Sequence record: ON210139.1
Length of the DNA: 64,000 bases
Source of the DNA: Escherichia phage EC128
Reading direction: 5' to 3' (one strand)
Shown here: positions 1 through 64,000 of the stretch, piece after piece
How the letters are laid out: the number at the start of each line of letters is the position of its first letter
How positions within the stretch are numbered: the first letter of the stretch is position 1
Position numbers and translations under genes: made by a program
The notes under the pieces: model-generated
Database searches by the model: none
The model's input: only the letters and a program-made list of their open reading frames with translations
What the model was told of the DNA's origin: nothing

Positions 1-593
1 TGATATTCAACGGCATCGAGTATTTGAAGAACTTACAGAGAAGTCCTTATCATTTTTCTGGCGTCCCGAAGAAGTAAACTTAATGATGGATGCTGCACAG
101 TTTAATAAGCTTCCTCAGTATCAGCAGAATATTTTTACTAACAACCTGAAGTATCAATCACTTTTGGATAGCATTCAGGGTCGTGCACCGTCTGCTGTAC
201 TTATGTCATTAATTTCAGACCCAAGCCTTGATACATGGGTTGCTACATGGACTTTTAGTGAAACTATTCACTCTCGTTCGTATACTCATATTATGCGAAA
301 TCTTTATACCGATCCATCGAAGGTATTTGATGAAATTGTATTAGATGAAGCTATTATGAAACGAGCTGAATCCATTGGACGTTATTATGATGATGTCTTG
401 GTTAAAACCCGTGAATGGGAAAATGCTAAAGAATTTGTAGAACTAGCTAAAGAATCTCCTGATGCCGACTTTCGTTTAAACCGAGCTATTAAACAAGAAG
501 CCGAAGCTAAACGTGCTTTAATGAAGTCTCTTTACCTCTGTTTACACGTTATTAATGCCTTAGAAGCTATTCGTTTTTATGTATCTTTTGCGT
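1..593 (+). CDS. nrdB: ribonucleotide reductase small subunit NrdB, exon 1 (5' partial; codons in frame 2,5,8...)
   Basis: Translation matches class Ia NrdB (..LKYQSLLDSIQGRAP..AIRFYVSFA); the TAA at 593-595 is intron sequence; last exon base U593 precedes a P1-like pairing. Confidence 0.9.
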
Positions 594-703
594 AAAATGC
601 GCCTTTAAACGGTAACGTTTATCGAAAACTCCTTTAATTGCTGGAAAGTCCTTTATAGGAAAACTAGCAGCCAAGGTTTTGCTTGCACCTTTAATTAGTA
701 TAA

Positions 704-711
704 TATAAATA
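704..711 (+). promoter_or_regulatory. candidate late promoter (TATAAATA) inside intron, upstream of endonuclease ORF
   Basis: Exact TATAAATA 28 nt upstream of the ORF start; a MotA-box-like TTGCTTGCA at 676-684 and TATAAT at 699-704 lie just upstream. Confidence 0.45.
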
Positions 712-738
712 TGATTATACTTTTAAGAGGATGCACAA

Positions 739-1548
739 TTGAACTATAGAAAAATTTGGATAGATGCTAACGGACCTATACCTAAAGATTCTGATGGAAG
801 AACATACGAAATCCATCATAAAGACGGTAACCGTGAAAATAATGATTTAGATAATTTGATGTGCCTTTCTATACAGGAACATTATGATATACATTTAGCT
901 CAAAAAGATTACCAGGCTTGTCATGCTATAAAGCTTAGAATGAAATATTCTCCTAAAGAAATTTCTGAATTAGCTTCTAAAGCCGCAAAATCTAGAGAAA
1001 TCCAGATTTTTAATATCCCTGAAGTACGAGCTAAAAATATTGCCTCTATTAAATCTAAGATAGAAAATGGTACATTTCATCTTTTAGACGGTGAAATACA
1101 GCGTAAATCTAATTTAAATAGAGTTGCATTAGGTATACATAATTTTCAACAAGCTGAGCATATTGCAAAAGTTAAAGAACGCAATATTGCAGCTATAAAA
1201 GAAGGTACTCATGTATTTTGCGGTGGTAAAATGCAGTCAGAAACTCAATCAAAACGGGTAAATGACGGTTCACATCATTTCTTGTCAGAAGATCATAAGA
1301 AAAGAACATCAGCAAAAACATTAGAAATGGTTAAGAACGGGACCCATCCTGCACAAAAAGAAATCACATGTGATTTCTGCGGTCACATTGGTAAAGGTCC
1401 TGGATTTTATCTAAAACATAATGACAGATGTAAATTAAATCCAAATAGAATTCAATTGAATTGTCCATATTGTGATAAGAAAGATTTATCACCATCAACA
1501 TATAAACGATGGCACGGCGACAATTGCAAAGCAAGGTTCAACGACTAG
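739..1548 (+). CDS. intron-encoded HNH homing endonuclease with C-terminal Cys-rich zinc-finger region (I-TevIII-like, full length 269 aa)
   Basis: HNH motif EIHHKDGNRENNDLDNLMCLSIQEHYDIH; C-terminal CDFCGH..CPYCDK..HGDNCK; only start codon upstream of the motif is TTG739 with SD AAGAGG at 725-730. Confidence 0.85.
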   Translation: MNYRKIWIDANGPIPKDSDGRTYEIHHKDGNRENNDLDNLMCLSIQEHYDIHLAQKDYQACHAIKLRMKYSPKEISELASKAAKSREIQIFNIPEVRAKNIASIKSKIENGTFHLLDGEIQRKSNLNRVALGIHNFQQAEHIAKVKERNIAAIKEGTHVFCGGKMQSETQSKRVNDGSHHFLSEDHKKRTSAKTLEMVKNGTHPAQKEITCDFCGHIGKGPGFYLKHNDRCKLNPNRIQLNCPYCDKKDLSPSTYKRWHGDNCKARFND

Positions 1549-1684
1549 TCTTCGGACGTAGGGTCAAGCGACTCGAAATGGGGAGAATCCCTCTGGGATT
1601 GTGATATAGTCTGGTCTGCATAGTAATATGTAGCAGTTCATAAGAGAACGGGTTGAGAATTAGCGAGCTCAATCGAACATAACG

Positions 1685-2187
1685 GTACCTTTAACTTCCA
1701 CAAGAATATGGAAATCATGGAAGGTAATGCCAAGATTATGAAGTTCATTGCACGTGATGAGCAGCTTCACCTTAAAGGCACTCAATATATTATTCGTCAA
1801 CTTCAATCCGGTACTGATGGTGATGAATGGGTTAAAATTGCTCAAGAGTGTGAACAAGAAGCAGTTGATATTTTCATGGAAGTTAACCGCCAAGAAAAAG
1901 ATTGGGCAGTTCATTTATTTAAAGATGGCGATGTTCCTGGATTAAATACAAATAGCATGTGGAGCTTTATTGATTACTTAACTGTATCTCGTATGAAACA
2001 GTGTGGTCTTCCATGCCCAATTACCGATGCTCCGGTTAAACACCCATATCCTTGGATTCGTGAATATCTTAATTCTGATAATGTTCAATCCGCGCCACAA
2101 GAAGTAGAACTGTCATCTTACCTTGTTGCGCAGATTGATAATGATGTTGATGATAAAGTTATGATGAGTTTTAAAAAATACTTTTAA
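1685..2187 (+). CDS. nrdB: ribonucleotide reductase small subunit NrdB, exon 2
   Basis: Translation ..MEGNAKIMKFIARDEQLHLKGTQ.. matches the NrdB C-terminal half; in frame with exon 1 after removing 594-1684. Confidence 0.9.
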
Positions 2188-2192
2188 GGAGT

Positions 2193-2214
2193 GGGCCGCA
2201 AGGCCCATTTTATT
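2193..2214 (+). terminator. hairpin GGGCC-GCAA-GGCCC followed by ATTTTATT after nrdB stop
   Basis: GC stem with tetraloop then T-rich run; lies between SD-like AAGGAG (2186-2191) and denA ATG. Confidence 0.5.
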
Positions 2215-3802
<1,588 letters not shown>

Positions 3803-3805
3803 GCT

Positions 3806-3859
3806 GTTTACAAGTCCCTCGTGTTGTGTTACAGTAGTCTTACTGACATAACATGAGGA
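3806..3859 (+). promoter_or_regulatory. early promoter/stem-loop element, copy A (GTTTAC -35, TACAGT -10, through SD GAGGA)
   Basis: GTTTAC 3806-3811, 18-nt spacer, TACAGT 3830-3835; 53/54 nt identical to 17909-17962; imperfect stem GTCC(C)TCGTGTT/AACATGAGGAC encloses the -10. Confidence 0.6.
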
Positions 3860-3866
3860 CTTTATG

Positions 3867-4370
3867 ATGGATTTGCAGCTTATTACTACTGAGATGGTCG
3901 TTGAAGCATACGGTGATACTACAGATGGGATTTCTGTATTCAAAGGAAATCGTCGAGTTGGATATATCACTGATCTTAAGAAAGATTTAGCTAAGCAAGT
4001 TAAGCGGAAAACGACCGTTAAAGAATATCGAAATCGTCGTCTTGAGAAAGCCCGTGATATGCTTCCTAATGCAGTTGAGGAGATGAAAGTCTTTTTAGAA
4101 AATCAACTCGTTAAGTATGATTGTGAAGTGTTCATTAATCAGACTCAACCTAATGTTCATATTAACAACTGTAAATGCTATATCATCGTTAATCCTTTGA
4201 CAGGAAAACATCGTCTTGGAATTAGTAATCCAAATCGTAGCGCATCAGATATGGCAGAAGATGTTGAGGCATGCTTTAAAATTTCTAAATCTCCGGCTGA
4301 ACATCATATTTTAATTAACGGTCTTTCTCAAGACGATATTATAGAGGTTATTAAAACTTTATGCAATTAA
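3867..4370 (+). CDS. alc: Alc, inhibitor of host transcription, 167 aa
   Basis: MDLQLITTEMVVEAYGDTTDG..; position after rnlA as in T4; SD GAGGA 7 nt upstream. Confidence 0.85.
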   Translation: MDLQLITTEMVVEAYGDTTDGISVFKGNRRVGYITDLKKDLAKQVKRKTTVKEYRNRRLEKARDMLPNAVEEMKVFLENQLVKYDCEVFINQTQPNVHINNCKCYIIVNPLTGKHRLGISNPNRSASDMAEDVEACFKISKSPAEHHILINGLSQDDIIEVIKTLCN

Positions 4371-4714
4371 GTAATACGACAGCAGGCTTGCTATTAATTG
4401 TAATTGCATTGGGCGGAACTTCTTTAATTTTAAAAAATAAAATTGAAAGATTAGAAACGTCTGTTGTAGAAATTACAAAAACGGCCAATGAAAACGCTTT
4501 AGCATTAAATAATTTGCGAATTCAGTATAATTATATTGATGCGATGAATAATAAAAATCGTGAGGCAATTGCTGCTATTGAGCGTGAAAATGAAAAGCTG
4601 CGCAAAGACGCAAAGAAGGCGGATGTGGTGGCTCATAAGCCAGGATTGGTTGAAAAACAAATCAACAACTCCTTCAACAAGTTCGCAGAAGACATTCAGG
4701 ACCTTTCTAAATGA
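4361..4714 (+). CDS. pseT.3: i-spanin (inner-membrane spanin; N-terminal TM helix plus coiled-coil)
   Basis: N-terminal hydrophobic helix AGLLLIVIALGGTSLIL then charged helical region; directly precedes a lipoprotein ORF with 4-nt overlap. Confidence 0.75.
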   Translation: MQLSNTTAGLLLIVIALGGTSLILKNKIERLETSVVEITKTANENALALNNLRIQYNYIDAMNNKNREAIAAIERENEKLRKDAKKADVVAHKPGLVEKQINNSFNKFAEDIQDLSK

Positions 4715-5010
4715 TTAAACTATCAGCAGTAATATTATCTATTGGTCTTCTAGTTGGTTGTTCTACAAAGCCTCTAGAAGTAAAGAAAGAAACAGTTCAT
4801 CCTAATTGGCCTGTACAAATAAAGTCATATGATGAAGCTAAACTATCTTGGCAAGTTAAAGTTATCGATGGTAAAGCTTGGGTCGGTATGCCATTTGAAG
4901 ATTCCCAGGAATTTCGTATTTGGCTTAATGATGTAAAACGATATGTACATGATCAGAAAACTATGATATGTTATTATCGCCAAGAGTTAAAAGAGGATAA
5001 ATGTAAATGA
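4711..5010 (+). CDS. pseT.2: o-spanin (outer-membrane lipoprotein spanin)
   Basis: Signal peptide with lipobox LLVGC-S (MIKLSAVILSIGLLVGCSTK); paired with the upstream i-spanin-like ORF. Confidence 0.75.
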   Translation: MIKLSAVILSIGLLVGCSTKPLEVKKETVHPNWPVQIKSYDEAKLSWQVKVIDGKAWVGMPFEDSQEFRIWLNDVKRYVHDQKTMICYYRQELKEDKCK

Positions 5011-5231
5011 TTTCATGGCATCAATTTGAACATCTCAAAGGATTGATTTATGAATCCGAGATGGCTGCAATGATTTATGGACGCCAGATTCAACGATTAG
5101 AATCTTTACCTCCAACTAATGATGTTTTATTAGCTCAATCACGTGCTAATCTTAAAAATGAATACCAAAATAAGTGGGGTAAAGCATCTAAAGACCTGCA
5201 TGATTATATTCAATCATTGGTTGAGAAATAA
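5007..5231 (+). CDS. hypothetical protein, 74 aa
   Basis: ATG overlapping upstream stop (ATGA); SD AAGAGGA upstream; no recognisable motif. Confidence 0.6.
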   Translation: MISWHQFEHLKGLIYESEMAAMIYGRQIQRLESLPPTNDVLLAQSRANLKNEYQNKWGKASKDLHDYIQSLVEK

Positions 5232-5234
5232 TAA

Positions 5235-6441
<1,207 letters not shown>

Positions 6442-6442
<1 letters not shown>

Positions 6443-6639
6443 TGGCTTGGCACCATGAAACTTGGGCTATTGTTATTGTAAATAGCGGTTTAGTTGTTAC
6501 TAGTAATGGGCAATTTTGTGTATTTACTAGTGAAAATAGAGCATGGGAGGAATGTCTTAAATTAAGAGAAAAGAATCCCGATGTTGAACTAGTAGTAAAG
6601 AAAACTAAACTGCCTTTACCATGGAAAACTTATGAATAA
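6442..6639 (+). CDS. hypothetical protein, 65 aa
   Basis: ATG overlaps pseT stop (TAATG); track ORF extends upstream without an ATG. Confidence 0.55.
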
Positions 6640-6832
6640 CCTAGAAAAGATTTATCGTCTTTGTGATAAAATTGAAAAAGAAAAGAAATATCTATTTTGT
6701 CTATGGCCTATTGTTGACGGAAGAGTAGGCCTAGATGTTCTTGATTATGAAACAGAAGACAAAGTAGATGGCGCAACTTTTGATAACGCTTTGGATGTTA
6801 TTGATTGGCTCGAAGAAAATTATGTGAGGTAA
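6632..6832 (+). CDS. hypothetical protein, 66 aa
   Basis: ATG start overlapping upstream ORF end; acidic C-terminus. Confidence 0.55.
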   Translation: MNNLEKIYRLCDKIEKEKKYLFCLWPIVDGRVGLDVLDYETEDKVDGATFDNALDVIDWLEENYVR

Positions 6833-6834
6833 AT

Positions 6835-7110
6835 ATGTTTCCGACTTACTCTAAAATCGTAGAAGTAGTGTTTAGCCAAATTATCGCTAATAACATGTTT
6901 GAAAAGCTTGATAATGCAGCTGAACTTCGAATCCACGCTCAAGTGACTCATGTATTGAATACTTTGCTTCCAGACCAGGTGGATTCTGTTGCCATCACGT
7001 TGTATCCAGGTTCCGCGCATATCATTGTTGTATTCGGTCTTGATGCTGAGCTAGTCATCAAAGGCGATATTCGCTTTGAATCACAGACATCAGAATTCAA
7101 AGCAATTTAA
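6835..7110 (+). CDS. hypothetical protein, 91 aa
   Basis: ATG6835 with SD GTGAGGT; track ORF starts at TTG6805. Confidence 0.55.
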   Translation: MFPTYSKIVEVVFSQIIANNMFEKLDNAAELRIHAQVTHVLNTLLPDQVDSVAITLYPGSAHIIVVFGLDAELVIKGDIRFESQTSEFKAI

Positions 7111-7112
7111 TA

Positions 7113-7151
7113 GTTTACTTTACGGTAGAGTTGTGATATTATAGCTCTACC
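7113..7151 (+). promoter_or_regulatory. early promoter with stem-loop enclosing the -10 (PeSL-like)
   Basis: GTTTAC 7113-7118, 18-nt spacer, TATTAT 7137-7142; stem GGTAGAG (7124-7130) / CTCTACC (7145-7151). Confidence 0.5.
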
Positions 7152-7172
7152 AAAACAAATGAGGAAATTGAA

Positions 7173-7700
7173 ATGAGCGAATGGTTTGAAGAAGATAAGG
7201 TTTATCGCTTTAAAGCTGGATATAAAGATATTTTTAATGAAACTTGCGGGGCTAATAAACGAATTGCCCAGTTTATTGGGGAAAATTCATTTAAAGTAAA
7301 AATAGATCCTGCGAAAAATGTTATTAGCATTAAACGCGAAATTGATGATTGTTGGTATAAAGCTGTTGATGTAATGGGCGAATCTTATAAAGTTAGCCCG
7401 TTATTTTCAATTGCTTATATGTTAGAATATTCTTTTTTCGAAGAAGTTCAAAAAGATGATTCTGTCAGTAAATTTGAAATTAAAACTGATAAAGAAATTA
7501 AGTGGAAAGTAGTAGGTATTACTGGTTGTATGTTTTATATCTATGCTCAAACTGATACGAAGGAAGAAGCTAAAAAGAAAGCTCTAGAATATCTTGAAGA
7601 GTATGAAGAAGGTCCGGTAATGATTACTCAAGATGCTGAATTAGTTTCTGTCAAATTAGTTAAAAATGTTGAAAGTAAGGAGCTGGGATCAACATGCTAA
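7173..7700 (+). CDS. hypothetical protein, 175 aa
   Basis: ATG with SD GAGGA; follows PeSL-like promoter; no recognisable motif. Confidence 0.65.
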   Translation: MSEWFEEDKVYRFKAGYKDIFNETCGANKRIAQFIGENSFKVKIDPAKNVISIKREIDDCWYKAVDVMGESYKVSPLFSIAYMLEYSFFEEVQKDDSVSKFEIKTDKEIKWKVVGITGCMFYIYAQTDTKEEAKKKALEYLEEYEEGPVMITQDAELVSVKLVKNVESKELGSTC

Positions 7701-7930
7701 GTGAAAAACCAATTACTGTTAAAGAATTCCAAGAAAAAGTTAAACTATTTGCTCAGGAATTGGTAAATAAGGTTTCTGAACGATTTCCAGAAACATCGGT
7801 TCGTGTTATTACCGAAACTCCTCGTTCAGTATTAGTAATTGTGAATCCAGGTGATGGCGATCAAATATCGCATCTTAAACTGGATTTTGATGGATTAGTT
7901 GAAGCACAAAGGGTGTATGGCGTACTATGA
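7694..7930 (+). CDS. hypothetical protein, 78 aa
   Basis: ATG start, SD AAGGAG upstream, overlaps neighbours by a few nt. Confidence 0.55.
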   Translation: MLSEKPITVKEFQEKVKLFAQELVNKVSERFPETSVRVITETPRSVLVIVNPGDGDQISHLKLDFDGLVEAQRVYGVL

Positions 7931-8265
7931 TGAATTTAACTGATATAATTGATAATTGTCTTGAAAATGATACTGGCGATCATAGAGCGCTTGACTCTGA
8001 AACAGCAAAGTTCATTAGAATAACTTTAATGAATGATACTCTGGTGAATAGTATTCATCCTTCTGTGTATGATGCTATTATTGTGACGAAGTATCCAGTT
8101 GAGCTTCACAAAAAGATGACTGGTGCAGTTTTTATTGATAAGAAAAACCGCTTTAAAGATGGGCAGAATATAATTAGTTCTGTTATTAAAAGTATAACTA
8201 AACTTCGTCACGAAATTTATCGTGTTGAAACTGCTAAATCTGCTTATCTGGTGATTATGAAATGA
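7927..8265 (+). CDS. hypothetical protein, 112 aa
   Basis: ATG start overlapping upstream stop; ends overlapping cd start. Confidence 0.6.
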   Translation: MMNLTDIIDNCLENDTGDHRALDSETAKFIRITLMNDTLVNSIHPSVYDAIIVTKYPVELHKKMTGAVFIDKKNRFKDGQNIISSVIKSITKLRHEIYRVETAKSAYLVIMK

Positions 8266-8843
8266 AAGCGAGTACAGTACTTCAAATTGCATATTTAGTA
8301 TCGCAGGAATCAAAATGTTGCTCCTGGAAGGTAGGAGCAGTAATTGAAAAGAATGGACGTATTATTTCTACTGGGTATAATGGTTCACCCGCAGGAGGTG
8401 TGAACTGTTGTGATTATGCTGCTGAGCAAGGTTGGTTATTGAATAAGCCTAAACATACTATCATTCAAGGTCATAAGCCTGAATGTGTATCATTTGGTTC
8501 AACTGATCGTTTTGTCTTGGCGAAAGAACACCGCAGCGCTCACTCGGAATGGTCATCTAAAAATGAAATTCATGCTGAACTAAATGCAATTTTGTTTGCT
8601 GCACGAAATGGTTCTTCTATTGAAGGTGCTACTATGTATGTAACACTTTCTCCATGTCCGGATTGCGCAAAAGCGATAGCTCAATCTGGAATTAAAAAAC
8701 TAGTTTATTGCGAAACATACGACAAAAATAAACCTGGTTGGGATGATATTTTGCGAAATGCAGGTATTGAAGTGTTTAATGTTCCTAAGAAAAACTTGAA
8801 TAAGTTAAACTGGGAAAATATCAACGAATTCTGTGGTGAATGA
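8262..8843 (+). CDS. cd: dCMP deaminase, 193 aa
   Basis: Cytidine/dCMP deaminase zinc motifs HAELNAI and SPCPDCAK; length and position as T4 cd. Confidence 0.95.
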   Translation: MKASTVLQIAYLVSQESKCCSWKVGAVIEKNGRIISTGYNGSPAGGVNCCDYAAEQGWLLNKPKHTIIQGHKPECVSFGSTDRFVLAKEHRSAHSEWSSKNEIHAELNAILFAARNGSSIEGATMYVTLSPCPDCAKAIAQSGIKKLVYCETYDKNKPGWDDILRNAGIEVFNVPKKNLNKLNWENINEFCGE

Positions 8844-9079
8844 TGAAATTTCGTTTGGTAAAGCTCACAGCAATTAGTTCTTATTCTAATGAGAACATCT
8901 CATTTGCTGTAGAGTATAAGAAATATTTTTTCTCTAAATGGAAACAGTATTATAAAACTGATTGGACTAGTATTGATAGACCATATAGTTGGAAATCTGA
9001 TTTAGAAAAATGCCAAAAATTACTTTCCACCCTTAAAGAACGTGGAACAACTCATATTAAAACTGTGATAGGTAAATAA
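8840..9079 (+). CDS. hypothetical protein, 79 aa
   Basis: ATG overlapping cd stop; no recognisable motif. Confidence 0.55.
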   Translation: MMKFRLVKLTAISSYSNENISFAVEYKKYFFSKWKQYYKTDWTSIDRPYSWKSDLEKCQKLLSTLKERGTTHIKTVIGK

Positions 9080-9388
9080 ATGAAACTGACAACTGAGCAG
9101 AAAGTAGCAATTCGTGAAATTTTGAAAACTAAATTGTCCATGGGTGTTTCAAACGTAGTTTTTGAAAAGTCTGATGGTACTATTCGTACTATGAAAGGTA
9201 CTCGTGACGCAGACTTTATGCCAACCATGCAAACTGGTAAATTAACTGAATCTACTCGGAAAGAATCTACTGATATGATTCCAGTATTTGATGTTGAGCT
9301 TGGTGCATGGCGAGGTTTTTCTATTGACAAATTGATTTCCGTTAATGGTATGAAAGTTGAGCATTTGCTTCAATTTATTGGTAAATAA
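9080..9388 (+). CDS. hypothetical protein, 102 aa
   Basis: ATG immediately after upstream stop; no recognisable motif. Confidence 0.6.
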   Translation: MKLTTEQKVAIREILKTKLSMGVSNVVFEKSDGTIRTMKGTRDADFMPTMQTGKLTESTRKESTDMIPVFDVELGAWRGFSIDKLISVNGMKVEHLLQFIGK

Positions 9389-9444
9389 ATGCTTTAAGAA
9401 TTATTTGTTATTATTAATTCATCTGTTAACAAAAAGGAAAAACA

Positions 9445-9780
9445 ATGTCTGAAGTACAACAGCTACCAATTCGTGCTGTCGGTGAATATGTTATTTTAGT
9501 TTCTGAACCCGCACAGGCGGGTGATGAAGAAGTTACAGAATCAGGACTTATTATCGGTAAACGTGTCCAAGGTGAAGTTCCTGAACTGTGTGTAGTTCAC
9601 TCTGTCGGTCCTGATGTTCCTGAAGGTTTCTGCGAAGTTGGTGATTTGACTTCTCTTCCAGTTGGTCAAATTCGAAATGTTCCGCATCCTTTTGTAGCTC
9701 TGGGTCTTAAGCAGCCAAAAGAAATTAAACAAAAATTCGTTACCTGTCACTATAAAGCTATTCCGTGTCTTTATAAGTGA
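9445..9780 (+). CDS. 31: co-chaperonin gp31 (GroES analogue), 111 aa
   Basis: [39 protein letters not shown].. matches T4 gp31; SD AAGGAAA upstream. Confidence 0.95.
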
Positions 9781-9788
9781 TATAAATA
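9781..9788 (+). promoter_or_regulatory. candidate late promoter TATAAATA in rIII leader
   Basis: Exact TATAAATA immediately after gene 31 stop, 140 nt upstream of rIII. Confidence 0.4.
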
Positions 9789-9927
9789 ATAATATGAATT
9801 GGATGTCGGAATAATAAGTTAACCGAACAATTCTATGTGGTAGTCTACAACTGAGAGATCTGTCGAAAGAAGATGAAATTCAGAAGAACGTGACTACCGA
9901 GTTTTAATCTCTAACGAGAATTTTTAA

Positions 9928-10176
9928 ATGATTAAACAATTACAACACGCTCTTGAACTGCAACGAAACGCATGGAATAATGGTCACGAAAACTATGGCG
10001 CATCTATTGATGTTGAAGCCGAAGCTCTTGAAATCCTGCGTTATTTCAAACATCTGAATCCTGCTCAAACTGCATTAGCTGCTGAGCTTCAGGAAAAAGA
10101 TGAACTTAAGTATGCTAAGCCTCTGGCTTCTGCTGCACGAAAAGCAGTTCGTCACTTTGTGGTAACATTGAAGTAA
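9928..10176 (+). CDS. rIII: rIII lysis-inhibition accessory protein, 82 aa
   Basis: MIKQLQHALELQRNAWNNGHENYG..; length and position after gene 31 as in T4. Confidence 0.9.
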   Translation: MIKQLQHALELQRNAWNNGHENYGASIDVEAEALEILRYFKHLNPAQTALAAELQEKDELKYAKPLASAARKAVRHFVVTLK

Positions 10177-10244
10177 TTTATTGGAGATTCACTGCCTTAG
10201 TGTGAGCTAAAATCGAGGAGCCATCGAACTGTCTGATTAATGAT

Positions 10245-10433
10245 TTGCGAATCATTATAGTTTTAAGACCCCGGCAGTTTTATGGTGTACCTCTTGAATG
10301 TTACTATCATGCGTCAGAAAAGTGTTATCTGTGTAAGTCTTGGTGGTATGATGACGAGGTTTATGGTTATCCTGTCGGTAAATATTCAAAACCTAAGTAC
10401 CCCTTTGAGGGCTTGCGCAGGCAATGCCAATAA
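10245..10433 (+). CDS. possible Cys/Trp/Tyr-rich small protein (62 aa) with TTG start; coding status uncertain
   Basis: Track ORF starts at TTG with no SD and no in-frame ATG; composition looks protein-like; an overlapping 56-codon ATG ORF at 10282-10452 is an alternative. Confidence 0.3.
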   Translation: MRIIIVLRPRQFYGVPLECYYHASEKCYLCKSWWYDDEVYGYPVGKYSKPKYPFEGLRRQCQ

Positions 10434-10466
10434 GTCCTGCATTTTCATTTAAAAGAGAATTTATAA

Positions 10467-10642
10467 TGGCAAAACAAGTTAAAGCAAAGAAAGCAGTTGA
10501 AAAGAAAGTTGGTGATTCTAAACGCGCTGGTTACAAGCGTGGGTCGAACTCTCGTATCAATCAAACTGTTGAGAAGATCATGCGCCGAGCACGTGCGGTT
10601 CTTCGAGATGATGCTTCTCGTTTTGGTAAGCAGAAAGCATAA
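10467..10642 (+). CDS. small highly basic protein (58 aa; alternative start ATG10424 gives 72 aa)
   Basis: MAKQVKAKKAVEKKVGDSKRAGYKRG..; SD-like AAAGAGA before ATG10467; followed by a strong terminator. Confidence 0.55.
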
Positions 10643-10647
10643 GTTGA

Positions 10648-10676
10648 GGACTCCTTCGGGAGTCCTTTTTTATTTT
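10648..10676 (+). terminator. rho-independent terminator
   Basis: Stem GGACTCC-TTCG-GGAGTCC followed by TTTTTTATTTT. Confidence 0.8.
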
Positions 10677-10695
10677 CCAAAGATTGCATAAAGTT

Positions 10696-10744
10696 GTTTA
10701 CAGTATAGTTCCTTTGTGATAGTATTATCTTACACAAACAAAGG
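10696..10744 (+). promoter_or_regulatory. early promoter (GTTTAC -35, TAGTAT/TATTAT -10) with possible stem enclosing the -10
   Basis: GTTTAC 10696-10701; -10 at about 10720-10729; CCTTTGT (10711-10717) can pair with ACAAAGG (10738-10744). Confidence 0.5.
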
Positions 10745-10752
10745 AGAATAAA

Positions 10753-11085
10753 ATGAAAACGATTAATCTGAACGCTGCAGTTAAAACTAAATGCTTCAAT
10801 GGTAAATATAATGAAACTATGTGGTTCTTAATGGCAGTTGAAGGTGATATTATTGAAGTAGAAACAACAGAAGGTATGGGAACAGATTTCACCTTTACAA
10901 TTCAAGTTCATAATTTCTTTACTGGTTGGATTTATGAATTGAATACAGTAATCGTTGGAAAAATTGAACAAAATGAATTAGGCGAATGGCATTATGTTAC
11001 AGCTCGCCAACGTGCAGAACGCTTAATTGAGAAGATGAAAAAAGTTGGTAAACTTGACATGCAGCATTGGAAAGTAGTAAAATAA
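10753..11085 (+). CDS. hypothetical protein, 110 aa
   Basis: ATG with SD AAGGAG; downstream of early promoter. Confidence 0.65.
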   Translation: MKTINLNAAVKTKCFNGKYNETMWFLMAVEGDIIEVETTEGMGTDFTFTIQVHNFFTGWIYELNTVIVGKIEQNELGEWHYVTARQRAERLIEKMKKVGKLDMQHWKVVK

Positions 11086-11087
11086 TT

Positions 11088-11128
11088 GTTTACTTTGGTA
11101 CAGGACATGATATTATATACCTGTACCG
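11088..11128 (+). promoter_or_regulatory. early promoter with stem-loop enclosing the -10 (PeSL-like)
   Basis: GTTTAC 11088-11093, 17-nt spacer, TATTAT 11111-11116; stem GGTACAGG (11097-11104) / CCTGTACC (11121-11128). Confidence 0.55.
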
Positions 11129-11152
11129 CAATTAAACATCTTGGAGAATAAA

Positions 11153-11518
11153 ATGAACTACATTAACTTTGAACGTAAATATGTTTCTAATGGTATTGCA
11201 GGTTCTATTGATACCATCTGCCTTTGGAAACATCAAAATGGATCAGTATGCGAAATCGAACAGTATATGACTCCTAACTACGTTTATATGCGATTTGAAA
11301 ACGGTATCACGGTTTCAATCACGATGGAAGGTTCCAACTTTAAAATCGCTCTGGATGATGATTTCCGTCAACGTGATTTAGGGACTCATCCTTGCTGGAA
11401 TGGTGCTAATCGTAAACTCTTAGTTAAAACTTGGATTCGTCATATTCTGAGTAACAAAGCTAAACCTGAGCACTTGGAAGCAATCTTTGATGTAGTTCTT
11501 AACGAATTTGATATTTAA
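11153..11518 (+). CDS. hypothetical protein, 121 aa
   Basis: ATG11153 with SD GGAGAA; track ORF begins at TTG11141. Confidence 0.65.
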   Translation: MNYINFERKYVSNGIAGSIDTICLWKHQNGSVCEIEQYMTPNYVYMRFENGITVSITMEGSNFKIALDDDFRQRDLGTHPCWNGANRKLLVKTWIRHILSNKAKPEHLEAIFDVVLNEFDI

Positions 11519-11557
11519 AATAAATGAGGGGCTTCGGCCCCTATTGAGGAAAATATT

Positions 11558-11845
11558 ATGTTTATGACTACTTATTTTGATACCCGCAAAAATTTCTGTG
11601 AAGTTGTTTTCTCAAAGGCACCTAAAGACCTTCCTGCACATTTGCAACCTACTAGCGAATCGATTAAAAACTACGTTGATGTGGTTTGTCCTTTAGAGTT
11701 CCGTACTGTAAATGGGCGTGATACTTTAGCTATCACTAAACTCAATCGCGAAATTGACATTGACCCTTCAATTGCGCGCGAAATTAATATCTCTGATATT
11801 GGCGGCGGTAATGTTAAATCGCACGGTTTTCAGATGAGGTTCTAA
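11558..11845 (+). CDS. hypothetical protein, 95 aa
   Basis: ATG with SD GAGGA; preceded by hairpin GGGGC-TTCG-GCCCC at 11528-11541. Confidence 0.6.
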   Translation: MFMTTYFDTRKNFCEVVFSKAPKDLPAHLQPTSESIKNYVDVVCPLEFRTVNGRDTLAITKLNREIDIDPSIAREINISDIGGGNVKSHGFQMRF

Positions 11846-12042
11846 TGAAATTCTTTTTAGGTCAAACTGTTGAATTAAAGGGAGTTGGTATACCTGGATT
11901 AATTTCTAAGGTTCTACCTCCATTTAAATGGAGTGGTATTCAAATAAAAGAGGCTTATATTGTTTCCTGGGTAGATGGAAATGAAGACCTTCGTATGGGT
12001 GATGAATTATCTCCTATCTACGGATTAAAGGAATTAGTATGA
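11845..12042 (+). CDS. hypothetical protein, 65 aa
   Basis: TAATG overlap with upstream ORF; SD GAGGT. Confidence 0.55.
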   Translation: MKFFLGQTVELKGVGIPGLISKVLPPFKWSGIQIKEAYIVSWVDGNEDLRMGDELSPIYGLKELV

Positions 12043-12245
12043 ATATAATTAATAAGATTTTTGGAATTCAGTACATTAAGGTCACATATAAAGTAACAGA
12101 TAAAAATCCATATACTGATGAACGTGAAGAACCACGAGTTGAGTCTATTATATTAGAAAAGGACCCTAACTGGCCAGTTGAATTTCGTCTTCCTTGCTAT
12201 GGTCATTGGGCTGATGTTGAAATTATAAGCATTGAAAATGTCTGA
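12039..12245 (+). CDS. hypothetical protein, 68 aa
   Basis: ATG with SD AAGGAA; overlaps next ORF by 8 nt. Confidence 0.55.
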   Translation: MNIINKIFGIQYIKVTYKVTDKNPYTDEREEPRVESIILEKDPNWPVEFRLPCYGHWADVEIISIENV

Positions 12246-12696
12246 GTTAGAGATTAGAAGCAATTTTAGGTGGCCATCATGTGCATTAAGTAATTTCGCC
12301 CAATGGCCTTTCGTTATGGATGGTATTCAATTTGGAGGTCTTGAAGGATTCCTCCAAGGATGCAAGGTGAAAAACGTTGAACAACAACGTCGTATATTTG
12401 GGTTATCCGGGCTTGCCGCCCAACAAGCTGGAAGGTCTTATGCAAGAGCTCAGGACCGTGGAACCCTCTTCTGGCTTGGAGTTCCATTTTCAAGATACTC
12501 CCCGGCGTGGAAAGAATTATACACAAATGCATATTTTGAAGCAGCGATCCAAAACAAGGGCTTTCGTGATGCATTACAAGCCTCGAAAGGAAAAGTTTTG
12601 AAGCACAGCATGGCTAGTGGTCTAACAAAAGATGATACAATACTAACCGAAGCTGAATTTATTGATGTGTTAAACCTATTAAGAGACTCTCTATGA
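12238..12696 (+). CDS. NADAR-like (YbiA/DUF1768-like) protein, 152 aa
   Basis: Motif ..LSNFAQWPFVMDGIQFGGLEGFLQGCK.. resembles the NADAR signature as I remember it from E. coli YbiA; first ATG is 12238 (track starts at TTG12232). Confidence 0.5.
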   Translation: MSELEIRSNFRWPSCALSNFAQWPFVMDGIQFGGLEGFLQGCKVKNVEQQRRIFGLSGLAAQQAGRSYARAQDRGTLFWLGVPFSRYSPAWKELYTNAYFEAAIQNKGFRDALQASKGKVLKHSMASGLTKDDTILTEAEFIDVLNLLRDSL

Positions 12697-13532
12697 AGCC
12701 TACTATTTTAACTGATATTGATGGAGTGTGTTTAAGCTGGCAATCAGGCCTTCCTTATTTTGCTCAGAAATATAATCTTCCGTTGGAACATATTTTAAAA
12801 ATGATCCAAGATGAAAAATTTATTTCTCCTGGTAAACTTTTTAATTGTGATGAAGAACTTGGTGTCAAGTTAATTGAAAAATACAATCGTTCAGATTTTA
12901 TTCGTTACTTGTCTCCATATAAAGATGCTCTGTGTGTAATTAACAAATTAAAAGAAGATTATAATTTTGTAGCTGTTACAGCGCTGGGTGATTCTATTGA
13001 CGCTCTGCTGAATCGTCAATTTAATTTGAATGCTCTTTTTCCTGGTGCCTTCTCAGAAGTACTGATGTGTGGTCATGATTCTTCAAAAGAAGAGTTGTTC
13101 AAAAAGGCAAAAGAGAAATATAACGTAATTTGTTATATTGACGATCTCGCTCACCACTGCGATCACGCGAGTGAAATATTAAGTGTTCCTGTTTATTGGA
13201 TGGCTCGAGGGGAACGTGACAGTATTCCAAAAACTGCTCAGCGAGTTTATACATGGAACGATGTAGAGAATAAGCTTTTTTCACCAAAGGAAAATAAAGA
13301 AAGTTTTGATAGTGAAAAAGCTATAAAAGATGTAATTGAAAAGATGATTAAAAACGATTCTTTTCGTTGGAACACTACCTGGAGAACTCCTGGATTTAAT
13401 CCTTATAATCATCTATATCATCCATATCAGACACATCCGTTTCAGACATGGAACTATATTAAACCCGGCGGTATAGAGTATTTGTATAATAGACCTACTT
13501 GTGGTGATAATATTTTCCAAGGAGCATTCTAA
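12693..13532 (+). CDS. HAD-superfamily phosphatase/nucleotidase-like protein, 279 aa
   Basis: HAD motif I ILTDIDGV near N-terminus and a DD motif (ICYIDDLAHH); ATGA overlap with upstream ORF. Confidence 0.65.
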   Translation: MKPTILTDIDGVCLSWQSGLPYFAQKYNLPLEHILKMIQDEKFISPGKLFNCDEELGVKLIEKYNRSDFIRYLSPYKDALCVINKLKEDYNFVAVTALGDSIDALLNRQFNLNALFPGAFSEVLMCGHDSSKEELFKKAKEKYNVICYIDDLAHHCDHASEILSVPVYWMARGERDSIPKTAQRVYTWNDVENKLFSPKENKESFDSEKAIKDVIEKMIKNDSFRWNTTWRTPGFNPYNHLYHPYQTHPFQTWNYIKPGGIEYLYNRPTCGDNIFQGAF

Positions 13533-13801
13533 TGTTTGTTGTTCACACTATTTATGAAAATGAAGGTAATACTACACGTGATTACGGTCACGTAAATCAA
13601 TTTTTTAGATGCAATCCAGAATTCCGAGCTCAAAAAGACGAACGAATTTTTAAAAAATGCGTAGAGCAAGGTTTCATTTATATCAAGCACTGGATGCAAG
13701 GAAATAAAGTTAGAACCACATATCATAAGTCTTTGACTGAGCTTAATGATGAATTGATTTATAATAGAGCTGTAAACCAAACTCTGAAGGATGAACAATG
13801 A
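13532..13801 (+). CDS. hypothetical protein, 89 aa
   Basis: TAATG overlap with upstream ORF; SD AAGGAG. Confidence 0.6.
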   Translation: MFVVHTIYENEGNTTRDYGHVNQFFRCNPEFRAQKDERIFKKCVEQGFIYIKHWMQGNKVRTTYHKSLTELNDELIYNRAVNQTLKDEQ

Positions 13802-15261
13802 TTCTTAAAATTCTGAACGAAATAGCATCTATTGGTTCAACTAAGCAGAAGCAAGCAATTCTTGAAAAGAATAAAGATAATGAATTGCTTAAACGAGTAT
13901 ATCGTCTGACTTATTCTCGTGGGCTGCAGTATTATATCAAGAAATGGCCTAAACCTGGTATTGCTACCCAGAGTTTTGGAATGTTGACTCTTACCGATAT
14001 GCTTGACTTCATTGAATTCACATTAGCTACTCGGAAATTGACTGGAAATGCAGCAATTGAGGAATTAACTGGATATATCACCGATGGTAAAAAAGATGAT
14101 GTTGAAGTTTTGCGTCGAGTGATGATGCGAGACCTTGAATGTGGTGCTTCAGTATCTATTGCAAACAAAGTTTGGCCAGGTTTAATTCCTGAACAACCTC
14201 AAATGCTGGCAAGTTCTTATGATGAAAAAGGCATTAATAAGAATATCAAATTTCCAGCCTTTGCCCAGTTAAAAGCTGATGGGGCTCGGTGCTTTGCCGA
14301 AGTCAGAGGTGATGAATTAGATGATGTTCGTCTTTTATCACGAGCCGGTAATGAATATCTAGGATTAGATCTTCTTAAGGAAGAATTAATCAAAATGACC
14401 GCTGAAGCCCGCCAGATTCATCCAGAAGGCGTGTTAATTGATGGCGAATTGGTATACCATGAGCAAGTTAAAAAGGAGCCAGAAGGCCTAGATTTTCTTT
14501 TTGATGCTTATCCTGAAAACAGTAAAGCCAAAGAATTCGCCGAAGTAGCTGAATCACGTACTACTTCTAATGGAATCGCTAATAAATCTTTAAAGGGAAC
14601 CATTTCTGAAAAAGAAGCTCAATGCATGAAGTTTCAGGTCTGGGATTATGTTCCATTGGTAGAAATATACGGTCTTCCTGCATTTCGTTTGAAATATGAT
14701 GTACGTTTTTCTAAACTAGAACAAATGACATCAGGCTATGATAAAGTAATTTTAATTGAAAACCAGGTAGTAAATAACCTAGATGAAGCTAAGGTAATTT
14801 ATAAAAAGTATATTGACCAAGGTCTTGAAGGTATTATTCTCAAAAATATCGATGGATTATGGGAAAATGCTCGTTCAAAAAATCTCTATAAATTTAAAGA
14901 AGTAATTGATGTTGATTTAAAAATTGTAGGAATTTATCCTCACCGTAAAGACCCTACTAAAGCGGGTGGATTTATTCTTGAGTCAGAGTGTGGAAAAATT
15001 AAGGTAAATGCTGGTTCAGGCTTAAAAGATAAAGCCGGTGTAAAATCACATGAACTTGACCGTACTCGCATTATGGAAAACCAAAATTATTATATTGGAA
15101 AAATTCTAGAGTGCGAATGCAACGGTTGGTTAAAATCTGATGGCCGCACTGATTACGTTAAATTATTTCTTCCGATTGCGATTCGTTTACGTGAAGATAA
15201 AACTAAAGCTAATACATTCGAGGATGTATTTGGTGATTTTCATGAGGTAACTGGTCTATGA
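13798..15261 (+). CDS. 30: ATP-dependent DNA ligase, 487 aa
   Basis: MILKILNEIASIGSTKQKQAILEKNK.. and adenylation motif KADGAR; matches T4 DNA ligase. Confidence 0.97.
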   Translation: MILKILNEIASIGSTKQKQAILEKNKDNELLKRVYRLTYSRGLQYYIKKWPKPGIATQSFGMLTLTDMLDFIEFTLATRKLTGNAAIEELTGYITDGKKDDVEVLRRVMMRDLECGASVSIANKVWPGLIPEQPQMLASSYDEKGINKNIKFPAFAQLKADGARCFAEVRGDELDDVRLLSRAGNEYLGLDLLKEELIKMTAEARQIHPEGVLIDGELVYHEQVKKEPEGLDFLFDAYPENSKAKEFAEVAESRTTSNGIANKSLKGTISEKEAQCMKFQVWDYVPLVEIYGLPAFRLKYDVRFSKLEQMTSGYDKVILIENQVVNNLDEAKVIYKKYIDQGLEGIILKNIDGLWENARSKNLYKFKEVIDVDLKIVGIYPHRKDPTKAGGFILESECGKIKVNAGSGLKDKAGVKSHELDRTRIMENQNYYIGKILECECNGWLKSDGRTDYVKLFLPIAIRLREDKTKANTFEDVFGDFHEVTGL

Positions 15262-15446
15262 AAGCTTACTTAGAAACAATTGTCATTGCTCAAAAAGAAG
15301 GTGGAGATGTTTCTACTTCTGTATCACAAGTCATTCTCGAATTTGTAGATGCATACGCTTATAATAAATTTACAGAAACATTTGATGCCTATGAAAAAGG
15401 ACCAAAGTTTGAAATATATCGTACTCTCTTACCACTAGATTACTAA
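15258..15446 (+). CDS. hypothetical protein, 62 aa (between ligase and alt)
   Basis: ATG overlapping ligase stop; followed by terminator. Confidence 0.55.
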   Translation: MKAYLETIVIAQKEGGDVSTSVSQVILEFVDAYAYNKFTETFDAYEKGPKFEIYRTLLPLDY

Positions 15447-15470
15447 AGGCCTTCGGGCCTTTAATTTTAT
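15447..15470 (+). terminator. rho-independent terminator
   Basis: Stem AGGCC-TTCG-GGCCT followed by TTAATTTT. Confidence 0.7.
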
Positions 15471-15475
15471 AAATA
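15468..15475 (+). promoter_or_regulatory. candidate late promoter TATAAATA upstream of alt
   Basis: Exact TATAAATA about 24 nt upstream of alt ATG. Confidence 0.5.
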
Positions 15476-15498
15476 GAATAAACACTAGAGAGGATATG

Positions 15499-17547
15499 AT
15501 GGAACTAATTACAGAATTATTTGACGAAGATACTACTCTTCCGATTACAAACTTAAATCCAAAGAAGAAAATACCACAAATTTTTTCAGTTCATGTTGAT
15601 GATGCAATTGAACAACCAGGCTTTCGTTTATGTACCTATACATCTGGAGGTGATACTAATCGTGATTTAAAGATGGGCGATAAAATGATGCATATTGTTC
15701 CTTTTACATTAACCGCTAAAGGTTCAATTGCTAAATTGAAAGGTCTTGGTCCAAGCCCAATTAATTATATCAATTCGGTTTTTACTGTTGCAATGCAAAC
15801 AATGCGTCAGTATAAAATTGATGCCTGTATGCTCCGTATTCTTAAGTCTAAAACTGCTGGTCAAGCTCGACAAATTCAAGTTATTGCTGATAGACTTATC
15901 CGTAGTCGTTCAGGTGGCAGATACGTCCTTCTTAAGGAACTCTGGGATTATGATAAAAAGTATGCATATATTCTTATACATCGCAAAAATGTATCACTAG
16001 AAGACATTCAAGGGGTTCCGGAAATTAGTACCGAGCTCTTTACTAAAGTTGAATCGAAGGTCGGTGATGTTTATATCAATAAAGATACTGGAGCTCAAGT
16101 AACTAAAAATGAGGCAATTGCAGCATCTATTGCACAAGAAAATGATAAACGTTCTGATCAAGCTGTAATCGTTAAAGTTAAAATTTCCCGTAGAGCAATT
16201 GCACAAAGTCAGTCGTTGGAATCTTCTAGATTTGAAACACCGATGTTTCAAAAATTTGAGGCTTCAGCGGCAGAATTAAATAAACCAGCGGACGCTCCTT
16301 TAATTTCTGATTCTAATGAATTAACGGTAATTTCTACTTCAGGATTTGCACTAGAGAATGCTCTTAGCAGTGTTACAGCTGGGATGGCATTCAGAGAAGC
16401 TTCTATAATTCCTGAAGATAAAGAATCCATTATTAATGCAGAAATAAAAAATAAAGCTTTAGAAAAATTACGAAAAGAATCTATTACTTCAATAAAAACT
16501 TTAGAAACTATTGCTTCTATCGTCGATGATACTTTAGAAAAATATAAAGGTGCTTGGTTTGAAAGAAATATTAACAGACATTCGCATTTAAACCAAGATG
16601 CTGCAAATGAGTTAGTACAAAATTCTTGGAATGCAATAAAAACAAAGATTATTCGAAGAGAATTACGTGGATATGCTCTTACCGCTGGATGGTCATTACA
16701 TCCTATAGTCGAAAATAAAGATTCATCTAAATACACACCAGCACAAAAACGCGGAATTCGTGAATACGTAGGTTCAGGATATGTAGACATAAATAATGCT
16801 CTTTTGGGATTATATAATCCAGATGAGCGTACAAGTATTTTAACAGCACCTGAAATAGAACAAGCCATTGATAATTTAGATTCAGCCTTTAAAAATGGTG
16901 AACGATTACCAAAAGGTATTACTTTGTATCGTTCACAACGAATGTTACCTTCAATATACGAAGCAATGGTAAAAAATCGAGTTTTTTATTTTAGAAACTT
17001 TGTGTCAACATCATTATATCCAAATATTTTTGGTACTTGGATGACTGATTCATCTGTGGGTGTTTTACCAGACGAAAAGCGTCTAAGTGTTTCTATTGAT
17101 AAAACTGATGAAGGACTAGTAAATTCTAGCGATAATTTAGTTGGAATTGGATGGGTTATTACTGGGGCTGATAAGGTTAATGTTGTTTTACCCGGTGGAA
17201 GTTTAGCGCCTTCAAATGAAATGGAAGTCATTTTGCCACGTGGATTAATGGTCAAAGTTAATAAAATAACCGATGCATCTTACAACGATGGAACAGTTAG
17301 AACTAACAACAAGCTTATTCAAGCTGAAGTTATGACCACAGAAGAACTCACCGAATCGGTAATCTATGACGGAGACCATTTAATGGAAACTGGTGAATTG
17401 GTTACAATGACAGGTGATATAGAAGACAGAGTTGACTTTGCATCATTTGTTTCATCAAATGTTAAACAGAAAGTAGAATCATCTCTTGGAATTATTGCGT
17501 CTTGCATAGATATTGCAAACATGCCTTACAAGTTCGTTCAAGGATAA
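15499..17547 (+). CDS. alt: Alt, packaged ADP-ribosyltransferase, 682 aa
   Basis: MELITELFDEDTTLPITNLNPKKKIPQIF.. matches T4 Alt; SD GAGAGGA; second ATG of ATGATG chosen to give 682 aa. Confidence 0.93.
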   Translation: MELITELFDEDTTLPITNLNPKKKIPQIFSVHVDDAIEQPGFRLCTYTSGGDTNRDLKMGDKMMHIVPFTLTAKGSIAKLKGLGPSPINYINSVFTVAMQTMRQYKIDACMLRILKSKTAGQARQIQVIADRLIRSRSGGRYVLLKELWDYDKKYAYILIHRKNVSLEDIQGVPEISTELFTKVESKVGDVYINKDTGAQVTKNEAIAASIAQENDKRSDQAVIVKVKISRRAIAQSQSLESSRFETPMFQKFEASAAELNKPADAPLISDSNELTVISTSGFALENALSSVTAGMAFREASIIPEDKESIINAEIKNKALEKLRKESITSIKTLETIASIVDDTLEKYKGAWFERNINRHSHLNQDAANELVQNSWNAIKTKIIRRELRGYALTAGWSLHPIVENKDSSKYTPAQKRGIREYVGSGYVDINNALLGLYNPDERTSILTAPEIEQAIDNLDSAFKNGERLPKGITLYRSQRMLPSIYEAMVKNRVFYFRNFVSTSLYPNIFGTWMTDSSVGVLPDEKRLSVSIDKTDEGLVNSSDNLVGIGWVITGADKVNVVLPGGSLAPSNEMEVILPRGLMVKVNKITDASYNDGTVRTNNKLIQAEVMTTEELTESVIYDGDHLMETGELVTMTGDIEDRVDFASFVSSNVKQKVESSLGIIASCIDIANMPYKFVQG

Positions 17548-17551
17548 ATCA

Positions 17552-17937
17552 TGGAACTTATTACATAATTATTTGACGGCGCTTCGGCGCCGGTTGTTAA
17601 CTTAAATCCTAAGCATAAAATACCACAAATTTTTGCTATTCAAGCCGGCGAAGAAAGCGTGCTTCCTGGATTTAGATTTTGTACATACACCTCTGGCGGT
17701 GATACGAATAAAAACGTTAAGCCGGGCGATAAAATGATGCATATCGTAATGATAGGTGTTAATGAGAAATTATCACTGGTTAAGCTTAGAAACTTGGGTG
17801 GAAATCCAATTGGCGTCATTAATGCTGTTTTTGATACTGCTCTTCAAACAATGAAGCAGTATAAAATTGACGCATGCCTATTCCGCGTACTAAAAAGTTC
17901 AAAATGTAGTTTACAAGTCCCTCGTGTTGTGTTATAG
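17552..17937 (+). pseudogene. decayed duplicate of the alt 5' region (Alt N-terminal paralogue remnant)
   Basis: ATGGAACTTATTACATAA.. parallels alt start ATGGAACTAATTACAGAA; in-frame TAA at codon 6, then open through residues equivalent to Alt ~7-125; ends inside the downstream promoter repeat. Confidence 0.5.
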
Positions 17938-17962
17938 TAGTCTTACTGACATAACATGAGGA
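17909..17962 (+). promoter_or_regulatory. early promoter/stem-loop element, copy B
   Basis: 53/54 nt identical to 3806-3859 (single C/T difference in the -10); GTTTAC 17909-17914, TATAGT 17933-17938, SD GAGGA 17958-17962. Confidence 0.6.
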
Positions 17963-17969
17963 ACACAAA

Positions 17970-18260
17970 ATGAAATCTTCTTTGCGCTTTTTAGGTCAAG
18001 AACTTGTAGTTGAAGGCGTTATTCCTGCTGATAATGCTTTTAACGAAGCAGTTTATGATGAATTTATCAAAATTTTCGGAACAGATAAAAAGTTTGGAAT
18101 TTTTCCTTCTGAAAATTTTTCAAAGCCAGAACAGACTGAAAGTATTTTTCAGGGTGTAGTAACAGGTAAATTTGAGTCAGAAGCTCCTGTAAAAATTGAA
18201 GTTTATATTGAAGACGGTTTAGTTGCTTCAGTTGCTGCTTTCATTTCATTCCGTAAATAA
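17970..18260 (+). CDS. hypothetical protein, 96 aa, cargo ORF downstream of promoter repeat copy B
   Basis: ATG 8 nt after SD GAGGA; followed by strong bidirectional terminator; no recognisable motif. Confidence 0.6.
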   Translation: MKSSLRFLGQELVVEGVIPADNAFNEAVYDEFIKIFGTDKKFGIFPSENFSKPEQTESIFQGVVTGKFESEAPVKIEVYIEDGLVASVAAFISFRK

Positions 18261-18266
18261 AAATAT

Positions 18267-18284
18267 GGGGACCGAAAGGTCCCC
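18267..18284. terminator. bidirectional terminator hairpin between the 96-aa ORF and gene 54
   Basis: Stem GGGGACC-GAAA-GGTCCCC flanked by A/T-rich runs on both sides. Confidence 0.7.
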
Positions 18285-18288
18285 ATTG

Positions 18289-19254
18289 TTATATTGCTCC
18301 TAATATTTTACTTTGCGAATTGACAATTCCTGTCATGGTATTAATGTTTGAAATGCTTCCAGCAGTTCCCCCTAATCTACTGAGTCGTGAAAGCGAATTA
18401 GATAGTCCAGTAACGCCTCCGCTATTTCCGAGAACGCTTTGAATACCATTTATAGCAGCAGATTCAAGCCATTCAAGCGCAGCTTGCCTATCAACTGCTC
18501 CAGCCTGCATCACTCTATACGCAAAAGTAACGTCAAATGTAGTTATTTGGTTATCTCCATCATATGATAACTCAGGAGCGCTCACTGATATTGGAATGCA
18601 TCCGGTGAACATCACCGCAGTATGAGGCAATCCATTACGAGAATGAAGATTAACCTGAATATCCGCCTCGACATCTTGTGGCAAAGCACGTAATCCAGTT
18701 ACTGGGTCTTGAACGGAGTTAACCCAGTCTTGCATTGCACGATAGTTACAAGCTTCTGAATCCATTCTAAATGAAATAACCAAAGGGTCTAATTCTCTCC
18801 CAGTTATACGAATATTAGGAGAATTATAGTTCCAGTCAGTTTCATAGGATAATCTATTCTCTGGCATTTTTACAGAATATATCATCAATCCAGATGAGTT
18901 ATATGCCATGTTAAAGAAGTCAATTAAATATGTACCAACTGTAAATGAGCCTAATAAACTTTGAACTGTACGTTGACTCATGGCACCAATAAGATATTTA
19001 CTAACCCCTGATTTTCTTATCAGTTTTTGTGTGCCAGCAGTAATTAGCGTGGTAATTCCCTGATTAATATCACCTTGAGTCAATCCTAACCAATCTGAAT
19101 TTAGGCCCAAGTTATTATAAGAAAAGTTGCTAATTGAACTTATCAACGAAGAGCTTTTAGTTGATGGAGTTGTCGCAAAAACGCAGCTAAACATATTATT
19201 ACGTTGGAAATCTGCGTTTATTGCTTGATTATTAAATTCCTCTAAAGAATACAT
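18289..19254 (-). CDS. 54: baseplate tail-tube initiator gp54
   Basis: Length (321 aa) and gene order 54-48-29-28-27-51 as in T4; ATG confirmed. Confidence 0.85.
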   Translation of the reverse strand: MYSLEEFNNQAINADFQRNNMFSCVFATTPSTKSSSLISSISNFSYNNLGLNSDWLGLTQGDINQGITTLITAGTQKLIRKSGVSKYLIGAMSQRTVQSLLGSFTVGTYLIDFFNMAYNSSGLMIYSVKMPENRLSYETDWNYNSPNIRITGRELDPLVISFRMDSEACNYRAMQDWVNSVQDPVTGLRALPQDVEADIQVNLHSRNGLPHTAVMFTGCIPISVSAPELSYDGDNQITTFDVTFAYRVMQAGAVDRQAALEWLESAAINGIQSVLGNSGGVTGLSNSLSRLSRLGGTAGSISNINTMTGIVNSQSKILGAI

Positions 19255-20348
19255 TAAAAAGTCCCCGCATATAAAGAAGCACGGTTTAACGTGATAATTT
19301 CTCTCATAGTAATCTCAAGAGTAAATGTACTAGGGAGGTTTGGAGCAATAGCTAATCCGTTAAAGTTACCATTAGGTGTTTTATCAAATCTGATGCTTTG
19401 TATTTGGCATGGGCCAAATATTTCCGTTTTTCCATCAAACTTAGATGTTGCACCAAAGTTTTTCACCATCCAAATTGTCGGGTTTGAAACTACTAGAACG
19501 TTAGTTAAACTCGATGTCATTTTCTCAAATAGTGTTTTATTTTTAGCTGCGTCTTCCGGAGATAAAGGTTCAATTAACGTAGAACGATACCAATCATCTA
19601 AATACCCCTTTATTTCAGCAGCATATTGAGATTTACCAGTTTCACCATAAGAAAAATAGTTAAAATATTGATAGATATTAATAATAGCCATTAAATCTTC
19701 TGTTGAACGTGGAGTCAAATCCCAAGTAAACACTTTAGTTCTATTTTCAGCACCACCATACATACTTCGAGCCGTAGTGTATATTTGTTCATTATTATCA
19801 GCCATTATACCTTGTGTTATACTTTCCAGTGCTCCAAATACTGCAGTTGAAGCAATATTACTTAGCACACCAGTAGCAGTACCTCCGCCTCTGCTGATAA
19901 GACTTTCTTGAACATCATTAAATCTATGTGATGATGTATCAACATCGGATTTAGATCTTGGTAAAAGAATATTTGCAACAGGGGCTTTACTTATTGTTCC
20001 TGAATTATTATCTGATATTAATCCATTTGACAGTTTTGATACTGTATTACTGATAGTGTTTCTGGCTGTACGTAAAATACTCGAAGATGAAGAAGAGTAG
20101 TTAGATCTCATCGATCTAAGACTTCCAGAATCCCTAGATGACATATTGTATGCAGTAAATAATAATCCATTCTTATATAGATCTGTTACCTGGAAGTCCC
20201 CTGTAGTGTCATTACCACTAGCACGCCCAGTTGGAAACTGGGCAGTGTATGTTTTAGTTACTACTTCTGATTTAGTGCTCTGTCCGGCTGAAATTTTCTC
20301 ACCGGACTTTTTAATTAAATCAGTAGTTATTTCTTTAACAATTGCCAT
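19254..20348 (-). CDS. 48: baseplate tail-tube cap gp48, 364 aa
   Basis: Length and position as T4 gp48; stop overlaps gene 54 start. Confidence 0.88.
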   Translation of the reverse strand: MAIVKEITTDLIKKSGEKISAGQSTKSEVVTKTYTAQFPTGRASGNDTTGDFQVTDLYKNGLLFTAYNMSSRDSGSLRSMRSNYSSSSSSILRTARNTISNTVSKLSNGLISDNNSGTISKAPVANILLPRSKSDVDTSSHRFNDVQESLISRGGGTATGVLSNIASTAVFGALESITQGIMADNNEQIYTTARSMYGGAENRTKVFTWDLTPRSTEDLMAIINIYQYFNYFSYGETGKSQYAAEIKGYLDDWYRSTLIEPLSPEDAAKNKTLFEKMTSSLTNVLVVSNPTIWMVKNFGATSKFDGKTEIFGPCQIQSIRFDKTPNGNFNGLAIAPNLPSTFTLEITMREIITLNRASLYAGTF

Positions 20349-20356
20349 ATTATTCC

Positions 20357-22129
20357 TTAATTAACTCCAGTCGCATCAAATACACCAGGAGCAGTTGTGC
20401 TTGTGACAGGTGTCATATTATGAACGACAGTATTTTTCTTAATAACATTATTAGTATTATTGATTGAAGGAGATGCTTGTTGAACAGGAGCTTGCTGTGC
20501 TTTGTTCTTTTCTATTACCTGGACTTGTTTTGCTTCTGGCGATTTAGCAGAAGTTTCAGGTTTGGCATTAGGCTGATTTTTCTTGAGCTCTTGATAAGTA
20601 GCATCAATTTTAGAAAATCTAGCAGCAAGTTCTTTTTTAACTGCCGGTGAATTATTTAAATCCGGGTCATCCATCCGTTTTTTAAGGTCTTCATAGGCAG
20701 ATTCAACAGATTTAACCGTTGAGTCTTTACTCATATCAGCTGAATCAGCATATTTTTCAAAGCGAATCATTGCGGCACGGGCTTCATTAGCCTTCATTAA
20801 AGCATTTTTTCTTTCTTCAGGTGAAAGTTGCTTTAATTTTTCTTCTTCTGCTGCGCGTTCTTCGTCGGTAGTTAGTGCTTCTTTATTATCAACCCCACGA
20901 ATCCAATTAGATGCACGAGTTTTCCAATTAGCAATTTTATCTAATCCTTTTGCTATCGGACCAAGGTCTCCGTTCATTCGTTTATCTTGATAATTTGCAA
21001 CTTTTTCTTGGTCTTCTTTATTGAGAGATGCTCCAGTAGAATTTTGGAAATTTTCCAATGCTCTTCCTTCTACTTCATCAGCAGTATCCTTCATACCAGG
21101 AATGACTCGAAGAATTGCTGCAGATAATTTAGCCATACCTAATTGAATAAGCTCTCCTAAATTAAAAAGAACACTTCCAAGTCCTTCTATGATAGCTGTT
21201 GTCAATCCACCCCAATCTCCCGCTTCCCAAAGTTGTTTAATTTTATCAATAGAATCAAAGATGCTCTGTAATAAAGGACCCCATGTTCCGGTTTCGCTAG
21301 AGAATTTAGTAAAATCAGTACTATATAAATCCCAGGCTTTTGAAAATTTATCTGACCAGTATTTAAAATGAACCATCAACAGGTCTATTCCAACAACAAC
21401 AGCCAATATCATTGCAGTCATTTTAGCGGCTTCAATAGCAGCACTGACGGTGTACTTAAATAGCATGCTTGATATTTTATCAGTAATTGAAATAGATTTC
21501 TTAAATCCAAAATCAACTGTCTTTGTTAATTTATCTAAAGCTTGAGATAATTTTAAGTTAAATGCTTCTTTTTTCTGTTTTTCTTCTGGTGATTCTTGTT
21601 TGGGTTCAACTGGTTGAGGGGTAGGGAAAAAATCAGCGTCAGGATCATTATTAACTGCTTCGGGAGCTGGTAATAAAGGACCCACAGATTCGGCAGTATC
21701 ATCCTCAACGACTTTAACAGGAATAGCGCTTTCAACCGTGGCTAAACTAGTTCCCGTCTGTTGAATTCCAGCTGTCTGAATTTTTTGCTCTAGTAAACTT
21801 GTTAATTTATCTAATTTGCTTCCGAGTGATTCACCGATTTCTTTATTAATATTGTTGCCAATTTCGACAGTTTCAGCAATTAACTCAGAACCAGCAGTAG
21901 TATCACTCACTGCGCTTTCTACGTTATCAATTGCTCCAATTATTTCATTCGATTTTTCTTCGACAGTTTGAGCTATTAATTCAGAAGCAGCTTGAGCATC
22001 ATCCAATTTCGTAGAAATGTCATTAAGCCCAGATAAAGTATTAGAAGCGGATTTAGCCGCTTCCTGTGTTGGTTTATTATCTGAAATAACTTTTCTACGC
22101 ATCGTTTGCATTTCTTGTGGCTTTTTCAT
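20357..22129 (-). CDS. 29: baseplate hub / tail length determinator gp29, 590 aa
   Basis: Length and position as T4 gp29; coiled-coil-rich sequence. Confidence 0.9.
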   Translation of the reverse strand: MKKPQEMQTMRRKVISDNKPTQEAAKSASNTLSGLNDISTKLDDAQAASELIAQTVEEKSNEIIGAIDNVESAVSDTTAGSELIAETVEIGNNINKEIGESLGSKLDKLTSLLEQKIQTAGIQQTGTSLATVESAIPVKVVEDDTAESVGPLLPAPEAVNNDPDADFFPTPQPVEPKQESPEEKQKKEAFNLKLSQALDKLTKTVDFGFKKSISITDKISSMLFKYTVSAAIEAAKMTAMILAVVVGIDLLMVHFKYWSDKFSKAWDLYSTDFTKFSSETGTWGPLLQSIFDSIDKIKQLWEAGDWGGLTTAIIEGLGSVLFNLGELIQLGMAKLSAAILRVIPGMKDTADEVEGRALENFQNSTGASLNKEDQEKVANYQDKRMNGDLGPIAKGLDKIANWKTRASNWIRGVDNKEALTTDEERAAEEEKLKQLSPEERKNALMKANEARAAMIRFEKYADSADMSKDSTVKSVESAYEDLKKRMDDPDLNNSPAVKKELAARFSKIDATYQELKKNQPNAKPETSAKSPEAKQVQVIEKNKAQQAPVQQASPSINNTNNVIKKNTVVHNMTPVTSTTAPGVFDATGVN

Positions 22130-22659
22130 TCAAATAATCCAATAATATTGCCAATTCCAGTTATTGGACCATTAGGGCCAGGAATTGCTAAAGTTGTAAA
22201 AATATCATTTGCCCATTTTAAAACGAATGCTGGCATCTCAAGAAAATTAATTTCTTTAACTTCATCATTGACCTTAAGCAAGCATTTAGATAACATATCG
22301 CTCACCGTTAAAAATTGTTCAAATTTTCCAGGAGGTCTAAAATAAAATGTATTTCCTTGGTATTGAAACTCTAATCTTTGGCATACATAAACATCATTTA
22401 TGTCATAAGTATAGCCATCTATTTCTTTACGAGATTTAATCTTTCCATTAAATTCCAATAAATGAATAGAAACGAAATCAACTTCTGCCGGTGATAAATT
22501 CGGACAAATAGAATCAATAAGAAGTTTTAAATTTTCATCAGGACCTTTAACATCTTTTAAAATATTATAATGTTTAAGACCCATTTTAGGAATAGAAACT
22601 TCTTTATTGCTTATTGGAAGAACTACTTTCTTCAGTGGTAGTATCAGATTTAAATTCAT
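22126..22659 (-). CDS. 28: baseplate hub distal subunit gp28, 177 aa
   Basis: Length and position as T4 gp28. Confidence 0.88.
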
Positions 22660-23779
22660 TTTTAACCTTAACTGGGTCTATTGTTTCCAGTTTCGTTGCA
22701 TTAGTGAACATATATAGATGAGTTACGGAATTATTATTTGATAATTCGTGGATAACTTCATCAACGTAAAATTCGGTTTTAAATTGATTTTTACTATCAT
22801 TAAAAATAATTTTAACACCAGGAGTCAAGTTAAAATTACCGACAGTAGAACATTTAGCATAGCCATCATATTGCGCCATAGTTTGAAGACGAATAGCTTC
22901 TTCATATCCATTCCTATAAGTCATTTCAGAATAAGCACCTGACCTTGACACTACAATAGAGTTTTCTCCCTTTCCTGTAGTAATCATTGGCAATGAAGAA
23001 TCTAAAAATGAATGAGCATAGATAGTAGCGTTTTTCATTGGGTCGCGTTTATGAGGATTCGATTTAGTCAACCAAACGAAATCATATGCTAATGGATATT
23101 TTAATTCTTGGATGAATTGACCTATTAAAGATGGCTCACCGACAATCATTGGATACGGTTCTTGATTTATCATCATATCATAGTCCATCATGTTAACTCC
23201 CATGATGTCTTGCCACACAAATACAAATTTGTCACTTCCTACAGCTAGAGCAACTTCTCTAACATACGACAAATAGTTTTCAAATGTGCTAGTCCATGGA
23301 ATATCAGGAACATAAGCATTTATAGCATTTATTGCTGGAGTTAATAATGTGCGGTCCTGATAAATGACACCAAGCATTTCTTTTATAGATTCGCCTGCAT
23401 CAGGGAAAAATGGTCTACCAAATTTAAGATTTTCTATAGAATGAATAGTTCCCAATTCAATAGCAATGATGTTATCACCTTTTGAATCTACTGACACGGA
23501 AAAATGCTTACATCCATAAATTCGTGTTTTAACATTATTAATATCGTTTGCATTAGCTACAGAAATCTGAATTATTTCATTTCCATCCATTTTTGTATGG
23601 ATATTTTTAGAATCATAAAACTGCAGCATTCCTTCATTTCGGCCATAAAGAGAATCCCGCATAGTTAATGTGGTAATAGTAGCAGCTAATTCAACAAATC
23701 TATTATTACTCCAAGCGTCGTAGCTATCAAATAATTTAACGCTGAGATTTGGATATCCGGGGCGTTGCAACATACTCAT
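22604..23779 (-). CDS. 27: baseplate hub subunit gp27, 391 aa
   Basis: Length and position as T4 gp27. Confidence 0.9.
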
Positions 23780-24528
23780 TATTGTTTATCCTTCTCAATC
23801 AGTTTTAATACGAATCCGCGCTCAGCAGGAATCATTTTCATTATTGAATTTAAGCTATAATTACTTTTTACGAGCGTGTGATTGATTTGATAAAAAGTAA
23901 ATATTTCATCTGGGTTAACTAATAGCTTAAACACATCTACTATATCAGTGTATTTTTTTACATACTTATTACAGCATGACATATGCAATGTTAAATTAAT
24001 AGGATTCATTGCATCGAGAATTTTTTCTAATGTTTCTATCTCGATGGCATCAACAAGTTCTATTTGACTTGATTCGCTAATTTCATTCCAATCATACCAC
24101 ATTTCATCTACTTGAACAGAATGAATATTTTCAGTAATCATCTTTGCTTTATTTTCATAAAACTCAGAAGGAAACTTTAATTTAATTTTAACATTAGCTA
24201 CATCAAAAACAGGTTCCTTTAATTCTTTTTGGTATATTTCAAATGGAACTGTCTTTTCTTTTTTACATTTTGGACATACAAATGTGACCGGTACTTTAGT
24301 TTTACCTATCGACCCTACAAATACCTGCAAAAATATAAATGGTTGCCAAGTCTTCGGATAGTCTCCAAAATAATCAGCAATTAAATCAGCAATTATTTCT
24401 TTTTGTTCTTGTGGTGACCGATGTTCTATATCGTTTCGAACTAACAAAAAATCTCGATAATCTTCTACCGTAAATGGTTTAAAACGATGAACACCATCTG
24501 GTAATTTACAACGAATAATGTTTGCCAT
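23779..24528 (-). CDS. 51: baseplate hub assembly protein gp51, 249 aa
   Basis: Length and position as T4 gp51; SD AAGGAG upstream of ATG. Confidence 0.88.
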
Positions 24529-24545
24529 AGATGCTCCTTTTATTC

Positions 24546-24557
24546 TATTTATAAATA
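24546..24557. promoter_or_regulatory. divergent late promoters for gene 51 (minus) and gene 26 (plus)
   Basis: TATAAATA on plus strand at 24550-24557 and on minus strand at 24546-24553, in the 51/26 intergenic region. Confidence 0.6.
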
Positions 24558-24578
24558 TGATAAATAAAGGAGCTAAAT

Positions 24579-25205
24579 ATGTATGAATACAAATTTGATG
24601 TGAGAGTTGGTTCTAAAATAATCAATTGTCGCGCATTCACGCTTAAAGAATATCTAGAACTTATTACTGCCAAAAATAATGGTTCTGTAGAAGTAATTGT
24701 TAAAAAGCTAATCAAAGACTGCACAAATGCAAAAGATTTAAATCGCCAAGAATCAGAACTATTGTTGATTCATTTATGGGCGCATTCTCTTGGAGAAGTT
24801 AATCACGAAAACTCCTGGAAGTGCACCTGCGGAACTGAAATACCAACCCATATAAATCTATTACATACACAAATAGATGCACCAGAAGACCTCTGGTATA
24901 CACTGGGTGACATTAAAATTAAATTCCGATACCCTAAAATTTTTGATGATAAAAATATAGCCCATATGATAGTATCATGCATAGAAACGATTCATGCTAA
25001 CGGGGAAAGCATTCCAGTTGAAGACTTAAATGAAAAGGAACTAGAAGATTTATATTCTATCATCACAGAGTCAGATATTGTAGCTATAAAAGATATGCTT
25101 TTAAAACCTACCGTTTATTTGGCTGTTCCAATTAAGTGTCCAGAGTGTGGAAAAACCCATGCTCACGTAATAAGAGGCCTCAAAGAGTTCTTTGAGTTAC
25201 TATAA
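24579..25205 (+). CDS. 26: baseplate hub subunit gp26, 208 aa
   Basis: Length and position as T4 gp26. Confidence 0.88.
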
Positions 25206-25603
25206 TGGCAAATATTAATAAGCTTTATTCTGATATTGACCCGGAAATGAAAATGGATTGGAACAAAGATGTTTCCAGATCACTTGGATTAAGGTCAATT
25301 AAAAACAGTCTTTTGGGAATTATTACAACAAGAAAAGGTTCAAGACCGTTTGACCCTGAATTTGGATGTGATTTATCAGACCAGCTTTTTGAAAATATGA
25401 CTCCTCTTACTGCTGACACAGTTGAGCGCAATATTGAAAGCGCAGTAAGAAACTATGAGTCACGTATTGATAAATTATCAGTTAATGTGATACCAGTTTA
25501 TGATGATTATACTCTGATAGTAGAAATACGCTTTTCGGTCATCGATAACCCTGATGATATTGAGCAGATAAAACTGCAACTGGCTTCGAGTAATAGGGTA
25601 TAA
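25205..25603 (+). CDS. 25: baseplate wedge subunit gp25, 132 aa
   Basis: Length and position as T4 gp25. Confidence 0.9.
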   Translation: MANINKLYSDIDPEMKMDWNKDVSRSLGLRSIKNSLLGIITTRKGSRPFDPEFGCDLSDQLFENMTPLTADTVERNIESAVRNYESRIDKLSVNVIPVYDDYTLIVEIRFSVIDNPDDIEQIKLQLASSNRV

Positions 25604-25629
25604 TGCTTCACGTTAAAACGTGGTATAAT
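25602..25629 (+). promoter_or_regulatory. middle (MotA-dependent) promoter upstream of uvsY
   Basis: MotA box AATGCTTCA 25602-25610, 13-nt gap, TATAAT 25624-25629. Confidence 0.6.
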
Positions 25630-25669
25630 GAATCTAAGTCCATCCAATAACAATTGAATAGAGAACAAT

Positions 25670-26083
25670 ATGAGATTAGAAGATCTTCAAGAAGAATTGA
25701 AGAAAGATGTGTTTATAGATTCGACTAAATTACAGTATGAAGCAGCTAATAATGTGATGTTATATAGTAAATGGCTCAATAAGCATTCAAGTATTAAAAA
25801 GGAAATGCTTAGAATTGATGCACAGAAAAAAGTTGCTCTTAAAGCTAAATTAGACTATTACTCGGGACGAGGAGATGGTGATGAATTTAGTATGGATCGT
25901 TACGAGAAATCAGAAATGAAAACAGTTCTATCAGCTGATAAGGATGTTTTAAAGGTTGATACTTCATTGCAATATTGGGGAATTTTATTGGATTTCTGTA
26001 GCGGAGCTCTTGATGCTATTAAATCACGCGGATTTGCTATTAAGCATATTCAAGACATGCGAGCATTTGAGGCTGGAAAATAA
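25670..26083 (+). CDS. uvsY: recombination mediator UvsY, 137 aa
   Basis: MRLEDLQEELKKDVFIDSTKLQYEAANNV.. matches T4 UvsY. Confidence 0.95.
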   Translation: MRLEDLQEELKKDVFIDSTKLQYEAANNVMLYSKWLNKHSSIKKEMLRIDAQKKVALKAKLDYYSGRGDGDEFSMDRYEKSEMKTVLSADKDVLKVDTSLQYWGILLDFCSGALDAIKSRGFAIKHIQDMRAFEAGK

Positions 26084-26307
26084 TGAGATATAGCATTGAT
26101 GATGCTTTTAATTATGAAGAAGAATTTGAAACGGAAATTCAATTCTTAATGAAAAAGCATAATCTTAAGCGTCAGGATATTCGTATCCTGGCCGACCACC
26201 CGTGTGGTGAAGATGTCCTTTATATTAAAGGAAAATTTGCCGGATATCTTGATGAATATTTTTATTCTAAAGATATGGGCATTGATATGCATATGAGAGT
26301 TGTATAA
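26083..26307 (+). CDS. hypothetical protein, 74 aa
   Basis: TAATG overlap with uvsY stop. Confidence 0.6.
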   Translation: MRYSIDDAFNYEEEFETEIQFLMKKHNLKRQDIRILADHPCGEDVLYIKGKFAGYLDEYFYSKDMGIDMHMRVV

Positions 26308-26310
26308 ATA
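26303..26310 (+). promoter_or_regulatory. candidate late promoter TATAAATA
   Basis: Exact TATAAATA 26 nt upstream of the small ORF at 26336. Confidence 0.45.
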
Positions 26311-26335
26311 GATATATAATTCAGAGGAGACAATC

Positions 26336-26503
26336 ATGTCAGATAAGATTTGTGTTGTCTGTAAAACTCCAATCGATTCTGCATTGGTTGTTGAAACAGA
26401 CAAAGGTCCTGTACATCCTGGGCCTTGCTATAATTACATTAAAGAACTACCAGTTTCAGAAAGTTCGGAAGAACAATTAAATGAAACACAACTTTTGCTA
26501 TAG
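26336..26503 (+). CDS. small Cys-containing protein, 55 aa (not in ORF track)
   Basis: ATG 6 nt after SD GAGGAG; translation MSDKICVVCKTPIDSALVVETDKGPVHPGPCYNY..; ends TAG 26501-26503 before a hairpin. Confidence 0.5.
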   Translation: MSDKICVVCKTPIDSALVVETDKGPVHPGPCYNYIKELPVSESSEEQLNETQLLL

Positions 26504-26527
26504 TGTGACCTTTAGTCTATAGTTTTG

Positions 26528-26556
26528 GCCCTTCCTTTTTGGTTGGGCCTTTTTTA
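26528..26556 (+). terminator. candidate terminator after the uvsY transcription unit
   Basis: Stem GGCCC/GGGCC with 13-nt loop followed by TTTTTT. Confidence 0.4.
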
Positions 26557-26558
26557 AT

Positions 26559-26789
26559 TTAAAAGCTTTCTTCTACTTCATCGTCTGAATCTTCTAATTC
26601 AGCTCTTTTTCCTGCCAAAGCATCTCTCACAGAGATGTCATCAGTATCTTTTAATTCAGTTTCTTTGACTCTTTTCTTATAATAAGCTTCAAGTTCTTCT
26701 AAACCTTCTAATGTTTGACAAGAGGCAATTTTACCCATAAATTCATCAATAGAAGCTTCATAAAGAAATTGTTTAAATCCTAGTAACAT
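26559..26789 (-). CDS. uvsW.1: UvsW.1, small protein encoded after uvsW, 76 aa
   Basis: MLLGFKQFLYEASIDEFMGKIASCQTLEGLEELEAYYKK.. with acidic C-terminus; ATG at 26789 chosen over track TTG start. Confidence 0.8.
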   Translation of the reverse strand: MLLGFKQFLYEASIDEFMGKIASCQTLEGLEELEAYYKKRVKETELKDTDDISVRDALAGKRAELEDSDDEVEESF

Positions 26790-26814
26790 CTTTTTCTCCA
26801 AAGGGCCGAAGCCC

Positions 26815-28323
26815 TTATAAATTAACTGTTTTCATTACGTAATTAAATTTTTCATCTGCGTAGCGCTGAATACGATCAATGCCGTGTTTTAAAAGATAGT
26901 TCAAATGAACATATTTCTTTTTCGTATTAGCAGATTTTGGCTTAACGCCCGCGTCATCTATAAGATCCCAGACTGTTGCTATTGTCTTAGAACCATGCTT
27001 ACGTAATACACGACCGATTGTTTGTAATACAATGATTTTTGATTTAACACCGTGCGCTAAAACAACGTGATGTAGATTTTTAACTGAAATACCAGTAGAA
27101 AATACACCATAACTAGCTACTATAATTATTCCTTTACCATTTTCAGCTAAGGTTTTCATTATATTGCGGGTTTCGGTATCAACTTCCCCTGATACGTAAT
27201 AAACTTTATCGTATTCATTTTTAATTAAATCGAAAATAGCTTTACCATGCGATACATGTTTAAACATGACAAAAGCGTTTTCATCTTTTTGTGCAAGCTT
27301 AATAGCTAATTTAGCGATCCATTTATTTCTTTTACTGAGCCCAGTAATAATTTTTATTTCTTCTTGGTAAGTTTTTCCCTTTAATTTAGTAGTGAACTCA
27401 TCGGGATAGCGAAGAAAAATACTATTAATTTTTAACTCAGTTACTTGTCCATCTTCCATTAATTTAGAGGTCGTTACTGGCTTAAATATTTCACCAAACA
27501 TTCCAACATACTGCATGATATTGGCTTTGCCATCACGTAATGAACCAGATAGACCAAATTTAAACATACAGTTATTTAAACCTGATATGATAGATGAAAT
27601 ACTTTTTCCTGTAGCAAGATGGCATTCATCATTCATCATCATTCCAAACTGTGAGAACCATTCTTTTGGTTGTTTAACTACAGTTTGCCATGTACCAACA
27701 ACGACTGGTGCATCATTTTTATATTTATCATCTTTTGATGCTCCGCCACCAATTTTCTTTATCATTGCATGGCTGAATAAACGATAGTCGACGAAGTCAT
27801 CAGCCATCTGAGTTGTCAGAGCAGTTGTTGGAACAATGATAAGAATTTTACCTTCATAATTTTCCAAATAATACCGCGCAAGCAAAGCTTGAATTAAAGA
27901 TTTACCTGCAGATGTTGGAAGATTAAGAATTCTACGACGATTAACTAATCCTTCGAACACTGCATCTTTTTGATACCAATGCGGTTCAATTCTTTTATTT
28001 CCTGAATAGATTTCTAATTTAGAAAGCCATTCATCAAAATCTTTTCTTGATAATTCTTCTTTTTCGTTAATCTGTGGGTCAATCCAGGCTTTATAGCCAA
28101 AGTTATCGCAGAACTTTTTAATTTGCCCGACTAAGCCGAATGGAAGAAGACGATTATAATCTAAAAGACGGATTCGTCCATCCCAGTTGCCATATCTGAA
28201 GCGAGGATTAAACCTATATCCATCGGCCTCAAACGAAAAGAAATCTCTTAATTCGTGGAACGTGCTCTCTTCACAATCGATGCGTACATGGCTGAAGTCG
28301 TGAAAATGTACTTTAATATCCAT
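26815..28323 (-). CDS. uvsW: UvsW DNA/RNA helicase, 502 aa
   Basis: SF2 helicase motifs LPTSAGKS (Walker A) and DECH box; matches T4 UvsW. Confidence 0.95.
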   Translation of the reverse strand: MDIKVHFHDFSHVRIDCEESTFHELRDFFSFEADGYRFNPRFRYGNWDGRIRLLDYNRLLPFGLVGQIKKFCDNFGYKAWIDPQINEKEELSRKDFDEWLSKLEIYSGNKRIEPHWYQKDAVFEGLVNRRRILNLPTSAGKSLIQALLARYYLENYEGKILIIVPTTALTTQMADDFVDYRLFSHAMIKKIGGGASKDDKYKNDAPVVVGTWQTVVKQPKEWFSQFGMMMNDECHLATGKSISSIISGLNNCMFKFGLSGSLRDGKANIMQYVGMFGEIFKPVTTSKLMEDGQVTELKINSIFLRYPDEFTTKLKGKTYQEEIKIITGLSKRNKWIAKLAIKLAQKDENAFVMFKHVSHGKAIFDLIKNEYDKVYYVSGEVDTETRNIMKTLAENGKGIIIVASYGVFSTGISVKNLHHVVLAHGVKSKIIVLQTIGRVLRKHGSKTIATVWDLIDDAGVKPKSANTKKKYVHLNYLLKHGIDRIQRYADEKFNYVMKTVNL

Positions 28324-28325
28324 AA

Positions 28326-28943
28326 TTATGCCTTACTAAATTTGCCTTTAGAATCTCTTTTCATGAGACGACCTTTAATAAATCCGTCGGGAATAATACC
28401 GTCTGGTTGTATTAATTTATTTATTGCACCGTTATTGACCCAAAAAGTTCCTGTGGTAGTCGGTTTGACTTTACATCCTTTTCTGGACTTTCTATTAGGA
28501 TGAACCATTCCTTTTACAAATCCTTCTGGAACAAGTTCTCCAGGTTTAATAAAAATATTTTTAGTTCCATTGGTGTAACAAGTTGTACCTAATACCGTGC
28601 CCGGTGAGTTTTCAAATCTCTTAGCGGAAGATTCTTTCATCTTTGCTATAACCTCTGTAGTCATAACAATTCCACCAATTCCACCAGGTTTCATATTATA
28701 ATAATTTTTGCTTTTTATTATTTCAGGAGTTATAATTTCTTCTTCATACATGTACGCTTCTTCGGAAGTTTTAAACTCTTTTAGTATTGTTCTAGAGAAA
28801 TTGTTTTCACCATATTTCTTTATAGCCTGCTGAATTGCCTTACCGGAACCAAGGTAACCATCATTCAAGTCATCAGTAGAGTGTTTTCCTATATACTTTT
28901 TACCGTTTATTAGATTTGTTGTTTCATATACAAAGTGGTACAT
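28326..28943 (-). CDS. segE: free-standing GIY-YIG homing endonuclease (SegE-like), 205 aa
   Basis: N-terminal GIY-YIG module YHFVYETTNLINGKKYIGKH; lies between uvsW and inh, where I recall T4 segE. Confidence 0.75.
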   Translation of the reverse strand: MYHFVYETTNLINGKKYIGKHSTDDLNDGYLGSGKAIQQAIKKYGENNFSRTILKEFKTSEEAYMYEEEIITPEIIKSKNYYNMKPGGIGGIVMTTEVIAKMKESSAKRFENSPGTVLGTTCYTNGTKNIFIKPGELVPEGFVKGMVHPNRKSRKGCKVKPTTTGTFWVNNGAINKLIQPDGIIPDGFIKGRLMKRDSKGKFSKA

Positions 28944-28971
28944 ACTATTTTCCGAGTAATAAATATATCTA

Positions 28972-28979
28972 TATTTATA
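28972..28979 (-). promoter_or_regulatory. candidate late promoter for the GIY-YIG endonuclease gene
   Basis: Plus-strand TATTTATA, i.e. TATAAATA on minus strand, about 29 nt upstream of the endonuclease ATG. Confidence 0.5.
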
Positions 28980-28992
28980 CTGAGGAAATATT

Positions 28993-29673
28993 ATGATAGA
29001 TAAAGATTATATTGCAGAGCTGAAGGCTCTTGATGATAACAAAGAAGCTAAAGCTAAATTAGCTGAATATGCTGAACAGTTTGGTATAAAGGTCAAAAAG
29101 AATAAATCTTTTGATAATATCGTTGTTGATATTGAAGAAGCCCTCCAGAAGCTCGCTAGTGAACCTATGCCAGAGACTGATGGGTTATCTATTAAAGACC
29201 TAATTGATGCTGCTGATGCCGCAGAGGGATTAAAATATGACGATGAAGAAGTCAATCCAGAAGCAGCACTTCTGATTGATTCTCCGGTTAAATCTGACAT
29301 TAAAATTGAAGTAGTAGAAACGGATAAAATTCCTGAAAATACCTCAGTTTTGATTGAAGATACTCCTTTTGTTGAAGAAAAATTCGAACAGGCTGTAGCT
29401 GAGATTGTTGAATCTGAAAAGCCGTCTGTATTTACTCTTCCGGAAAACTTTAGTCCGAATCTTCAGCTGATTGGAAAAAATCCAGGATTCTGTACTGTTC
29501 CTTGGTGGATTTATCAATGGATTGCTGAAACTCCGGATTGGAAATCTCACCCAACTAGTTTTGAACATGCGTCAGCACACCAAACTTTATTTAGCTTAAT
29601 TTATTACATTAACCGTGACGGATCAGTTTTAATTCGTGAAACACGCAATTCTTCTTTCGTAACATTAAAATAA
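28993..29673 (+). CDS. inh: Inh, inhibitor of prohead protease, 226 aa
   Basis: Length and position (adjacent to hoc) as in T4; SD GAGGA. Confidence 0.8.
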   Translation: MIDKDYIAELKALDDNKEAKAKLAEYAEQFGIKVKKNKSFDNIVVDIEEALQKLASEPMPETDGLSIKDLIDAADAAEGLKYDDEEVNPEAALLIDSPVKSDIKIEVVETDKIPENTSVLIEDTPFVEEKFEQAVAEIVESEKPSVFTLPENFSPNLQLIGKNPGFCTVPWWIYQWIAETPDWKSHPTSFEHASAHQTLFSLIYYINRDGSVLIRETRNSSFVTLK

Positions 29674-29682
29674 GGATAACTT

Positions 29683-31101
29683 ATGACTTTTACAGTTGAT
29701 ATAACTCCTAAAACACCTACTGGAGTTATAGATCAGACTCAGCAGTTTACTGCTACACCCAGTGGTCAAACTGGAGATGGACCTATTACATATGCTTGGA
29801 CTGTAGATGATGTTCCACAAGATGGAGCTGAAGCAACTTTTAGTTATGTATTAAAAGGACCTGCCGGTCAAAAGACTATTAAAGTAGTTGCAACAAATAC
29901 AGTTCCAGAAGCTGAAGCTGAAACAGCAGAAGCTACTACAACTATCACAGTTCAAAATAAGACACAAACGACCACCTTAGCTGTAACTCCTAATAGCCCT
30001 GACGCTGGAGTAATCGGAACAGCTATTGAATTTACTGCCGCTTTAGCTTCGCAGCCACCAGGTGCATCTGCTACGTATCAATGGCACGTTGACGGTTCTC
30101 CTGTGGGCGAAGCAACTTCTGCTACATTCAATTACACTCCTACCACAAGCGGAGTTAAAACAATTAAGTGTGTGGCTCAAGTAACCGCGACAGATTATGA
30201 TGCAAAAGAAGTTACTTCTAATGAAGTGTCACTGACTGTTAATAAAAAGACACAGACAACTACCTTGGCAGTAACTCCCGATAGTCCTTCAGCTGGAGTA
30301 ATCGGAACAGCTGTTGAATTTACCGCTACTTTAGTTTCTCAACCTGATGGAGCATCTGCTACGTATCAGTGGTATGTAGATGATTCACAAGTTGGTGGAG
30401 AAACTAACTCTACATTTAGCTATACTCCAACTACAAGTGGAGTAAAAAGAATTAAATGCGTAGCCCAAGTAACTGCAGAAAATTACAATGAAAAGGAAGT
30501 TACTTCTAATGAAGTATCATTAACGGTTAATAAGAAGACAATGAATCCACAGGTTACATTGACTCCTCCTTCTATTAACGTTCAGCAAGATGCTTCGGCT
30601 ACATTCACGGCTAATGTTACTGATGCTCCAGAAGAAGCGCAAATTGCGTATTCATGGAAGAAAGATTCTTCTCCAGTAGAAGGGTCAACTAATGTATACA
30701 CTGTTGATACATCATCTATTGGAAGTCAAACTATTGAAGTTACTGCAACTGTTACTGCTACTGATTATGATAGCAAAACTATCACAGCAGAAGGTCAAGT
30801 TCAGGTAACTGATAAAGTTGCTCCAGAACCAGAAGGTGAATTACCTTATGTTCATCCTCTTCCACATCGCACTTCAGCTTATATCTGGTGCGGTTGGTGG
30901 GTTATGGATGAAATCCAAAAAATGACTGAAGAAGGTAAAGACTGGAAAACTGACGACCCAGATAGTAAGTACTACTTGCATCGTTACACTCTTCAGAAGA
31001 TGATGAAAGACTATCCAGAAGTTGATGTTCAAGAATCGCGTAATGGATACATCATTCATAAAACTGCTTTAGAAACTGGTATTATCTATACCTATCCATA
31101 A
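29683..31101 (+). CDS. hoc: Hoc outer capsid decoration protein with four tandem Ig-like domains, 472 aa
   Basis: Repeated Ig-like modules (KTQTTTLAVTP...VSLTVNKK twice); about 96 aa longer than the 376 aa I recall for T4 Hoc. Confidence 0.88.
   Translation: MTFTVDITPKTPTGVIDQTQQFTATPSGQTGDGPITYAWTVDDVPQDGAEATFSYVLKGPAGQKTIKVVATNTVPEAEAETAEATTTITVQNKTQTTTLAVTPNSPDAGVIGTAIEFTAALASQPPGASATYQWHVDGSPVGEATSATFNYTPTTSGVKTIKCVAQVTATDYDAKEVTSNEVSLTVNKKTQTTTLAVTPDSPSAGVIGTAVEFTATLVSQPDGASATYQWYVDDSQVGGETNSTFSYTPTTSGVKRIKCVAQVTAENYNEKEVTSNEVSLTVNKKTMNPQVTLTPPSINVQQDASATFTANVTDAPEEAQIAYSWKKDSSPVEGSTNVYTVDTSSIGSQTIEVTATVTATDYDSKTITAEGQVQVTDKVAPEPEGELPYVHPLPHRTSAYIWCGWWVMDEIQKMTEEGKDWKTDDPDSKYYLHRYTLQKMMKDYPEVDVQESRNGYIIHKTALETGIIYTYP
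29959..30534 (+). repeat. tandem direct repeat, 2 x 288 bp, encoding two near-identical Ig-like domains inside hoc
   Basis: Residues 93-188 and 189-284 of Hoc align without gaps with many identical positions; nucleotide copies are diverged. Confidence 0.8.
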
Positions 31102-31106
31102 TCATA

Positions 31107-31133
31107 AGGGGCTTCGGCCCCCTTTCTTCATTT
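31107..31133 (+). terminator. rho-independent terminator after hoc
   Basis: Stem GGGGC-TTCG-GCCCC followed by CTTTCTTCATTTT. Confidence 0.8.
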
Positions 31134-31191
31134 TGAAAGCACACAAAACACACTCAGAAAATGATGTATATAATGGCACCAACTCGATAAC

Positions 31192-31407
31192 ATGAGATTG
31201 ATTATGAGAACTGAGGTTGTGGTGTTTACTCTCCATGAGTCTGGAAAGTCATTCATTGAAATTGCTCGTGAATTGAACTTACAGGCAAAAGAGGTGGCTG
31301 TATTATGGGCTCGAGCTATGACTGCTAAGAATAAATTTGAAACTCGAGAAAAAGTTGTCTATAGAAAAAGACATATCAATAAAAAGGTGAAAAATGGAAC
31401 AGTATGA
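31192..31407 (+). CDS. hypothetical small protein with helix-turn-helix-like segment, 71 aa
   Basis: Segment SFIEIARELNLQAKEVAVLWARA resembles an HTH; ATG start. Confidence 0.5.
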   Translation: MRLIMRTEVVVFTLHESGKSFIEIARELNLQAKEVAVLWARAMTAKNKFETREKVVYRKRHINKKVKNGTV

Positions 31408-31672
31408 TCTTTATGAAAATGAATCTTTTGCTAATCAATTACGCGAAAAAGCATTCAAAAGTAAACAGTTTAAGCTAGAGTGTTTTATTAAAGATTTTTC
31501 GGAACTTGCTAATAAAGCAGCTGAACAAGGTAAAACACATTTTAATTATTATTGTACTGCTCGCGATAAATTGATTACTGAAGAAATTGGTGATTGGCTG
31601 AGAAAAGAAGGATTCAGCTTTAAAGTTAATAGTGATCAGCGTGATGGTGATTGGTTAGAAATTACATTTTGA
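31394..31672 (+). CDS. hypothetical protein, 92 aa
   Basis: ATG with SD AAGGTGA. Confidence 0.6.
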   Translation: MEQYDLYENESFANQLREKAFKSKQFKLECFIKDFSELANKAAEQGKTHFNYYCTARDKLITEEIGDWLRKEGFSFKVNSDQRDGDWLEITF

Positions 31673-31681
31673 GGATTAATT

Positions 31682-32686
31682 ATGTTTAAAAAGTATAGCA
31701 GTCTTGAAAATCATTACAACTCTAAATTTATTGAAAAACTTTACAGCTTGGGATTGACTGGCGGCGAATGGGTAGCTCGTGAAAAGATTCACGGCACAAA
31801 TTTCTCGTTGATTATTGAGCGTGATAAAGTGACTTGCGCTAAACGTACTGGTCCTATTCTTCCTGCTGAAGATTTCTTTGGGTATGAAATTATTCTAAAG
31901 AATTACGCTGATTCCATTAAAGCAGTGCAAGATATTATGGAAACTTCAGCGGTTGTATCTTATCAAGTCTTTGGCGAATTCGCTGGACCTGGCATTCAGA
32001 AGAATGTCGATTATGGCGATAAAGATTTTTATGTATTTGACATTATTGTCACTACAGAAAGTGGTGATGTGACTTATGTCGACGATTATATGATGGAATC
32101 ATTCTGCAATACATTTAAATTTAAAATGGCTCCACTTTTAGGTCGCGGTAAATTTGAAGAGCTTATTAAATTGCCAAATGATTTAGATTCTGTCGTTCAA
32201 GATTATAATTTTACAGTAGACCATGCTGGATTAGTTGATGCAAATAAATGCGTTTGGAATGCTGAAGCAAAAGGCGAAGTATTTACTGCTGAAGGATATG
32301 TATTGAAACCTTGTTATCCTTCTTGGATGCCTAATGGCAATCGTGTAGCTATTAAATGCAAGAACTCTAAATTTAGTGAAAAGAAAAAGTCTGATAAGCC
32401 TATTAAAGCTAAAGTTGAGCTGTCAGAAGCTGATAATAAATTGCTGGGAATTTTAGCTTGCTACGTTACACTGAACCGAGTAAATAACGTTATTTCTAAA
32501 ATTGGCGAAATTGGTCCTAAAGATTTTGGAAAGGTGATGGGGCTAACTGTTCAAGATATTTTGGAAGAAACTTCTCGTGAAGGTATTACTCTAACTCAAG
32601 CAGATAATCCTTCTTTGATTAAAAAGGAATTAGTTAAAATGGTACAAGATGTACTTCGTCCAGCTTGGATTGAGTTGGTGAGCTAA
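31682..32686 (+). CDS. rnlB: RNA ligase 2, 334 aa
   Basis: Nucleotidyltransferase motif KIHGTN and overall match to T4 Rnl2; SD GAGGA. Confidence 0.95.
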
Positions 32687-32692
32687 ATAAAA

Positions 32693-32710
32693 AGGGACCT
32701 TTCGGTCCCT
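32693..32710. terminator. bidirectional terminator between rnlB and gene 24
   Basis: Stem AGGGACC-TTTC-GGTCCCT with T-runs on both strands. Confidence 0.75.
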
Positions 32711-32715
32711 TTGCT

Positions 32716-33999
32716 TTATTCATCAATAATAATTTTTGGTAATTTAACACCTAATAAAACAGACAAATCTGAACGACCCGCCATTTTATCCATGTCTCCA
32801 CCGTCAATTATTCTTGCTTCTTTTTCATCTTTTGCTACGGTGTAAGGATTTGCAGATAAAGCATATCTAACTAATAAACCGATAGACGGTTGTAAGCTTT
32901 CTGGATCAACCACAACTTTAAATGCACCTACATGTTCAGGGTCATCTAAGTCGAGACCTTCTGTATACGGAGCATAGAAAATTGATCCAACAATTTCTTT
33001 TTCACCGATATTTTCTACTACGCCAACGATTACATAATCTAATGGGCTGTTAGTATCGCAATAAAGCGGTAAACCATTAGCTAAGAACCCATAGGCATTT
33101 TGTGAAAGATATTTATCATCTTCTGGTTTATGTTTTAACCAACCTGATGCAGCAAGAATCGCAGCGGAACGAGCTGAAGCAACACAGAACGTTGCAGTAT
33201 AAGTTGATTCTTTTTGGATATGCGAAACCATTTCACACACCATTCGGTATAATGAACGACCAGCTTCAGGTGCAGATGCATAACTCAAATCAATGAATCC
33301 AGTATCAGTAATTCCTGTGACTTTATAGCGTTTTGATACTGTAATCAAAGACTGTAGAATATCTTTATTGATTTCATCCGCCATTTCAGTTGCAAGCAAA
33401 TCTTCCAAGAAATTAGGAGCATCGAATCCATTTGCTTCTAAATCTTGTGCTAATTCAACCGTAATGCCAGTTTTAAGTTTACGAGATTTAACAGCGGTTT
33501 GCCATTTATTAATCTGGAATCTAGCATCCGCAATTTCGCTATCAGAGCTTTCAAATTTGCTTGTTGATGCTGCATCAGAAAATAGACGAACCTTTAAAAG
33601 AACAATTGCAATCTGAAGAGCTAGTTCTAAATCGCTTTCTTCAATGGTAGCAAATGGTGTATCTTCTAATACTTTATAAACGATATTATTATATTTGAAT
33701 AAATCGCCTTTATTGAGAGTTAATTTAGACTCTTCTGTTAATTCTGTGATTTGTTCTCGGTCTACGTATCCAGCTTCGCCAGCGTAAGTAGCACCAGTTT
33801 TAAATGTAAATTCGTTGTCTGGGTTAAGGTATTTGATACCATAAAAAGCAGCAACAGGTTGATTAGTTCTTTGCGTTGCTACAATGTCAGAATATATTAA
33901 TTTAGTGGTAGCGCGAGTCAAAGCAACGAGATTTGGGCGACCGATTGAGTTGCTATTCGTTGTGGTTGATTCGCGCAGAAGTTCGTTGATTTTAGCCAT
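32716..33999 (-). CDS. 24: head vertex protein gp24, 427 aa
   Basis: Length and position as T4 gp24; shares the capsid fold region with gp23. Confidence 0.93.
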   Translation of the reverse strand: MAKINELLRESTTTNSNSIGRPNLVALTRATTKLIYSDIVATQRTNQPVAAFYGIKYLNPDNEFTFKTGATYAGEAGYVDREQITELTEESKLTLNKGDLFKYNNIVYKVLEDTPFATIEESDLELALQIAIVLLKVRLFSDAASTSKFESSDSEIADARFQINKWQTAVKSRKLKTGITVELAQDLEANGFDAPNFLEDLLATEMADEINKDILQSLITVSKRYKVTGITDTGFIDLSYASAPEAGRSLYRMVCEMVSHIQKESTYTATFCVASARSAAILAASGWLKHKPEDDKYLSQNAYGFLANGLPLYCDTNSPLDYVIVGVVENIGEKEIVGSIFYAPYTEGLDLDDPEHVGAFKVVVDPESLQPSIGLLVRYALSANPYTVAKDEKEARIIDGGDMDKMAGRSDLSVLLGVKLPKIIIDE

Positions 34000-34026
34000 T
34001 GCGCTTTCCTTTTGGTTTATATGATT

Positions 34027-34034
34027 TATTTATA
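34027..34034 (-). promoter_or_regulatory. candidate late promoter for gene 24
   Basis: TATAAATA on minus strand 28 nt upstream of gene 24 ATG. Confidence 0.5.
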
Positions 34035-34049
34035 CCATAAAAACAACTA

Positions 34050-34069
34050 AAGGGACCCGAAGGTCCCTT
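34050..34069 (-). terminator. terminator hairpin after gene 23
   Basis: Stem AGGGACC-CGAA-GGTCCCT just downstream of gene 23 stop. Confidence 0.65.
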
Positions 34070-34082
34070 AAATCGTCAAAGA

Positions 34083-35648
34083 TTAGATACCTTTAACATA
34101 TACACGGCGGAAGTAAGCGTTTTTACCAAGGCTATTCAGAATAGAAGGCATACCACTCTGAATGCGAGAAGCCGGAGCCTGAGCAGCGGATTCTGCAAAT
34201 GGGTTGATACCGATACCGTAACGAGTTTTGAATCCCATTACTGGTTGGAAGTTCTTCGGATCGGAACCACGCAGCGGAGTCAGAGCTACATATGGAGCAT
34301 AGTAAATACCAGCATCCATTTCGTTCGGACCTTTATAACCTACAGTGAAATAATCCTGTTTAGCATACTGGTCGATATATACACGGTATTTACCACCCAG
34401 AACACCAGCAAATACTGACTTGGTAGTATCAGTGTTAAAGCCAGTAGCCAGACCCTGTGCAGCATAAGAAATGCCAGTATCAACTGAAGCCAGAACGTTA
34501 ACTACGTTACGGGAAGCGATAATGAAGTTACCTTCACCACGACCGGTCTGACGAGCAATTTCAACTGCTTCTTTGTCAATCTGGAACAACAGAGCTTTAA
34601 AGGATTCACCCGCCCAGCGAGCACCACGAATATCAATCGGATCCTGGAAGTCAAATACGCCAGCTTTAGAACCCGGAGTCAGGGTCATACCAGATTTACC
34701 AACCTGAGCTGAGTAGTTAATCCAATCAACAACTTCGCGGTTGATTTCCAGCATGATTTCGGTAGCCAGAATACCAGACAGTTCAGCATCAGCATCCATA
34801 CCGTGAACAGCGCGGAGGTCTTGTGCTAATTCGATAGAGTAAGCAGCTTTCAGCTGACGAGATTTAGCTTCGATAACTTGTTTATCGATACGGAAGCCCA
34901 TTTCATTCCACGGGTTATCGGTAGAACCATTGAAACCTTCCTGGAGTTCAGCGATAGAAGTAGCCATACCTTCAGCGATTTCTACCAGTACACCAGCTTC
35001 CATTTGTTTCTTAATTTCAGCATCCAGTTTAGTTGCATCGTTAGCACTAGCATCGATTGTTACTACAGCGGAAGCTTGCAGATACACAGTACCAGTTTCC
35101 TGGAAGAAGTGAGTATAGATGTCACCTACAACAGTTTCTGTGCTAGCAGCCAGAGCTGGGAATTTCTTAGCAGCACCCTGACCAGAGAACATTGCATCTG
35201 GACCATACATTGGGTGGAATGCTTCTTTAGCACCGGAAGCGATTGGGTCTTTACCATATACTGCACGCAGTGCGAATACCTGGCCAGTCGGGCTGTTCAT
35301 CGGCTGAACACCACAAATATCGAAAGCAATCAGGTTAGGAATAGCACGACGTACCATACCCATAACAGCTGGGCCAATCTGAGTTACTGCGCCAGAAGTC
35401 TGACCAGCAGCAATGTTAGTAGCGTTGTAACCGTGATCACCACCGATTTCAGCTTCTGTTAAGAAAGAACCGAACGCCTGAGCAATTTTTTCGTCTTTGT
35501 ACTCTGGAGCTGTCTGGAAATCTTTTTCCTGGTTTTCAAAGATTTTAGCGATAATCGCTTGTTTGCTATTAGCAATTTCCGGTAAACCTTCACCTTCCAG
35601 TAATGGTTTCCATTTGTTCAAAAGTTCAGCTTTAGTTTTGATAGTCAT
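34083..35648 (-). CDS. 23: major capsid protein gp23, 521 aa
   Basis: Length and sequence match T4 gp23. Confidence 0.97.
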   Translation of the reverse strand: MTIKTKAELLNKWKPLLEGEGLPEIANSKQAIIAKIFENQEKDFQTAPEYKDEKIAQAFGSFLTEAEIGGDHGYNATNIAAGQTSGAVTQIGPAVMGMVRRAIPNLIAFDICGVQPMNSPTGQVFALRAVYGKDPIASGAKEAFHPMYGPDAMFSGQGAAKKFPALAASTETVVGDIYTHFFQETGTVYLQASAVVTIDASANDATKLDAEIKKQMEAGVLVEIAEGMATSIAELQEGFNGSTDNPWNEMGFRIDKQVIEAKSRQLKAAYSIELAQDLRAVHGMDADAELSGILATEIMLEINREVVDWINYSAQVGKSGMTLTPGSKAGVFDFQDPIDIRGARWAGESFKALLFQIDKEAVEIARQTGRGEGNFIIASRNVVNVLASVDTGISYAAQGLATGFNTDTTKSVFAGVLGGKYRVYIDQYAKQDYFTVGYKGPNEMDAGIYYAPYVALTPLRGSDPKNFQPVMGFKTRYGIGINPFAESAAQAPASRIQSGMPSILNSLGKNAYFRRVYVKGI

Positions 35649-35666
35649 TTGTGTTAACCTTTAAAA

Positions 35667-36476
35667 TTAGAAACGAGATGCGACTTTCGCATATACACTT
35701 ACAATATCTTCTGCACCAGGTGCAGCTTTATCTTCTACAGCTTCAGTGACGAAATTCAGTCCGGCTGCTTCAGTATCAGGAGTATTTATACTCTCAGTAA
35801 TAGTGCTTTCATCTTTATTAGATTTCTTCACCATTTCTACGATTGCACTCAATTTACTTGAGAATGCATCTGAATAATCCATACCTTCGACCAGAGCAGA
35901 GACTTTTTCTTTTTGAGACTCAGTCAGATCTTTAGTACTTTCGCTCAATGCCACTTCACGCTGCACATAATTGATATATGCGTCACGCTTATTGAGTTCT
36001 TCGAACAGACGAGCTGATTCTTCTTTATGTTCTTGCAGCTCTTCTTCCATTTCAGCTACAATATCAACTGATTCTTCTGGAACAACAACGTTGTGTTCAA
36101 CAAAGAGCTCTTTTAATCCACCAAGCATGGATTCAAACAGTTCGGCTTTGATGCCTTTATCAACTGCTAATTTATTTTCAGCGAGCCATTCTTTTGCAAG
36201 ATGGTCAATGAATTTAGAAGCTTGCTCAGCGATTTTCTTCTCAGCTTTTTCTTCGGCTTCTTCTTTATTTTTTTCTACTTCTTCTTCTGCTTTTTCAGCA
36301 ATTTTAGCGATATGAGATTCAGCTAATTTAACGGCGTGCTGCTTGACGGTAGCTTCGAATACAGTGCCGAAAGTTTCTTTTGCTTCCGGAGAAATATTAA
36401 CTGATTCGAAAATACTATCAAGAGCAACGGAAGCATCAATTTTCTGCGCTTCGGCAATCAGTTGTTCTTTAAGCAT
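35667..36476 (-). CDS. 22: prohead core scaffold protein gp22, 269 aa
   Basis: Highly charged helical scaffold protein; length and position as T4 gp22. Confidence 0.9.
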   Translation of the reverse strand: MLKEQLIAEAQKIDASVALDSIFESVNISPEAKETFGTVFEATVKQHAVKLAESHIAKIAEKAEEEVEKNKEEAEEKAEKKIAEQASKFIDHLAKEWLAENKLAVDKGIKAELFESMLGGLKELFVEHNVVVPEESVDIVAEMEEELQEHKEESARLFEELNKRDAYINYVQREVALSESTKDLTESQKEKVSALVEGMDYSDAFSSKLSAIVEMVKKSNKDESTITESINTPDTEAAGLNFVTEAVEDKAAPGAEDIVSVYAKVASRF

Positions 36477-36503
36477 TTTGTAGTCCTGTTGTTTAGATAA
36501 TAA

Positions 36504-36511
36504 TATTTATA
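36504..36511 (-). promoter_or_regulatory. candidate late promoter for gene 22
   Basis: TATAAATA on minus strand 28 nt upstream of gene 22 ATG. Confidence 0.5.
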
Positions 36512-37145
36512 ACGCTTTTTTCATGGCCTCTGCGAGAGCCATATAGGCGTCATCGGCACTTGTATCGGCTTCCGCCGTCTGTGATTCGGTAATTTCCTTA
36601 GGAGTTACCCATGCATCTGGAGCACTTGGACCCCATACTGCATCAACACCTACAGTTAATTTGAATCCTTCGTTTACGATACGATAACCTTTATTTGTGT
36701 CAGTCAATGAACCTAATCCACGAGAAGAAACTCCTGGAATCCATCCGGCACGAATATTAGCTGCTAATTTATCTCCAGGACCATGGTCACCTTCAATAAC
36801 ACGAGCTCGTCCGTATACGTCATTTCCTTTCCACCACATATCTTCTATAATGATAGCGGCTTGCATCGGGTCAACATTAGCGCGTGGAGGATGATTTAAT
36901 TCTCCGAGAGCTTGTTTAGTTAAAACTTGCTCATTAATATAGTCTTTTACCGCTTTTTCTAATATACGTTTTGGATAAAGACGTTTATTTCTATTGACGA
37001 CTTCCGCTTGCATGAATATTCCTTCGATGTATAAACCCGGTTTTAAACCTAAGTCTTTTCCATCATGAGATTCAAGCATTGGTACGCCATCAATAATTTC
37101 GCCAGGTTGACCCCAAGTTTCAATTAGTAATTGGGGTTCATTCAT
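36507..37145 (-). CDS. 21: prohead protease gp21, 212 aa
   Basis: Length and position as T4 gp21. Confidence 0.93.
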   Translation of the reverse strand: MNEPQLLIETWGQPGEIIDGVPMLESHDGKDLGLKPGLYIEGIFMQAEVVNRNKRLYPKRILEKAVKDYINEQVLTKQALGELNHPPRANVDPMQAAIIIEDMWWKGNDVYGRARVIEGDHGPGDKLAANIRAGWIPGVSSRGLGSLTDTNKGYRIVNEGFKLTVGVDAVWGPSAPDAWVTPKEITESQTAEADTSADDAYMALAEAMKKAL

Positions 37146-37570
37146 TAGCTTAATCCTAATGCTTTACGGCGTTTAAGAGCTTTTTTACGCTTACGCTGAG
37201 CACGAGATTGACCTGCTGGATTGGCAATCTTCGTTTTGGTAGCTTTACGAGCAATTTGTCTACGTTTTGCTTTAGACAACCCGGTAGTTTGAAATGCATT
37301 ACGTTCGCGGGTTTTGCGATCTTTAGTGCGAGTAATTTCACCACGGGCAGAAACATGTTTAACGATAAATTCATTTAACGGCATATTTTCATTAATAGAA
37401 GCTAATGCAACCGCTAAATCAGTTTCATCATCAAGCATATTCTCGACAATTGTATTTATATCGTCTTTATTTAAAGCGGAAGACAATTCGTCAAAGCGAC
37501 CCTGTGCTTCAGGAATAAGTGCTTCGACATTCTCGAGAACTAATTCATGAGTTTCAGGGATCAGAAGCAT
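37145..37570 (-). CDS. 68: prohead core protein gp68, 141 aa
   Basis: Length and position as T4 gp68; basic C-terminus. Confidence 0.85.
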
Positions 37571-37808
37571 TATTCATCATCCTCGTCTTCGTCAGAGTCT
37601 TTGTCTTTTTTGTCGTCTTTATCATCACTATCTTCGTCTTCGTCATCATCCTCGTCATCAGGTTCTTCACCTTCGATTAAGAAATTACGAGCGATAGCGA
37701 TTTTTTCTTCTTTAATTAAATCAGTCGTTCTTGCAGCCATGGCTTCAGCAAATAATTTACGAGCGGCTACGAGGTCGTTTGATTTAATAGCTTCAATTAA
37801 ACCTTCCA

Positions 37809-37809
<1 letters not shown>
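37570..37809 (-). CDS. 67: prohead core protein gp67 with poly-acidic C-terminal tail, 79 aa
   Basis: C-terminal D/E-rich tract; position between 20 and 68. Confidence 0.85.
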
Positions 37810-39434
<1,625 letters not shown>

Positions 39435-39466
39435 TTAAGCAGGATGGGGATTTCTCCCCATTCATT

Positions 39467-39958
39467 TTATTCCCAATAATCGAGAGCGAGAGTTACTTCA
39501 AAGGTTTGGATTTCATTGTTTGAATCCCAATCTAATTGAAGTTCACCCACGTTGGTAGGCCACAAGCCTTTAATTTCGACTTCTTTTGTTACAGTTTTAG
39601 CGTCACGAGCATATTGGCGAACAACAGCGCTCTTTTTATACTCTGCTGGTTTTCCACCAGTAATTTCGTTCCCTTGCCCAGCAGCAATGCTTTGCCAATC
39701 AACAAACTTCTGGCGAGCATCATGTGCCTCATCGTTCATTACTGTAACAGTCCAGTCATCGAATGTACGATCGCCTGCTACGTTAATTTTACGGTTCATA
39801 AATCCGACTGGAATTTTTTCTACAATACCAGCTGGTAAAGCAGTGGCTTTACATTGAAACGTAAAATTTTGTCCAAGATAAGAAATTTCTACTTGGAATA
39901 AGTTAGGTCGCGCAAAATCACCCGATTCAAACGCGCGTGTTACATCATCTACAAACAT
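39467..39958 (-). CDS. 19: tail tube protein gp19, 163 aa
   Basis: Length and position as T4 gp19. Confidence 0.95.
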   Translation of the reverse strand: MFVDDVTRAFESGDFARPNLFQVEISYLGQNFTFQCKATALPAGIVEKIPVGFMNRKINVAGDRTFDDWTVTVMNDEAHDARQKFVDWQSIAAGQGNEITGGKPAEYKKSAVVRQYARDAKTVTKEVEIKGLWPTNVGELQLDWDSNNEIQTFEVTLALDYWE

Positions 39959-39972
39959 ATTAGCCTCTGTAG

Positions 39973-39980
39973 TATTTATA
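39973..39980 (-). promoter_or_regulatory. candidate late promoter for gene 19 (a second TATAAATA lies at 40032-40039)
   Basis: TATAAATA on minus strand 16 nt upstream of gene 19 ATG. Confidence 0.5.
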
Positions 39981-40074
39981 TCCCTATGTTTAACCTAGGG
40001 CATATAGAATTAAAGAATTAAGGATATAGTGTATTTATATGGCCTGCCGAAACAGGCCTTTAGAATGCACCGTA

Positions 40075-42054
40075 TTAACCTGCAAGACCAGTCAACTCAT
40101 CGAAATCTGCACCAGTAGCAGTCGCAACGAAGTTAAGTTGGATATAATTTATACTGCGTGCAGGTTGGATGTAGAATGTTGCAACAAACTCATTTCTATC
40201 AATTACTGACGGAGTGTTATTTGTTGTATCGCAAACTACACGATATTCATAAATTCCACCGAGAGCTTTAATTCCCTGTAAGTACTGGGCAGTTTCTGTG
40301 CGGAATGATGAACGAGTAAACGCATTGTTTAATTCGAACAAACGATATTTTGAACTACGTCCGATATTCGTTTTCAACATATTAAACAGACGACGAACGT
40401 TAATACGATCAAATGGAGAAGGAACAGAAGTAGCTGTTTTATCACCATACAATACGTAACCATCGCCACCTGTACCAGTTACCGGGTTGATAGCTTCTTG
40501 GTATAAACGGTCGCGCTGAGCCTGGCGAGTTTCAATAGCCAGTTTAATAACGTTAAGAATCTGACCACGATTATAACCAGCTGGAGACATCCAAGTCTGA
40601 GATACGTTATCAGTTCTTGCGCATAAACCAGCAATATCAGCTGCTAATGGAACCCAACGATTCACATCATTATATTTGTCATACTGATATTTGTAGTTAC
40701 CATCGATTGCTGCATAGGTTGAACTGATATTAAAGTTGTTATCAGTGTATGAACCTGCTGCAGTTCTCCAATTGACTAAGTTATCAACAGCACGAGTTAC
40801 AGGAATTCCAACTACAGTTTCACGCGGTGGTGAGCACAGTACTAAGCAATCTTGGCGAGCATCACCAATTGAAACGACGTGTTTTTGGACAGTAGATGCT
40901 GTTTCTAAAGATTCGCCGGCGCAAGAACCAGCAATAAACAATTGAACATCTACAGATTCACGGTCAGCAAAGAAGTCCCAAGCTTCCATCAAATCTCCTG
41001 CTGTTACTTCAGCATTTGATGATAATCCACCAGACAGAGTTAAAATTCCAGAGAAGCCTTCTGGCCAGTTTTGTGCAGTTGCAAAAATATATTCTGAACC
41101 ACCTTTTGCGAAAAAGTCATCGATATAGATGTTACTATCGTAAATATCTTTTTCACCACGCTTAGTTGAAAGAACAACGCTTTGAACAATAGCATCATTA
41201 CGACGAACTATAATAGCGTACTGTGAATCAGTTTGCGGTCCATATCCAAACACTGCCTTGGCAGTAGATGCACGAGTACCACCACCTGGATAAATTGGCA
41301 GTAATGCAGAAGCTCCTTTTGCATAGTCAGCTTTAGATACGATTTCAATTTCAATTTTATCGCCTAATTCGCCTGGATAAAGAGCTACTACTCCTGGAAT
41401 TCCGTATTTTTTAAGATTTGCTTGAAAGTCAACCGCTGTCATAGCAGCTTCAGCATTTTCAATTTCAGCTAATAAAATACCAGAATCAGTAATAATTTTT
41501 CCAAGAGTTATTACTGCGGCTAAACCAGAGGAAGACGAAGAAATTTCTGCAGTCCAGTTAGAACCTAATGTTGGGTATTCACCGACTTCTTTAGCTTTAG
41601 CGATAATTTTTGCAGTAGGAATATTAATTTTCTTAATTTTTCCATCTGCGTCTACTTCAGTAATTTTACCTTCAGTTTCAATATCATCTGAAACATATTT
41701 GACCGTGATTTTATCTCCAACTGCATAGTTACTACCTGGGGTAGAAATTGTGTATTCAATATTACCAGCAATCGGAGATGAGTTTTTAGCGGTATCTCTA
41801 TCAACAGCACGAACTACTCGTAAGTCATTTCCGTACTGTAAGAAATTCATCGCAGACATAAAATAGTCAGCAGTTTCAGCGGTTGGTTGACCAAAAGTAT
41901 TAACTAAATCTACTTCATTTGTAACCTGTTTAATCTGAAAAGCAGGACCCCACTGGAATTTACCGGCCAAAGCTGCTGTACCAGTAGAGTTATTAACCAC
42001 GGTGCTTTGAACCGTAGTTTCTTTGAGCTCAATGCCCGGAGATAATAAAGTCAT
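40075..42054 (-). CDS. 18: tail sheath protein gp18, 659 aa
   Basis: Length and sequence match T4 gp18. Confidence 0.97.
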   Translation of the reverse strand: MTLLSPGIELKETTVQSTVVNNSTGTAALAGKFQWGPAFQIKQVTNEVDLVNTFGQPTAETADYFMSAMNFLQYGNDLRVVRAVDRDTAKNSSPIAGNIEYTISTPGSNYAVGDKITVKYVSDDIETEGKITEVDADGKIKKINIPTAKIIAKAKEVGEYPTLGSNWTAEISSSSSGLAAVITLGKIITDSGILLAEIENAEAAMTAVDFQANLKKYGIPGVVALYPGELGDKIEIEIVSKADYAKGASALLPIYPGGGTRASTAKAVFGYGPQTDSQYAIIVRRNDAIVQSVVLSTKRGEKDIYDSNIYIDDFFAKGGSEYIFATAQNWPEGFSGILTLSGGLSSNAEVTAGDLMEAWDFFADRESVDVQLFIAGSCAGESLETASTVQKHVVSIGDARQDCLVLCSPPRETVVGIPVTRAVDNLVNWRTAAGSYTDNNFNISSTYAAIDGNYKYQYDKYNDVNRWVPLAADIAGLCARTDNVSQTWMSPAGYNRGQILNVIKLAIETRQAQRDRLYQEAINPVTGTGGDGYVLYGDKTATSVPSPFDRINVRRLFNMLKTNIGRSSKYRLFELNNAFTRSSFRTETAQYLQGIKALGGIYEYRVVCDTTNNTPSVIDRNEFVATFYIQPARSINYIQLNFVATATGADFDELTGLAG

Positions 42055-42082
42055 TTTTAATCCTCTTTAATATGCTTTAATA

Positions 42083-45223
<3,141 letters not shown>

Positions 45224-45264
45224 GACTTCTCCTAATCTGGGCTTTAATTAGTTTATAATATTTA

Positions 45265-47775
<2,511 letters not shown>

Positions 47776-47787
47776 TTAAAAATCCTT

Positions 47788-47805
47788 TGGGGCCTTGCGG
47801 CCCCA
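47788..47805 (-). terminator. candidate terminator hairpin after wac
   Basis: Stem GGGGCC-GCAA-GGCCCC (minus strand) directly after wac stop; T-run is offset by a few nt. Confidence 0.45.
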
Positions 47806-47807
47806 TG

Positions 47808-49259
47808 TTATGCTGGTGATAAAAAGGTAGAAAGTAATACCCATTCGCCGTCTTTACGAACGTAAGCTTGACCATCCTTTGGAGCTTCAGGAATATAACC
47901 TGCTTCCTGTAAAGTCTGAACATCCCCCTGTAATGAAGATACATTACTTTTAATACTACGCATTTCTTGATTAATAGAAGAAATGTTAGTTTCATTAGCT
48001 TTTATTGAATTAGTTAATCCGCGCTCTTCTACCGTTGAACCATTTGGATTTGTGCCGCTTACTAGTTTATTTAGTGTAACAACTTGGCCTTTAATTCCAG
48101 TAGTGTTATTACCAATTTCAACTTGTAAGTTTTGAACATCATTGTTCAGTCTATTAACTGAAGTTTCAACAGTTGAAACCCTATTTAAAAGAGACCCAGG
48201 AGGAGAAGGCTGACCTCCGCTAGAATCAGTTCCAACGATTTGGTTTAACCATGAAACGTTTGCTCGTAGTCCAGATGAAGTGTTTTCACCAACAATTCCA
48301 TTTAAAAACTCAATAGATGTGGTATTATCTTTAATTTGACCTTTAATACTAGAAGGAATATCATCTGAGCCAATTGACGTTTCAATGACAGTCAATCGCT
48401 GTTTAACGCCGCCACTTTTATTTAGTTCATCATTTAAAGCTGAAATTTCTTGACTATTGACATCTGTGATTATTGAAGTATTTCCTGGATATCCAATAGA
48501 AGTTTTGATAGATTTAATTTCGGAACTAAGATTAATCTGCGATTGATCTAAATTATGCATACGTGAATATATGCTTTCACTAAATGAAGATGGTCTTTGT
48601 CCAAGTTCTTGTCTAAGATTTCCAACTTCAATTGTCAGTGAACCTACATCAGATTCAATAAATTTTTCTTCCAAATCACTTAGACGTATTCCTTGGGAAG
48701 TTATAGCATCTGTATTATTAATGATACGGTGCTTCATACCCGTGCTGCTATTTCCTACAACAGGAAGACCATTAATATCTCGTCCAGCATATTGTCCTAA
48801 TTCCCTTTTAATCCACAGCAAATCATTTCTAATCGTTCTATAAACTGAATTTGCTTGCTCATTAAATGGACCTATATCAGAAAGAATGCGGTCAACTGTA
48901 GTATTTGTACCATTTAATATATCAGTGTGTTCATTTGTGAGTGTCTTTAAATTTGATATATCATTTTTATTAACGCTGATCTGCGATAGTGCTTCTATAT
49001 CTCCTGATACATCTAAAATGCCTTGAATTGTTTTAATATCTTCCTGCGATGTTTCAACGGCAGTTTTAAGAATTCCCACATTTTCATCAAGAACTTCGAC
49101 ATTTTTAAACACGGAAACAGTTGGTCTATTCATTGATCCATCGTTTCCATACTTAGTACTAGCTCCTAGTATTTCTTCACCATTTTTAATCCATGAAATA
49201 CGTTCCTGACCTTCGCCAGGAACGCTATCAACAAAAGGTAAATCTTTTAATTCAATCAT
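47808..49259 (-). CDS. wac: fibritin (whisker) Wac, 483 aa
   Basis: Coiled-coil repeats and C-terminal foldon [27 protein letters not shown]. Confidence 0.93.
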
Positions 49260-49268
49260 TTGTAATCC

Positions 49269-50819
49269 TTAGTAATGAATTTTAATAATATAGTTTAATG
49301 ATATATTCCATGGTCTAGTTTCATAACCAATTAATCCTTCACGATTAAGTGTACCAAGGGCATCTCTCGGTCCACCTAATTCAAATCCATCATTGGTGAA
49401 GTATGAAGCGTTATCCCAGTCGGCATATTTTCTAGTTCCAAGATATCCTTGATAAACAGACGCGCCAAATGGACCTTCACTTCTGTTATATTCTCCCCAA
49501 CCACCAGCATGTTTATGGTATGACATTTGTTGTGCCTGAACGCCACCAACATGCATTCCGTCACATCCTACACCAAGTCTATCCTTCCCATAACCATCTT
49601 GTCCACGTTGATTTAAAATATGACCGCCCGTGCCAGCTCCTCTAACAAAAAGACCTCGCATATCAGGAATGCCAGGATTATTCCAATCACCACCAAATCT
49701 TGTTCCAACTGTGTTTCTATAATCAGGATATTGATCTCCTGACACGGTTCCACCATGACACATAATCCAACCAGGAGGAGCTGAATCTCCAGCAAACATC
49801 ATAATAGTTCCAACTGGAACCCTTTCGGACGCATATCTTTCAGTGGCAACAGGTTGATCGCCATTTTTCCACATTCCGCCGCGCGACCAAATTCCATTTG
49901 CTGTGAGATGATCTAAATTTAAAGAACCATTAATAGTTTGTCCACCACGAGTATTAATTACATCTGCGTTCCAGGCTAATGCCCCAGAGCTATCACCTTC
50001 AGGAGCAATACCAGCTTGCGTCGTTAATTTTACTACCCCACGCATAGAACCGGTAGCTCCTCGACCATTTAGTGTTTCACCTGTTACTGCAACATCCCCC
50101 AAATTATTATTAATTTCTGCTTGTGTTCCTAGACGTATAACACCCTTATATTCTTGTGTTGCAACAGAATTCATAAAGGTATACGGAGAAATTGCATATC
50201 CTTCGCGGAGAGTTCCTTGACGAGTTTGTGCAACAGTAGATAATTGAACTACTCCTCTCACAGATTCTGTTGCAGTGTCTTCTGAAGGAGCTATTTGTGA
50301 AATTAATTTTATTGCAAGTTTTTGGGTTTTCAGCGGAGTCATCGCCGTAGTATCATCGACACCAGCCAAAGCTGCAGGCGTAGATGATATTTTAATAACC
50401 CCGTTTGATGACTCAGACGAATATCTATTTTGGAACACATCATCAGTATAGTATTTCAGTTTTTGCGGTGTTATTGATGAATTATTATCTGAGCCTTCTA
50501 ATGTTTCTTCATTTGTTGAATAACGCGTTAAACCATATTTAGTTTCAGTAGCATTTGGATACAATAATCTTGTTGCTAATGTAGCTGGTGTAACGATTTT
50601 AGAATTATTTGTTCCATCTAAAACCTCTTGCTCTGATGCAATCATTGCTATTCCTTTAACTTCCATAGTTGCATCAGGAATACCATTTACGCCGATATTA
50701 CTTATTTTTGATAATGCAGACTGAACCGTCGTAACAGTGTCAGGAAAATTCGATCCCACTGGATCGAATTTAACATATTTTGATTCATTTGATACGTGCT
50801 GATATGTATTATTACTCAT
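49269..50819 (-). CDS. 12: short tail fibre gp12, 516 aa
   Basis: Position and overall similarity to T4 gp12 (about 527 aa in T4). Confidence 0.9.
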
Positions 50820-51475
50820 GCTATTCTCTCAAAATAATAAAATACTGTAGGTTGTGTGTGACTATCTAACGTGACAGTTTGCGCACCTAATAATTGCCAA
50901 GTTCCATATCCAGGTTTAGAAGGAGAAATTATTTCTTGTTTGAAAGTAATTCCTTTATCAGAGTATTGCTCTAAGATATGTTCTTGGTTATCTAAATACT
51001 TAACTTGTATTTTATTTCCTATGGTAGGATGGTCTTCAAATGAATCAATTGCAATAAATTTTGCAACCATTTCCTGCAGAGCTGTTCTAACGGCACTGGT
51101 AAATTCTATTGAAGTCATTCCATTAGTAGCTTTAACAGGAATGCCAAACATGTTAACAATAACTGGGTCACCTGGTTTGGCTGAAGTATCATTGACAGTT
51201 CCTTCAAATGACCAATAGTCTGTTTGCTGCACGCCAGTAGGAGATACGCCACTTATATTAACTAATACAGCTCCAACCTGTTGCTCTGCCATATTTCTAA
51301 CATCATTAATAGCAGATTCTACATTTGGGTCATAAAACCCTTTTGCTATTTGTGAAATTGTTACAGCACCTACTGGCTGATTATTCATAACCGAAATATC
51401 ATTTTTCTTAGTTCTAAAACCAAGAAAATCTGCTAAGCGGGAAATAACTCCCGCTTTATTATTAAGTAAACTCAT
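50816..51475 (-). CDS. 11: baseplate wedge protein gp11, 219 aa
   Basis: [20 protein letters not shown]..; ATG at 51475 (TAATG overlap with gene 10 stop) chosen over track TTG start. Confidence 0.9.
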
Positions 51476-53280
51476 TATGCAATCCTTATCCAACGGTATA
51501 CAGTAATAGACGGTTGAATATTACTAATATTAGCAGGAGGAGTATGTGAAGAGTTTGTTGTTGCGTAGTCTTCACGATATTTTGTATATATAGGACCAGT
51601 TTCATCTGGGTCATATTGGCAACCTCCAATAATAACTGATCCGTTTTCGTCTTCAATTAAAACTCTTTCGTCGGTTTTAGTTGCAGGAAGATTTGCATTC
51701 TCAAGTGTCACTGTTGTTGTTCCAACTGTTCCACCGGCAGTATGTGAAGGATTTCCGCTAGAATCTAAATCATTATTGTTTAATGCAAAGTTTGGATCTG
51801 TAACATCATCATTCCATCCTACTAAAACCTGCCCTTTACCAAATAATTTCCATGAACCAAATCCCATATAAGTCACTGGATTATTTGGATTTATAGCATT
51901 TTCATAAATTGAACCAACAGGATAAATGCTGTCGAAAATAGATGATATTGAATTATACGTTCTAGTATAAGAATCAACTTTTTCAACATTTGGCCAACCG
52001 ATTTTATCAAAATCTGTTAAGGCCACATCACCAGTAACTTCAGTAGATGATCCTTTACTAACATAACGGTCATCAGTCAATTCAATGATGTCATCTTTTT
52101 CTAAAAGAGTTCCTAAATCATTATTGAACCATGTTATAACGATAATGTCACCGGATTCAAATTTTCTATCAAATAAAAGACTGATAGGTTTTCCGTCTTC
52201 ATATTCTATAGAATAATCGGTGTTTGATTCTTTCCATTCGCCGCCAAGAGATATACATCCTTCTTGCGTATCTGAATTAGCACCTTCGCACAAAAACAGA
52301 GGATATCCAGCTGTTCCAGCCTGTTGCTGTAAAATTCCATTAAAACGAACCTCAAGGGAATTAGGATTAATGGGTTCACCAGGAATTAATCCAAATGCAG
52401 AAAATGGAATTGATTTCATCGCCGATAAATCAGTAACGTAAATACTTCCTTCTAATGAAGTCTTTGATGTTAGTTTTGAATCTAGTACTTTTATTTGGCG
52501 TCTTGTATATGAACTTCTCCATTGTGATACACCATCCATAAATGTTTCAATTTGAACGGTGTCACCAATATTACAAGGCTGTCTTAATCGAATATTAAAT
52601 CCATCAAGAGGAACTAATTCGCCTTCATTTTCGCCCGGAGAGCCAAAGTCACTGTTTTCGCTAAATACGTCGCCGTAATACAATTCGTTACCACGATGTT
52701 TTACTCTGATGTTATTGACATTATAACTAGTTCCATTGAAAACATCTAAAAAGTCAGTTTGTCCTTGAACTTCAACTAAAAATTCTTTGCGAGCTACATT
52801 ACTAATATCTGAACTAACAATTTTGTCAATTTGTTTGTTTTTGACATATTCCCAACGTCCTGGAGCGCAATAAACGAGCTCTAAATCACTAAATTGAATA
52901 TTAATTTCAACTGACGATGACGACCCTTTAATCGTATCTCCGGAAGCAGCTACTAGTGTAACTGGGTTGACGTTCCATGTAGCAAATACGTCTCTAGCTC
53001 TAATTACCTTGTTGTAATCATTAACAGTTCCTTTAGGAAGTTGTAGAGTTACTCTTCCAGACGAAGTATTAATGGCATATGATTTTCCCCATTCTGCCGT
53101 TAGTGTTTGTCCAGATGAAGCATCATAAGTTTTCCAGGCACCGGCTGAATATGGAACATCTCCATCACCAAGTTCATAATAAAGTTCATCAAAGTTTTCA
53201 TTTATTTTTATACCACCTTTACGCAGGTAGTCACCGGTACCATCATCAACAACATTACCGATATTAATATTTTGTTTCAT
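51475..53280 (-). CDS. 10: baseplate wedge protein gp10, 601 aa
   Basis: Length and position as T4 gp10. Confidence 0.92.
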
Positions 53281-54146
53281 TATTGAGCCACCCCGATTTT
53301 CTGCGTAGCGATAACTTTAACTGCTGCTCTCATACCGACAGTTGAAGAACTTATAGTCGCCGTTACATAATTTTCTTTAATACTAAATGCAATATTAGCG
53401 ATTTCGTCTTCTTCGGTTTCATTCCCAACCCGCATGACAGCATATTCAGAAGAAATGACCGTTGAATTAACAGTATCTACAAGAATATTTATTTCTGCTG
53501 TTTTAATTTTTCTTCCATCTACCGATTGGCATGTAACTAGTAATTTAGCCATATTGTATTCAGTGCGATGAAATAGTGGAATATCAACTGATCCAGATGT
53601 AGAAATATTCCATGTACCTTCAGCTGGTGATTCCTTTTGGCCAAACATGCTTTCAATAGAATAATTCCAAACTGACGTAGAATTATCAGATGAAATACAA
53701 CGTAAAGTAACTTTACTATATGGGCTAGTTACTACCAAATTACCTGAAACACCTTTAATTGAATCAATTGCTTGAATTGTTAAAGGATTAGTAACTGATA
53801 TCGATCCGTTAGAATTAATGAATTCAACACAGTCACCGAGTTCTCCTCTTTCAATGATAACTTTAACACCAACAGTAGAGGTATCAATATCATGTCTAGT
53901 ACCAACTTTCACCGGAGTTGCGTACTCTGTGATAGAATGCTTTTGATAATATCCAGTAGCATGGATAATTTGGCCGTCAGCACCAGTACCATTTGCTACT
54001 GCCATTTTACGCTGATCGCCAAACGCGTTATAAATTGCATTAAAATCACTATTAATTTTATTACCACCGTCGAATAAGATATCACCAGTAGAAGCGTTAC
54101 CAATTTCGCCGGTATCAATCAATTTCTTTGGTTCTTGAATGAACAT
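53280..54146 (-). CDS. 9: baseplate wedge / long tail fibre socket protein gp9, 288 aa
   Basis: Length and position as T4 gp9. Confidence 0.92.
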   Translation of the reverse strand: MFIQEPKKLIDTGEIGNASTGDILFDGGNKINSDFNAIYNAFGDQRKMAVANGTGADGQIIHATGYYQKHSITEYATPVKVGTRHDIDTSTVGVKVIIERGELGDCVEFINSNGSISVTNPLTIQAIDSIKGVSGNLVVTSPYSKVTLRCISSDNSTSVWNYSIESMFGQKESPAEGTWNISTSGSVDIPLFHRTEYNMAKLLVTCQSVDGRKIKTAEINILVDTVNSTVISSEYAVMRVGNETEEDEIANIAFSIKENYVTATISSSTVGMRAAVKVIATQKIGVAQ

Positions 54147-54170
54147 AGCGGTTTCCTTATGAGTTTATAG

Positions 54171-54178
54171 TATTTATA
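54171..54178 (-). promoter_or_regulatory. candidate late promoter for gene 9
   Basis: TATAAATA on minus strand about 25 nt upstream of gene 9 ATG. Confidence 0.5.
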
Positions 54179-54186
54179 AAGAAAAA

Positions 54187-54204
54187 GGGAGCCCATGGGC
54201 TCCC
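54187..54204 (-). terminator. terminator hairpin after gene 8
   Basis: Perfect palindrome GGGAGCCCATGGGCTCCC followed on minus strand by CTTTTTCTTT. Confidence 0.55.
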
Positions 54205-54209
54205 TTAAT

Positions 54210-55214
54210 TTAAAATGTAAACAGAATATTGATTTCTTCTGTTTGATCCATTGCCATAATAATAGGTGGCCTATTTTCCATATAAATCATTTCGCCCGAA
54301 TGCCTCATTAAATCTTCCGGATCATAGTAATCCTTTTCAGCTTTAACGTTTGGGTCATTTGGATGAGCTTTAGCTTCAAGAGGATTCGTGATTATTGATA
54401 TTTGTCTAAATCCTTTATTTCCTGGCAATGCAGCTTCAGGAAAATAAACTGAATCTAAGTATGCTTTAAAACGAATAGTATTTGCCTTAACCCGGTAAAT
54501 TAATCCAAAATCATCTTGCTGCCAAGTGAGGTTATCTTCATACCCCCATCTAGTCGGGTCTTCTTTTAATTCCTCGGGCCAAGGAACCACGATATATTCA
54601 TTCGTGCATCTGTTTATAGATACATCAGGCGGAATCTCAAAAAGATATTCCCATACATACCCGTCTCCAGGTTCGATTGTTCCTTCCGCGTCTCCTCGAC
54701 CTTCAGGAGGAGTCATTGACCTAACAGAAGGAGTCCATTTTCCACCTAACTTAAGGCATTCATCCTTATTAGTTAAAGACTCAATTGAGCACATTCCGGT
54801 ATCAGGAACATCTAAACAACGATATACTAACCAGCCTGCGCCTGATTCGGTAGCGTTGTAAGGAGCTGAGTTACACACTACAATATCGTTAATTCTAAAT
54901 GTGTATGGATCCGGATATCTAGTATCTCCCCAATCTCTGCGAGGAATAACAGCATCAAGCATTGATGGAAGAACTTTTACTGTTCCCATCATATGAGTCC
55001 ACATGTCAGTTACACCTAATACAGAATCGGTAGGATAAGGTGGGGCAAAGCCCACCTCATTTTCATTTGATGACCACGGTTCTGATCTTCCAAATGTGAT
55101 AAAGATAGTGTTTTTATCCGGACCACTTCCAATTGAATTATAAAAATTCAACATTTTTTCTGTTCTAAATTTTGAAGTAACTATCGCACGATAGATAACA
55201 CTTGAATCATTCAT
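54210..55214 (-). CDS. 8: baseplate wedge protein gp8, 334 aa
   Basis: Length and position as T4 gp8. Confidence 0.92.
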   Translation of the reverse strand: MNDSSVIYRAIVTSKFRTEKMLNFYNSIGSGPDKNTIFITFGRSEPWSSNENEVGFAPPYPTDSVLGVTDMWTHMMGTVKVLPSMLDAVIPRRDWGDTRYPDPYTFRINDIVVCNSAPYNATESGAGWLVYRCLDVPDTGMCSIESLTNKDECLKLGGKWTPSVRSMTPPEGRGDAEGTIEPGDGYVWEYLFEIPPDVSINRCTNEYIVVPWPEELKEDPTRWGYEDNLTWQQDDFGLIYRVKANTIRFKAYLDSVYFPEAALPGNKGFRQISIITNPLEAKAHPNDPNVKAEKDYYDPEDLMRHSGEMIYMENRPPIIMAMDQTEEINILFTF

Positions 55215-58200
55215 CTATTTTAACCTGTGTTGGATTTTCAGGGTCTCTTGGATTTCCTATATTATCTTTTAGACGTTTATTAACTAAATCTCTAAATTGC
55301 GCAAATGTTGTTCCAGATGCATCAAATAAAGGACTCATTAATTTACGTCGTTCAGACGGCAATTGACCTTGAAATATTGAATTATTATTTTCAGCATTAT
55401 AGTCATCAGGAAGAGGATATTCTACACCAGCCATTGGGCCAGGCTCATAAATTGCTTCGCCTGTTACCGAATCATGCTCAATTTCACCAGTTGGAGTCAA
55501 TTTAGCTACTCTATCAGCATATTCAGTAGGCAATCCAGAATCCCATTTATAGTTTTTGTATTTATTAATTATAGTCTCTGTGTGTTTAAGAGTTAAACCA
55601 ACATTAATAAACATCGTTAAAAGGGTAATTGCTATAAATCCAAATCCTACTGGATGAACAAAACGAATAACGTCAGATTTCCAACGAGAAGAAGGTAAAT
55701 TGGATTTAATTTTCATTACATAATATGATCGACTTCTATTAATATAGTCTATATTATTTTGAAGCAAATCCTTTCCTTTAACCCCACGAATAATTTCGCC
55801 TTCAAAACTAGGAAGTCTTTCTGCTTTAACTTCTTGACCAGCAATTAATCGTCCCAAAAGATTATGAATAGTTACGGTCCATTGCAATTTACCATTAGAA
55901 TAGCTTCTTTCTATATAAGTAACATTACATCTTCCTGTAGCTGTATAAATCGTTTGTCCTACTAAGTCTTCTGTCAAAGAATCAGATTGAACGATTATAT
56001 CATATTCAGTACCAGCCCCAGATTCAATTTCAATTTCAACTTCTTCATTATAAAGAACTTTAAAAAGAAATTTGTATGATGCTTCAATTCCTTTAGTAGA
56101 ATAAAAATCATAGCTACGTGATTCAAAAAATCTTGCAACAGCATCACGTTTGTCAGCATTTAAATAAATGTTTCTTTTATATATCTCTGACCACAAATAT
56201 TCCCATGCATGCTCTTCTCGTGGATATTGGTTACGAATTAAATTTCGTAAATTATTATACTGAGTTCCATATCCATCAGAAAGATACTGAATATATGCTT
56301 CGCAAAATGCCTCAAAATTAGAATCCTGTAGCAAATAAGAATCAGGCATCATTGTGCCAATCAATGGTCTTAAATCAGGATCAGCTAATCCATGCTCTTC
56401 TTCCGGGGACCAAGGAGTTTCACGCTCTTGGTTTTGTAAAAATGCTTTTAAAAATATTCCAGTTGGCTTCCAAATTATTTCAACCGTGTCTCTCACTCGA
56501 TAGTTAAAATCATAGTAAGAAATTATTTCACCAGAAGATTTATAAAAAAGCATCCCAGACGCATATTTTTTAAATCCTGTGAATTTAACATTTGGCATTA
56601 CTATCGTACAATCACCATCATCCCAGTATTCATGAACTAATCTATCTGGCGATGTTTCCGGAATATTTTCTATAACTTTGGTGTATTTTAAATCAGCATA
56701 AACTACTACAGCTCTATCAGAGTTGTTTATCCAACAACGTGTGTTAGATTTTTTAGACCAGTTAAAGAATGGTTCAGCATAATATTTCATTGGTTGCGGA
56801 GCAAAGGTTTCCCAATCAGACTTTTCATCTGCTATAAATGCCATCATATGATAATGCTTATCAGCTAACCATTCACGAGGAAATTCATATTTAACAGCAC
56901 CGATTAACTGATATTTCGCTGCAGTTTCAGGGTCATTAACAATGTTATCACTTAAAAATTTAAAATTACTCGAAGATAGAGAAACTAATTTACCGTCAGT
57001 TGACATATTCGCATATCCAGGTTGAATACGTCTTCTTTCTTCTTCAGTGTTGCCAAAAACTCTTTTCCACGTTTTTGTATCATGATTTAAAACGTATATT
57101 CCTTTATCATCAGAATCAATTATTTTTGATGTTCTAGGATTAGCATTTAATGTTTCAACTTCACCAATAATAAGAGCAAAAACTTTATCACCGATAGAAT
57201 CCATTTTATAGCATACTGCTTTAGGATTTCCGGTTATAGTCATTGTATCAGGTTCAAAAAGTCTTTCCGAATATGTTGGAGATAATGGATCAGAATCTAT
57301 AGGTGCATTACTCGTTTTTATGTATCTAACTTTGTCTCTGGCGACAACGTAAATGTAATCATCGGTGCAAGTAATAGCTTCAGCTATACGATACACATTT
57401 GCAGGTAATGTAGCATAAGTACCAAAGATTTCAACATCAAATCCCAAATGAAGTTGACCACCAAGTTTAGCGAATGTTATATCCTGCGAACTAAATCTGA
57501 CATCATCAGCTGACCATCTAACATCAGTAGATTTGCGGCCATAGAAAATCTTGTCGTATCCTAGAACGTATGTTGTGCTCGCAGATTGGTAATATACAGT
57601 CTTAGATAAAGGATATCCTACACGGTCATTGAAGAGCTTTACAGCTTTCCAGGTTTGACCTTTATCATTGGATACTTTAACTACAGGTTGATAACGCTCA
57701 AAAAGATATAGAATCCCTTCTGATTCCATCAAATAAACTCGATTAATATCCTTACATACTTGCTGAATAGAACCTTGTATTTCATGATACTCATTTTCAC
57801 CAATAATAAAATTACTTATTGATGAAACATCAGCATATGATGGGCTGAATTGGAATGATTCATTCATCAATGCAGCCATTATAGTGTCATTATTAAAATT
57901 AACATAGTCAGAATTATTAAGAGTAAATTTTTCCTGAATGAATTTATTAGCTAATTGCATTTCAATCATGTTTTGAAATGTATAAGCGTTTGTAGCAAAA
58001 GTTTCAAACTCTTCGGTATAAATCCAATCAGACTGCTCAAAATCCTGTGCAGCTGTAGCTACTCTAATAATGTACGATGTCAATGGATTAGCATTATCAA
58101 AAAAGAAGCTGTTATTTGCAGTATATCCTAAGTTAATCCATCTGTATTGATTACTCGGGAGATTTTCCCCCGAGTTTGTTTTTGTCTCAGCGATTTCTAC

Positions 58201-58305
58201 AAAATAGTAGAAATTAGCACCAACGTCATCCCAGCGTACTTGCACCTGATTTGCGGATAACTTGGAAATTCTGAGACTAGTGACTGAAGGTGCTTTTACT
58301 GTCAT
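55207..58305 (-). CDS. 7: baseplate wedge protein gp7, 1032 aa
   Basis: Length and position as T4 gp7. Confidence 0.95.
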   Translation of the reverse strand: MTVKAPSVTSLRISKLSANQVQVRWDDVGANFYYFVEIAETKTNSGENLPSNQYRWINLGYTANNSFFFDNANPLTSYIIRVATAAQDFEQSDWIYTEEFETFATNAYTFQNMIEMQLANKFIQEKFTLNNSDYVNFNNDTIMAALMNESFQFSPSYADVSSISNFIIGENEYHEIQGSIQQVCKDINRVYLMESEGILYLFERYQPVVKVSNDKGQTWKAVKLFNDRVGYPLSKTVYYQSASTTYVLGYDKIFYGRKSTDVRWSADDVRFSSQDITFAKLGGQLHLGFDVEIFGTYATLPANVYRIAEAITCTDDYIYVVARDKVRYIKTSNAPIDSDPLSPTYSERLFEPDTMTITGNPKAVCYKMDSIGDKVFALIIGEVETLNANPRTSKIIDSDDKGIYVLNHDTKTWKRVFGNTEEERRRIQPGYANMSTDGKLVSLSSSNFKFLSDNIVNDPETAAKYQLIGAVKYEFPREWLADKHYHMMAFIADEKSDWETFAPQPMKYYAEPFFNWSKKSNTRCWINNSDRAVVVYADLKYTKVIENIPETSPDRLVHEYWDDGDCTIVMPNVKFTGFKKYASGMLFYKSSGEIISYYDFNYRVRDTVEIIWKPTGIFLKAFLQNQERETPWSPEEEHGLADPDLRPLIGTMMPDSYLLQDSNFEAFCEAYIQYLSDGYGTQYNNLRNLIRNQYPREEHAWEYLWSEIYKRNIYLNADKRDAVARFFESRSYDFYSTKGIEASYKFLFKVLYNEEVEIEIESGAGTEYDIIVQSDSLTEDLVGQTIYTATGRCNVTYIERSYSNGKLQWTVTIHNLLGRLIAGQEVKAERLPSFEGEIIRGVKGKDLLQNNIDYINRSRSYYVMKIKSNLPSSRWKSDVIRFVHPVGFGFIAITLLTMFINVGLTLKHTETIINKYKNYKWDSGLPTEYADRVAKLTPTGEIEHDSVTGEAIYEPGPMAGVEYPLPDDYNAENNNSIFQGQLPSERRKLMSPLFDASGTTFAQFRDLVNKRLKDNIGNPRDPENPTQVKIDE

Positions 58306-60284
58306 TGTGATATAGGCTCCAAATCGATAGTTAAGTATTGTGGACGTAAGTCATTTTCAAATACAATCAGTGAACCATCGCGAGTAAAGATAACATCATC
58401 AGTTGGGTCAGAATATAATTCAATAGTCTGAACTTCAAATTTTTCAGATGTTAAATTAATTTTAGCGATATTCCAATAAATCATGTCAGCTGGATAATTT
58501 ATTTCACCGATAACATAGTATTTGTCGCGTCCATCAGAATTTGCTAATTTGTTAAAATCATTGCCTGTATACGGCTGAATGTTTTCATTTTCTGTAACAT
58601 CGCCAGAAGCAAATGGACCAATAATAACTTTACCGATTCCTTTAGAATCTCGGTCTGTTGATACTATACGAACGTCATATAATACATCTTCTTCTAAACC
58701 AGTATTAGGATTTACAACCTTTCGTCCAGAATTAAATGAAAACGTATTAGATTCCATAGAACGATCTTTTATTTGATTATTGTATTTAATACCCGCTTCA
58801 GGCGTTTTATAGAAGTTTTGTACTTCACGTACCATTTGAATTGTCGCGGATGAGCCAATGATAGAATGATCTGCATCATCTACATATGTCAACATCTTAG
58901 ATTTAGCGAAAGATGAGTTAAAAATTTCTACATCTTCGGTATAATAACGATCAATTTTATCAATTATTTGACCTTCTAGCCACTGTTCTGATTCTTGCAG
59001 CTTATTTAAAGCATATGTGACTTTTAAATTAGTCTTAACAAAAAGATAATTAGGAGAAATAATTGATGGTGTAATAGGAGCTAAATTATAATCTTTGAGA
59101 TAATTTTTAATATCTTCACGTTGTACAGTAGTTAAATATAGTCCTGATTTAGGTTTAGCAGCAATAAATGCATAACCAGGTTTAGTAGAATCAGTGAAAG
59201 TCTGAACCGCTTGAATAATAGAACCGAATCTTTCTGAAACGAATGTGTCATAGTCAGTTGCAGTTACGCAGCGTTGCTGGGTTTCACGTTTAATAGTACC
59301 CAATTCGCGAATACGTTCAATATCTTCTGGATCGCCGCCGCCATCTGCCCCAACAAAATCTGGGTCATCGTTTGGATTTTCATTAATATTGATGACAGTT
59401 ATATTTGTTAATGTATCTGCATATGAAAATCCGACTGCACCATTCGCATCTGCACCGTTAGTACTGATGTACTCAATAACAATCGTAGAGTTCTGGGTAG
59501 GTTTAAGACCTCCAATATAATTAGCAGTCAATGCTCCTTCTGCCGCATTAACAGAAATCTCGCCTTCACCAAAATAAAACTCAGTATTTCCATCAATAGT
59601 TTCACGCATATAGTAAATCGTTGATGTTGAACCAGCATGAACCATTGACTTTCTTGTCCAGTTAATCCATTCTGCTCCATCAACGTATAGTTTAACTTGG
59701 TTTCTATCTATATTTTTGTCATAAATGATAATAGGTGTTAATTTATCATAAATGATTTCAGTTCTTACTATACGTCCCTGGGCTAATTTTAAACGCGGAA
59801 AATATTGGTTATTTTTATCACGAATAGCAATAACGTCTTCGGTAGAAACGAAGTTATATGGATTAACAGAAGTATCTTTTGCATATGCTAAAAAGCGAGT
59901 TCCGCGAGGAATTGTAATGTAATTCCTATTCAATGCGTCGGTGCATGTTAACATAATTTCGGTCTGCGCAGCGGATTTTGAAGTAGGTAAATATCCGTTA
60001 TCTTGTGCAGCTTGAACAACTGAACTTCGTAAGTTAGCAGTACGCATAAAGCTTTCATACACAGCAGCATTACCAAACTGCTGAATGTATAATGTATTAT
60101 AAGCCAAAAGGTCGCACAGAACGTTTAATCTTGAGCCTTCAAAATCATAATCCAAAAATTCATTTTGGCCATTAAGCCATTCAATGAGGTTTTGTTTTAT
60201 TTCAGCAAACGTACCCCCGACGAATATCTCGGGAATAGCATTTGCTGTTCTTGTTAATTGATAATTTACAGGGGTATTTGCCAT
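58302..60284 (-). CDS. 6: baseplate wedge protein gp6, 660 aa
   Basis: Length and position as T4 gp6. Confidence 0.95.
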   Translation of the reverse strand: MANTPVNYQLTRTANAIPEIFVGGTFAEIKQNLIEWLNGQNEFLDYDFEGSRLNVLCDLLAYNTLYIQQFGNAAVYESFMRTANLRSSVVQAAQDNGYLPTSKSAAQTEIMLTCTDALNRNYITIPRGTRFLAYAKDTSVNPYNFVSTEDVIAIRDKNNQYFPRLKLAQGRIVRTEIIYDKLTPIIIYDKNIDRNQVKLYVDGAEWINWTRKSMVHAGSTSTIYYMRETIDGNTEFYFGEGEISVNAAEGALTANYIGGLKPTQNSTIVIEYISTNGADANGAVGFSYADTLTNITVININENPNDDPDFVGADGGGDPEDIERIRELGTIKRETQQRCVTATDYDTFVSERFGSIIQAVQTFTDSTKPGYAFIAAKPKSGLYLTTVQREDIKNYLKDYNLAPITPSIISPNYLFVKTNLKVTYALNKLQESEQWLEGQIIDKIDRYYTEDVEIFNSSFAKSKMLTYVDDADHSIIGSSATIQMVREVQNFYKTPEAGIKYNNQIKDRSMESNTFSFNSGRKVVNPNTGLEEDVLYDVRIVSTDRDSKGIGKVIIGPFASGDVTENENIQPYTGNDFNKLANSDGRDKYYVIGEINYPADMIYWNIAKINLTSEKFEVQTIELYSDPTDDVIFTRDGSLIVFENDLRPQYLTIDLEPISQ

Positions 60285-60292
60285 TTTAAATC

Positions 60293-60586
60293 CTATTTAA
60301 TGAATACTTTAGATGATGCCTGAGCCACAGTATCACCGCATGATATTGGATCAGCCATTTGAACAGCTTTCTTTCCAGTGACATATACCTTAGAAGTTCT
60401 AGGTTGTGTCACTCCGCCATGTGTTTCATATGGCTTTTTAATTTCTGTATGTTCTGTAATTGGATCACCTGCTACGAGAACAGCAATTCCTCCAGTGAAT
60501 ACTTTACTTTGTGTGGCATTCACAACTGTTGGAGGCCATGCTTCATGACCAGCAGTAACACACTTATCATAGCTTAATCCTGACAT
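60293..60586 (-). CDS. 5.4: PAAR-repeat spike-tip protein gp5.4, 97 aa
   Basis: Small PAAR-like protein between genes 5 and 6; length as T4 gp5.4. Confidence 0.88.
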
Positions 60587-61141
60587 TTATGGCCTCTCAT
60601 ATACATAGCTTCTCAATTTATTAGCCCAACGACTCCAATTTCCAACTATAGTTTTTGTATAATTTTTAACAAGAGTTTTTCTTATTGGAGCTGGAGGATT
60701 CGTCGGTTCAGTAGTATCAGAAGATGACCTAGAATTACTGCCAGAACCTCCAGATTCACCTTGTTCTTGGTAGTCATATATCAATGTTACTTCGTAAGTG
60801 AATGTCTTCTGGAGGTTCTGAGGAGCTTTCCATAGATATAACTGAGTATTAGAATCAGTTGGAAGGTCTTCCCATGAAGCAGCGGTTTTAAATTCATTAT
60901 CTAAACGATATTTCAACGCATCATTTCCAAATCCAAATACAGATTCATACGTTCCATATAAACGATTTTCTTCTACTAAAACCCCAGGAGTTTCTTCGTA
61001 ACTAGTTATATTTATAGATACTAACGTTTCACCTGTTTCTAATTGAGCGGTAAAGGTGACGTCGATAGAAGAACCTTCTATGGATTCTCCTAAATCAGCG
61101 CTCATTGGAAGTATATTAGCCAATGTCAATCCTCGATCCAT
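60587..61141 (-). CDS. hypothetical protein between gene 5 and 5.4 (5.1-like), about 184 aa
   Basis: Track start is TTG61144; ATG61141 overlaps gene 5 3' end by 26 nt; an alternative ATG at 61105 would not overlap; no clear SD. Confidence 0.55.
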
Positions 61142-62843
61142 CAATTGTGTATTGACCAGATGAAATAGAACTCATAGATGCCATTTTTTCTGTCCAATCA
61201 CCACCAACGTCCCAATCAACTGTCCCAGCAACTTTCCAAGAAAGATTTCCATTTACTGTGTTAGTTTGATTTCCTTCAACTAAAGTGGTAGCATCTCCTT
61301 TAACTGTAATGTCAGCATTACCTTCAACTACAATAGTAACATTACCTTTGACTAGGATAGTTCCATTACCTTCAACCGTCTTAGTTTCATCGCCACGCAC
61401 AAATATTGTATTGCTTCCATCTATCTGGTGAAGACGATTATCCATGTTGTAATAAATTTCTGATCCACCGACGTTAGTCTTTTTATCACCGGCTACCAAA
61501 AAATTACCGTCAGCGTTGGTTATATCATACAAATTATCAACAGTTTTTCTTGTTCTTCTTCCTGACGGTGATACTTCCTCATATGTTCCAGTAGGATGAA
61601 CTAATCTGTATCGTTCTTGTCCCGGGGTATCGTCAAATTCCTGAATATGACCGCTTTCAGTTTCCATTGTGTGAACATACGGATATTCACCTTTATATGA
61701 AGAAACAGGTTCTTTAAATAAAATTCTCGAATCATTCGGAATAGGAGGGTCAGCTGGATCAGAAGACTTTGCTACAGCAGCAGCCATTGCTGACAAAGAC
61801 CTAGCCGGTGTTTTCACTTCAACACCATATGATTCCAAATTCCCCGTAAGAATAATCATGGTAACACGGGATGCACGGCCTTTTGTTTGTTGATACCACA
61901 ATGAATCACGACCGGCTTTATATGCTTTTTCCCAATCTCCTGCTAACATAGCAGTTAACATTGTGTTAAATTTAGCTACACCGCCAACACCCATCTGAAA
62001 TGCCATATTTTCTAATGCCATTTGGCGAGAACGGTTGACAGCTTGCCAGACTGGTCCTACTTTAGAATGTGATTTAATGTCGCGTTGCATATCAGCCAAA
62101 TCACGTTCAAATAGAGTCGTCGCCTCTTCCATTGTAATAGAACCTGGGTTTCCAGTAATTTCACGACCAACTTGTTTCGATAAAACTTTATTAATTTGAG
62201 CCATATCACGAACTGGCTGCTTCATGATAAGATGACCAATACCAATTGTCGGATATCCTTCAGTATCCCAATAAACTTTTAGTCTTAATCCTTCATCACG
62301 GCGAAGCATTTCAGCCATTGACATATTTGGATTATCATCAGTTGGAATCTCTGATAGTGGTCTATCATCGGGATTTATTGCGGTGTCTAAGTTACTATCT
62401 TGAATAACATTAGAAGAGGAATCATATCCTACATCACCACCTTGGTTTAATACGTTCGTATCATTTCCTAAACGTCTAGGATATTGCCCAGTTGGGTCAG
62501 AAAATCCTTCAAGTCTATTCGGTTTTTCGCGAACTATTCCACCATACGTGCCAAGGACAATTCCGTTAGTTTTCCATTTGTCTAAAAAATGACCATAAAC
62601 TCTAGTTCCTTCTACCGGTCCAGTAACAGAACCTCCAATTCCAGACATTGCTGCAGAAGTTATAGGTTGAATAACTGACATCCATGGTAATTTTTCAGTT
62701 GGAATACCCATTACATCACCTTGCGCTCTTTGTGGTGGATGCAGACCAACCACACGAACACGAACACGACCTAATTTTAATGGGTCCATTCTATCTTCAA
62801 CAACACCAACAAACCAATTAAGGTTATTACTTATCATTTCCAT
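61116..62843 (-). CDS. 5: baseplate central spike with lysozyme domain gp5, 575 aa
   Basis: Lysozyme-like segment ..EGLRLKVYWDTEGYPTIGIGHLI.. and C-terminal beta-helix repeats (VxGxxxxx); length as T4 gp5. Confidence 0.95.
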   Translation of the reverse strand: MEMISNNLNWFVGVVEDRMDPLKLGRVRVRVVGLHPPQRAQGDVMGIPTEKLPWMSVIQPITSAAMSGIGGSVTGPVEGTRVYGHFLDKWKTNGIVLGTYGGIVREKPNRLEGFSDPTGQYPRRLGNDTNVLNQGGDVGYDSSSNVIQDSNLDTAINPDDRPLSEIPTDDNPNMSMAEMLRRDEGLRLKVYWDTEGYPTIGIGHLIMKQPVRDMAQINKVLSKQVGREITGNPGSITMEEATTLFERDLADMQRDIKSHSKVGPVWQAVNRSRQMALENMAFQMGVGGVAKFNTMLTAMLAGDWEKAYKAGRDSLWYQQTKGRASRVTMIILTGNLESYGVEVKTPARSLSAMAAAVAKSSDPADPPIPNDSRILFKEPVSSYKGEYPYVHTMETESGHIQEFDDTPGQERYRLVHPTGTYEEVSPSGRRTRKTVDNLYDITNADGNFLVAGDKKTNVGGSEIYYNMDNRLHQIDGSNTIFVRGDETKTVEGNGTILVKGNVTIVVEGNADITVKGDATTLVEGNQTNTVNGNLSWKVAGTVDWDVGGDWTEKMASMSSISSGQYTIDGSRIDIG

Positions 62844-63417
62844 AAGATTTCTCCATTATACGTATAAGGTCGTTCATAAATGAATTAATGTCTGATTTTG
62901 CTATTATTTTTATTTGACGAAGTTTTTCATTTTCAAGAACAGCAGCTTCATACGTATCGACCGCAGCAAGCGCTCCTTCATATTGAGGATATTTTTTAGC
63001 TTTATCGCCTTTATCATACCAAACATATGGATTATCATCGTATGATACTAAATTATAAAATTTTTCACCGTTTTCATTCACATGATATACTATTTGGTCT
63101 CCACCTACGTTTTTGTATTTTTGTATAGATGCTTGATAAGCAGCTTCTTGTGAAGTAATCCATCCATAATACGGGTCATAATTATCATTACACATCAATA
63201 AAACCCAATACAACTGCGGATTTCCATATATAGCATTTGCTAATTCTTCCGGGCGTGGTGAACCTTTAATATAATAAGTACGTAAGCGGTATCCCGCAAG
63301 AGCACGTTTGAAATAGTCTTTATAGTTTCTAAAAATATCTGTCATAGGAATAGTCGGCGCGTTTTTATTCACCGTTTTGGCCGCATATTCAATCGGATCA
63401 AAAAATGTAAAGAGCAT
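62827..63417 (-). CDS. 53: baseplate wedge protein gp53, 196 aa
   Basis: Length and position as T4 gp53. Confidence 0.9.
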   Translation of the reverse strand: MLFTFFDPIEYAAKTVNKNAPTIPMTDIFRNYKDYFKRALAGYRLRTYYIKGSPRPEELANAIYGNPQLYWVLLMCNDNYDPYYGWITSQEAAYQASIQKYKNVGGDQIVYHVNENGEKFYNLVSYDDNPYVWYDKGDKAKKYPQYEGALAAVDTYEAAVLENEKLRQIKIIAKSDINSFMNDLIRIMEKSYGNDK

Positions 63418-63430
63418 GGGCCCTCCTGTT

Positions 63431-63453
63431 TATAAATATATTATCTATTTATA
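63431..63453. promoter_or_regulatory. divergent late promoters for gene 4 (plus) and gene 53 (minus)
   Basis: TATAAATA on plus strand 63431-63438 and on minus strand at 63446-63453. Confidence 0.5.
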
Positions 63454-63464
63454 AGGAGAATCCA

Positions 63465-63917
63465 ATGGCATATTCTGGAAAATGGGTTCCTAAAAATATA
63501 TCAAAATATAGAGGTGACCCTAAAAAAATTACGTATAGATCAAATTGGGAAAAATTCTTTTTTGAATGGTTAGATAAAAATCCAGAAATTATTGCATGGG
63601 GTAGTGAAACAGCAGTAATTCCTTATTTTTGTAATGCAGAAGGGAAAAAACGTAGATACTTCATGGATATTTGGATGAAAGATTCTTCTGGACAAGAATT
63701 TTTTATTGAAATAAAACCTAAAAAAGAAACACAACCACCAGTTAAACCAGCACATCTAACAACTGCAGCGAAGAAAAGATTTATGAATGAAATTTATACA
63801 TATTCCGTTAATACCGACAAATGGAAAGCAGCGCAAGCTTTAGCTGAAAAGCGTGGAATAAAATTTAGAATTCTAACAGAAGATGGATTACGAGCTCTTG
63901 GCTTTAAGGGGGCATAA
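63465..63917 (+). CDS. 4: head completion protein gp4, 150 aa
   Basis: Length and position (divergent from gene 53) as T4 gp4; SD AAGGAG. Confidence 0.88.
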
Positions 63918-64000
63918 TGGCTATTTTTCAAATAATTAATGAAAGCACTCCCCAAGTTCCAAAGGTTAAGCAATCATTAAACGAAAAGAAATGGATTCAG
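63917..64000 (+). CDS. 2: N-terminal fragment of the gene after 4 (probably DNA end-protector gp2), 3' truncated by window edge
   Basis: TAATG overlap with gene 4 stop; [22 protein letters not shown].. runs to the window end; assignment by gene order only. Confidence 0.5.

Follow-up and report, generated by a model that had tools for sequence, protein, structure and literature searches.

In the current study, we analysed a window of 64,000 nucleotides from Escherichia phage EC128 (sequence record ON210139.1), and we conclude, with a probability of about 93%, that positions 594-1684 are the full-length RB3-type group I intron in the nrdB gene of a T4-like phage (Tequatrovirus), encoding an intact I-TevIII homing endonuclease that starts at a TTG codon. 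The element is the already known RB3-type 'wild' form of the T4 nrdB intron, first described in 1991 (Eddy & Gold, as cited in PMC2988022), and it is an ordinary member of its kind with nothing new to it. Computed in this analysis, and reported below, were the insert boundaries and the ribozyme fold, the promoter sequences and the hairpin, and the intact open reading frame (ORF) with its start codon and motifs.

The nrdB gene is split by an insert of 1091 nt (window 594-1684, plus strand, as for all features described here) that follows T593 and has G1684 as its terminal base. The boundaries were set by comparison with intron-less nrdB alleles, and the joined exons are collinear with five of these (T2, ACG-C40, Lutter, F13076 and phage 107). 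Exon 1 (1-593) is cut at its 5' end by the window edge, and its last base, U593, takes part in the U-G pair of helix P1; in exon 2 (1685-2187) the frame resumes at 1685 and reaches its stop at 2187. When 593 is ligated to 1685 in silico, the result is an unbroken NrdB (...RFYVSFAC|TFNFHKNMEIMEG..., with the spliced reading ...RFYVSFACTFNFHKNMEIMEGNAKIM...), the in-silico deletion of 594-1684 yields a protein that reads ...ALEAIRFYVSFAC|TFNFHKNMEIMEGNAKIMKFIARDEQLH... across the junction, and the predicted junction in the spliced RNA is ...UUUGCGU|GUACCUUU.... Position 592 is G in all intron-plus alleles and A in all five intron-less alleles. The earlier note, made from the letters alone, had proposed an nrdB group I intron of about 1.09 kb, and this is borne out by the length of the insert, by the reading frame restored on its removal and by the group I fold. 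The gene order of the window runs from nrdB down to baseplate genes; judged by this order, td and nrdD lie outside the window, in which neither tRNA genes nor further Rfam families were found.

The insert is assigned to the group I (subgroup IA-type) self-splicing introns, in the RB3 form, based on the Rfam model RF00028, the identity with RB3 and the intron-less alleles. Searches of the whole window with RF00028 gave no match, neither at the gathering threshold nor at E <= 0.001, and the intron was found only when the search was limited to 450-1850, with 33.9 bits (gathering score 50). The score falls below gathering because the 0.8-kb ORF interrupts the P6 loop (L6). A natural ORF-less variant, PD112, with an intron of 304 nt whose junction lies between two ACAATTG repeats, scores 68.6 bits over model positions 1-253 (gathering 50). 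Its 3' non-coding part is identical to that of the window (1549-1684, 136/136); in the 5' part, the two are separated by a single mismatch and 6 gapped positions.

All helices from P1 to P9, the placement of which with Rfam had been suggested as a check, could be assigned, partly through the alignment of PD112 and in some cases by hand. P1 (590-602) is formed by four pairs (G590-C602, C591-G601, G592-C600 and the closing U593-G599), and the 5' splice site directly follows U593; P1 and G1684, the last base of the intron, are invariant across 11 copies. P2 (606-621) is a hairpin with a GUAA loop. The alignment of the ORF-less variant provides the 5' strand of P3 (629-634, pairing with 1580-1585), P4 (639-644 with 664-669) and P5 (649-660), and within this region (629-669) every pair is standard and invariant. 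The 5' strand of P6 (676-682) pairs with 1526-1532, with the ORF sitting in the P6 loop. The 3' half of the ribozyme (1543-1684) was placed by the Rfam alignments and ends at G1684. It comprises P7 (1543-1547 with 1607-1611), the extent of which was set by hand; the 3' strand of P3 (1580-1585), P8 (1587-1599) and P9 (1616-1633), all from the Rfam alignments; and P7.1 (1548-1557), P7.2 (1561-1574), P9.1 (1636-1649) and P9.2 (1651-1674), assigned by hand. The 3' end of the ORF overlaps the ribozyme core over 1526-1548, a stretch that includes the 3' strand of P6 (1526-1532), J6/7 and the 5' strand of P7 (1543-1547), and the stop codon UAG (1546-1548) falls at the P7/P7.1 boundary.

Across the 11 copies, which represent at least three genera, 99.7% of the cells of the 87 proposed pairs are standard, compared with 38-48% when the partners are slid. 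Compensatory changes are present in P2 (A-U to G-C, in S16 and SEA1, which also carry a C-G to U-G change) and in P9 (A-U to G-C, in T4), and wobble transitions in P2, P6 (U677-G1531 to U-A, in T4 and BiddleMM4) and P9; as the copies are 89-100% identical and only two pairs changed on both sides, the support from covariation is thin. Compared with the copy of the Salmonella phage SEA1 (Gelderlandvirus), which is 89% identical, the ribozyme core has 10 differences in 281 nt and the ORF a dS of 0.57, that is, the core is far more conserved than synonymous sites. The T4 nrdB intron is known to splice itself in a GTP-dependent reaction. The core of the window intron is nearly identical to that of T4, and by analogy it would be expected to self-splice in the same way, with the intron RNA folding as a group I ribozyme, excising itself and ligating U593 to G1685, by which NrdB would be restored. 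Splicing, like cleavage, homing and promoter use, is here carried over from the literature on RB3 and T4.

The I-TevIII gene (739-1548) consists of 269 codons starting with TTG. Its HNH catalytic domain (748-882, residues 4-48) is recognized by Pfam HNH_3 (PF13392) with 48.7 bits against a cut-off of 24.8 (E = 6e-13) and contains H26, H27, N39 and H48, while the DNA-binding domain (1369-1527) consists of two zinc fingers, both intact, at residues 211-231 (CX2CX12HX3C) and 242-263 (CX2CX13HX3C). The protein is identical to RB3 I-TevIII at 267 of 269 residues, with Y23 for D and K73 for E, the latter being unique to the window copy among the aligned copies. The ORF is thus the intact 269-aa HNH endonuclease that the earlier note had seen in it. 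A Pfam match to FlgM (26.3 bits, cut-off 25, residues 74-114) was taken as chance, the segment being a helical linker rich in lysine and serine. The RB3 enzyme has been purified, mapped and mutagenised, and the RB3 intron was found to be mobile (Robbins 2007, PMC1865063). In that enzyme, the substitutions H26A, H27A, N39A and H48A abolished cleavage, and mutations of C211/C214 and C242/C245 reduced both binding and cleavage (PMC1865063). The enzyme encoded in the P6 loop carries its HNH nuclease domain at the N-terminus and its DNA-binding domain, with the two zinc fingers, at the C-terminus.

The insert has also been read in other ways. In many records, two nrdB CDSs and a separate endonuclease are annotated, which would make the insert a free-standing endonuclease gene and nrdB two separately translated halves (nrdB_1 and nrdB_2) with no intron. 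We regard this as extremely improbable, since the flanks of the insert form a complete group I core that exceeds the Rfam gathering score when the ORF is absent, and since both the U-G pair at the splice site and the final G of the intron are in place. Besides, the sole stop codon met by exon 1, at the junction, arises inside the intron; the 5' end of exon 2 has no start codon, and the annotated ATG1708 would remove conserved residues; and in the GenBank reference records of T4 and RB3 nrdB is a joined CDS. Some automated annotations also assume that the endonuclease starts at the ATG of codon 41 (window 859), giving a protein of 229 aa. The SEA1 record has a 690-nt CDS (229 codons plus stop) beginning at that ATG, and ATG is used as a start codon much more often than any other. 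Such a protein would nevertheless lack H26, H27 and N39, each of which is needed for cleavage, and the Pfam HNH_3 domain begins ahead of codon 41, at residue 4. Codons 2-40, which would then lie outside the gene, show 10 synonymous and 7 non-synonymous differences from SEA1, 12 of the 17 at third positions, and their dN/dS of 0.10 is like that of the remaining gene (0.12), pointing to purifying selection. A start at codon 41 is thus very unlikely, if somewhat less so than the absence of an intron.

A start of I-TevIII at TTG739 is well supported by these sequence comparisons and by the surroundings of the codon. In this frame, the stop codon TAA (724-726) is followed by GAG GAT GCA CAA and then by TTG739, which is the sole ATG, GTG or TTG between that stop and codon 41, the first in-frame ATG, located beyond three of the four catalytic residues. 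The Shine-Dalgarno sequence AAGAGG (725-730) lies exactly 8 nt before the TTG, a position that also argues against a start at codon 41. Numbered from the TTG as codon 1, and in no other numbering, H26, H27, N39, H48, C211, C214, C242 and C245 fall at their published positions. The TTG is retained in 10/10 aligned copies that keep the region, and five records (RB3, JK45, fPS-2, S16 and BiddleMM4) annotate the CDS start there; the GenBank CDS of RB3 I-TevIII (KM606994) converts exactly to window 739-1548. This agrees with the previous proposal that TTG739, 8 nt after AAGAGG, is the only possible start: no ATG or GTG lies upstream, and the interval between TAA 724-726 and TTG739 is free of the in-frame ATG that would have spoken for another start. 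A direct demonstration of UUG initiation was not found in the literature covered, which did not include the original description of 1991, and a 2010 review speaks of 'AUG' as the initiation codon of the three T4 intron endonucleases alike (PMC2988022).

The sequence ahead of the ORF holds the elements expected of a T4 intron endonuclease. A middle-promoter-like site (680-704) consists of TGCTT (680-684), a 14-nt spacer (685-698) and the -10 sequence TATAAT (699-704); the MotA-box consensus is unmatched at its last two positions, and in fPS-2 these 25 nt are annotated as 'predicted middle promoter'. The T4 late-promoter consensus TATAAATA is matched at 704-711 and is degraded in the ORF-deleted copies FL44, PD112 and AV116. 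Both a MotA-box-like sequence and TATAAATA had been noticed before just upstream of the gene, and both are found at these positions. A generic scan for sigma-70 promoters and terminators, which is ill-suited to T4 middle and late promoters, gave 7 sites against 8.3 expected. Moreover, a hairpin covering the Shine-Dalgarno sequence and the ATG of a mini-ORF (684-735) is predicted by folding 676-760, and it would be present in read-through pre-mRNA only. Its minimum free energy is -16.5 kcal/mol (z = -3.4), and none of 200 shuffles folded as well. The hairpin pairs AAGAGG and the adjoining AUGCA with 684-692, and of its 18 pairs, 15 are invariant, 2 show changes on a single side, and in 1 the only exceptions are unpaired cells; RNA from 717 onward has no significant structure (z = -0.17). 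Finally, a putative I-TevIII operator that mimics the homing site is located at 677-694, where 16 of 18 positions match the intron-less exon junction. This is the single match with 2 mismatches in the window, with 0.04 expected by chance, and a putative I-TevIII operator over the promoter was proposed by Edgell 2010 (PMC2988022).

Positions 594-738 match T4 exactly save for a 1-nt indel, with an identical promoter sequence, and the literature on T4 regulation therefore applies to this region. In the T4 introns, internal middle and late promoters have been located by primer extension, and the ribosome-binding sites of the endonucleases are sequestered by a stable hairpin on long transcripts (PMC2988022). 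In the window, the Shine-Dalgarno sequence of read-through pre-mRNA from upstream promoters would likewise be locked in the hairpin at 684-735. Transcripts from the internal middle-like or late (TATAAATA) promoter would begin within the hairpin, without its 5' arm, and have the ribosome-binding site free, and translation would begin at UUG739, 8 nt past AAGAGG. Given the hairpin and the internal promoters, I-TevIII would be made late and in small amounts. By analogy with T4, the layout of promoters and hairpin agrees with the published model of delayed expression (PMC2988022), and the delayed, tightly controlled expression suggested by the earlier note fits both this model and the ribosome-binding-site hairpin predicted in the window.

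The mini-ORF whose ATG lies in the hairpin (ATG CAC AAT TGA, 731-742), which encodes MHN and the stop codon of which overlaps TTG739, had been reported previously and is present in the sequence. It might act on I-TevIII synthesis, as the UUGA overlap is reminiscent of the AUGA-type overlaps of stop and start codon in translational coupling and the arrangement of mini-ORF and TTG is kept in 10/10 copies. That the weak UUG and the overlapping AUG mini-ORF form a deliberate extra brake, as the sequence might suggest, is in our view unlikely; if true, the brake would complement the timing of the promoters, the hairpin that covers the ribosome-binding site and a possible autorepression through the putative operator 677-694. 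We give marginally less credence still to the specific mechanism in which the mini-ORF is translated from AUG731 and termination at UGA742 is coupled to re-initiation at UUG739, attenuating I-TevIII further. The AUG abuts the Shine-Dalgarno sequence with zero spacing, which by established knowledge is unfavourable for initiation; U732-A735 are paired in the conserved hairpin stem, which explains the conservation without translation; and a three-codon ORF is expected by chance, so that its presence alone means little. The mini-ORF is probably incidental and without function. Less probable than either of these roles, though not as remote as a start at codon 41, is that the window copy is intact but dead or immobile, so that it would be passed on by vertical descent alone or mobilized in trans by the free-standing endonuclease MobE encoded next to it. 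The purified RB3 I-TevIII was low in both specific activity and affinity, and homing went undetected in an earlier study (PMC1865063); the T4 I-TevIII is inactive, and the T4 intron moves only in trans via MobE (PMC2790892); and K73 sets the window copy apart. Nevertheless, I-TevIII-dependent homing of the RB3 intron was shown experimentally, at a level >40-fold above that of the T4 intron (Robbins 2007, PMC1865063), and every catalytic and zinc-finger residue is intact in the window copy. The dN/dS of 0.12 across the ORF indicates selection for function, the occurrence of the intron in several genera at 89-99% identity indicates horizontal spread, and copies that lose function visibly decay by deletion. 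We infer from these sequence features that the window copy is active, in which case the repair of an I-TevIII break in a target would copy the intron into that target (homing). The suggestion that the intron may still be mobile gains from the analogy with the experimentally homing RB3 intron, from which the window intron differs by only 3 nt.

In its non-coding parts the intron does not differ from that of RB3 (145/145 and 136/136), and the ORF matches RB3 at 807/810 nt, with 3 differences and 2 amino-acid changes. By megablast, the 2.3-kb region occurs at 97-99% identity in many Tequatrovirus genomes, including RB3, RB5, RB6, RB7, RB9 and RB10, and the records of the RB phages annotate the inner ORF as 'I-TevIII: homing endonuclease' and nrdB as a joined CDS. 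Among the matches listed, the closest copy is that of Shigella phage JK45 (99.8% over 540-1740, with 268/269 residues of the protein identical). The full-length intron is present in about 84 of the 540 records matching the 540-1740 query, a T4-like class covers 60% of the query and one class covers 35% (PD112); among the matches listed, most of the remaining records match flanking exon sequence only. Intact forms were found in at least two named genera and in an unclassified Klebsiella phage. A scan of IMG/VR with the protein returned one locus, with a match spanning only 314 nt. Overall, the copies show the expected life cycle of a homing endonuclease, with intact forms, intron-less alleles and no fewer than three distinct deletion derivatives. 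Many deposited genomes misannotate the locus, giving either two nrdB genes and a 'hypothetical protein' or an endonuclease shortened so as to begin at the ATG of codon 41, and the evidence presented here favours a joined nrdB CDS and a TTG start for such annotations.

Among known systems, the nrdB intron of RB3 is the same as that of the window in host gene, insertion site, length (1091 nt), ribozyme, promoter and hairpin region, and in the position, TTG start and length of the ORF. It differs in 3 nt of the ORF (Y23 for D and K73 for E in the window), and the window genome is another Tequatrovirus isolate. The nrdB intron of T4 has the same insertion site, promoters, hairpin and, save for the 1-nt indel, the same 5' 145 nt, but it carries a 493-nt deletion and its I-TevIII is defective, whereas the ORF of the window is intact. 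By the same boundary convention the T4 intron measures 598 nt, and the deletion junction reads GATGGAAGAACATA|AGAAAAG, between the near-repeats GAAGAACATA (window 797) and GAAGATCATA (window 1288). The deletion takes out the HNH domain and shifts the frame, so that the frame of the TTG stops at the junction after 22 codons; the annotated T4 ORF of 97 codons uses an out-of-frame ATG (= window 764) and extends into the C-terminal part with the zinc fingers. The shorter T4 intron with a truncated I-TevIII, to which the earlier note had compared the present one, is indeed a 598-nt intron with an ORF broken by this deletion.

The td and nrdD introns of T4, which encode I-TevI and I-TevII, are also phage group I introns with the endonuclease ORF looped out of the core, and they have similar internal middle and late promoters, a hairpin sequestering the ribosome-binding site and an operator resembling the homing site over the promoter (PMC2988022). 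I-TevI and I-TevII nevertheless differ from I-TevIII in being GIY-YIG rather than HNH enzymes, in their host genes and in ORFs that have no sequence relationship to it, and autorepression is known for I-TevI only. I-HmuI of SPO1 and other intron-encoded HNH enzymes share with I-TevIII an N-terminal HNH module followed by an extended DNA-binding region, as well as the location in a phage group I intron. However, I-HmuI nicks one strand only and also cuts intron-containing DNA, whereas I-TevIII, acting as a dimer, cuts both strands and binds through two zinc fingers (PMC1865063).

The group I intron of nrdB is shared across phage genera: the identical insertion site is occupied by the same intron in SEA1, S16, AV116 and Klebsiella phage Biddle_MM4. 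The intron copies of Gelderlandvirus (89% identity) and of Biddle_MM4 are full length, and the copy in Mosigvirus is a deleted form. Across genera, the synonymous sites of the open reading frame (ORF) encoding the homing endonuclease I-TevIII have diverged (dS of about 0.57), whereas the ribozyme core has remained nearly constant.

The endonuclease gene looks to have decayed repeatedly across the deposited copies. At least three different kinds of ORF deletion were found in deposited intron copies (columns 245-750 of our alignment of intron copies; window 797-1317). T4 and FL44 have a deletion junction in common, at GAAGA(A/C)CATA repeats. The deletion in AV116 has a separate junction, where AAGAACAT is repeated at window positions 798 and 1302, and that of PD112 represents a third junction, distinct from both. 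In the same alignment, the late promoter TATAAATA is altered or missing in FL44, PD112 and AV116. The PD112 intron (positions 655-958 of its nrdB locus, 304 nt) is a natural form without an ORF, in which I-TevIII is wholly gone but the ribozyme and the predicted hairpin at the Shine-Dalgarno region are retained, and it scores 68.6 bits with the Rfam group I intron model RF00028. This ORF-less intron is the product of a deletion between two ACAATTG repeats, equivalent to window 735-741 and 1520-1526.

Intron presence is also associated with a single base of exon 1. The alanine codon at window 592 is GCG in all 11 intron-containing alleles and GCA in the five intron-less alleles examined. This base, at exon 1 position -2 relative to the insertion site, pairs as G592 with C600 within the 4-bp helix P1, and an A at 592 would result in an A-C mismatch. 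The published I-TevIII cleavage site is at -14/-16 from the insertion site (PMC1865063); since base 592 is located between the two, it would be co-converted during homing. A hypervariable patch of roughly 70 nt was also observed in exon 1, 80-150 nt upstream of the intron (window about 445-515), where T4, T2, S16 and RB3/window types cannot be aligned with each other and the flanks are conserved; the patch in the window is of the RB3 type.

The locus is inconsistently annotated across records, e.g., OQ927978 (SEA1), MK962757 (JK45), NC_054943 (fPS-2) and PP400790 (FL44). Often, nrdB is given as two separate CDSs instead of a join, and in some records the endonuclease is a "hypothetical protein" or has its start placed at ATG codon 41; the FL44 record has four small antisense "hypothetical" CDSs spanning the intron. 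A marginal Pfam match of I-TevIII to the anti-sigma-28 factor FlgM (26.3 bits, cut-off 25; window 958-1080) covers residues 74-114, in the linker that connects the HNH domain to the DNA-binding domain, and is probably a compositional chance match.

The ATG annotated in T4 as the start of a defective 97-codon ORF is also found in the window, at 764. Because this same ATG opens an out-of-frame ORF of only 28 codons within I-TevIII here (764-850), the T4 "ORF" is a frame chimera made by the deletion.

Follow-up and report, generated by a model that had tools for sequence, protein, structure and literature searches.

Two early genes of a T4-like phage, alc and alt.-3, are preceded by nearly identical copies of a 54-nt cassette in which an early promoter is fused to the ribosome site of the gene that follows. 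We consider it reasonably probable that this is a self-insulating early-promoter cassette, in which a hairpin in read-through RNA would cover the ribosome site, and that the alc copy is the original, was moved to alt.-3 in the Tequatrovirus ancestor and has evolved separately from its offshoot since. The repeat itself is real and highly non-random, and it belongs with known regulatory modules of phages, those resembling PeSL (promoter-early stem-loop) elements and those gated by a hairpin in the manner of T4 gene e.

The DNA analysed here, referred to as the window, is a 64,000-nt stretch of Escherichia phage EC128 (record ON210139.1). It derives from a Tequatrovirus, a relative of T4, and shares 97-99% identity with Yersinia phage fPS-2, with T4 and with many other phages. 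We named its genes by homology with the T4 record together with a list of open reading frames (ORFs), and its plus strand is the strand of T4 early-gene transcription (Table 1). Copy A begins 3 nt past the stop codon of rnlA (TAA, 3800-3802) and ends 4 nt ahead of the first ATG of alc (3864), which is followed by a second in-frame ATG at 3867. Copy B ends 7 nt ahead of the ATG (17970) of the 96-codon alt.-3 ORF, and the unit containing alt and alt.-3 is closed by a terminator-like hairpin beyond which gene 54 lies on the opposite strand. The alt RNA is a late transcript (PMC9697503). Alt.-3 is a non-essential and uncharacterised protein of 96 aa, and mutants with an extended C terminus allow T4 to escape the CmdTAC defence (PMC11618068); expression of alt.-3 is therefore of current interest. 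A suspected paralogy between alt.-3 and the ORF at 11845-12042, hinted at by repeat family D11, was not supported (BLASTP E = 0.055).

Table 1 Features of the window that bear on the two cassette copies (positions are those of the window).
Feature	Position	Strand	Remarks
rnlA (RNA ligase 1)	2678..3802	+	upstream gene; its transcripts would enter copy A
Copy A of the 54-nt cassette	3806..3859	+	gap between rnlA and alc
Copy A -35, GTTTAC (sigma-70 hexamer TTTACA, 3807-3812)	3806..3811	+	consensus scan; invariant in 14 Tequatrovirus A copies
Copy A hairpin 5' arm (anti-SD CCCTC, distal stem, part of the -10)	3817..3836	+	upstream of the predicted start
Copy A extended -10, TGT + TACAGT	3827..3835	+	consensus scan; 17-nt spacer, TG present
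Copy A hairpin 3' arm, including SD GAGG (3855-3858)	3841..3858	+	loop 3837-3840; zero diversity across genomes
Predicted start of the alc promoter	3842	+	base A, 7 nt past the -10; by the usual T4 early-promoter spacing (PMC1524935)
alc (host transcription inhibitor, Pfam PF17527)	3864..4370	+	gene under copy A
Late-promoter motif TATAAATA	15468..15475	+	20 nt 5' of alt; candidate source of late read-through RNA over copy B
alt (ADP-ribosyltransferase)	15496..17547	+	
Remnant of a second alt paralog (T4 alt.-1/alt.-2)	17548..17937	+	reaches up to and into copy B (repeat families D2, D10)
Copy B of the 54-nt cassette	17909..17962	+	5' of alt.-3
Copy B -35, GTTTAC	17909..17914	+	consensus scan
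Copy B hairpin 5' arm	17920..17939	+	fold
Copy B extended -10, TGT + TATAGT	17930..17938	+	consensus scan; nearer consensus than copy A
Copy B hairpin 3' arm, including SD GAGG (17958-17961)	17944..17961	+	fold
Predicted start of the alt.-3 promoter	17945	+	putative, by the same spacing
alt.-3 (96 aa, Pfam DUF5498)	17970..18260	+	gene under copy B
Bidirectional terminator-like hairpin	18265..18286	.	closes the alt/alt.-3 unit ahead of gene 54 (terminator scan)

Direct reading, alignment, a mismatch search and a repeat search (family D4) agree that the copies are identical at 53 of 54 nt. This bears out the identity, the coordinates and the single C/T difference given in an earlier note on this DNA, and it excludes the error that the note had allowed for, a faulty alignment concealing an identity well below 90 percent. 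The one difference falls at position 27 of the 54-mer, the third base of the -10 hexamer, which is C at 3832 in copy A and T at 17935 in copy B. Each copy runs, as the note described, from a GTTTAC -35 through the -10 and the leader to the Shine-Dalgarno (SD) sequence GAGGA (3855-3859 in copy A, 17958-17962 in copy B), with the start codon a few nucleotides further on. Identity breaks off sharply at both ends. Neither the 40 nt upstream of the two copies nor the sequence downstream of them can be aligned, in keeping with the note's description of unrelated flanks. Within the window, no third copy turned up in the mismatch search, which allowed as many as 3 mismatches, and 0 matches to the 54-mer arose in 100 dinucleotide shuffles of the sequence.

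The count of copies and neighbours that the earlier note had called for came from a blastn search of GenBank phage records. The 54-mer occurs at 997 places in 499 records, T4 and T2 among them, which amounts to two copies in nearly every record. In every genome that we examined (11 genomes or contigs with both copies, plus singletons), one copy lies 5' of alc and the other 5' of alt.-3. GenBank phage records were the useful source for such comparisons; scans for the element in IMG/VR and a metagenome collection returned only ~20 loci.

Both copies fit a T4-type early promoter of the sigma-70 class in a consensus scan, with the arrangement TTTACA-17-TACAGT in copy A and TTTACA-17-TATAGT in copy B and a TG upstream of each -10. 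The late-promoter motif TATAAATA is absent from the cassette, and the promoter is of the early sigma-70 type. The usual spacing of T4 early promoters (PMC1524935) would place the first transcribed nucleotide at about position 37 of the 54-mer. Copy B has been annotated independently as a T4 early promoter in the GenBank record of phage ASO78A, and there also as a rho-independent terminator (WebGeSTer). An AT-rich tract is one of the features by which PeSL elements are recognized; CTAAAAAGTTCAAAATGTA lies directly upstream of the copy B -35, and copy A is preceded by 23 nt of mixed composition, with an A/T-rich run beginning ~25 nt upstream. The main text of the T4 RNA-seq paper that we searched has no entry for alc or alt, and a literature search found no study mapping transcription start sites of T4. 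Both sites may already figure in T4 promoter compilations or in published PeSL figures.

In RNA, the 54-mer forms a hairpin of 18 bp interrupted by a 2-nt bulge, in which positions 12-24 pair with 41-53 and positions 27-31 with 36-40 around a loop at 32-35. The shorter stem that the earlier note had predicted is real and forms part of this longer structure. The 5' arm is made up of the promoter spacer, the TGn and part of the -10, and the 3' arm is the leader, closing in the SD (GAGG, positions 50-53). The hairpin has a free energy of -23.3 kcal/mol in copy A and -22.0 kcal/mol in copy B (z = -4.6 and -5.4), and 0 of 200 shuffles were equally stable. Sense RNA (-25.4 and -23.0 kcal/mol for A and B) is 6-8 kcal/mol more stable than antisense RNA (-17.5 and -17.2 kcal/mol) because the stem contains three G.U pairs. 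This asymmetry favours the sense-strand RNA over a DNA cruciform, and points to sense-strand RNA as the functional form in these folding models. The single difference between the copies affects the pair 27-40, which is C-G in copy A and U.G in copy B; in copy B of T4 it is U-A. The distal-stem segment at the cassette reads GUGUUGUG/CAUAACAU. One segment of the 5' arm is CCCTCGTG. No U tract follows the stem in either copy: CUUUAUGAUGG comes after A and ACACAAAAUG after B, the tails being given as CUUUAUGA (A) and ACACAAAA (B). The combination expected of an intrinsic terminator, a GC-rich stem with a U run directly after it, was not found, and the hairpin is missing from the list produced by the terminator scan. 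A search of the whole window against Rfam 15 gave 0 matches at the gathering score.

We then compared the computed cost of opening the region from SD to AUG in two kinds of RNA. In read-through RNA the cost is 9.8 kcal/mol at copy A and 12.2 kcal/mol at copy B, and in RNA from the cassette's own promoter it is 2.0 and 4.2 kcal/mol; the gap of ~8 kcal/mol is the same when the start is shifted by +-2 nt. The computed probability that the SD of copy A is unpaired in read-through RNA is 0.03. Read-through into both cassettes is plausible, given that the terminator scan found no terminator-like site between rnlA and alc and that a late motif lies ahead of alt. Within alt the scan listed one weak 5-bp candidate (17070-17084) and nothing more ahead of alt.-3.

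These energies are consistent with the following mechanism. RNA entering from upstream, whether rnlA transcripts at copy A or alt transcripts at copy B, including any from the late promoter at 15468, would carry both arms of the hairpin; its spacer and -10 (positions 12-31) would pair with the leader and SD (positions 36-53) and mask the ribosome site of alc or alt.-3. Transcripts of the cassette's own promoter would start inside the hairpin and so lack the 5' arm, which would leave the ribosome site open. With read-through RNA masked and own RNA open, the downstream gene would be translated mainly from its own early promoter and insulated from transcription arriving from upstream. Their own early promoters would in this way license most translation of alc and alt.-3. 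Copy B brings a complication: the stop codon of the alt.-2 remnant ORF, in the window and in T4, falls within the hairpin (TAG, 17935-17937). Should this ORF be translated, the ribosomes reading it would open the 5' arm, and copy B would lose its insulation.

The same property can be sought in other early promoters. By regular expression, which does not reproduce the experimentally mapped promoter set, we collected 31 cassettes from the T4 genome. Opening read-through RNA costs at least 7 kcal/mol extra for 9 of 27 T4 early-promoter/gene pairs identified by regular expression and for 9 of 118 control sites, these being SD+ATG sites on the same strand of the T4 genome (Fisher P = 0.0012). The contrast is conservative, since the control set probably holds known gated genes such as e. 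The T4 pairs at or above this threshold include alc, alt.-3 and the promoter 5' of 30.8 (10696-10755 in the window). It is possible, and we put it forward tentatively, that anti-SD insulation encoded in the promoter is a general and portable design of T4-like early genes, with alc to alt.-3 as its preserved example and Mosigvirus alc as a possible second. On this view, about a third of the early promoters of T4 have a strand 5' of the start site that pairs with the ribosome site of the following gene, and every gene so equipped would be translated from its own promoter's RNA alone.

Folds and opening energies for the rnlA-alc gap of other genera show how widely the design occurs. In Jiaodavirus, Dhakavirus and Karamvirus, the sequence upstream of alc contains GTTTAC and a spacer that opens with an anti-SD tract (CCTC or TCTCC), followed by an extended -10, a loop and an arm bearing the SD. 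The distal stems of these genera have unrelated sequences, yet the two strands of each are fully complementary, as in GUCAG/CUGAU (Jiaodavirus) and AUUUGGUU/AACCAAAU (Karamvirus). The SD is buried by sequence at or just past the -10 in Gualtarvirus and Biquartavirus, and in Gualtarvirus the AUG is buried too. Across these five genera, z ranges from -2.3 to -7.1 and the extra opening cost from 5.7 to 14.4 kcal/mol. Upstream of Marfavirus alc, the pairing is seen in isolation (z = -3.5), but its net effect vanishes when more of the surrounding sequence is included (-0.2 kcal/mol), and Mosigvirus alc lacks effective insulation (-1.6 to +1.1 kcal/mol). The design is therefore dispensable. RNAalifold found no common helix in the cross-genus alignment; alignment-based covariation failed because the arms are out of register between genera relative to the -35 and -10 anchors. 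The comparative argument rests instead on independent, significant hairpins that always include the ribosome site.

Upstream of alt.-3, Dhaka-, Mosig-, Jiaoda- and Karamvirus carry an ordinary early promoter with a small spacer hairpin that provides no insulation (-3.8 to +1.4 kcal/mol), and among the genera compared the insulating design occurs 5' of alt.-3 in Tequatrovirus only. Since five other genera have insulation at alc, copy B probably came from copy A in the ancestor of the genus: on this comparison of sequences, the insulating cassette was probably ancestral at alc and replaced the resident promoter of alt.-3. Common to the resident cassettes of other genera are GTTTACAA on the left side and (A)ACATGAGGA on the right. 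The transfer probably proceeded, we infer, by short-patch homologous recombination, which would have been anchored on GTTTACAA and AACATGAGGA, blocks that cassettes have in common. The Mosigvirus alc promoter resembles a cassette of the alt.-3 type, which hints at a replacement in the opposite direction, from alt.-3 type to alc, although the similarity is close to the cassette baseline. Near-identical alc and alt.-3 promoters in other genera were a candidate that we rejected, their similarity of ~74-80% being at or near that same baseline.

Variation within the genus bears on when the copy was made and on how strongly it has been kept. We measured diversity across 10-14 Tequatrovirus genomes, with the third-codon positions of alc and alt.-3 (~0.10) as reference. 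Neither the -35 (positions 1-8) nor the 3' arm with the SD (positions 41-54) shows any diversity, and the 5' arm has values of 0.025 at copy A and 0.074 at copy B, the latter set against 0.095 at third-codon positions. The 5' arm of copy B is thus nearly as variable as third-codon positions, which argues for weak selection for the hairpin at alt.-3; overall, the hairpin looks well constrained at alc and weakly constrained at alt.-3. Most changes in the 5' arm are transitions that keep a G.U or A-U pair anyway, and four observed variants break a pair, so within-genus covariation is thin.

How the two copies came to be so alike has three possible answers, of which separate convergence on a strong T4 consensus for early promoter and ribosome site has next to no chance of being right. 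Early cassettes do share blocks (GTTTAC, TGnTAnnnT, CTTAC, GAGGA), and the earlier note had named a consensus present upstream of most early genes as the finding that would undo its claim. Yet a comparison of the other early-promoter cassettes, drawn from the window and from two further genera, gives pairwise identities of 62-74%. The 31 T4 cassettes form 465 pairs with a median identity of 65% and a 95th percentile of 76%, and the highest identity, 98%, is that of alc/alt.-3. Since several further pairs have identities of 85-91%, the early promoters of T4 fall into sub-families, with alc/alt.-3 at the extreme. Moreover, the 53/54 identity covers the consensus-free 17-nt spacer and the loop, with 0 chance matches expected, and the shuffle search, the baseline and the pair ranking together effectively refute convergence. 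Ongoing gene conversion, which would keep the copies identical by concerted evolution in place of one old copying event, seems quite improbable to us. The two loci share segregating polymorphisms at positions 15 (C/T), 16 (G/A), 27 (C/T) and 32 (G/A, both copies in T2), fixed differences between the loci are absent, and 54 bp is near the minimum homology reported for T4 recombination (Singer et al. 1982, as cited in PMC2839356). Against this, about 22 positions are free to vary, mostly by transitions, so shared polymorphisms are expected from recurrent mutation. The mean A-B distance is 2.18 within genomes and 2.34 between them (permutation P = 0.35), and this test on 11 genomes gave no evidence of continuing conversion; T2, DalCa and EP01 have 4-6 differences between A and B. 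The absence of fixed differences, with a within-genome distance that is not smaller, therefore fits one event before the radiation of the genus better than recent or continuing exchange. A single copying of the cassette shortly before the sequenced Tequatroviruses diverged would fit the sequences. The earlier note had suggested recent recombination or transposition; the cross-genus comparison agrees that one locus took over the cassette of the other, but a repeat found throughout 499 records, T4 and T2 included, is not recent.

What the hairpin does is likewise open to other readings. In the classical account of PeSL elements, the stem-loop is a terminator or attenuator and the repeat mainly a portable patch of homology for recombination, the formation of mini-circles and the shuffling of modules between loci. 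We regard this account as unlikely here, even though the definition fits (PMC2839356; PMC4122927), WebGeSTer labelled the ASO78A hairpin a rho-independent terminator, and the T4 sub-families at 85-91% supply several further sets of near-identical cassettes. The missing U tract and the silence of the terminator scan on the hairpin speak against termination, as does a 3' arm that is the SD in every hairpin-bearing genus, which a terminator would not need. The recombination side is weakened by the distance test and by the second alt gene. This gene is complete in T2, DalCa, KRT47 and EP01, and a 1.7-kb deletion reduced it to alt.-1/alt.-2; copy B lies 19 nt from this indel, but the junction is a CTAAAAAG microhomology outside the cassette. 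The idea that cassette-mediated recombination truncated the alt duplicate at the cassette was rejected for this reason, the same 19 nt being present in phages with an intact second alt, where the TAG stop of that gene ends on the first G of the copy B -35. Genes 30 and 31 of T4 are essential, and the terminal redundancy is roughly 3% (about 5 kb). A crossover between A and B would remove genes 30 and 31, and the reciprocal 14-kb duplication would exceed what terminal redundancy and headful packaging accommodate, so viable products are not expected from the deletions or duplications between alc and alt that the earlier note had envisaged. It is very improbable that the hairpin is instead an element of RNA processing or stability, such as an RNase III site or a protective 3'-end stem for the rnlA and alt mRNAs, with cover of the SD as an incidental effect. 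An 18-bp stem with a 2-nt bulge is indeed long for simple masking of an SD. However, stems in six genera differ in length (9-18 bp) and register and always include the SD or AUG, no Rfam family matches, and we know of no specific nuclease motif at the hairpin.

If the insulating mechanism holds, it would explain how the tightly packed early genes of T4-like phages keep individual timing despite heavy read-through from early, middle and late promoters upstream. Hairpin gating, of which gene e is the textbook case, would then operate in the opposite temporal direction as well and at many early genes, and PeSL stem-loops would gain a testable role besides termination. Because transcription and translation control would sit in one cassette of ~55 bp, both could move in a single short-patch recombination event, and alc to alt.-3 would offer a dated example of a whole promoter-plus-translation module transplanted between genes. 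For phage engineers and other users of early promoters, the practical point is that in read-through RNA the ribosome site of the next gene may be silenced by the promoter spacer.

Among known systems, PeSL elements of T4-type phages combine an early promoter with a stem-loop, which can sit between the -35 and -10 or overlap them, and with an SD and start codon on the 3' side (Arbiol et al. 2010, PMC2839356; Comeau et al. 2014, PMC4122927). The cassette shares this plan: it is a compact intergenic module with a sigma-70-type early promoter, a stable promoter-associated stem-loop (by computation) and the next gene's SD and start codon at its 3' end. Several similar copies per genome and a proposed movement by homologous recombination are further points in common. 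PMC4122927 treats the pair T4 and PST, and both copies fit its promoter consensus, TTTACW-N17-TAYWAT. The earlier note's assignment to a PeSL-type element thus holds for the loose description, and fails for the stem, which is no GC-rich terminator, has no U tract and pairs the spacer with the SD. PeSL stem-loops are compact, are often built from a G run and a C run, are read as terminators or attenuators, and in PST lie just upstream of the promoter, whereas the helix of the cassette, with its three G.U pairs, spans the -10 and the start and so ties the spacer of the promoter to the SD. As for the hyperplasticity associated with PeSL, copy B stands ahead of the small, uncharacterised alt.-3 and close to an indel, but copy A has conserved genes, rnlA and alc, on either side and not ORFans. 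No rearrangement with the cassette as its junction was found in the genomes sampled. With a rho-independent terminator the cassette shares a stable stem-loop directly past the stop codon of the upstream gene; it differs in the AU- and GU-rich stem that no U tract follows, and in a 3' arm that is the ribosome site of the next gene.

A further parallel is offered by the anti-SD insulators against read-through in sigma-54 promoters (Levy et al. 2017, bioRxiv 10.1101/086108). There, too, a short CT-rich anti-SD tract inside the promoter pairs with the downstream SD and silences the translation of read-through transcripts only. Those insulators are motifs of 3-5 nt within 25 bp of the SD in E. coli, whereas the cassette, built on a sigma-70 early promoter of a phage, has a 13+5-bp helix whose start lies ~33-38 nt ahead of the SD. 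In T4 genes e, soc, 49 and I-TevI, a promoter lies inside a hairpin that masks the SD, and the gating has been demonstrated experimentally (PMC3014915); alc and alt.-3 are not listed in that review. The parallels are that the SD or AUG is buried in RNA from an upstream promoter, that the proximal promoter lies in the DNA of the 5' strand and yields an RNA that is translated, and that related phages have similar structures. For the cassette, computation gives a sequestered SD in read-through RNA and a predicted start downstream of the 5' strand. By analogy, then, it would work as a variant of this family. The difference lies in timing, for the proximal promoter of e, soc, 49 and I-TevI is late (TATAAATA, gp55-dependent) and the silenced RNA early or middle, while that of the cassette is early. 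The logic would therefore be reversed, with early translation allowed and read-through, including late read-through, silenced, a temporal direction of hairpin gating that seems not to have been described before.

The insulating arrangement predicted for the 54-nt early-promoter cassettes before alc (copy A, 3806-3859) and alt.-3 (copy B, 17909-17962), in which the promoter spacer would pair with the downstream SD in read-through RNA while the promoter's own RNA would lack the 5' arm, also appears elsewhere in the window. Upstream of the T4 30.8 homologue, the SD CAAAGGAG has its pairing partner in the spacer, UUCCUUUG, and the computed energy needed to expose the region from SD to AUG is 8.2 kcal/mol in read-through RNA versus 0.2 in the promoter's own RNA. 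By this folding model, the cassette is of the same insulating design as copies A and B, built from a different sequence.

Early-promoter cassettes of T4 (OZ035787.1) can be grouped into sub-families; within these, cassettes from widely separated loci share 85-91% identity across 54 nt. Strong insulation against read-through is predicted for 9 of the 27 T4 promoter/gene pairs.

Cassettes and hairpin in the window, with example cassette pairs in T4
Feature	Sequence	Position	Context
Early-promoter cassette	window	7113-7175	upstream of ORF 7173-7700
Early-promoter cassette	window	10696-10755	before T4 30.8 homologue (ORF 10753-11085, 110 codons)
Perfect 9-bp GC-rich hairpin	window	18265-18286	between convergent genes alt.-3 and 54
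T4 cassette pairs, examples	OZ035787.1	143452/99841, 70957/67543, 146327/50012	
T4 cassette pairs, further examples	OZ035787.1	126707/70678, 128147/50744, 130753/93374	

The alc promoter of Mosigvirus (L027, L039), compared with the alt.-3 upstream regions of that genus (L037, L038), is of the alt.-3 type (GTTTACAAACACCAAGGATGGTG...) and has no SD hairpin; this element occurs in 2-3 places per Mosigvirus genome. Cassette replacement may have occurred there in the direction opposite to that in Tequatrovirus. In the Gaprivervirus phage VR26 (L025, 160-393), the gap between rnlA and alc holds an additional small ORF annotated as Alc-like. Ahead of this ORF come a terminator-like GGGG...CCCC hairpin and a separate SD-covering stem, so that the gap is arranged unlike that of the other genera.

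Upstream of alt.-3, the alt.-1/alt.-2 region (17548-17937; compare 15496-15900) preserves the N-terminal part of a second alt paralog, originally full-length. The complete gene, 2058 nt long, is intact in T2, DalCa, KRT47 and EP01; a deletion of ~1.7 kb is common to the window and T4, and its junction, 19 nt before copy B, is a CTAAAAAG microhomology. The remnant alt.-2 ORF ends inside copy B, where a T at position 27 creates its TAG stop codon (17935-17937) within the upper stem of the hairpin. Were this ORF translated, its ribosomes could melt that structure, and translation could be coupled into alt.-3.

The hairpin beyond alt.-3 scored on both strands in a terminator scan and is therefore probably a bidirectional terminator. 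At its other end, alt.-3 shares an FLGQ..GV motif with the start of ORF 11845-12042 (T4 30.5), with 71% DNA identity between 11853-11886 and 17987-18020; paralogy of the two ORFs is unsupported (BLASTP E = 0.055).

Separately, two tandem direct repeats of 288 nt (29947-30522, 76% identity) lie within a 472-codon ORF (29683-31101). The annotations of DalCa and KRT47 identify this ORF, by synteny, as hoc, and the repeat therefore probably corresponds to the tandem Ig-like domains of its product.

The cassette at 7113-7175 carries a 12-bp hairpin (GGTAGAGTTGTG/TATAGCTCTACC, z = -4.2) that covers the -10 and leaves the SD free. This stem-loop belongs to another class than the SD-covering hairpins, and more closely resembles PeSL, the promoter-early stem-loop cassette of T4-type phages.

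Follow-up and report, generated by a model that had tools for sequence, protein, structure and literature searches.

The early (Pe) promoters of phage T4 have been catalogued and combine a GTTTAC -35, a TGn extension, a -10 box and an UP element. Intercistronic C(UUCG)G hairpins of T4 mRNAs were reportedly described by Tuerk et al. in 1988, and the virion RNA polymerase of phage N4 recognises an extruded DNA hairpin promoter with a 5-7 bp stem and a 3-nt loop. The long T4 transcripts of e, soc, 49 and I-TevI, which contain an internal promoter, form hairpins that sequester the ribosome site (PMC3014915). The promoter-early-stem-loop (PeSL) class of T4-like phages was defined, with reporter tests, by Arbiol et al. 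2010 (PMC2839356) and was treated further by Comeau et al. 2014 (PMC4122927).

The window analysed here, a 64,000-nucleotide stretch of Escherichia phage EC128 (ON210139.1), belongs to Tequatrovirus, is 98.5% identical to phage FL23 and is collinear with T4. Its + strand, on which all features below lie, is the T4 early strand. Three elements, P1 (7113-7151), P3 (10696-10746) and P2 (11088-11128), are the early promoters that in T4 precede cd.2, 30.8 and 30.7, respectively; each has a near base-for-base T4 counterpart with the same strand, position and downstream gene. The motif GTTTAC-N14-15-TGnTAnnnT has 5 matches in the window compared to 0.12 expected from shuffles, all on the + strand and upstream of ORFs. 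The sequence-only reading had proposed early promoters with a stem-loop around the -10, and all three sites were found as it described. The core that it considered shared, GTTTACTTT..TGATATTATA, is present but is simply the T4 early-promoter consensus, the -35 plus the extended -10. Nothing substantive distinguishes these elements from the catalogued T4 Pe promoters, which include Pe133295, except that P1 drives an additional gene before cd.2. Taken together, the three elements are ordinary, previously catalogued T4-like early promoters, and the RNA hairpin interleaved with each is conserved and corresponds to the PeSL motif of the literature. Since the hairpin is predicted to be possible solely in transcripts from upstream, the finding is real but largely known.

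P1 and P2 carry tight hairpins. In P1, which lies in the cd.3/cd.2 interval and is named Pe133295 in the T4 record, the -35 GTTTAC (7113-7118) and the -10 TATTAT (7137-7142), preceded by a TGn (7134-7136), are separated by a 17-nt spacer, counting from TTTACT. The 5′ arm GGTAGAG (7124-7130) lies in this spacer and the 3′ arm CTCTACC (7145-7151) just after the -10, giving 7 Watson-Crick pairs plus T7131·G7144; folded as RNA, the helix has 12 bp, including 3 G·U pairs (dG -14.8). The hairpin sequence is identical in T4, and P1 of a Mosigvirus has GGTGGAG/CTCTACC with one G·T. In P2, the -35 GTTTAC (11088-11093), 5′ arm GGTACAGG (11097-11104), -10 TATTAT (11111-11116) and 3′ arm CCTGTACC (11120-11127) follow the same plan with a 16-nt spacer; position 11128 contributes only a T·G wobble with 11096, and T4 differs at a single loop base. 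The Shine-Dalgarno (SD) sequences, GAGGA at 7161-7165 for P1 and GGAG at 11143-11146 for P2, are outside the hairpins and are not occluded (predicted probability of being unpaired in read-through versus own RNA 0.69 versus 0.88 for P1 and 0.77 versus 0.51 for P2). P1 directly follows the cd.3 stop codon and P2 that of 30.8, with no other terminator in between.

P3 had been taken for a looser copy of the tight stem, at 10696-10744. It is instead a distinct design, because its 3′ arm is the SD sequence itself. Between the -35 GTTTAC (10696-10701) and the gene, the best helix pairs the 5′ arm TTCCTTTGT (10709-10717) with ACAAAGGAG (10738-10746), with the -10 TAGTAT at 10720-10725. The SD is predicted to be fully paired in read-through RNA but mostly free in RNA from its own start (probability unpaired 0.00 versus 0.81). 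In relatives, the arms covary (TCTCCGGT/ACTGGAGA and TCCAGTG/CACTGGA), and the helix does so together with the SD context. Immediately 5′ of P3, a canonical intrinsic terminator follows 30.9 (10646-10677; GAGGACTCC-TTCG-GGAGTCCTT and then a T-run, with T at 7 of the first 8 tail bases; RNA dG -14.9), so that less read-through RNA would be available to silence. The early promoter of alc (3806-3859) is a fourth family member, with a long imperfect hairpin (RNA dG -23.3) whose 3′ arm includes the SD GAGGA; here too the predicted unpaired probability rises from 0.03 in read-through to 0.77 in own RNA. The fifth member, at alt.-3 (17909-17962), differs from the alc cassette by 1 base in the 54 spanning -35 to SD, and for its SD, pairing is predicted in read-through and own RNA alike (0.16 versus 0.11).

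Individually, the stems are just moderately unusual, with DNA-fold z-scores of -1.63 for P1 (14 of 200 shuffles fold equally well), -3.67 for P2 and -1.95 for P3. The case for them rests on genome-wide enrichment and on the way relatives conserve a stem while its arms turn over. In a census of the whole T4 genome, a strong helix (score at least 18, at least about 8 bp) pairs the spacer with the region after the -10 at 16 of the 36 early promoters (44%), while 5.2% of arm-swapped controls reach this level (mean score 12.3) and 0 of 5000 permutations reach the observed mean score. Such a helix is missing from about half of the T4 early promoters, which shows that it is not required for promoter function. 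At the promoters of gp30.7 homologues, 8 lineages keep a hairpin (RNA dG -12 to -22 kcal/mol) with 7 unrelated arm sequences, and the mean helix score is 27.6 for matched arms compared to 13.7 for mismatched arms. Between the T4 paralogues at 57989 and 20611 there are two double compensatory changes and two that convert a pair to a wobble, but no disruptive ones. Relatives keep the stems through wholesale compensatory replacement, the kind of conservation on which the sequence-only reading had made its claim depend. No stem was found in L028, at P30.8 of JD18 or at Gaprivervirus P1. Judged from these comparisons, the stems are real and selected.

The pairing also has a strand preference. The strong helices lengthen from 7.9 to 11.0 bp if G·T is allowed but only to 8.5 bp if A·C is allowed, compared to gains of 1.9 and 1.5 bp, respectively, in the swap control. 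Every one-sided stem change noted in relatives (L004, L025, L030-32 and Mosigvirus P1) yields a G·T. This sense-strand-only wobble points to RNA as the probable acting form.

We consider it reasonably probable that in each element a sigma-70 early promoter and an RNA hairpin are interleaved, the hairpin forming in read-through transcripts only, as a PeSL-type cassette with an SD-occluding version (P3) and a tight version (P1 and P2). The promoter would run from an A/T-rich upstream region and the GTTTAC -35 through a spacer of 16-17 nt to a -10 with a TGn extension, and the hairpin would occupy the sole freely variable positions, with its 5′ arm in the spacer and its 3′ arm just past the -10. 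Assuming that transcripts start about 7 nt past the -10, we infer that each promoter's own transcript would begin inside or after the 3′ arm; the predicted P2 start (about 11123-11125) falls within it. Because the 5′ arm is upstream of the predicted start, the hairpin would form only in read-through RNA from an upstream promoter. At P3, such RNA would be translationally silent for 30.8, leaving translation to the transcripts of the local promoter; alc probably shares this design, and alt.-3 has the same helix, yet the folding calculation gives no difference between its read-through and own RNA. The P1 and P2 hairpins end 10-25 nt before the SD and lack a U-tract. Since they also leave SD accessibility unaltered, their role is one that we infer: most likely they are intercistronic hairpins closing off the upstream message, as a barrier to 3′-exonucleases or an attenuator of read-through, at junctions that appear too short for a promoter and a hairpin in tandem.

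The resemblance to PeSL elements proposed from the sequence holds, as a stem-loop around the -10 is one of the published PeSL layouts. In both, an A/T-rich upstream tract and a sigma-70 early promoter go together with a stem-loop and with the SD and ATG that serve a small ORF. Both are found beside indels and swapped alleles within an early region of variable content, and the promoter consensus TTTACW-N17-TAYWAT matches the PST/T4 type. The arms differ, being GGTA..TACC here, G-run/C-run in phi1 and RB49 and AGNA..TCNT in PST. The legend for the PST/T4 type in PMC4122927, which gives the AGNA..TCNT consensus, sets the stem just upstream of the promoter; the tight copies agree with neither feature. 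P3 and alc resemble e, soc, 49 and I-TevI in that the SD of the long transcript pairs with a 5′ arm upstream of the internal start and that of the short transcript is free. There, late (gp55) promoters delay expression, whereas the internal promoter of P3 and alc is immediate-early, so the effect would be to limit translation to the early period; at P1 and P2, the SD is not sequestered at all. P1 and P2 resemble the C(UUCG)G hairpins, which are stable and also lie between cistrons without a U-tract, in a place equivalent to that after cd.3 and 30.8. Such a hairpin, without a promoter or a + strand U-tract, is found at the 30.7/30.6 junction (11527-11542) and has counterparts in distant genera. 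By comparison, the P1 and P2 loops are 12-15 nt long, hold the -10 box and close weaker hairpins (dG -12 to -15 kcal/mol). With N4, the likeness is limited to a promoter associated with an inverted repeat, since the sigma-70 promoter here is of the standard duplex kind and the evidence favours an RNA hairpin.

The genes behind these promoters had been considered probable exchangeable cargo. This applies to ORF175 (7173-7700; phrog_3710, no Pfam family), a true presence/absence gene driven by P1. It is found in 302 phage records, all at the Tequatrovirus level and all at least 90% identical, is absent from T4, equals ORF213 of phage PST, and is truncated to 85 aa in L057; Dhakavirus and Gaprivervirus have relatives in the corresponding slot. 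For gene 30.8 (10753-11085; PF06019, phrog_1507), the claim stands partly: L007, L012-15 and L021 carry a swapped allele and L028, L034 and L035 lack the gene, but it is syntenic and widespread (1041 records over many genera, compared to 1395 for gene 31). It does not apply to gene 30.7 (11153-11518; PF06919, phrog_1582), which is widely conserved and syntenic (994 records across many genera versus the same 1395) and whose T4 early transcript serves as an experimental RegB substrate (PMC9409239). Between 30.9 and 30.7, the number of genes varies from 0 to 4 and the 30.8 allele varies. Towards L007 and L012-15, homology disappears near 10675 and returns exactly at 11088, in L034 a 30.8-type promoter is joined straight to 30.7, and the match of the alc and alt.-3 cassettes runs from -35 to SD. 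The observed breakpoints map to the -35, to the SD-ATG block or to the interval separating start codons, and none is within a stem. ORF175 is an indel adjoining P1, and a single cassette bounds it, a difference from PeSL elements; its stop codon TAA (7698-7700) overlaps the cd.2 start at 7694 and no second promoter copy follows, so the picture of a mini-circle between two PeSLs is inapplicable here.

These breakpoints at cassette edges, the variable gene content between 30.9 and 30.7 and the ORF175 indel beside P1 would also be expected if the stems were DNA-level recombination signals, serving as targets or patches of homology for excision, insertion or swapping of ORF cassettes as in the PeSL mini-circle model and possibly bound by a recombination protein, with the RNA hairpin incidental; mini-circle crossovers have been placed in or beside the stem-loop (PMC2839356). 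We consider this unlikely, because the breakpoints here fall outside the stems, arms that change wholly from lineage to lineage, and even from P1 to P2, add little homology, a G·T bias on the sense strand only is unexpected for a duplex or cruciform signal, and ORF175 has no second flanking copy. It is quite unlikely that the stem-loops are true terminators of upstream transcription, as in the composite promoter-terminator reading of PeSLs, although in a reporter assay one phi1 PeSL stem-loop matched rrnB T1 in reducing lacZ expression (PMC2839356) and P1 and P2 are the only candidates after the cd.3 and 30.8 stops. No U-tract was found behind P1, P2 and P3 or behind any of the 16 strong helices of T4 (0-2 T in the 8 nt following the P1 and P2 stems, compared to 7 in 8 at the 30.9 terminator), so the published terminator label is unsupported by sequence here. 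A consensus terminator scan did not call the P1, P2 or P3 stem-loops, loop lengths are 12-20 nt and the stems of P1-P3 measure just 7-9 bp, and T4 early transcripts run into downstream genes (PMC2988021).

That the inverted repeats act on the promoter as DNA, either as the operator of a phage factor that is dimeric or structure-specific (for instance one involved in early shut-off) or as a cruciform modulating -10 opening, is very improbable. The repeat does bracket the -10 like a classical operator, and the mechanism of early-promoter shut-off is unexplained (PMC3014915, PMC2988021). However, no arm sequence is common to the lineages or across the T4 genome, wobble pairs are confined to one strand, the SD-occluding class has its 3′ arm 20-40 nt from the -10, and more than half of the T4 early promoters have no repeat. 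Loops of 8-20 nt also disfavour cruciform extrusion on DNA energetics. It is least credible that the stems lack a function and are either palindromes that arose by chance or passive leftovers of a promoter duplication, a disfavoured reading to which the P1 fold, not significant alone, and the ease with which short A/T-rich intergenic DNA forms weak helices (the swap-control mean) lend some weight; the 44% versus 5% enrichment with its permutations, seven independent arm sequences at one place upstream of one orthologous gene and the compensatory double changes argue against it.

On the preferred reading of a promoter interleaved with a read-through RNA hairpin, promoter, hairpin and ribosome site would together form a self-contained expression cassette, and, as in the PeSL model, repeated cassettes may provide the homology for swapping or deleting genes.

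The 4.9-kb region around the promoter-hairpin sites P1, P2 and P3 shares 98.5% identity with Escherichia phage FL23 and 95-99% with approximately 500 further Tequatrovirus records, and it is collinear with the T4 minus strand, which is the T4 early strand. It reads cd.3 (6835-7110), an extra 175-codon ORF termed here ORF175 (7173-7700), cd.2 (7694-7930), then cd.1, cd, 31.2, 31.1, gene 31 and rIII in this order, 30.9 (approximately 10466-10642), 30.8 (10753-11085), 30.7 (11153-11518) and 30.6, and continues to the DNA ligase gene 30 (13798-15261). The three sites, all on the plus strand, were found as the sequence-only reading had described them. In P1, which precedes ORF175 and cd.2, GTTTAC (7113-7118) is followed by GGTAGAG (7124-7130), TGA-TATTAT (7134-7142) and CTCTACC (7145-7151); in P2, which precedes 30.7, GTTTAC (11088-11093) is followed by GGTACAGG (11097-11104), TGA-TATTAT (11108-11116) and CCTGTACC (11120-11127). 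P3, which lies ahead of 30.8 and had been taken for a looser copy, has GTTTAC at 10696-10701 and TGA-TAGTAT at 10717-10725. All three have the GTTTAC-type -35, the 17 ± 1 nt spacer and the TAnnnT -10 of T4-type early promoters, a TGA before the -10 (extended -10), and an A/T-rich UP-like tract in the 14 nt upstream of the -35 (AAAGCAATTTAATA, GTAGTAAAATAATT and GATTGCATAAAGTT at the P1-P3 sites). The pattern GTTTAC-N14-15-TGnTAnnnT has five matches in the 64 kb compared to 0.12 expected, all on the plus strand and each before an ORF, and the other two lie at 3806 (alc) and 17909 (alt.-3). The shared core that had been noted in the two tight copies is simply the T4 early-promoter consensus.

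T4 has all three promoter sequences nearly base for base. In 2006, Truncaite et al. reportedly described a pair of strong early promoters from precisely this T4 region, along with a conserved stem-loop sequence. P1 is the 'early promoter Pe133295 between cd.2 and cd.3' of the T4 RefSeq record NC_000866, the T4 early transcript of 30.7, the gene behind P2, is a standard RegB substrate (PMC9409239), and P3 is tied to its T4 promoter by sequence identity only. A literature search found no T4 start-site data set. Judged by their sequences, P1, P2 and P3 belong to the known early promoters of T4 and represent the promoter-early-stem-loop (PeSL) type of the literature. Both the promoters and the promoter-stem-loop motif, which was published in 2010 and 2014, are already known, and this is no new kind of element.

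Two further observations concern these promoters. Positions 133300-133313 of NC_000866, equivalent to 7131-7144 here, are 14 nt that form exactly the loop between the P1 arms, and the T4 RefSeq record states that this loop was earlier reported as the inverted complement and that the change 'corrects the early promoter Pe133295'. The earlier inverted version may have arisen as a sequencing artefact caused by the hairpin, or it may reflect a true inversion of the loop. An exact-pattern scan for a flipped-loop P1 returned the same five contigs as a single-protein locus search; since the arms are inverted repeats, a flipped hairpin is its reverse complement, and the scan is blind to loop orientation. 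In addition, a third promoter design, with a small hairpin wholly within the -35/-10 spacer (CCACAAGGATGTGG or CACCACGGATGGTG) whose 3′ arm gives the TG of the extended -10, was seen at T4 genome positions 50972, 2457 and 167085 and upstream of position 659 in a relative's locus, L051.

Arbiol et al. (PMC2839356) defined the PeSL as a strong sigma-70 early promoter that is preceded by an A/T-rich tract and combined with a stem-loop and with the Shine-Dalgarno (SD) sequence and ATG of a small ORF; PeSLs are clustered in hyperplastic regions. Comeau et al. (PMC4122927) extended the class to PST/T4 with the promoter consensus TTTACW-N17-TAYWAT, and they describe the stem-loops of this group as more variable. 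P1, P2 and P3 fit the definition, which bears out the likeness that had been noted, and they adjoin ORFs that differ between close relatives, through the ORF175 indel, the 30.9-30.7 gene content and the 30.8 allele swap. The layout of P1-P3 matches the classes described for phi1, but the G-run/C-run arms of phi1 are not found in them. Similarly, the AGNA-loop-TCNT arms given for PST/T4 by Comeau et al. differ from those of P1 (GGTAGAG/CTCTACC) and P2 (GGTACAGG/CCTGTACC), and a figure legend there sets the PST stem just upstream of the promoter, whereas the P1 and P2 arms bracket the -10. The terms 'ORF213', 'cd.2' and '30.7' do not occur in the main text of PMC4122927.

Taken one by one, the stems are only moderately beyond chance, with DNA-fold z-scores of -1.63 for P1, -3.67 for P2 and -1.95 for P3; as a class, they are clearly so. 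We assembled the whole T4 genome and collected 36 early-strand GTTTAC[AT]-N16-18-TAnnnT sites with a downstream start, leaving out four sites, P1 among them, that had no detected downstream start. Each promoter was scored by the best contiguous helix between the -35/-10 spacer and the stretch from the -10 to the start codon, with a score of at least 18 corresponding to approximately 8 bp or more. This score was reached by 16 of the 36 T4 early promoters (44%) compared to 5.2% when spacers were swapped between promoters, and the observed mean was reached in 0 of 5000 permutations. In one group of helices, the 3′ arm ends at most 8 nt from the ATG and covers the SD (P3 and the alc, alt.-3, denV, vs.3 and dexA promoters), and in the other it ends 15-43 nt before the ATG (P2 and the ipII, ipIII, 57B, dmd and motB promoters). 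P1 has the layout of the latter group.

For conservation, we took 100 nt of sequence ahead of each gp30.7 homologue in IMG/VR contigs and in phage records, a set that covered Tequatro-, Mosig-, Dhaka-, Gapriver-, Winkler-, Karam-, Jiaoda- and Gelderlandvirus; single-protein locus searches returned close relatives only, and an alignment query together with tblastn against phage records reached further. A helix with the 5′ arm in the spacer and the -10 in the loop was kept in every gp30.7 lineage but two obvious recombinants. The T4-like arms GGTACAGG/CCTGTACC are replaced by GGTGAGAGTCT/AGACTCTCACC in the Winklervirus locus L017, by GGTGTAGGAGT/ACTCTTACACC with one G·T in loci L030-32, by TTTGTAGGAGAC/GTCTCCTACAAA in L036, by GCTGATTGAGTGT/ACACTCAATCAGC in L038, by TTGGGTGGT/ACCACCCAA in the Jiaodavirus JD18 (L019), and by CTCCGTTGTAT/ATACAACGGAG, in which the 3′ arm is the SD, in the Karamvirus and Gelderlandvirus set (L018 and relatives). 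Because the helices shift register and length between genera (31 to 38 nt across the outer pair), their pairs are not column-homologous and column-by-column covariation counts are unsuitable; a test of matched versus mismatched arms was used in their place. Across the eight lineages, with seven unrelated arm sequences, matched arms had a mean score of 27.6 compared to 13.7 for mismatched arms, and the hairpins had RNA energies of -12 to -22 kcal/mol. The P1 hairpin is kept in one Mosigvirus as GGTGGAG/CTCTACC. The P3 helix covaries with its SD context: the arms of this phage are TTCCTTTGT/ACAAAGGAG, Mosig-like contigs have TCTCCGGT/ACTGGAGA, and other contigs have TCCAGTG/CACTGGA. Compensatory conservation of the stems, on which the sequence-only reading had staked its claim, was thus observed, with arms replaced yet still paired. 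In view of this arm turnover, and of the enrichment in the T4 census with its permutation result, the reading of the stems as chance palindromes was rejected as improbable.

The 16 strong T4 helices grew from 7.9 to 11.0 bp when sense-strand G·T pairs were allowed and to 8.5 bp with A·C pairs, the antisense wobble. As a control, the gains with swapped spacers were similar for G·T (1.9 bp) and A·C (1.5 bp). The single-side stem substitutions noted in relatives (loci L004, L025 and L030-32, and Mosigvirus P1) all yield G·T, and as RNA the P1 stem grows to 12 bp with three G·U pairs. These sequence patterns argue for selection on a sense-strand RNA helix rather than on DNA, and the asymmetry between G·T and A·C makes a duplex operator, a cruciform and an antisense RNA less likely. 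An operator for a sequence-specific dimeric DNA-binding protein was rejected also because there is no shared half-site, with seven unrelated arms at one orthologous promoter and no common arm among the T4 early promoters. Neither are P1-P3 supported as intrinsic (Rho-independent) terminators, since they have no U-run: the 8 nt after the stem contain 0-2 T in all strong T4 helices and in P1, P2 and P3, compared to 7 after the genuine terminator following 30.9, and the loops are 12-20 nt. Reporter evidence for a stem-loop as terminator or attenuator comes from one phi1 PeSL element only (PMC2839356), and the terminator function published for PeSLs finds no support in the sequences of P1-P3.

With regard to the RNA helix, a sigma-70 start approximately 7 nt past the -10 would fall at about 7149 (P1), 10732 (P3) and 11123 (P2), inside or just before the 3′ arm. 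Since the 5′ arm is upstream of the -10 and of this predicted start, the promoter's own RNA would lack it, and therefore the hairpin would form only in read-through RNA, which arrives from an upstream promoter. We calculated the probability that the SD is unpaired from ViennaRNA partition functions, in the read-through RNA and in the RNA from the local start, respectively. The values were 0.00 and 0.81 for P3, 0.03 and 0.77 for alc, 0.16 and 0.11 for alt.-3, 0.69 and 0.88 for P1, and 0.77 and 0.51 for P2, and thus, among P1-P3, only P3 is predicted to hide its SD by pairing in the long transcript and to expose it in the transcript of the internal promoter. The T4 late genes e, soc, 49 and I-TevI have a hairpin device that sequesters the ribosome site (PMC3014915); P3 would be an early-promoter version of it, whereas the tight copies P1 and P2 are unlike it. 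Taken together, these models suggest that one name covers two designs, one silencing the SD in read-through RNA and one being a plain intercistronic hairpin without terminator features, and this split questions the 'promoter-terminator' label for PeSLs. For P1 and P2, the simplest reading would be that of a hairpin between cistrons, comparable to the C(UUCG)G hairpin that separates 30.7 from 30.6 at 11527-11542. The 60-70 nt gap also holds the promoter, so the hairpin would have to take the free positions of the promoter. It may act as a 3′ barrier after cleavage by RegB or an RNase, or as an attenuator.

The ORFs behind P1, P3 and P2 had been proposed as exchangeable cargo. ORF175, which belongs to phrog_3710 and has no Pfam family, corresponds to ORF213 in phage PST. 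It was found in 302 records, each with an identity of 90% or more, compared to 497 records with cd.2 at 95% identity or more. It is absent from T4 and Mosigvirus, in which this leader runs directly into the start of cd.2. A truncated 85-codon allele exists (1583-1840 of locus L057), and the 'putative homing endonuclease' beside ORF175 in some records is an annotation that sits on this 85-aa allele. Related ORFs fill the same cd.3/cd.2 slot in Dhakavirus and Gaprivervirus, and distant N-terminal relatives (BLASTP E = 2e-7) lie between 30.8 and 30.7 in other genera, with two copies in L036. The family has approximately 170-185 aa, the N-terminus MS.FFEE.K.Y and no Pfam family, and occupies the cd.3/cd.2 slot in three genera; besides 7173-7700 and the L057 allele, its loci are L017 1918-2442, L018 1908-2429, L019 1895-2407, L050 647-1201 and L051 659-1201. 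Here, ORF175 has one flanking cassette (promoter, hairpin and ribosome site) only, because its stop overlaps the cd.2 ATG.

The 30.9-30.7 interval holds 0-4 genes among the loci examined. In the relatives' loci L007 and L012-15, homology to the window is lost near 10675 and returns exactly at 11088, the G of the P2 GTTTAC, with a divergent 30.8 allele inside the gap. In L034, a 30.8-type promoter is joined straight to 30.7, an arrangement that resembles the outcome of a deletion in a JD18-like genome from one promoter cassette to another. The alc (3806-3859) and alt.-3 (17909-17962) cassettes differ by a single base over 54 nt, a stretch that begins with the G of GTTTAC and ends with the SD GAGGA, and have unrelated flanks; this pair, 14 kb apart, has the appearance of a promoter-hairpin-SD cassette that was duplicated or converted. 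No recombination event between cassettes was seen within the window itself. Gene 30.7 (PF06919) was found in 994 records, 30.8 (PF06019) in 1041 and gene 31 in 1395, and both 30.7 and 30.8 are widespread and syntenic. The proposal of exchangeable cargo thus holds for ORF175 as an indel and in part for 30.8, with its allele swaps and deletions, and fails for the conserved and syntenic 30.7; the PeSL reading as a whole stands for promoters with stem-loops around the -10 and falls short in the cargo claim for 30.7.

Other non-coding features were also noted. The leader block GGAGAATAAAATG (11143-11155, with equivalents in the relatives' loci L003-L038) is near-invariant before 30.8 and 30.7 across genera and probably reflects the RegB/S1 target motif (PMC1702504). 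It is another short repeat usable for recombination, and the L034 junction appears to fall inside it. Rfam returned nothing relevant in 6500-12000, with one sub-threshold match over the 30.9 terminator, and ARAGORN found no tRNAs in 9000-11500. The stretch 10092-10474 (the rIII end and the rIII/30.9 spacer) is 95% identical to the 146-kb non-T4-like Escherichia phage muut, in which its counterpart is annotated as tRNA-Gln. A non-coding block of approximately 70 nt (9838-9908), with the core CTGTCGAAAGAAGNTGAAA and closed by a 7-bp stem GGTAGTC..GACTACC, lies in the gene 31/rIII gap here and in the rIII/30.9 gap of Karamvirus-like contigs (L018 at approximately 920-975, L022-24 and L026); Rfam gave no match to this block, and its predicted fold falls short of significance (z = -0.98).

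The useful gains of this analysis are that selection on the stems is put in numbers, both genome-wide and by arm turnover in eight lineages, that this selection acts on the sense RNA and not on DNA, and that the hairpins are split into SD-occluding and plain intercistronic designs without terminator features. This split may be connected with the rapid and unexplained stop of T4 early gene expression, and the connection is testable. We raise only tentatively, as a rather unlikely generalization, that the placing of nearly half of T4-type early promoters inside hairpins of read-through RNA amounts to a genome-wide rule of translating only from the own promoter. If true, after the shut-off of early promoters, read-through RNA would be translationally silent in the SD-occluding class, and in the tight class it would be severed from the upstream message. 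This would help to explain why immediate-early protein synthesis ends so abruptly, and each small ORF would be a portable, insulated expression cassette.

Follow-up and report, generated by a model that had tools for sequence, protein, structure and literature searches.

Between the ADP-ribosyltransferase gene alt and the baseplate genes of Escherichia phage EC128 lies a 96-codon open reading frame that follows a damaged, partial second copy of alt. The arrangement raises the question of whether this open reading frame is a mobile promoter-plus-gene module dropped into a decayed alt duplicate, as an earlier note on this DNA had proposed, or an old occupant of the junction beside which a neighbor has decayed. 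We addressed this question in a 64,000-nt stretch of the phage sequence (ON210139.1; hereafter referred to as the window), which is Tequatrovirus DNA. We consider it likely that the locus has a three-part explanation: a resident early unit, a decayed alt paralogue and a copied promoter.

Composition and annotation of the alt/gene 54 junction

Over 17400–18400 the identity of the window is 99.9% to Yersinia phage fPS-2 and 96.8% to T4, and 503 phage records, nearly all of them Tequatrovirus, match this segment. DNA ligase (gene 30) is followed by alt.1, alt and the region under study and then, on the opposite strand, by genes 54, 48 and 29. The features considered below are as follows.

3806–3859, + strand: second copy of the 54-nt promoter and leader (53/54 match; −10 box TACAGT)
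15468–15475, + strand: TATAAATA, 20 nt before the alt start, a putative late promoter with the established T4 consensus
15496–17547, + strand: alt, ADP-ribosyltransferase of 683 amino acids (PF03496, E = 1.4e-34)
17551–17909, + strand: alt.-2 pseudogene remnant, equivalent to T4 alt.-1 plus alt.-2 (alignment with RB14; pseudogene label in fPS-2)
17890–17898, + strand: deletion junction, the lone CTAAAAAGT left of a pair of 9-bp direct repeats (alignment with RB14)
17909–17962, + strand: predicted 54-nt early promoter and leader of alt.-3 (repeat and motif scans)
17970–18260, + strand: alt.-3, 96-residue early protein of DUF5498/PHROG 1739 (profile matches)
18265–18286, no strand assigned: predicted bidirectional intrinsic terminator (scans of both strands; annotated on both strands in fPS-2)
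18289–19254, − strand: gene 54, baseplate tail-tube initiator and convergent neighbor (annotation in T4 and fPS-2)

The alt product of the window is 99% identical to T4 Alt, which is a late, packaged protein, and the gene is named alt in both T4 and fPS-2. The region 17551–18260 is the T4 alt.-1/alt.-2 pseudogene followed by alt.-3. The T4 record describes alt.-1 and alt.-2 as ‘an old duplication of the first part of gene alt’, the T4T record refers to ‘a deletion and further frame shift in the second copy of gene alt’, and the T4 records label alt.-3 a ‘conserved hypothetical protein’. The corresponding labels in the fPS-2 record are ‘putative pseudogene’ and ‘phage protein’, with terminators on both strands. 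Nolan et al. (2006; PMC1524935) counted alt.-1/alt.-2 among the paralogous duplicates, with alt as the parent. The locus has long been annotated and is already known, the pseudogene, the open reading frame and the terminator all being part of the T4 reference annotation; as a genome feature it adds little, the gene family being already present in Pfam and PHROG.

The terminator region at 18265–18286 folds into a hairpin of 9 pairs, 6 of them G-C, with predicted energies of −19.2 kcal/mol on the + strand and −17.3 kcal/mol on the − strand, which bears out the strong bidirectional terminator that the earlier note had described. Toward gene 54 there is a clear T-run (ATTTTTATTT, − strand), and toward alt.-3 a weaker one (TTGTTATATTG, + strand); with a hairpin and a T-run for each strand, the element would act as a Rho-independent terminator in both directions. 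It divides the early alt.-3 unit (+ strand) from the late baseplate operon 54-48-29 (− strand), and Marfa, Melville and Mineola have an equivalent annotated terminator. A search of 17300–18500 for RNA elements gave no Rfam match near the gathering score and no tRNAs. Two minus-strand open reading frames, 17640–17819 and 17819–17968, are short and carry no annotation in T4 or fPS-2, and were treated as chance occurrences.

Residency of alt.-3 and deletion within alt.-2

To place alt.-3 among the T4-like phages, we compared the junction across genera. Alt.-3 was found in 836 phage records, with one copy in each (836/836), and the order alt, alt.-3, terminator and gene 54 on the opposite strand was the same in all nine genera examined. 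The loci opened were those of Tequatrovirus RB14 and T2, Dhakavirus IME08 (where alt is present as two full genes, alta and altb), RB69-like JK45, Marfavirus, Kanagawavirus, Gelderlandvirus, Kagamiyamavirus and Jiaodavirus, the alt.-3 of the last being a distant orthologue (hhalign probability 94%). The gene thus lies where the family is expected, between the last alt paralogue and gene 54 and on the alt strand. In eight genera the sequence GTTTAC starts at the alt stop codon or at most 8 bases after it; downstream of it come a spacer (~17 nt), a −10 box, a leader (~20 nt) and a Shine-Dalgarno sequence, either AGGA or GAGGA. The same order, together with an own promoter, across genera indicates that the promoter-gene-terminator unit is an old resident of the junction. 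Aligning the alt/gene 54 junction across T4-like phages, a comparison that the earlier note had suggested, therefore revealed alt.-3 in place in the nine genera and not the presence/absence pattern of a cassette. The same note had named, as evidence that would tell against its reading, the same open reading frame at the same place in all T4-like genomes with an assigned function; the constant position was largely found, and the assigned function was not.

The partial second copy of alt is present as described, although its start codon is the ATG at 17551, three bases past the alt stop (17547), and not at 17552. Two direct repeats tie it to the 5′ end of alt: 15496–15526/17548–17578 (31 nt, 90%) and 15541–15698/17590–17747 (158 nt, 73%). 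The remnant consists of alt.-2 codons 1–116 followed by the last 11 nt of that gene, including the stop codon TAG (17907–17909), and it is interrupted by a nonsense codon, TAA, at codon 6 (17566–17568). At the amino acid level its 116 codons are 60% identical to the adjacent Alt as against 98% to the N-terminus of RB14 Alt.-2, and the remnant is therefore the relic of an old paralogue and not a fresh copy of the adjoining alt. Among its 15 nucleotide differences from RB14 alt.-2, 13 are synonymous, and the nonsense codon is one of the other two. A PF03496 search of the remnant gave no match; the C-terminal ADP-ribosyltransferase domain is absent, and translation meets a stop at codon 6. No protein from alt.-1/alt.-2 was detected in the T4 proteome (PMC9697503 supplements).

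Two alignments with the RB14 locus (L009) define how the remnant arose. The window sequence 17540–17898 is 95.8% identical to RB14 positions 2952–3310 (the first 359 nt), and 17890–18300 is 97.3% identical to positions 5001–5411, which comprise the last 20 nt of the alt.-2 region and alt.-3. Both alignments overlap on CTAAAAAGT, which RB14 has at 3302–3310 and again at 5001–5009, and at this point the window passes from the first RB14 context straight into the second. The arrangement in T4 and fPS-2 thus corresponds to a 1,699-bp deletion between 9-bp direct repeats. T4 shares the deletion junction with the window and differs from it in the secondary lesion, which is the nonsense codon 6 in the window and a 1-nt frameshift that splits alt.-1 from alt.-2 in T4. 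For about 410 of the 503 records (~80%), homology to the window ends exactly at 17890 with an Alt-like coding sequence to the left. About four fifths of the Tequatrovirus genomes thus have alt.-2 intact, ahead of the same alt.-3 unit. The intact alt.-2 of RB14 and T2 is 2,058 nt long, the RB14 product having 686 amino acids, and the RB14 stop codon TAG corresponds to window 17907–17909. Full-length Alt and Alt.-2 are 41% identical, and AltB of IME08 is 48% identical to Alt.-2 and 33% to Alt. The low identity between Alt and Alt.-2, set against the 98% identity between the remnant and Alt.-2, indicates that the duplication is old and the deletion recent.

In RB14 and T2, with their full-length alt.-2, an identical promoter and alt.-3 unit lies directly past the alt.-2 stop codon. 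This finding does not agree with insertion of the unit into a decayed alt duplicate, since the same unit stands beside an intact gene and the 1,699-bp deletion explains the arrangement seen in the window. The idea that a mobile cassette of promoter and ORF, with the 54-nt element as its mark, was dropped at the early/late boundary draws on the presence of this element at two places 14.1 kb apart, on the adjoining variable stretch in which alt.-2 is present or deleted, and on the ability of promoter cassettes of the PeSL type to shuffle small open reading frames in T4-type phages (PMC4122927). It is nevertheless extremely improbable in view of the single-copy state and the synteny of alt.-3, the separate promoter that it has at the alt stop codon or closely behind it, the identical unit in the genomes with intact alt.-2, and the lack of anything like alt.-3 downstream of the alc copy of the element. 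The rearrangement junction, moreover, lies 11–19 nt upstream of the 54-nt element, inside alt.-2 coding sequence and at an unrelated 9-bp repeat. We conclude that the neighbor decayed beside a resident gene and that alt.-3 is not a newly inserted mobile cassette; the single copy per record and the shared place in nine genera leave the mobile module of the earlier note without footing.

The proposed course of events can be outlined as follows. The resident would be an ancient early unit composed of a sigma-70-type promoter, an unstructured leader of about 25 nt, a strong Shine-Dalgarno sequence, alt.-3 and the bidirectional terminator. An old second alt paralogue, alt.-2, would once have stood upstream of it. 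In the lineage of T4 and fPS-2, recombination or slippage between the CTAAAAAGT repeats would then have dropped 1,699 bp of alt.-2 and fused its codons 1–116 out of frame to its final 11 nt, after which the remnants presumably decayed independently, by the nonsense codon in the window and by the frameshift in T4. The 9-bp microhomology deletion is a tidy example of paralogue loss in T4-type genomes.

The promoter-leader shared by alt.-3 and alc

The 54-nt element upstream of alt.-3 contains a −35 sequence TTTACA (17910–17915), a 17-nt spacer and a TG-extended −10 sequence TATAGT (17933–17938), and ends in the Shine-Dalgarno sequence GAGGA (17958–17962), with the alt.-3 ATG following 7 nt later; the 96-amino-acid open reading frame and its good Shine-Dalgarno sequence are as the earlier note had given them. 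With a G before TTTACA, a TG before TATAGT and a spacer of 17 nt, the element has the features of a T4-type early (sigma-70) promoter, for which the described consensus is GTTTAC at −35 and a TG-extended TAnnnT at −10 (PMC4122927, PMC1524935). In the window the final base of the upstream alt-family stop codon doubles as the G that opens the −35 box. Transcription would start near A17945, and no structure was predicted for the resulting leader (0 kcal/mol).

The second copy of the element, at 3806–3859, begins 3 nt past the stop codon of rnlA (gene 63) and lies ahead of alc, whose open reading frame was called from 3864 to 4370 with tandem ATGs at 3864 and 3867. The sharing of the element with the alc upstream region was confirmed, the two copies being identical at 53 of 54 positions. 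Elsewhere in the 64 kb no ungapped match exceeds 30/54, and no chance matches to the element are expected. The copy pair is also found in T4, RB14 and T2, with 1–5 differences between the copies within any one genome. In IME08, JK45 and Melville, the alc early promoter starts at the rnlA stop codon or at most 4 bases past it, and the alc and alt.-3 promoters are 53–77% alike, which is the range of unrelated early promoters. As the near-identity is confined to Tequatrovirus, a copy or conversion event between the two promoter-leaders is indicated. The repeat, in other words, points to a putative copying of a promoter and not to mobility of a gene. The direction of the event is not clear from the comparison with IME08, whose alc promoter has a similarity of 0.80 to the Tequatrovirus element and whose alt.-3 promoter has one of 0.72, these differences being small.

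We envisage that the alc and alt.-3 early promoters probably underwent a copy or gene-conversion event, possibly with later constraint. Concerted evolution by frequent, ongoing conversion was considered and set aside, the only sign of it being a single T2-specific substitution common to both T2 copies. The variant TACAGT is specific to the alc locus in the window and in RB14, and such locus-specific variants speak against frequent conversion. They can be cited in favor of another explanation, in which selection keeps the 54-nt identity because the element holds a shared regulatory site through which a protein or an RNA co-regulates alc and alt.-3. Consistent with such selection, the spacer, which lies outside the consensus, and the leader as far as the Shine-Dalgarno sequence share in the identity, the identity is retained in the window, T4, RB14 and T2, and the copies differ at just 1–5 positions while the synonymous divergence of alt.-3 reaches 0.09–0.16. 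We nevertheless regard co-regulation as quite unlikely: the alc and alt.-3 promoters of Dhakavirus, JK45 and Gelderlandvirus are as unlike as unrelated ones, so that a need for co-regulation is not visible there, and the leader has no predicted structure. To our knowledge, no factor recognizes the spacer or the leader of the element. The Tequatrovirus-specific promoter-leader duplication is a tidy example of the copying of a regulatory module in T4-type genomes.

The closest described concept to the 54-nt element is the PeSL (promoter-early stem-loop) cassette of Krisch and colleagues (Arbiol et al., 2010, PMC2839356; Comeau et al., 2014, PMC4122927). As in PeSLs, there is a repeated early promoter unit of about 50 nt that ends in a Shine-Dalgarno sequence and a start codon, fits the PST/T4 PeSL promoter consensus TTTACW-N17-TAYWAT and adjoins a variable segment. 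The stem-loop that defines a PeSL was, however, not found upstream of the 54-nt copies; the 48 nt upstream of the two copies fold like shuffled sequences (−3.5 and −3.6 kcal/mol, z = 0.5 and 0.0). The element further differs from PeSLs in that just two copies are present (the third-best match is the one of 30/54), in that the deletion ends 11 nt before it, at a separate 9-bp repeat, and in that the gene downstream of it, alt.-3, is not variable but single-copy in the 836 records.

Conservation, expression and possible role of Alt.-3

Alt.-3 matches PF17602 (DUF5498) over residues 1–96 of 96 with a score of 212.8 bits (cut-off 27), and PHROG 1739 with E = 3.8e-44. T4 Alt.-3 (NP_049808/UniProt P39493) is the orthologue and likewise has 96 amino acids, residue 83 being G in the window and S in T4. 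Promoter, Shine-Dalgarno sequence, terminator and neighbors are the same in both phages, except that the promoter differs at one base and that the terminator loop is GAAA in the window and TTTC in T4. Comparisons among the alt.-3 genes of the window, T4 and RB14 gave 5–9 synonymous versus 0–1 non-synonymous changes (dN/dS 0.03–0.05 within Tequatrovirus), and 14 residues, including F91, F94 and R95 in the C-terminal strand, are invariant across 48 homologues. The 48-homologue profile retrieved only 22 cluster representatives among 1.84 billion proteins. Most of them are about 95–115 amino acids long and lack informative fusions, the exceptions being three short fragments and three long, multi-stretch hits that are probably spurious; Alt.-3 is confined to T4-like phages.

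The AlphaFold model of Alt.-3 (pLDDT 95.4) is a compact, acidic alpha/beta structure of the order strand-strand-helix-strand-helix-strand-strand, in which the native C-terminus forms the last strand of the sheet and leaves no free tail. Together with the substitution counts and the invariant residues, the model strongly supports a real and constrained protein. The predicted fold, though confident, had no match to any solved structure. The earlier note had recognized no motif in the protein; the families matched are the uncharacterized DUF5498 and PHROG 1739. PADLOC and NCBIfam returned nothing for Alt.-3, and neither a profile nor a fold match to a characterized defence or anti-defence family was found. 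Within the window, gp30.5 (11845–12042), flagged by a sequence repeat, was considered as a paralogue of Alt.-3 and dismissed as a chance similarity (BLASTP E = 0.055 over 15 residues, different PHROG).

A time-resolved omics study classed T4 alt.-3 as ‘early RNA, early protein’ (PMC9697503 supplements), and together with the T4-type motif this makes it plausible that the early promoter drives the open reading frame, as the earlier note had assumed. CRISPRi-ART knock-down of T4 alt.-3 carried no fitness cost (‘Not Fit’; PMC11879866 supplements), and a T4 alt.-3 deletion is viable (PMC11618068). The picture is that of a protein that would appear in the first minutes after infection, that the phage can do without in laboratory hosts and that is under strong purifying selection.

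A phenotype of Alt.-3 was described by Vassallo et al. (2024; PMC11618068), who reported that all T4 mutants escaping the CmdTAC defence system extend the C-terminus of Alt.-3, to 110 or 117 amino acids. Extended Alt.-3 blocks the ClpP-dependent loss of the antitoxin CmdA, whose last residues are LAA, and protects cells against CmdTA toxicity; wild-type Alt.-3 is neither a trigger nor an inhibitor of CmdTAC and has no effect on CmdA; and the deletion phage does not escape the system (PMC11618068). alt.-3 was hit in 5/5 replicate evolutions, and 17 rounds brought the deletion phage no alternative route (PMC11618068). Translation of the window past the alt.-3 stop codon yielded two escape tails from the terminator region that are unrelated in sequence and give extended proteins of the right lengths: KYGD...FAN after loss of the stop codon (117 amino acids in all) and NKNMGT...YCS after a frameshift (110). 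As to the host-takeover or anti-defence role guessed in the earlier note, the sole phenotype so far is one of counter-defence, in that gain-of-function C-terminal extensions escape CmdTAC, whereas the wild-type protein does not affect it (PMC11618068).

The role that we hold most probable for Alt.-3, at about even odds, is that of a host-protein binder acting as a conditional host-takeover or counter-defence factor. That its target lies in or near the pathway of ClpXP and antitoxin turnover, as the extended mutant alleles would suggest, is possible but doubtful, and the added tails may have created the ClpXP link as a neomorphic property. A further possibility, which we hold to be less than likely, is that the link is purely an artefact of the tails, any abundant and tightly folded early protein with a loose tail clogging ClpXP and the wild-type target being an unrelated one. 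Such an artefact would fit the two tails being unrelated in sequence and both derived from the terminator region, the native C-terminus being held in the sheet of the model, and CmdA being unaffected by wild-type Alt.-3 (PMC11618068); the repeated selection of alt.-3 with no alternative route, on the other hand, suggests some specificity of the Alt.-3 body. A stronger proposal, that wild-type Alt.-3 has a new fold and naturally modulates ClpXP-dependent proteolysis or the turnover of antitoxins in the host, appears unlikely. If it were true, Alt.-3 could for example inhibit toxin-antitoxin(-chaperone) defences other than the CmdTAC variant tested, and changes in the conserved C-terminal strand F-hydrophobic-x-F-R-K would retune its specificity, which would explain why all the CmdTAC escapes map there. 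A C-terminal ‘IGF’ mimic of a ClpP-docking motif (consensus AFIGFRK) was rejected as a conserved motif: family members have G, S, L, I, V, T or E in the middle, and the model buries the segment as a beta-strand.

T4 PinA is a small early protein that inhibits the host AAA+ protease Lon and stabilizes its substrates. It offers a possible functional analogy for the extended Alt.-3 variants, from which wild-type Alt.-3 differs in that it does not stabilize CmdA. Alt.-3 is a conserved, early and dispensable T4 open reading frame and the sole locus through which T4 escaped CmdTAC, and the target of the wild-type protein could reveal a new mechanism of host takeover or counter-defence.

The position of alt.-3 suggests a further role, that of a functional partner of the Alt-family ADP-ribosyltransferases (a modulator, an immunity factor or a chaperone). 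Its strict adjacency to alt or alt.-2 in nine genera is in keeping with this role, as is the fact that the sole known phenotype involves a defence system whose toxin is also an ADP-ribosyltransferase. The escape alleles, however, act on the stability of CmdA and not on CmdT (PMC11618068). Furthermore, alt.-3 has its own early promoter whereas alt has the late-promoter consensus and encodes a packaged protein, and Krischvirus (kaaroe) and Twarogvirinae (fHyAci03) have alt but no alt.-3. Because of these different temporal classes and of the genomes with alt only, we judge a partnership with Alt to be very unlikely; over all records, Alt-family matches were obtained in 1,220, as against 836 for alt.-3.

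Promoters of alt.-3 and other early genes

In the promoter of alt.-3, the gene for a 96-aa early protein between the alt family and gene 54, a palindrome lies within the spacer between the -35 and -10 elements at the reference loci from genera other than Tequatrovirus (L003, L004, L005, L008 and L015). This palindrome reads CCACAnGGATGTGG in the alt.-3 promoters of IME08, Marfa and EcS1, and related forms of it are present in those of JK45, Melville and Mineola. The Tequatrovirus alt.-3 promoter lacks the spacer palindrome found in the other genera compared. The palindrome could be an operator or a relic of recombination.

Within the window, the third-best match to the 54-nt early promoter and leader element (30 of 54 positions) is located at 7113-7166. 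This stretch, which precedes the ORF at 7173, is likewise a promoter of the early type and includes a Shine-Dalgarno sequence (GTTTAC...TATTAT...AATGAGGAA); it exemplifies the background similarity between early promoters.

Between alt.-3 and gene 54, the stems of the terminator hairpin (18265-18286) are identical in the window and in its close relative T4 (L001). The hairpin loop is inverted between the two: the window has GAAA and T4 has TTTC.

Divergence and decay of alt, and its neighbor alt.1

The Alt protein of the window and T4 shares only 70% identity with that of RB14 (window 15496-17547 versus L009 866-2959), whereas the DNA flanking alt is about 96-97% identical. The 60-80% band of Alt identity contains 320 records. 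Within Tequatrovirus, alt thus has the look of an allele that diverges fast or has been exchanged. In Salmonella phage Melville (L007 1833-3940), the sole alt gene is broken by a frameshift, which resequencing by its authors confirmed; this is a further, independent decay of an alt-family gene beside an intact alt.-3.

The 62-aa product of alt.1 (15258-15446) matches the Pfam family PF24647 'Phage_blade' with an E value of 1.9e-29. In phage IME523, the homologous site carries the annotation 'GnsA/GnsB toxin'.

The nrdB region and a Hoc-like ORF

The nrdB region of the window comprises 83-595, 739-1548 and 1708-2187, and nrdB appears to be split by an intervening sequence, which carries a full-length, 269-aa ORF for an HNH-type, I-TevIII-like endonuclease. 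The nrdB of JK45 has the same layout.

A 472-aa ORF at 29683-31101 encodes a Hoc-like outer-capsid protein and contains a 288-nt tandem duplication (29947-30234 and 30235-30522; 76% identity). T4 Hoc has 376 aa; compared with it, the ORF presumably has one extra 96-aa Ig-like repeat.

Follow-up and report, generated by a model that had tools for sequence, protein, structure and literature searches.

The DNA analysed here, which we refer to as the window, is a stretch of 64,000 nucleotides from Escherichia phage EC128 (ON210139.1), a Tequatrovirus and hence a T4-like phage. Within this window, the segment between the genes alt and alt.-3 harbours a reading frame resembling the beginning of alt, which contains a nonsense codon, a G+C-rich hairpin and, towards its end, a deletion junction followed by an early-promoter-like site (Table 1). 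The surrounding sequence (17400-18300) matches 502 phage records, including Yersinia phage fPS-2 at 99.9% identity. In comparison of the open reading frame map with the annotations of T4 and fPS-2, the segment is found directly 3' of alt and 5' of alt.-3 and gene 54, which is the position of alt.-1 and alt.-2 in T4, with genes 54 and 48 converging on the minus strand.

Table 1. Features of the alt to alt.-3 region, in coordinates of the window.
Feature	Position	Strand	Basis or remark
DNA ligase gp30	13798-15261	+	ORF list; fPS-2 and T4 annotation
alt.1	15258-15446	+	ORF list; fPS-2 and T4 annotation
alt, intact 682-aa ADP-ribosyltransferase, parent paralogue	15499-17547	+	ORF list; Alt in fPS-2 and T4
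Putative remnant of a second alt paralogue; corresponds to alt.-1 and alt.-2 of T4 taken together	17551-17937	+	128-codon frame plus stop
Nonsense mutation at codon 6 (TAA, through a G-to-T change at 17566)	17566-17568	+	GAA in AV121, T4 and all four full-length alleles
C(UUCG)G tetraloop hairpin, six base pairs, all G-C	17577-17592	+	CGGCGC-UUCG-GCGCCG, -12.8 kcal/mol
A5 run	17710-17714	+	intact in the window; 1-nt deletion in T4 splits the copy into alt.-1 and alt.-2
Deletion junction with the one remaining copy of the repeat CTAAAAAGT (9 bp)	17890-17898	+	blastn against AR1 and RB7
Out-of-frame tail SKCSLQVPRVVL plus stop	17899-17937	+	junction comparison with AR1
Early-promoter-like site for alt.-3, GTTTACA, 17 nt, TG-n-TATAGT	17909-17938	+	promoter scan, 10/12 matches plus extended TG
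alt.-3, intact downstream neighbour, 96 aa, DUF5498	17970-18260	+	Pfam PF17602, E = 7e-64; T4 annotation

The product of the upstream alt gene contains the ADP-ribosyltransferase (ART) domain (Pfam PF03496, ADPrib_exo_Tox, residues 374-614, E = 1.4e-34). Its coding sequence begins with two successive in-frame ATGs at 15496-15501 (MMELITE), with a second in-frame ATG at 15496 preceding the start listed in Table 1, and the protein is annotated with either 682 or 683 residues depending on the record. A seven-residue N-terminal propeptide of Alt is removed by the prohead protease gp21 (PMC9026906), in agreement with (M)MELITE being cut behind its Glu, and the two start codons reconcile this length with the six residues counted from the second ATG. 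Among relatives, alt is a mosaic. The gene of AR1 is 95% identical to that of the window over its whole length, whereas in RB7 (window 16305-17898 compared with RB7 locus 3210-4848) the identity of 95% holds up to 16305, beyond which about 420 bp without a blastn match precede a C-terminal half of only about 81% identity. The first alt of HY03 is annotated as a coding sequence of just 645 nt (stretch 1-712 of the HY03 locus), with an opposite-strand ORF immediately upstream, and that of Pu-Krd-SF5 with 885 nt (stretch 1-248); in both phages alt may be disrupted or the annotation faulty. On the other side of the segment, alt.-3 is annotated 12 nt shorter in fPS-90 than in the window. In T4, mutants with C-terminal extensions of Alt.-3 evade the CmdTAC defence system (PMC11618068). 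A 32 kb record named Staphylococcus phage SAJK-IND (MG010123.1) carries sequence 96% identical to the spacer between alt.-3 and its upstream neighbour in Tequatroviruses, and this stretch is probably a contamination or the record mislabelled.

In front of alt lie a C(UUCG)G hairpin of terminator-like appearance (15444-15463) and, immediately 3' of it, a late-promoter motif (TATAAATA, 15468-15475), an arrangement that would insulate late transcription of alt from the transcripts of gene 30 and alt.1. In time-resolved omics data of T4, alt is found late as RNA and protein (PMC9697503) and alt.-3 early, again as RNA and protein (PMC9697503 Table S2). As our terminator scan revealed no recognisable site between alt and 18265-18286, the intervening segment is probably carried along at the 3' end of the late alt transcript.

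The frame downstream of alt starts with an ATG at 17551-17553, which has a good ribosome-binding site at a distance of 6 nt (AAGGA, within the last codons of alt). Translation of 17551-17940 yields MELIT-stop-LFDGASAPVVNLNPKHKIPQIF...QYKIDACLFRVLKSSKCSLQVPRVVL-stop-stop, where the TAA at codon 6 is the sole internal stop and two consecutive TAG codons at 17935-17940 close a frame that is uninterrupted for the 122 codons following the TAA (17569-17934). The original prediction of an alt N-terminal paralogue with one nonsense codon in an otherwise open frame of 128 codons, caused by a single change from GAA to TAA, is thus borne out, with the correction that both the start (given as 17552) and the stop (given as 17567-17569) are located one base further to the left. 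With codon 6 read as Glu, BLASTP aligns residues 1-116 with residues 1-117 of Alt, with 61% of positions identical and a single gap (E = 1e-48), and the two sequences were also aligned at the level of DNA. The about 120 codons supposed to align with Alt residues ~7-125 are indeed open; however, the alignment ends at residue 117 of Alt, and the protein has no counterpart to the final 12 codons (17899-17934). Neither a Pfam family in general nor the ART domain (PF03496) in particular was detected in the repaired product of 128 residues, and a Pfam search of the N-terminal region of Alt did not return a domain either. The TAA happens to fall exactly on the Glu of MELITE, after which gp21 would cut in Alt, a coincidence to which we attach no functional meaning.

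The origin of this frame becomes apparent from a comparison with relatives that contain an intact version. In a tblastn search with the repaired 128-residue product, AR1, RB7, UFV13, KIT03 and other phages match residues 1-116 at 99-100% identity, and these matches break off at residue 116, within a gene that the records label as a second Alt. We refer to this gene as alt2. In both AR1 and RB7 it encodes 685 residues, begins 3 nt past the stop codon of alt, is followed by alt.-3 and occupies the same position as the truncated frame of the window; the same arrangement of alt and a full-length alt2 is found in two IMG/VR contigs. The alt2 product of AR1 is 41% identical to Alt over its entire length, contains the ART domain at residues 416-620 (PF03496) and shares 99% identity with the frame of the window over residues 1-116. 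Its C-terminal 452 residues are found at an identity of at least 90% in about 402 records, and 90 of 494 records span the deletion junction described below, so that some 400 of roughly 490 related phage records have a full-length second alt of 685 residues at this place. Judging from these counts, the conserved full-length alt2 is the majority state, and T4 and the phage of the window belong to a minority that lacks it.

The truncation itself can be traced to a defined event. The region is colinear with the AR1 locus in two blocks, window 15200-17898 corresponding to AR1 2144-4848 and window 17890-18300 to AR1 6539-6949. The blocks overlap by the 9 bp of CTAAAAAGT, a sequence present in two copies 1699 bp apart in AR1 and RB7 and in a single copy in the window, which is the hallmark of a deletion, here of 1699 bp, between short direct repeats. 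Since 1699 is not a multiple of three, this deletion is frame-shifting. The 12 codons without counterpart in Alt are accordingly composed of the last 9 nt of the former alt2 frame, whose stop codon TAG is retained at 17907-17909, and of the spacer between alt2 and alt.-3, including the early-promoter-like site, at the place of which the record of vB_EcoM_Lutter annotates a promoter. A search for the deleted part of alt2 elsewhere in the window returned only weak paralogous matches within alt itself and gave no sign of a translocation within the window. Compared to its intact orthologue, the frame carries two disabling lesions, the frame-shifting deletion and the TAA. The view that it is an inactivated gene can thus be upheld, although the original prediction had missed the main lesion, namely the deletion in a full-length second alt, to which the TAA is secondary.

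To describe the state of other truncated copies, we relied on INPHARED phage records, as a pattern for the exact junction identified only two contigs in IMG/VR and a protein-seeded scan only eight loci. An alignment of 24 truncated copies with four full-length alleles, which is not a random sample since 10 copies were picked for their TAA, and from which LH2 (L033) was left out due to a mismatch in the anchor string, reveals several states of decay. The TAA is the only lesion in the window, fPS-2, fPS-90 and SG1. It is combined with a 1-nt deletion in the A5 run in BYEP01, Lutter, slur03, JEP6, ACG-C40, pSe_SNUABM_01, ESh36 and SP21535, with both lesions being accompanied by a 9-nt deletion in F1 and by a 7-nt insertion in HY03. 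The A-run deletion alone is found in T4, RB59, e11/2, Pu-Krd-SF5, Lv5cm, UoN_LDJ77_1 and two IMG/VR contigs (L015 and L016), whereas all 128 codons are intact only in AV121 and FL23. The two main lesions thus occur in all four possible combinations, so that either alleles have recombined or the A-run has slipped repeatedly. The truncated copies also fall into two families of upstream haplotypes (e.g. TACG/TGCG versus CATA at copy positions ~220-228), both of which recur among full-length alt2 alleles, and this sharing reflects either recombination between truncated and full-length genes or two or more deletions that arose separately at the 9-bp repeat.

The excess of amino-acid changes shows that the truncated copies are under relaxed constraint. 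Within codons 1-116, variable sites with alleles absent from the four full-length genes split into 13 nonsynonymous ones, the nonsense codon among them, and 10 synonymous ones, compared to one nonsynonymous and 19 synonymous sites where every allele is also found in a full-length gene (Fisher p = 3e-4). The test is approximate, as its reference set has only four alleles and its unit is the variable site, not the independent mutation event. Synonymous polymorphisms that were misclassified as private would weaken the signal, and the bias is therefore conservative.

Several other explanations have to be weighed against a decaying gene. That the TAA reflects an error of sequencing or assembly, and that the real phage contains an intact 128-codon frame, as it is found with GAA at codon 6 in AV121 and FL23, has practically no chance of being correct and can be dismissed: a 71-nt query centred on the TAA finds 100% identity in 42 of the 489 records that carry the stretch, among them fPS-2, fPS-90, ACG-C40, slur03/08/14, HY03, SG1 and Lutter, which originate from many laboratories and sequencing platforms, and the intact 128-codon version would equally lack the catalytic domain. 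More relevant is the proposal that the region is retained for a role of its RNA, with the hairpin serving as a 3' terminator or exonuclease barrier that stabilises the alt mRNA. The predicted hairpin is present and very stable, it is located 26 nt past the stop codon of alt, within codons 9-14 of the remnant, it is identical in 28 of 28 tabulated alleles (including the four full-length ones), and the terminator-like sites 5' of alt have stems that consist of C(UUCG)G hairpins as well. Tuerk and colleagues are said to have described C(UUCG)G hairpins, in 1988, as stabilising elements in T4 mRNA. We nevertheless consider such a role improbable. Although the structure has the G+C-rich stem-loop of an intrinsic terminator, no U-tract follows the stem (tail GTTGTTAACTT; 3' sequence GUUGUUAAC), and our scan did not flag it despite recognising the sites at 15444-15463 and 18265-18286. 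Instead of replacing a segment of alt, as had been thought, the hairpin belongs to the coding region of full-length, intact alt2, where it encodes DGASAP in every allele examined. In about 400 phages it thus constitutes codons 9-14 of a conserved alt2, which follows alt after 3 nt without a promoter in between, so that efficient termination at this site would silence alt2. These observations speak against its assignment as the alt terminator, as does its absence from the equivalent place in altb of the Dhakavirus IME08, which also contains tandem alt genes. Since it is likewise absent from homologues of about 65% identity (L011-L013), it can be ruled out as a conserved feature of tandem alt loci. 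Its invariance is not significant, as zero variants in 16 nt compare to about two expected from our own arithmetic on the variant counts (P about 0.12), and without variation there is no basis for a test of covariation. An Rfam search of 15300-18400 detected no known RNA family, with best E-values of 0.34-0.49 at scores far below the gathering thresholds, and a lineage-specific RNA-stabilising role finds no support in our analysis.

A second proposal assigns the remnant a small protein, translated from GTG 17659 (92 residues) or from the ATGs at 17734/17737 in the MMHIV codons (67/66 residues, the start of T4 Alt.-2), all of which are in frame as claimed. The product would be a free fragment of the Alt N-terminal domain, which might, for example, compete with or aid the incorporation of Alt into the prohead core. 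The frame is indeed open from 17569 to 17934, ORFs of 92 residues are annotated in fPS-2, fPS-90 and SG1 and ORFs of 67 residues in many relatives, and the N-terminal region of Alt is conserved over the Straboviridae down to about 30% identity. RNA of alt.-1 and alt.-2, assigned to the class 'middle', was found in T4, yet neither protein was detected (PMC9697503 Table S2), in a phage with a different lesion and by proteomics in which small proteins are easily missed. None of the candidate starts is preceded by a good Shine-Dalgarno sequence (GAAGAAAGC-GTG; GGGCGATAAA-ATG), nonsynonymous variants private to the truncated copies occur 3' of these starts (codons 39-111), the additional indels of F1 and HY03 affect the same part, the C-terminal 12 residues are encoded by out-of-frame promoter DNA, and no Pfam family matches the product. 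With relaxed constraint and several independent lesions in relatives, expression from an internal start appears highly unlikely.

We thus favour, at a probability of roughly 0.86, an interpretation of the region as a pseudogene, in which a second alt paralogue, once full-length, persists without function and in decay. According to the sequence comparison, the ancestral arrangement in Tequatroviruses is a tandem of two ADP-ribosyltransferase genes, alt and alt2, which are about 41% identical, with alt2 beginning 3 nt past the stop codon of alt. In the lineage of T4 and the window, the deletion between the two copies of the repeat removed codons 117-682 of alt2, and with them the entire ART domain, and shifted the frame such that it now crosses the old stop codon into the promoter of alt.-3. 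The remaining stump of 348 nt then acquired further lesions in different lineages, with the TAA of the window being a later and secondary one. The ribosome-binding site of the stump probably drives translation of the pentapeptide MELIT alone, and the stump would yield no useful protein. Counter to this reading stand the 122 codons that remain open past the TAA and the predominantly synonymous differences among copies; much of both can go back to full-length alleles, by descent or by recombination with them. The existing annotation, consisting of the T4 RefSeq note, the 'putative pseudogene' of fPS-2 and the account of Nolan et al. 2006 (PMC1524935), supports the assignment as a pseudogene. Whether the loss of a second injected ADP-ribosyltransferase was in addition adaptive and recurrent, with the 9-bp repeats acting as deletion hotspot and the phage escaping, for example, a host defence that detects Alt2 or is set off by it, is a more speculative matter. 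The same junction is found on two upstream haplotype families and the two secondary lesions in all four combinations, patterns for which recombination is an equally good explanation, and we regard this idea as unlikely.

The remnant as such is already known, annotated and an ordinary pseudogene, whose TAA is shared by dozens of sequenced phages. What our comparison adds is small, namely that it originated from a full-length paralogue through a deletion whose 9-bp junction is defined, and not through partial duplication, and that it exists in a spectrum of independent decay states. Outside of annotation hygiene the remnant matters little: the ORFs of 92, 67 and 61 residues that many records list here, frequently under the name 'RNA polymerase-ADP-ribosyltransferase', ought to be marked as fragments of a pseudogene. 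Of greater interest than the remnant itself is a side point: the model phage T4 lacks a second packaged enzyme of the Alt type that is kept by about four fifths of its sequenced relatives, and the full-length Alt2 enzyme appears to be uncharacterised.

Among the systems to which the remnant can be compared, the Alt protein of T4, a packaged and injected mono-ADP-ribosyltransferase of 682 residues, is 61% identical to it across the N-terminal 117 residues, where the MELITE propeptide motif is located, whereas the remnant lacks the catalytic domain and contains a premature stop and thus cannot be an enzyme. In AR1 (AR1_201), RB7 (RB7_192, labelled alt.-2), T2 and most Tequatroviruses, the start of alt2, the hairpin and the first 116 codons (99-100% identity) are as in the remnant, with the full-length genes encoding 685 residues with the PF03496 ART domain and the remnant lacking codons 117-682. 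The copy in Yersinia phage fPS-2 (g192c) contains the same TAA and the same junction and differs from that of the window at a single synonymous position (AGC versus AGT); only its part of 92 residues starting with GTG is annotated, as 'putative pseudogene'. The closest counterparts in T4 are alt.-1 and alt.-2 (T4p199 and T4p198; UniProt P39495 and P39494), which are located between alt and alt.-3 as in the window, with the same hairpin and the same junction (the string CTAAAAAGTTCAAAATG is present in both). They align to it over the full length with few differences in a three-way alignment of window, T4 and AV121, which identifies them as orthologues. Both copies have decayed differently, as T4 has lost one nucleotide of the A5 run, resulting in two short ORFs with GAA at codon 6, whereas the window has kept the run and carries TAA. 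According to the annotation of T4, alt.-1 and alt.-2 jointly go back to an old duplicate of the 5' portion of alt that gained a stop codon and a new start. Nolan et al. 2006 (PMC1524935) give the same account, and both sources recognise a paralogous fragment of alt. While this account assumes a partial duplication, the present comparison shows a derivative of a full-length paralogue that was truncated by deletion, and the T4 note would be better reworded in this sense.

Follow-up and report, generated by a model that had tools for sequence, protein, structure and literature searches.

Escherichia coli YacG plugs GyrB and Bacillus subtilis CsfB/Gin blocks sigma-G, and both can serve as models for a phage protein that inhibits a host factor. 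In phage T4 the C-terminal tail of gp32 is a docking peptide for replication and recombination proteins, which contacts UvsY, UvsX, gp59, Dda and gp43. The bacterial clamp-binding motif, QL[SD]LF or QLxLxL, is five to six residues long and has an aromatic residue or Leu at its end. The closest described gene is uvsY.-2 of T4 (T4p185; NP_049797.1 / AAD42525.1; "UvsY.-2 conserved hypothetical protein"), which occupies positions 114496-114663 in the T4 map order uvsW, uvsY.-2, uvsY.-1, uvsY, 25. The gene is already known: it has stood in the T4 annotation for decades, has a Pfam family of its own and is annotated in hundreds of phage genomes.

A multi-omics study of T4 detected uvsY.-2 (UniProt Q00778), classing its protein as late and its RNA as "middle" (PMC9697503). 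In a 2025 CRISPRi-ART study using dCas13d, the knockdown of uvsY.-2 was scored "Semi-Fit", with three guides scoring about 2.1-2.3, whereas knockdowns of uvsY, uvsY.-1 and uvsW in the same screen were "Not Fit" (PMC11879866). With a single guide against uvsY.-2, the titre was at most 2-fold lower and the plaques were clearly smaller (about 50-140 against 140-290 in the control, in the units of the source table). This defect could be complemented, the construct being apparently an sfGFP-linker-UvsY.-2 fusion; in the words of the authors, uvsY.-2 is "important for T4 infection" (PMC11879866). Few T4 genes without an assigned function have an experimentally confirmed fitness effect, and uvsY.-2 is now among them (PMC11879866). 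The literature that we searched assigned no function to UvsY.-2 and contained nothing mechanistic and no interaction data.

We analysed a stretch of 64,000 nucleotides from Escherichia phage EC128 (ON210139.1; hereafter the window), in which a 55-codon open reading frame (ORF) downstream of uvsY had been flagged as unannotated in a preliminary description. This ORF is the long-annotated T4 gene uvsY.-2, a member of DUF2685, orthology being given by both identity and position. Its translation, MSDKICVVCKTPIDSALVVETDKGPVHPGPCYNYIKELPVSESSEEQLNETQLLL, was 100% identical to T4 UvsY.-2, with no protein-level difference, and the surrounding region was colinear with T4 112000-117500, with 97.8% DNA identity over 5.5 kb, which marks the source of the window as a near relative or variant of T4. 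In the window, as on the T4 map, the gene lay between uvsY(.-1) and uvsW.1/uvsW, in agreement with the position downstream of uvsY that had been noted for it. The product matched the DUF2685 profile (PF10886) with 119 bits against a cutoff of 25 (E=9.3e-35), residues 3-55 falling on profile positions 1-55 of 55. It also matched PHROG 1043 ("unknown function"), and its computed mass of 6,062 Da agreed with the label "6.1 kDa protein" found in some records. The window protein matched no Pfam family besides DUF2685, and searches of NCBIfam and PADLOC with the ORF product returned no match. The features that had been described for the ORF were all present at the coordinates given (Table 1). The word "unannotated" has to be withdrawn, since it held only for a six-frame track that listed no ORF shorter than 60 aa. 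As a discovery the ORF is thus ordinary.

Table 1. Features of the uvsY.-2 locus, in coordinates of the window.
Feature	Position	Strand	Remarks
Middle-promoter-like site upstream of uvsY	25604..25629	+	TGCTTCA 25604-25610, 13-nt spacer, TATAAT 25624-25629
uvsY, recombination mediator	25670..26083	+	137 aa; Pfam UvsY E=4.5e-52; T4 annotation; first of co-oriented cluster
uvsY.-1	26083..26307	+	74 aa; PHROG 1541 E=6e-47; no Pfam match; T4 annotation
T4 late-promoter consensus TATAAATA (gp55-type)	26303-26310	+	25 nt 5' of the uvsY.-2 ATG
Shine-Dalgarno sequence GAGGAG	26324-26329	+	6-nt spacer to the ATG
uvsY.-2 coding sequence	26336..26503	+	ATG start; 55 aa and stop; 6,062 Da; pI 4.4
Predicted treble-clef (TRASH/eL24-like) zinc finger, codons 4-37	26345..26446	+	
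Putative ligand codons	C6 26351-26353; C9 26360-26362; H27 26414-26416; C31 26426-26428	+	
Conserved acidic tail, codons 38-55	26447..26500	+	low model confidence, probably flexible
Invariant E42 codon	26459-26461		
Intrinsic-terminator-like hairpin	26527..26555	+	GGCCC...GGGCC 26527-26549 and T6 26550-26555; in the uvsY.-2/uvsW.1 convergent gap
uvsW.1, small acidic protein, convergent neighbour	26559..26801	-	Pfam UvsW-1 E=1.7e-30
uvsW, RNA-DNA and DNA-DNA helicase	26815..28323	-	502 aa; pI 9.3; T4 annotation

The length of the ORF is not significant by itself, as 34 ORFs of at least 30 aa overlapped positions 24000-29000 of this A+T-rich DNA, and the case for a gene rests on other evidence. 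With tblastn, homologues turned up in at least 1,251 phage records, whose hosts ranged from Escherichia to Acinetobacter, Aeromonas and Vibrio. An exhaustive HMMER search of 1.84 billion representatives recovered 65 matches at E<=0.001, among them about 60 family clusters at no more than 50% identity, nearly all 50-65 aa long. In a codon comparison of eight orthologues, pairwise dN/dS was 0.09-0.33 (0.53 in one close pair), with synonymous sites at or near saturation. By this comparison, purifying selection acts on the uvsY.-2 frame. We also considered whether the conservation could stem from an ORF that overlaps the gene on the opposite strand or in a different frame, and rejected this, because the dN/dS of the + frame argues against it. 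An Rfam search of positions 25500-27000 gave no match, and so no sign that this region is an RNA element instead.

The preliminary description had taken the ORF for a genuine translated small gene and had named T4 synteny, conservation of the reading frame in relatives and proteomics as checks. The results agree on all three: the same small ORF stands beside uvsY in T4, the frame is conserved with dN/dS of about 0.1-0.3 and homologues in at least 1,251 records, and published T4 data include UvsY.-2 among the late proteins (PMC9697503). Together with the full-length Pfam match, these place it practically beyond doubt that uvsY.-2 is a real, expressed gene.

Both the TATAAATA box and the strong GAGGAG Shine-Dalgarno sequence were present where they had been reported. 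The stop codon of uvsY.-1 (TAA, 26305-26307) sits within the box. The window held 20 copies of TATAAATA against 9.4 +/- 3.0 in shuffled sequences, of which the maximum was 16 and 0 of 100 reached 20. In phage Lutter, a "promoter" is annotated at the position identical to the uvsY.-2 box. In seven other genera the orthologue was preceded, at the same place, by a late box that was exact (Serratia Muldoon, Salmonella KM16 and Acinetobacter phage Maestro) or had one mismatch (WG01, KEN39, X20 and PSTCR6), and a Shine-Dalgarno sequence of the GGAG or GAGGAG type was kept in uvsY.-2 relatives. The idea that the gene has its own late promoter is therefore upheld in so far as the box is present, enriched and conserved, but this box is not the only likely source of transcripts. 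The TGCTTCA of the site upstream of uvsY is MotA-box-like by the consensus of T4 middle promoters, and this site is a likely source of read-through transcripts spanning uvsY, uvsY.-1 and uvsY.-2. No terminator was found between it and uvsY.-2, and read-through of this kind would explain the "middle" class of the uvsY.-2 RNA.

Downstream of the gene, the terminator-like hairpin folded with -20.9 kcal/mol (z=-4.3). An equivalent G+C hairpin followed by a T-run was found 3' of the orthologue in WG01, KEN39, KM16, X20, Phi1, Muldoon and Aeromonas phage 31. A simple terminator scan did not list the hairpin at 26527-26555, probably because of the internal loop of its stem, and it was accepted as terminator-like on the basis of its folding and conservation.

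To describe the protein we used an alignment of 57 diverse members, 35-64% identical to the T4 protein, all of which also matched DUF2685. C6, C9, C31 and E42 were invariant (57/57), and K10 (56/57), G24 (53/57) and G29 (55/57) were nearly so. Position 27 was His in 55 members and Cys in two; Cys is likewise found there in Klebsiella phage KP15. Such a swap between His and Cys is the behaviour expected of a metal ligand. The spacing C-x2-C-x17-[H/C]-x3-C was conserved. The preliminary description had pointed to a CxxC pair with a further Cys/His as a possible metal site, and this suggestion was supported by the presence of Cys6-x2-Cys9, His27 and Cys31 in a conserved four-ligand pattern.

AlphaFold2, run with the 57-sequence alignment, gave a pLDDT of 80 overall and of 83-90 for residues 1-40. 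In the model a beta-hairpin (19-21, 24-26) followed the knuckle and residues 30-37 formed a helix; 38 residues of the predicted structure superposed on eL24/Rlp24 at 1.4-1.5 A. Weak Pfam matches pointed to zf-FCS, zf-FLZ, DUF2175 and zf-Vps39_C. A sequence search of the PDB with the diverse profile returned one borderline match, the Vps39 zinc finger (E=0.0016), and the same search with a profile of close relatives found nothing significant. Foldseek against BFVD returned only uncharacterised members of the family itself. On its ligand pattern and the class of fold predicted for it, though not on significant sequence membership, UvsY.-2 is probably a zinc-binding treble clef.

The tail that follows the finger had low pLDDT, yet it was strongly conserved. 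Position 40 was always hydrophobic, and beyond the invariant E42 came S43 (42/57) and then an acidic run. The C-terminus carried the motif L48-x-E50-[TVI]51-[QE]52-L53-[LI]54, usually with one more hydrophobic residue; L53 was found in 49 and L54 in 48 of the 57 members. The family was uniformly acidic, with a median pI of 4.5 and a median tail net charge of -4, which argues against direct binding of nucleic acid and for docking on a protein. The possibility that the C-terminal motif is common to other proteins of the window was rejected, since only gp26, ending in "...EFFELL", was loosely similar.

In the window the gene order was gp26, gp25, UvsY, the 74-aa ORF and uvsY.-2, followed by the convergent UvsW.1, UvsW and SegE, and then by Inh on the + strand. 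We surveyed the neighbourhood of DUF2685 in 10 divergent metagenomic representatives, sampled regardless of outcome, and in about 15 isolate genomes. DUF2685 directly adjoined uvsY in 8 of the 10 metagenomic representatives, and in seven of these eight the two genes overlapped by 1-4 nt. The order was inverted in L016/L017 and L022, which read Dda-like helicase, (YqeY-like,) DUF2685, uvsY, and in L015 and L018 uvsY stood beside DUF2685 with no uvsW nearby. Among the isolates, the gene was located just before convergent uvsW.1/uvsW in T4, WG01, KEN39, KM16, X20 and PSTCR6, and also in Muldoon, Phi1, KP15, Vibrio VS1/V05 and Aeromonas 31. The immediately preceding gene was uvsY in KEN39, KM16, X20, Phi1 and KP15; one small ORF intervened in T4 and WG01, and two genes in the Vibrio phages. 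KP15 had gp24, not gp25, upstream, and with gp25/26 elsewhere its DUF2685 gene was still with uvsY. Three phages, Acinetobacter Maestro and Aeromonas 31 and avDM10, had no uvsY within 2.5 kb of the gene. In one cyanophage uvsY and uvsW were close together, and DUF2685 was not found there even at E<=10.

Over the loci examined, uvsY was the most constant neighbour of DUF2685 and uvsW the next. The overlap of 1-4 nt in many relatives suggests that the gene is co-translated with uvsY, and the adjacency survives inversion of the gene order and involves overlapping codons, which makes it the strongest pointer to function at hand. On the other hand, synteny among T4-like phages is strong, so the adjacency with uvsY could be inherited order and not functional coupling. 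The proximity of uvsY and uvsW in the cyanophage without DUF2685, and the three phages with no uvsY near the gene, likewise count against functional coupling. The intervening uvsY.-1 was far less widely conserved than uvsY.-2, and most other genera had no uvsY.-1 between uvsY and DUF2685. A Rosetta-stone fusion of uvsY.-1 and uvsY.-2 was considered in a fused ORF of 126 aa (P0030) and rejected, as its N-terminal part was unlike T4 UvsY.-1.

Given the established identity, conservation, expression, ligand pattern and gene linkage of uvsY.-2, our best overall explanation, which we put forward tentatively, is that the protein, a zinc finger, serves the UvsY/UvsW recombination module as an adaptor or regulator and docks by means of its tail. 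Transcripts of the gene would start at its own late promoter, of the gp55 type, and probably also reach it by read-through from the promoters of uvsY, and they would end at the hairpin terminator before the convergent uvsW.1. The product would be a 6.1-kDa acidic protein with an N-terminal Cys2-His-Cys treble clef (Cys4 in some lineages) of the TRASH/eL24/YacG type and a flexible tail. It would most likely act by binding protein and not nucleic acid, as a small adaptor or regulator. Tail and finger may dock on a recombination or repair component encoded nearby, UvsY being the first candidate, followed by UvsW or UvsW.1. Such docking could tune late recombination-dependent DNA replication or repair, and this tuning would explain the small plaques of the knockdown. 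A partner within the UvsY/UvsW module seems to us possible, though rather less likely than not, and docking through the tail is likewise a proposal.

The knockdown data bear on the sign of such an effect. With uvsY, uvsY.-1 and uvsW "Not Fit" and uvsY.-2 "Semi-Fit", the role of a simple positive cofactor of UvsY is awkward; the contrast would be easier to reconcile with a regulator that restrains its partner, or with an unrelated target, or else the efficiency of knockdown differs between the genes. Somewhat unlikely, in our view, is the furthest-reaching form of this idea, in which the T4 recombination and repair machinery has in UvsY.-2 a zinc-finger subunit or regulator that had escaped notice, and whose invariant-Glu tail and ETQLL end dock on UvsY (or UvsW) and so time or restrain late recombination-dependent replication.

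An unrelated target could be a host protein, which UvsY.-2 would inhibit or modulate, or a host defence, which it would counter; its adjacency with uvsY would then be historical only. YacG and CsfB/Gin are precedents for a small protein of this kind. The family is conserved, however, across phages of very different hosts, among them Escherichia, Klebsiella, Acinetobacter, Aeromonas, Vibrio and Shewanella, with core and tail invariant, and such breadth is more typical of a core interaction between phage proteins than of fast-evolving anti-host genes. The window protein matched neither YacG in Pfam nor anything in PADLOC, and the tight translational coupling to uvsY would be left unexplained. 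We regard action on the host as unlikely. The late promoter and late protein class, together with the position downstream of the 26-25 late unit in T4, could instead be read as signs of a late morphogenesis factor linked to the baseplate and co-expressed with genes 26 and 25, such as a zinc-dependent assembly chaperone or a minor virion component. In Maestro and Aeromonas phage 31 the gene indeed comes directly after gp25 or one gene further on, with uvsY not nearby, and smaller plaques are compatible with less efficient assembly. Against this, the KP15 gene comes after gp24 and uvsY and has no baseplate genes in its vicinity; L016 and L022 have the gene between Dda- or YqeY-like genes and uvsY; and the constant neighbour is uvsY or uvsW, not gp25. 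Our general literature searches turned up no report of the protein in virions. A part in morphogenesis is, on this evidence, very improbable.

The conserved extreme C-terminus, with Gln or Glu followed by Leu-Leu, raises the further idea that UvsY.-2 is a client of the sliding clamp or replisome. A Q-L-L-hydrophobic peptide would bind the host beta clamp or T4 gp45, or would mimic the tail of gp32, whose C-terminus (SSSSADDTDLDDLLNDL) is likewise Ser-rich, acidic and Leu-containing. Either would connect UvsY.-2 with replication or with late transcription that is coupled to it. A motif for binding the beta clamp or gp45 was nevertheless rejected at this C-terminus, which ends in [QE]-L-[LI]-[LMI] or LL. 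It is too short, with only three to four residues including the Gln; it lacks an aromatic residue such as the gp45-binding peptides of T4 and RB69 possess; and it is not universal, since 10 of the 57 members have nothing beyond LL and the ending in the Vibrio forms is QLLNG. As for mimicry of gp32, the resemblance is one of composition only. A role as clamp or replisome client is accordingly the most improbable of the functions considered here, and an adaptor or regulator of the UvsY/UvsW module remains our preferred reading.

What is new here is descriptive. It comprises the putative ligands and the exchange of His for Cys at one of them, the invariant Glu and the motif of the tail, the acidity found throughout the family, and a linkage with uvsY that holds in both gene orders. 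These results give concrete targets in the four putative metal ligands, Glu42 and the C-terminal peptide, and the candidate partners UvsY, UvsW and UvsW.1 are drawn from a linkage that persists across differing gene orders. If the link with UvsY is true, the textbook presynaptic-filament system of T4 would gain a conserved extra player; if UvsY.-2 regulates recombination, it would be a new and widely conserved component of one of the best-studied recombination systems.

Compared with known zinc fingers, UvsY.-2 resembled the TRASH, eL24 and FCS fingers in ligand spacing, theirs being C-x2-C-x(about 19-22)-C-x3-C. Its predicted topology also appears similar, with a zinc knuckle, a beta-hairpin, and a helix whose beginning would carry the third and fourth ligands. 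It differed from them in its third ligand, which is usually His where these fingers have Cys. Unlike eL24, a basic RNA binder, UvsY.-2 is acidic and has a conserved acidic tail of its own. No significant sequence membership was found in TRASH, FCS, eL24 or YacG. The closest analogue in the manner of working is the DNA gyrase inhibitor YacG of E. coli, which is a tiny zinc finger with a docking tail. It is not a relative: the structural alignment showed 10% identity, the tail motif is different, and the zf-YacG family model of Pfam was not matched by the window protein. The C-terminal acidic tail (A-domain) of gp32 has the same kind of Ser-rich, acidic and Leu-containing end as the tail of UvsY.-2. 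The likeness does not go beyond composition: an alignment made by eye matched no more than L(-8), L(-1) and a single acidic position, and gp32 is without a comparable invariant Glu or S-E-S element, unlike UvsY.-2. As the gp32 tail has its contacts in the same functional neighbourhood, the resemblance may serve as a lead.

Outside the T-even group, the immediate neighbour of DUF2685 genes (homologues of uvsY.-2) was recurrently a YqeY/GatB_Yqey-like gene, about 135-155 aa in length. It was present in Aeromonas phages, Vibrio phages and two metagenomic lineages, placed either between uvsY and DUF2685 or just 5' of both. The surveyed loci with such a gene are listed in the table, including two putative ORFs that were assigned from position and size only.

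DUF2685 was also found within a longer ORF. In the 126-aa protein P0030 (positions 487-867 of locus L014), an unrelated stretch of 72 aa precedes a complete DUF2685 domain that starts with its own methionine. ORFs of this type (PHROG 26998) occurred in some T4-like phages, directly 3' of uvsY. Comparison of the N-terminal 72 aa with T4 UvsY.-1 revealed no similarity. P0030 is either a true fusion or an ORF from which DUF2685 is translated at an internal start.

A 2,095-bp contig (L025) carried a divergent DUF2685 protein, P0066, whose neighbours gave only faint RHS-repeat/YD-shell matches and a sub-threshold CdiI_3 match, and no recognisable uvsY was found on this contig. The context could be non-T4-like or bacterial, the contig being too short to decide. 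In Shewanella phage Thanatos-2, a gene of the Acb2/Tad1-hairpin family, which comprises anti-CBASS and anti-Thoeris sponges, was located just past inh, three genes away from DUF2685.

Features in the window and in the surveyed loci around DUF2685 homologues
Feature	Sequence	Position	Strand	Remark
TATAAATA box	window	24546-24553	-	gene 51/gene 26 gap
TATAAATA box	window	24550-24557	+	gene 51/gene 26 gap
Second hairpin, A+U-rich, GCUAUAG...CUAUAGU	window	26497-26523		covers uvsY.-2 stop codon
GIY-YIG homing endonuclease gene (SegE in T4)	window	28326-28943	-	between uvsW and inh
YqeY/GatB_Yqey-like gene	L016	3564-4004
YqeY/GatB_Yqey-like gene	L024	663-1079
YqeY/GatB_Yqey-like gene	L004	2004-2474
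Putative YqeY/GatB_Yqey-like ORF	L005	1913-2326		from position and size only
Putative YqeY/GatB_Yqey-like ORF	L030	3411-3824		from position and size only
Acb2/Tad1-hairpin family gene	L021	6612-6929		Thanatos-2, MT457553.1

In the window, the TAA stop codon of uvsY.-1 (26305-26307) lies inside the TATAAATA late-promoter box of uvsY.-2 (26303-26310), and thus a single octamer ends one gene and also acts as promoter for the gene that follows. The A+U-rich hairpin at the uvsY.-2 stop is directly 5' of the terminator hairpin. Genes 51 and 26 diverge from a short intergenic gap, in which two TATAAATA boxes on opposite strands overlap. The pair resembles a compact late promoter acting in both directions, and the same arrangement is found in the annotation of phage Lutter.

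Downstream, on the minus strand (26559-28323), the window encodes UvsW.1 (about 76-80 aa) separately from UvsW (502 aa), as do most relatives. In the metagenomic T4-like phage of locus L024, an intein, seen as Hint and Intein_splicing matches, apparently interrupts uvsW (3137-5282, minus strand), which was called in three pieces. Unlike the window, the T4 reference (NC_000866, 112677-114440) is annotated with a single 1,764-nt uvsW CDS, the note of which mentions sequence discrepancies. Phage Lutter, otherwise 99.5% identical, is without the GIY-YIG gene at the position it occupies in the window, a presence/absence polymorphism that is typical of a mobile gene.
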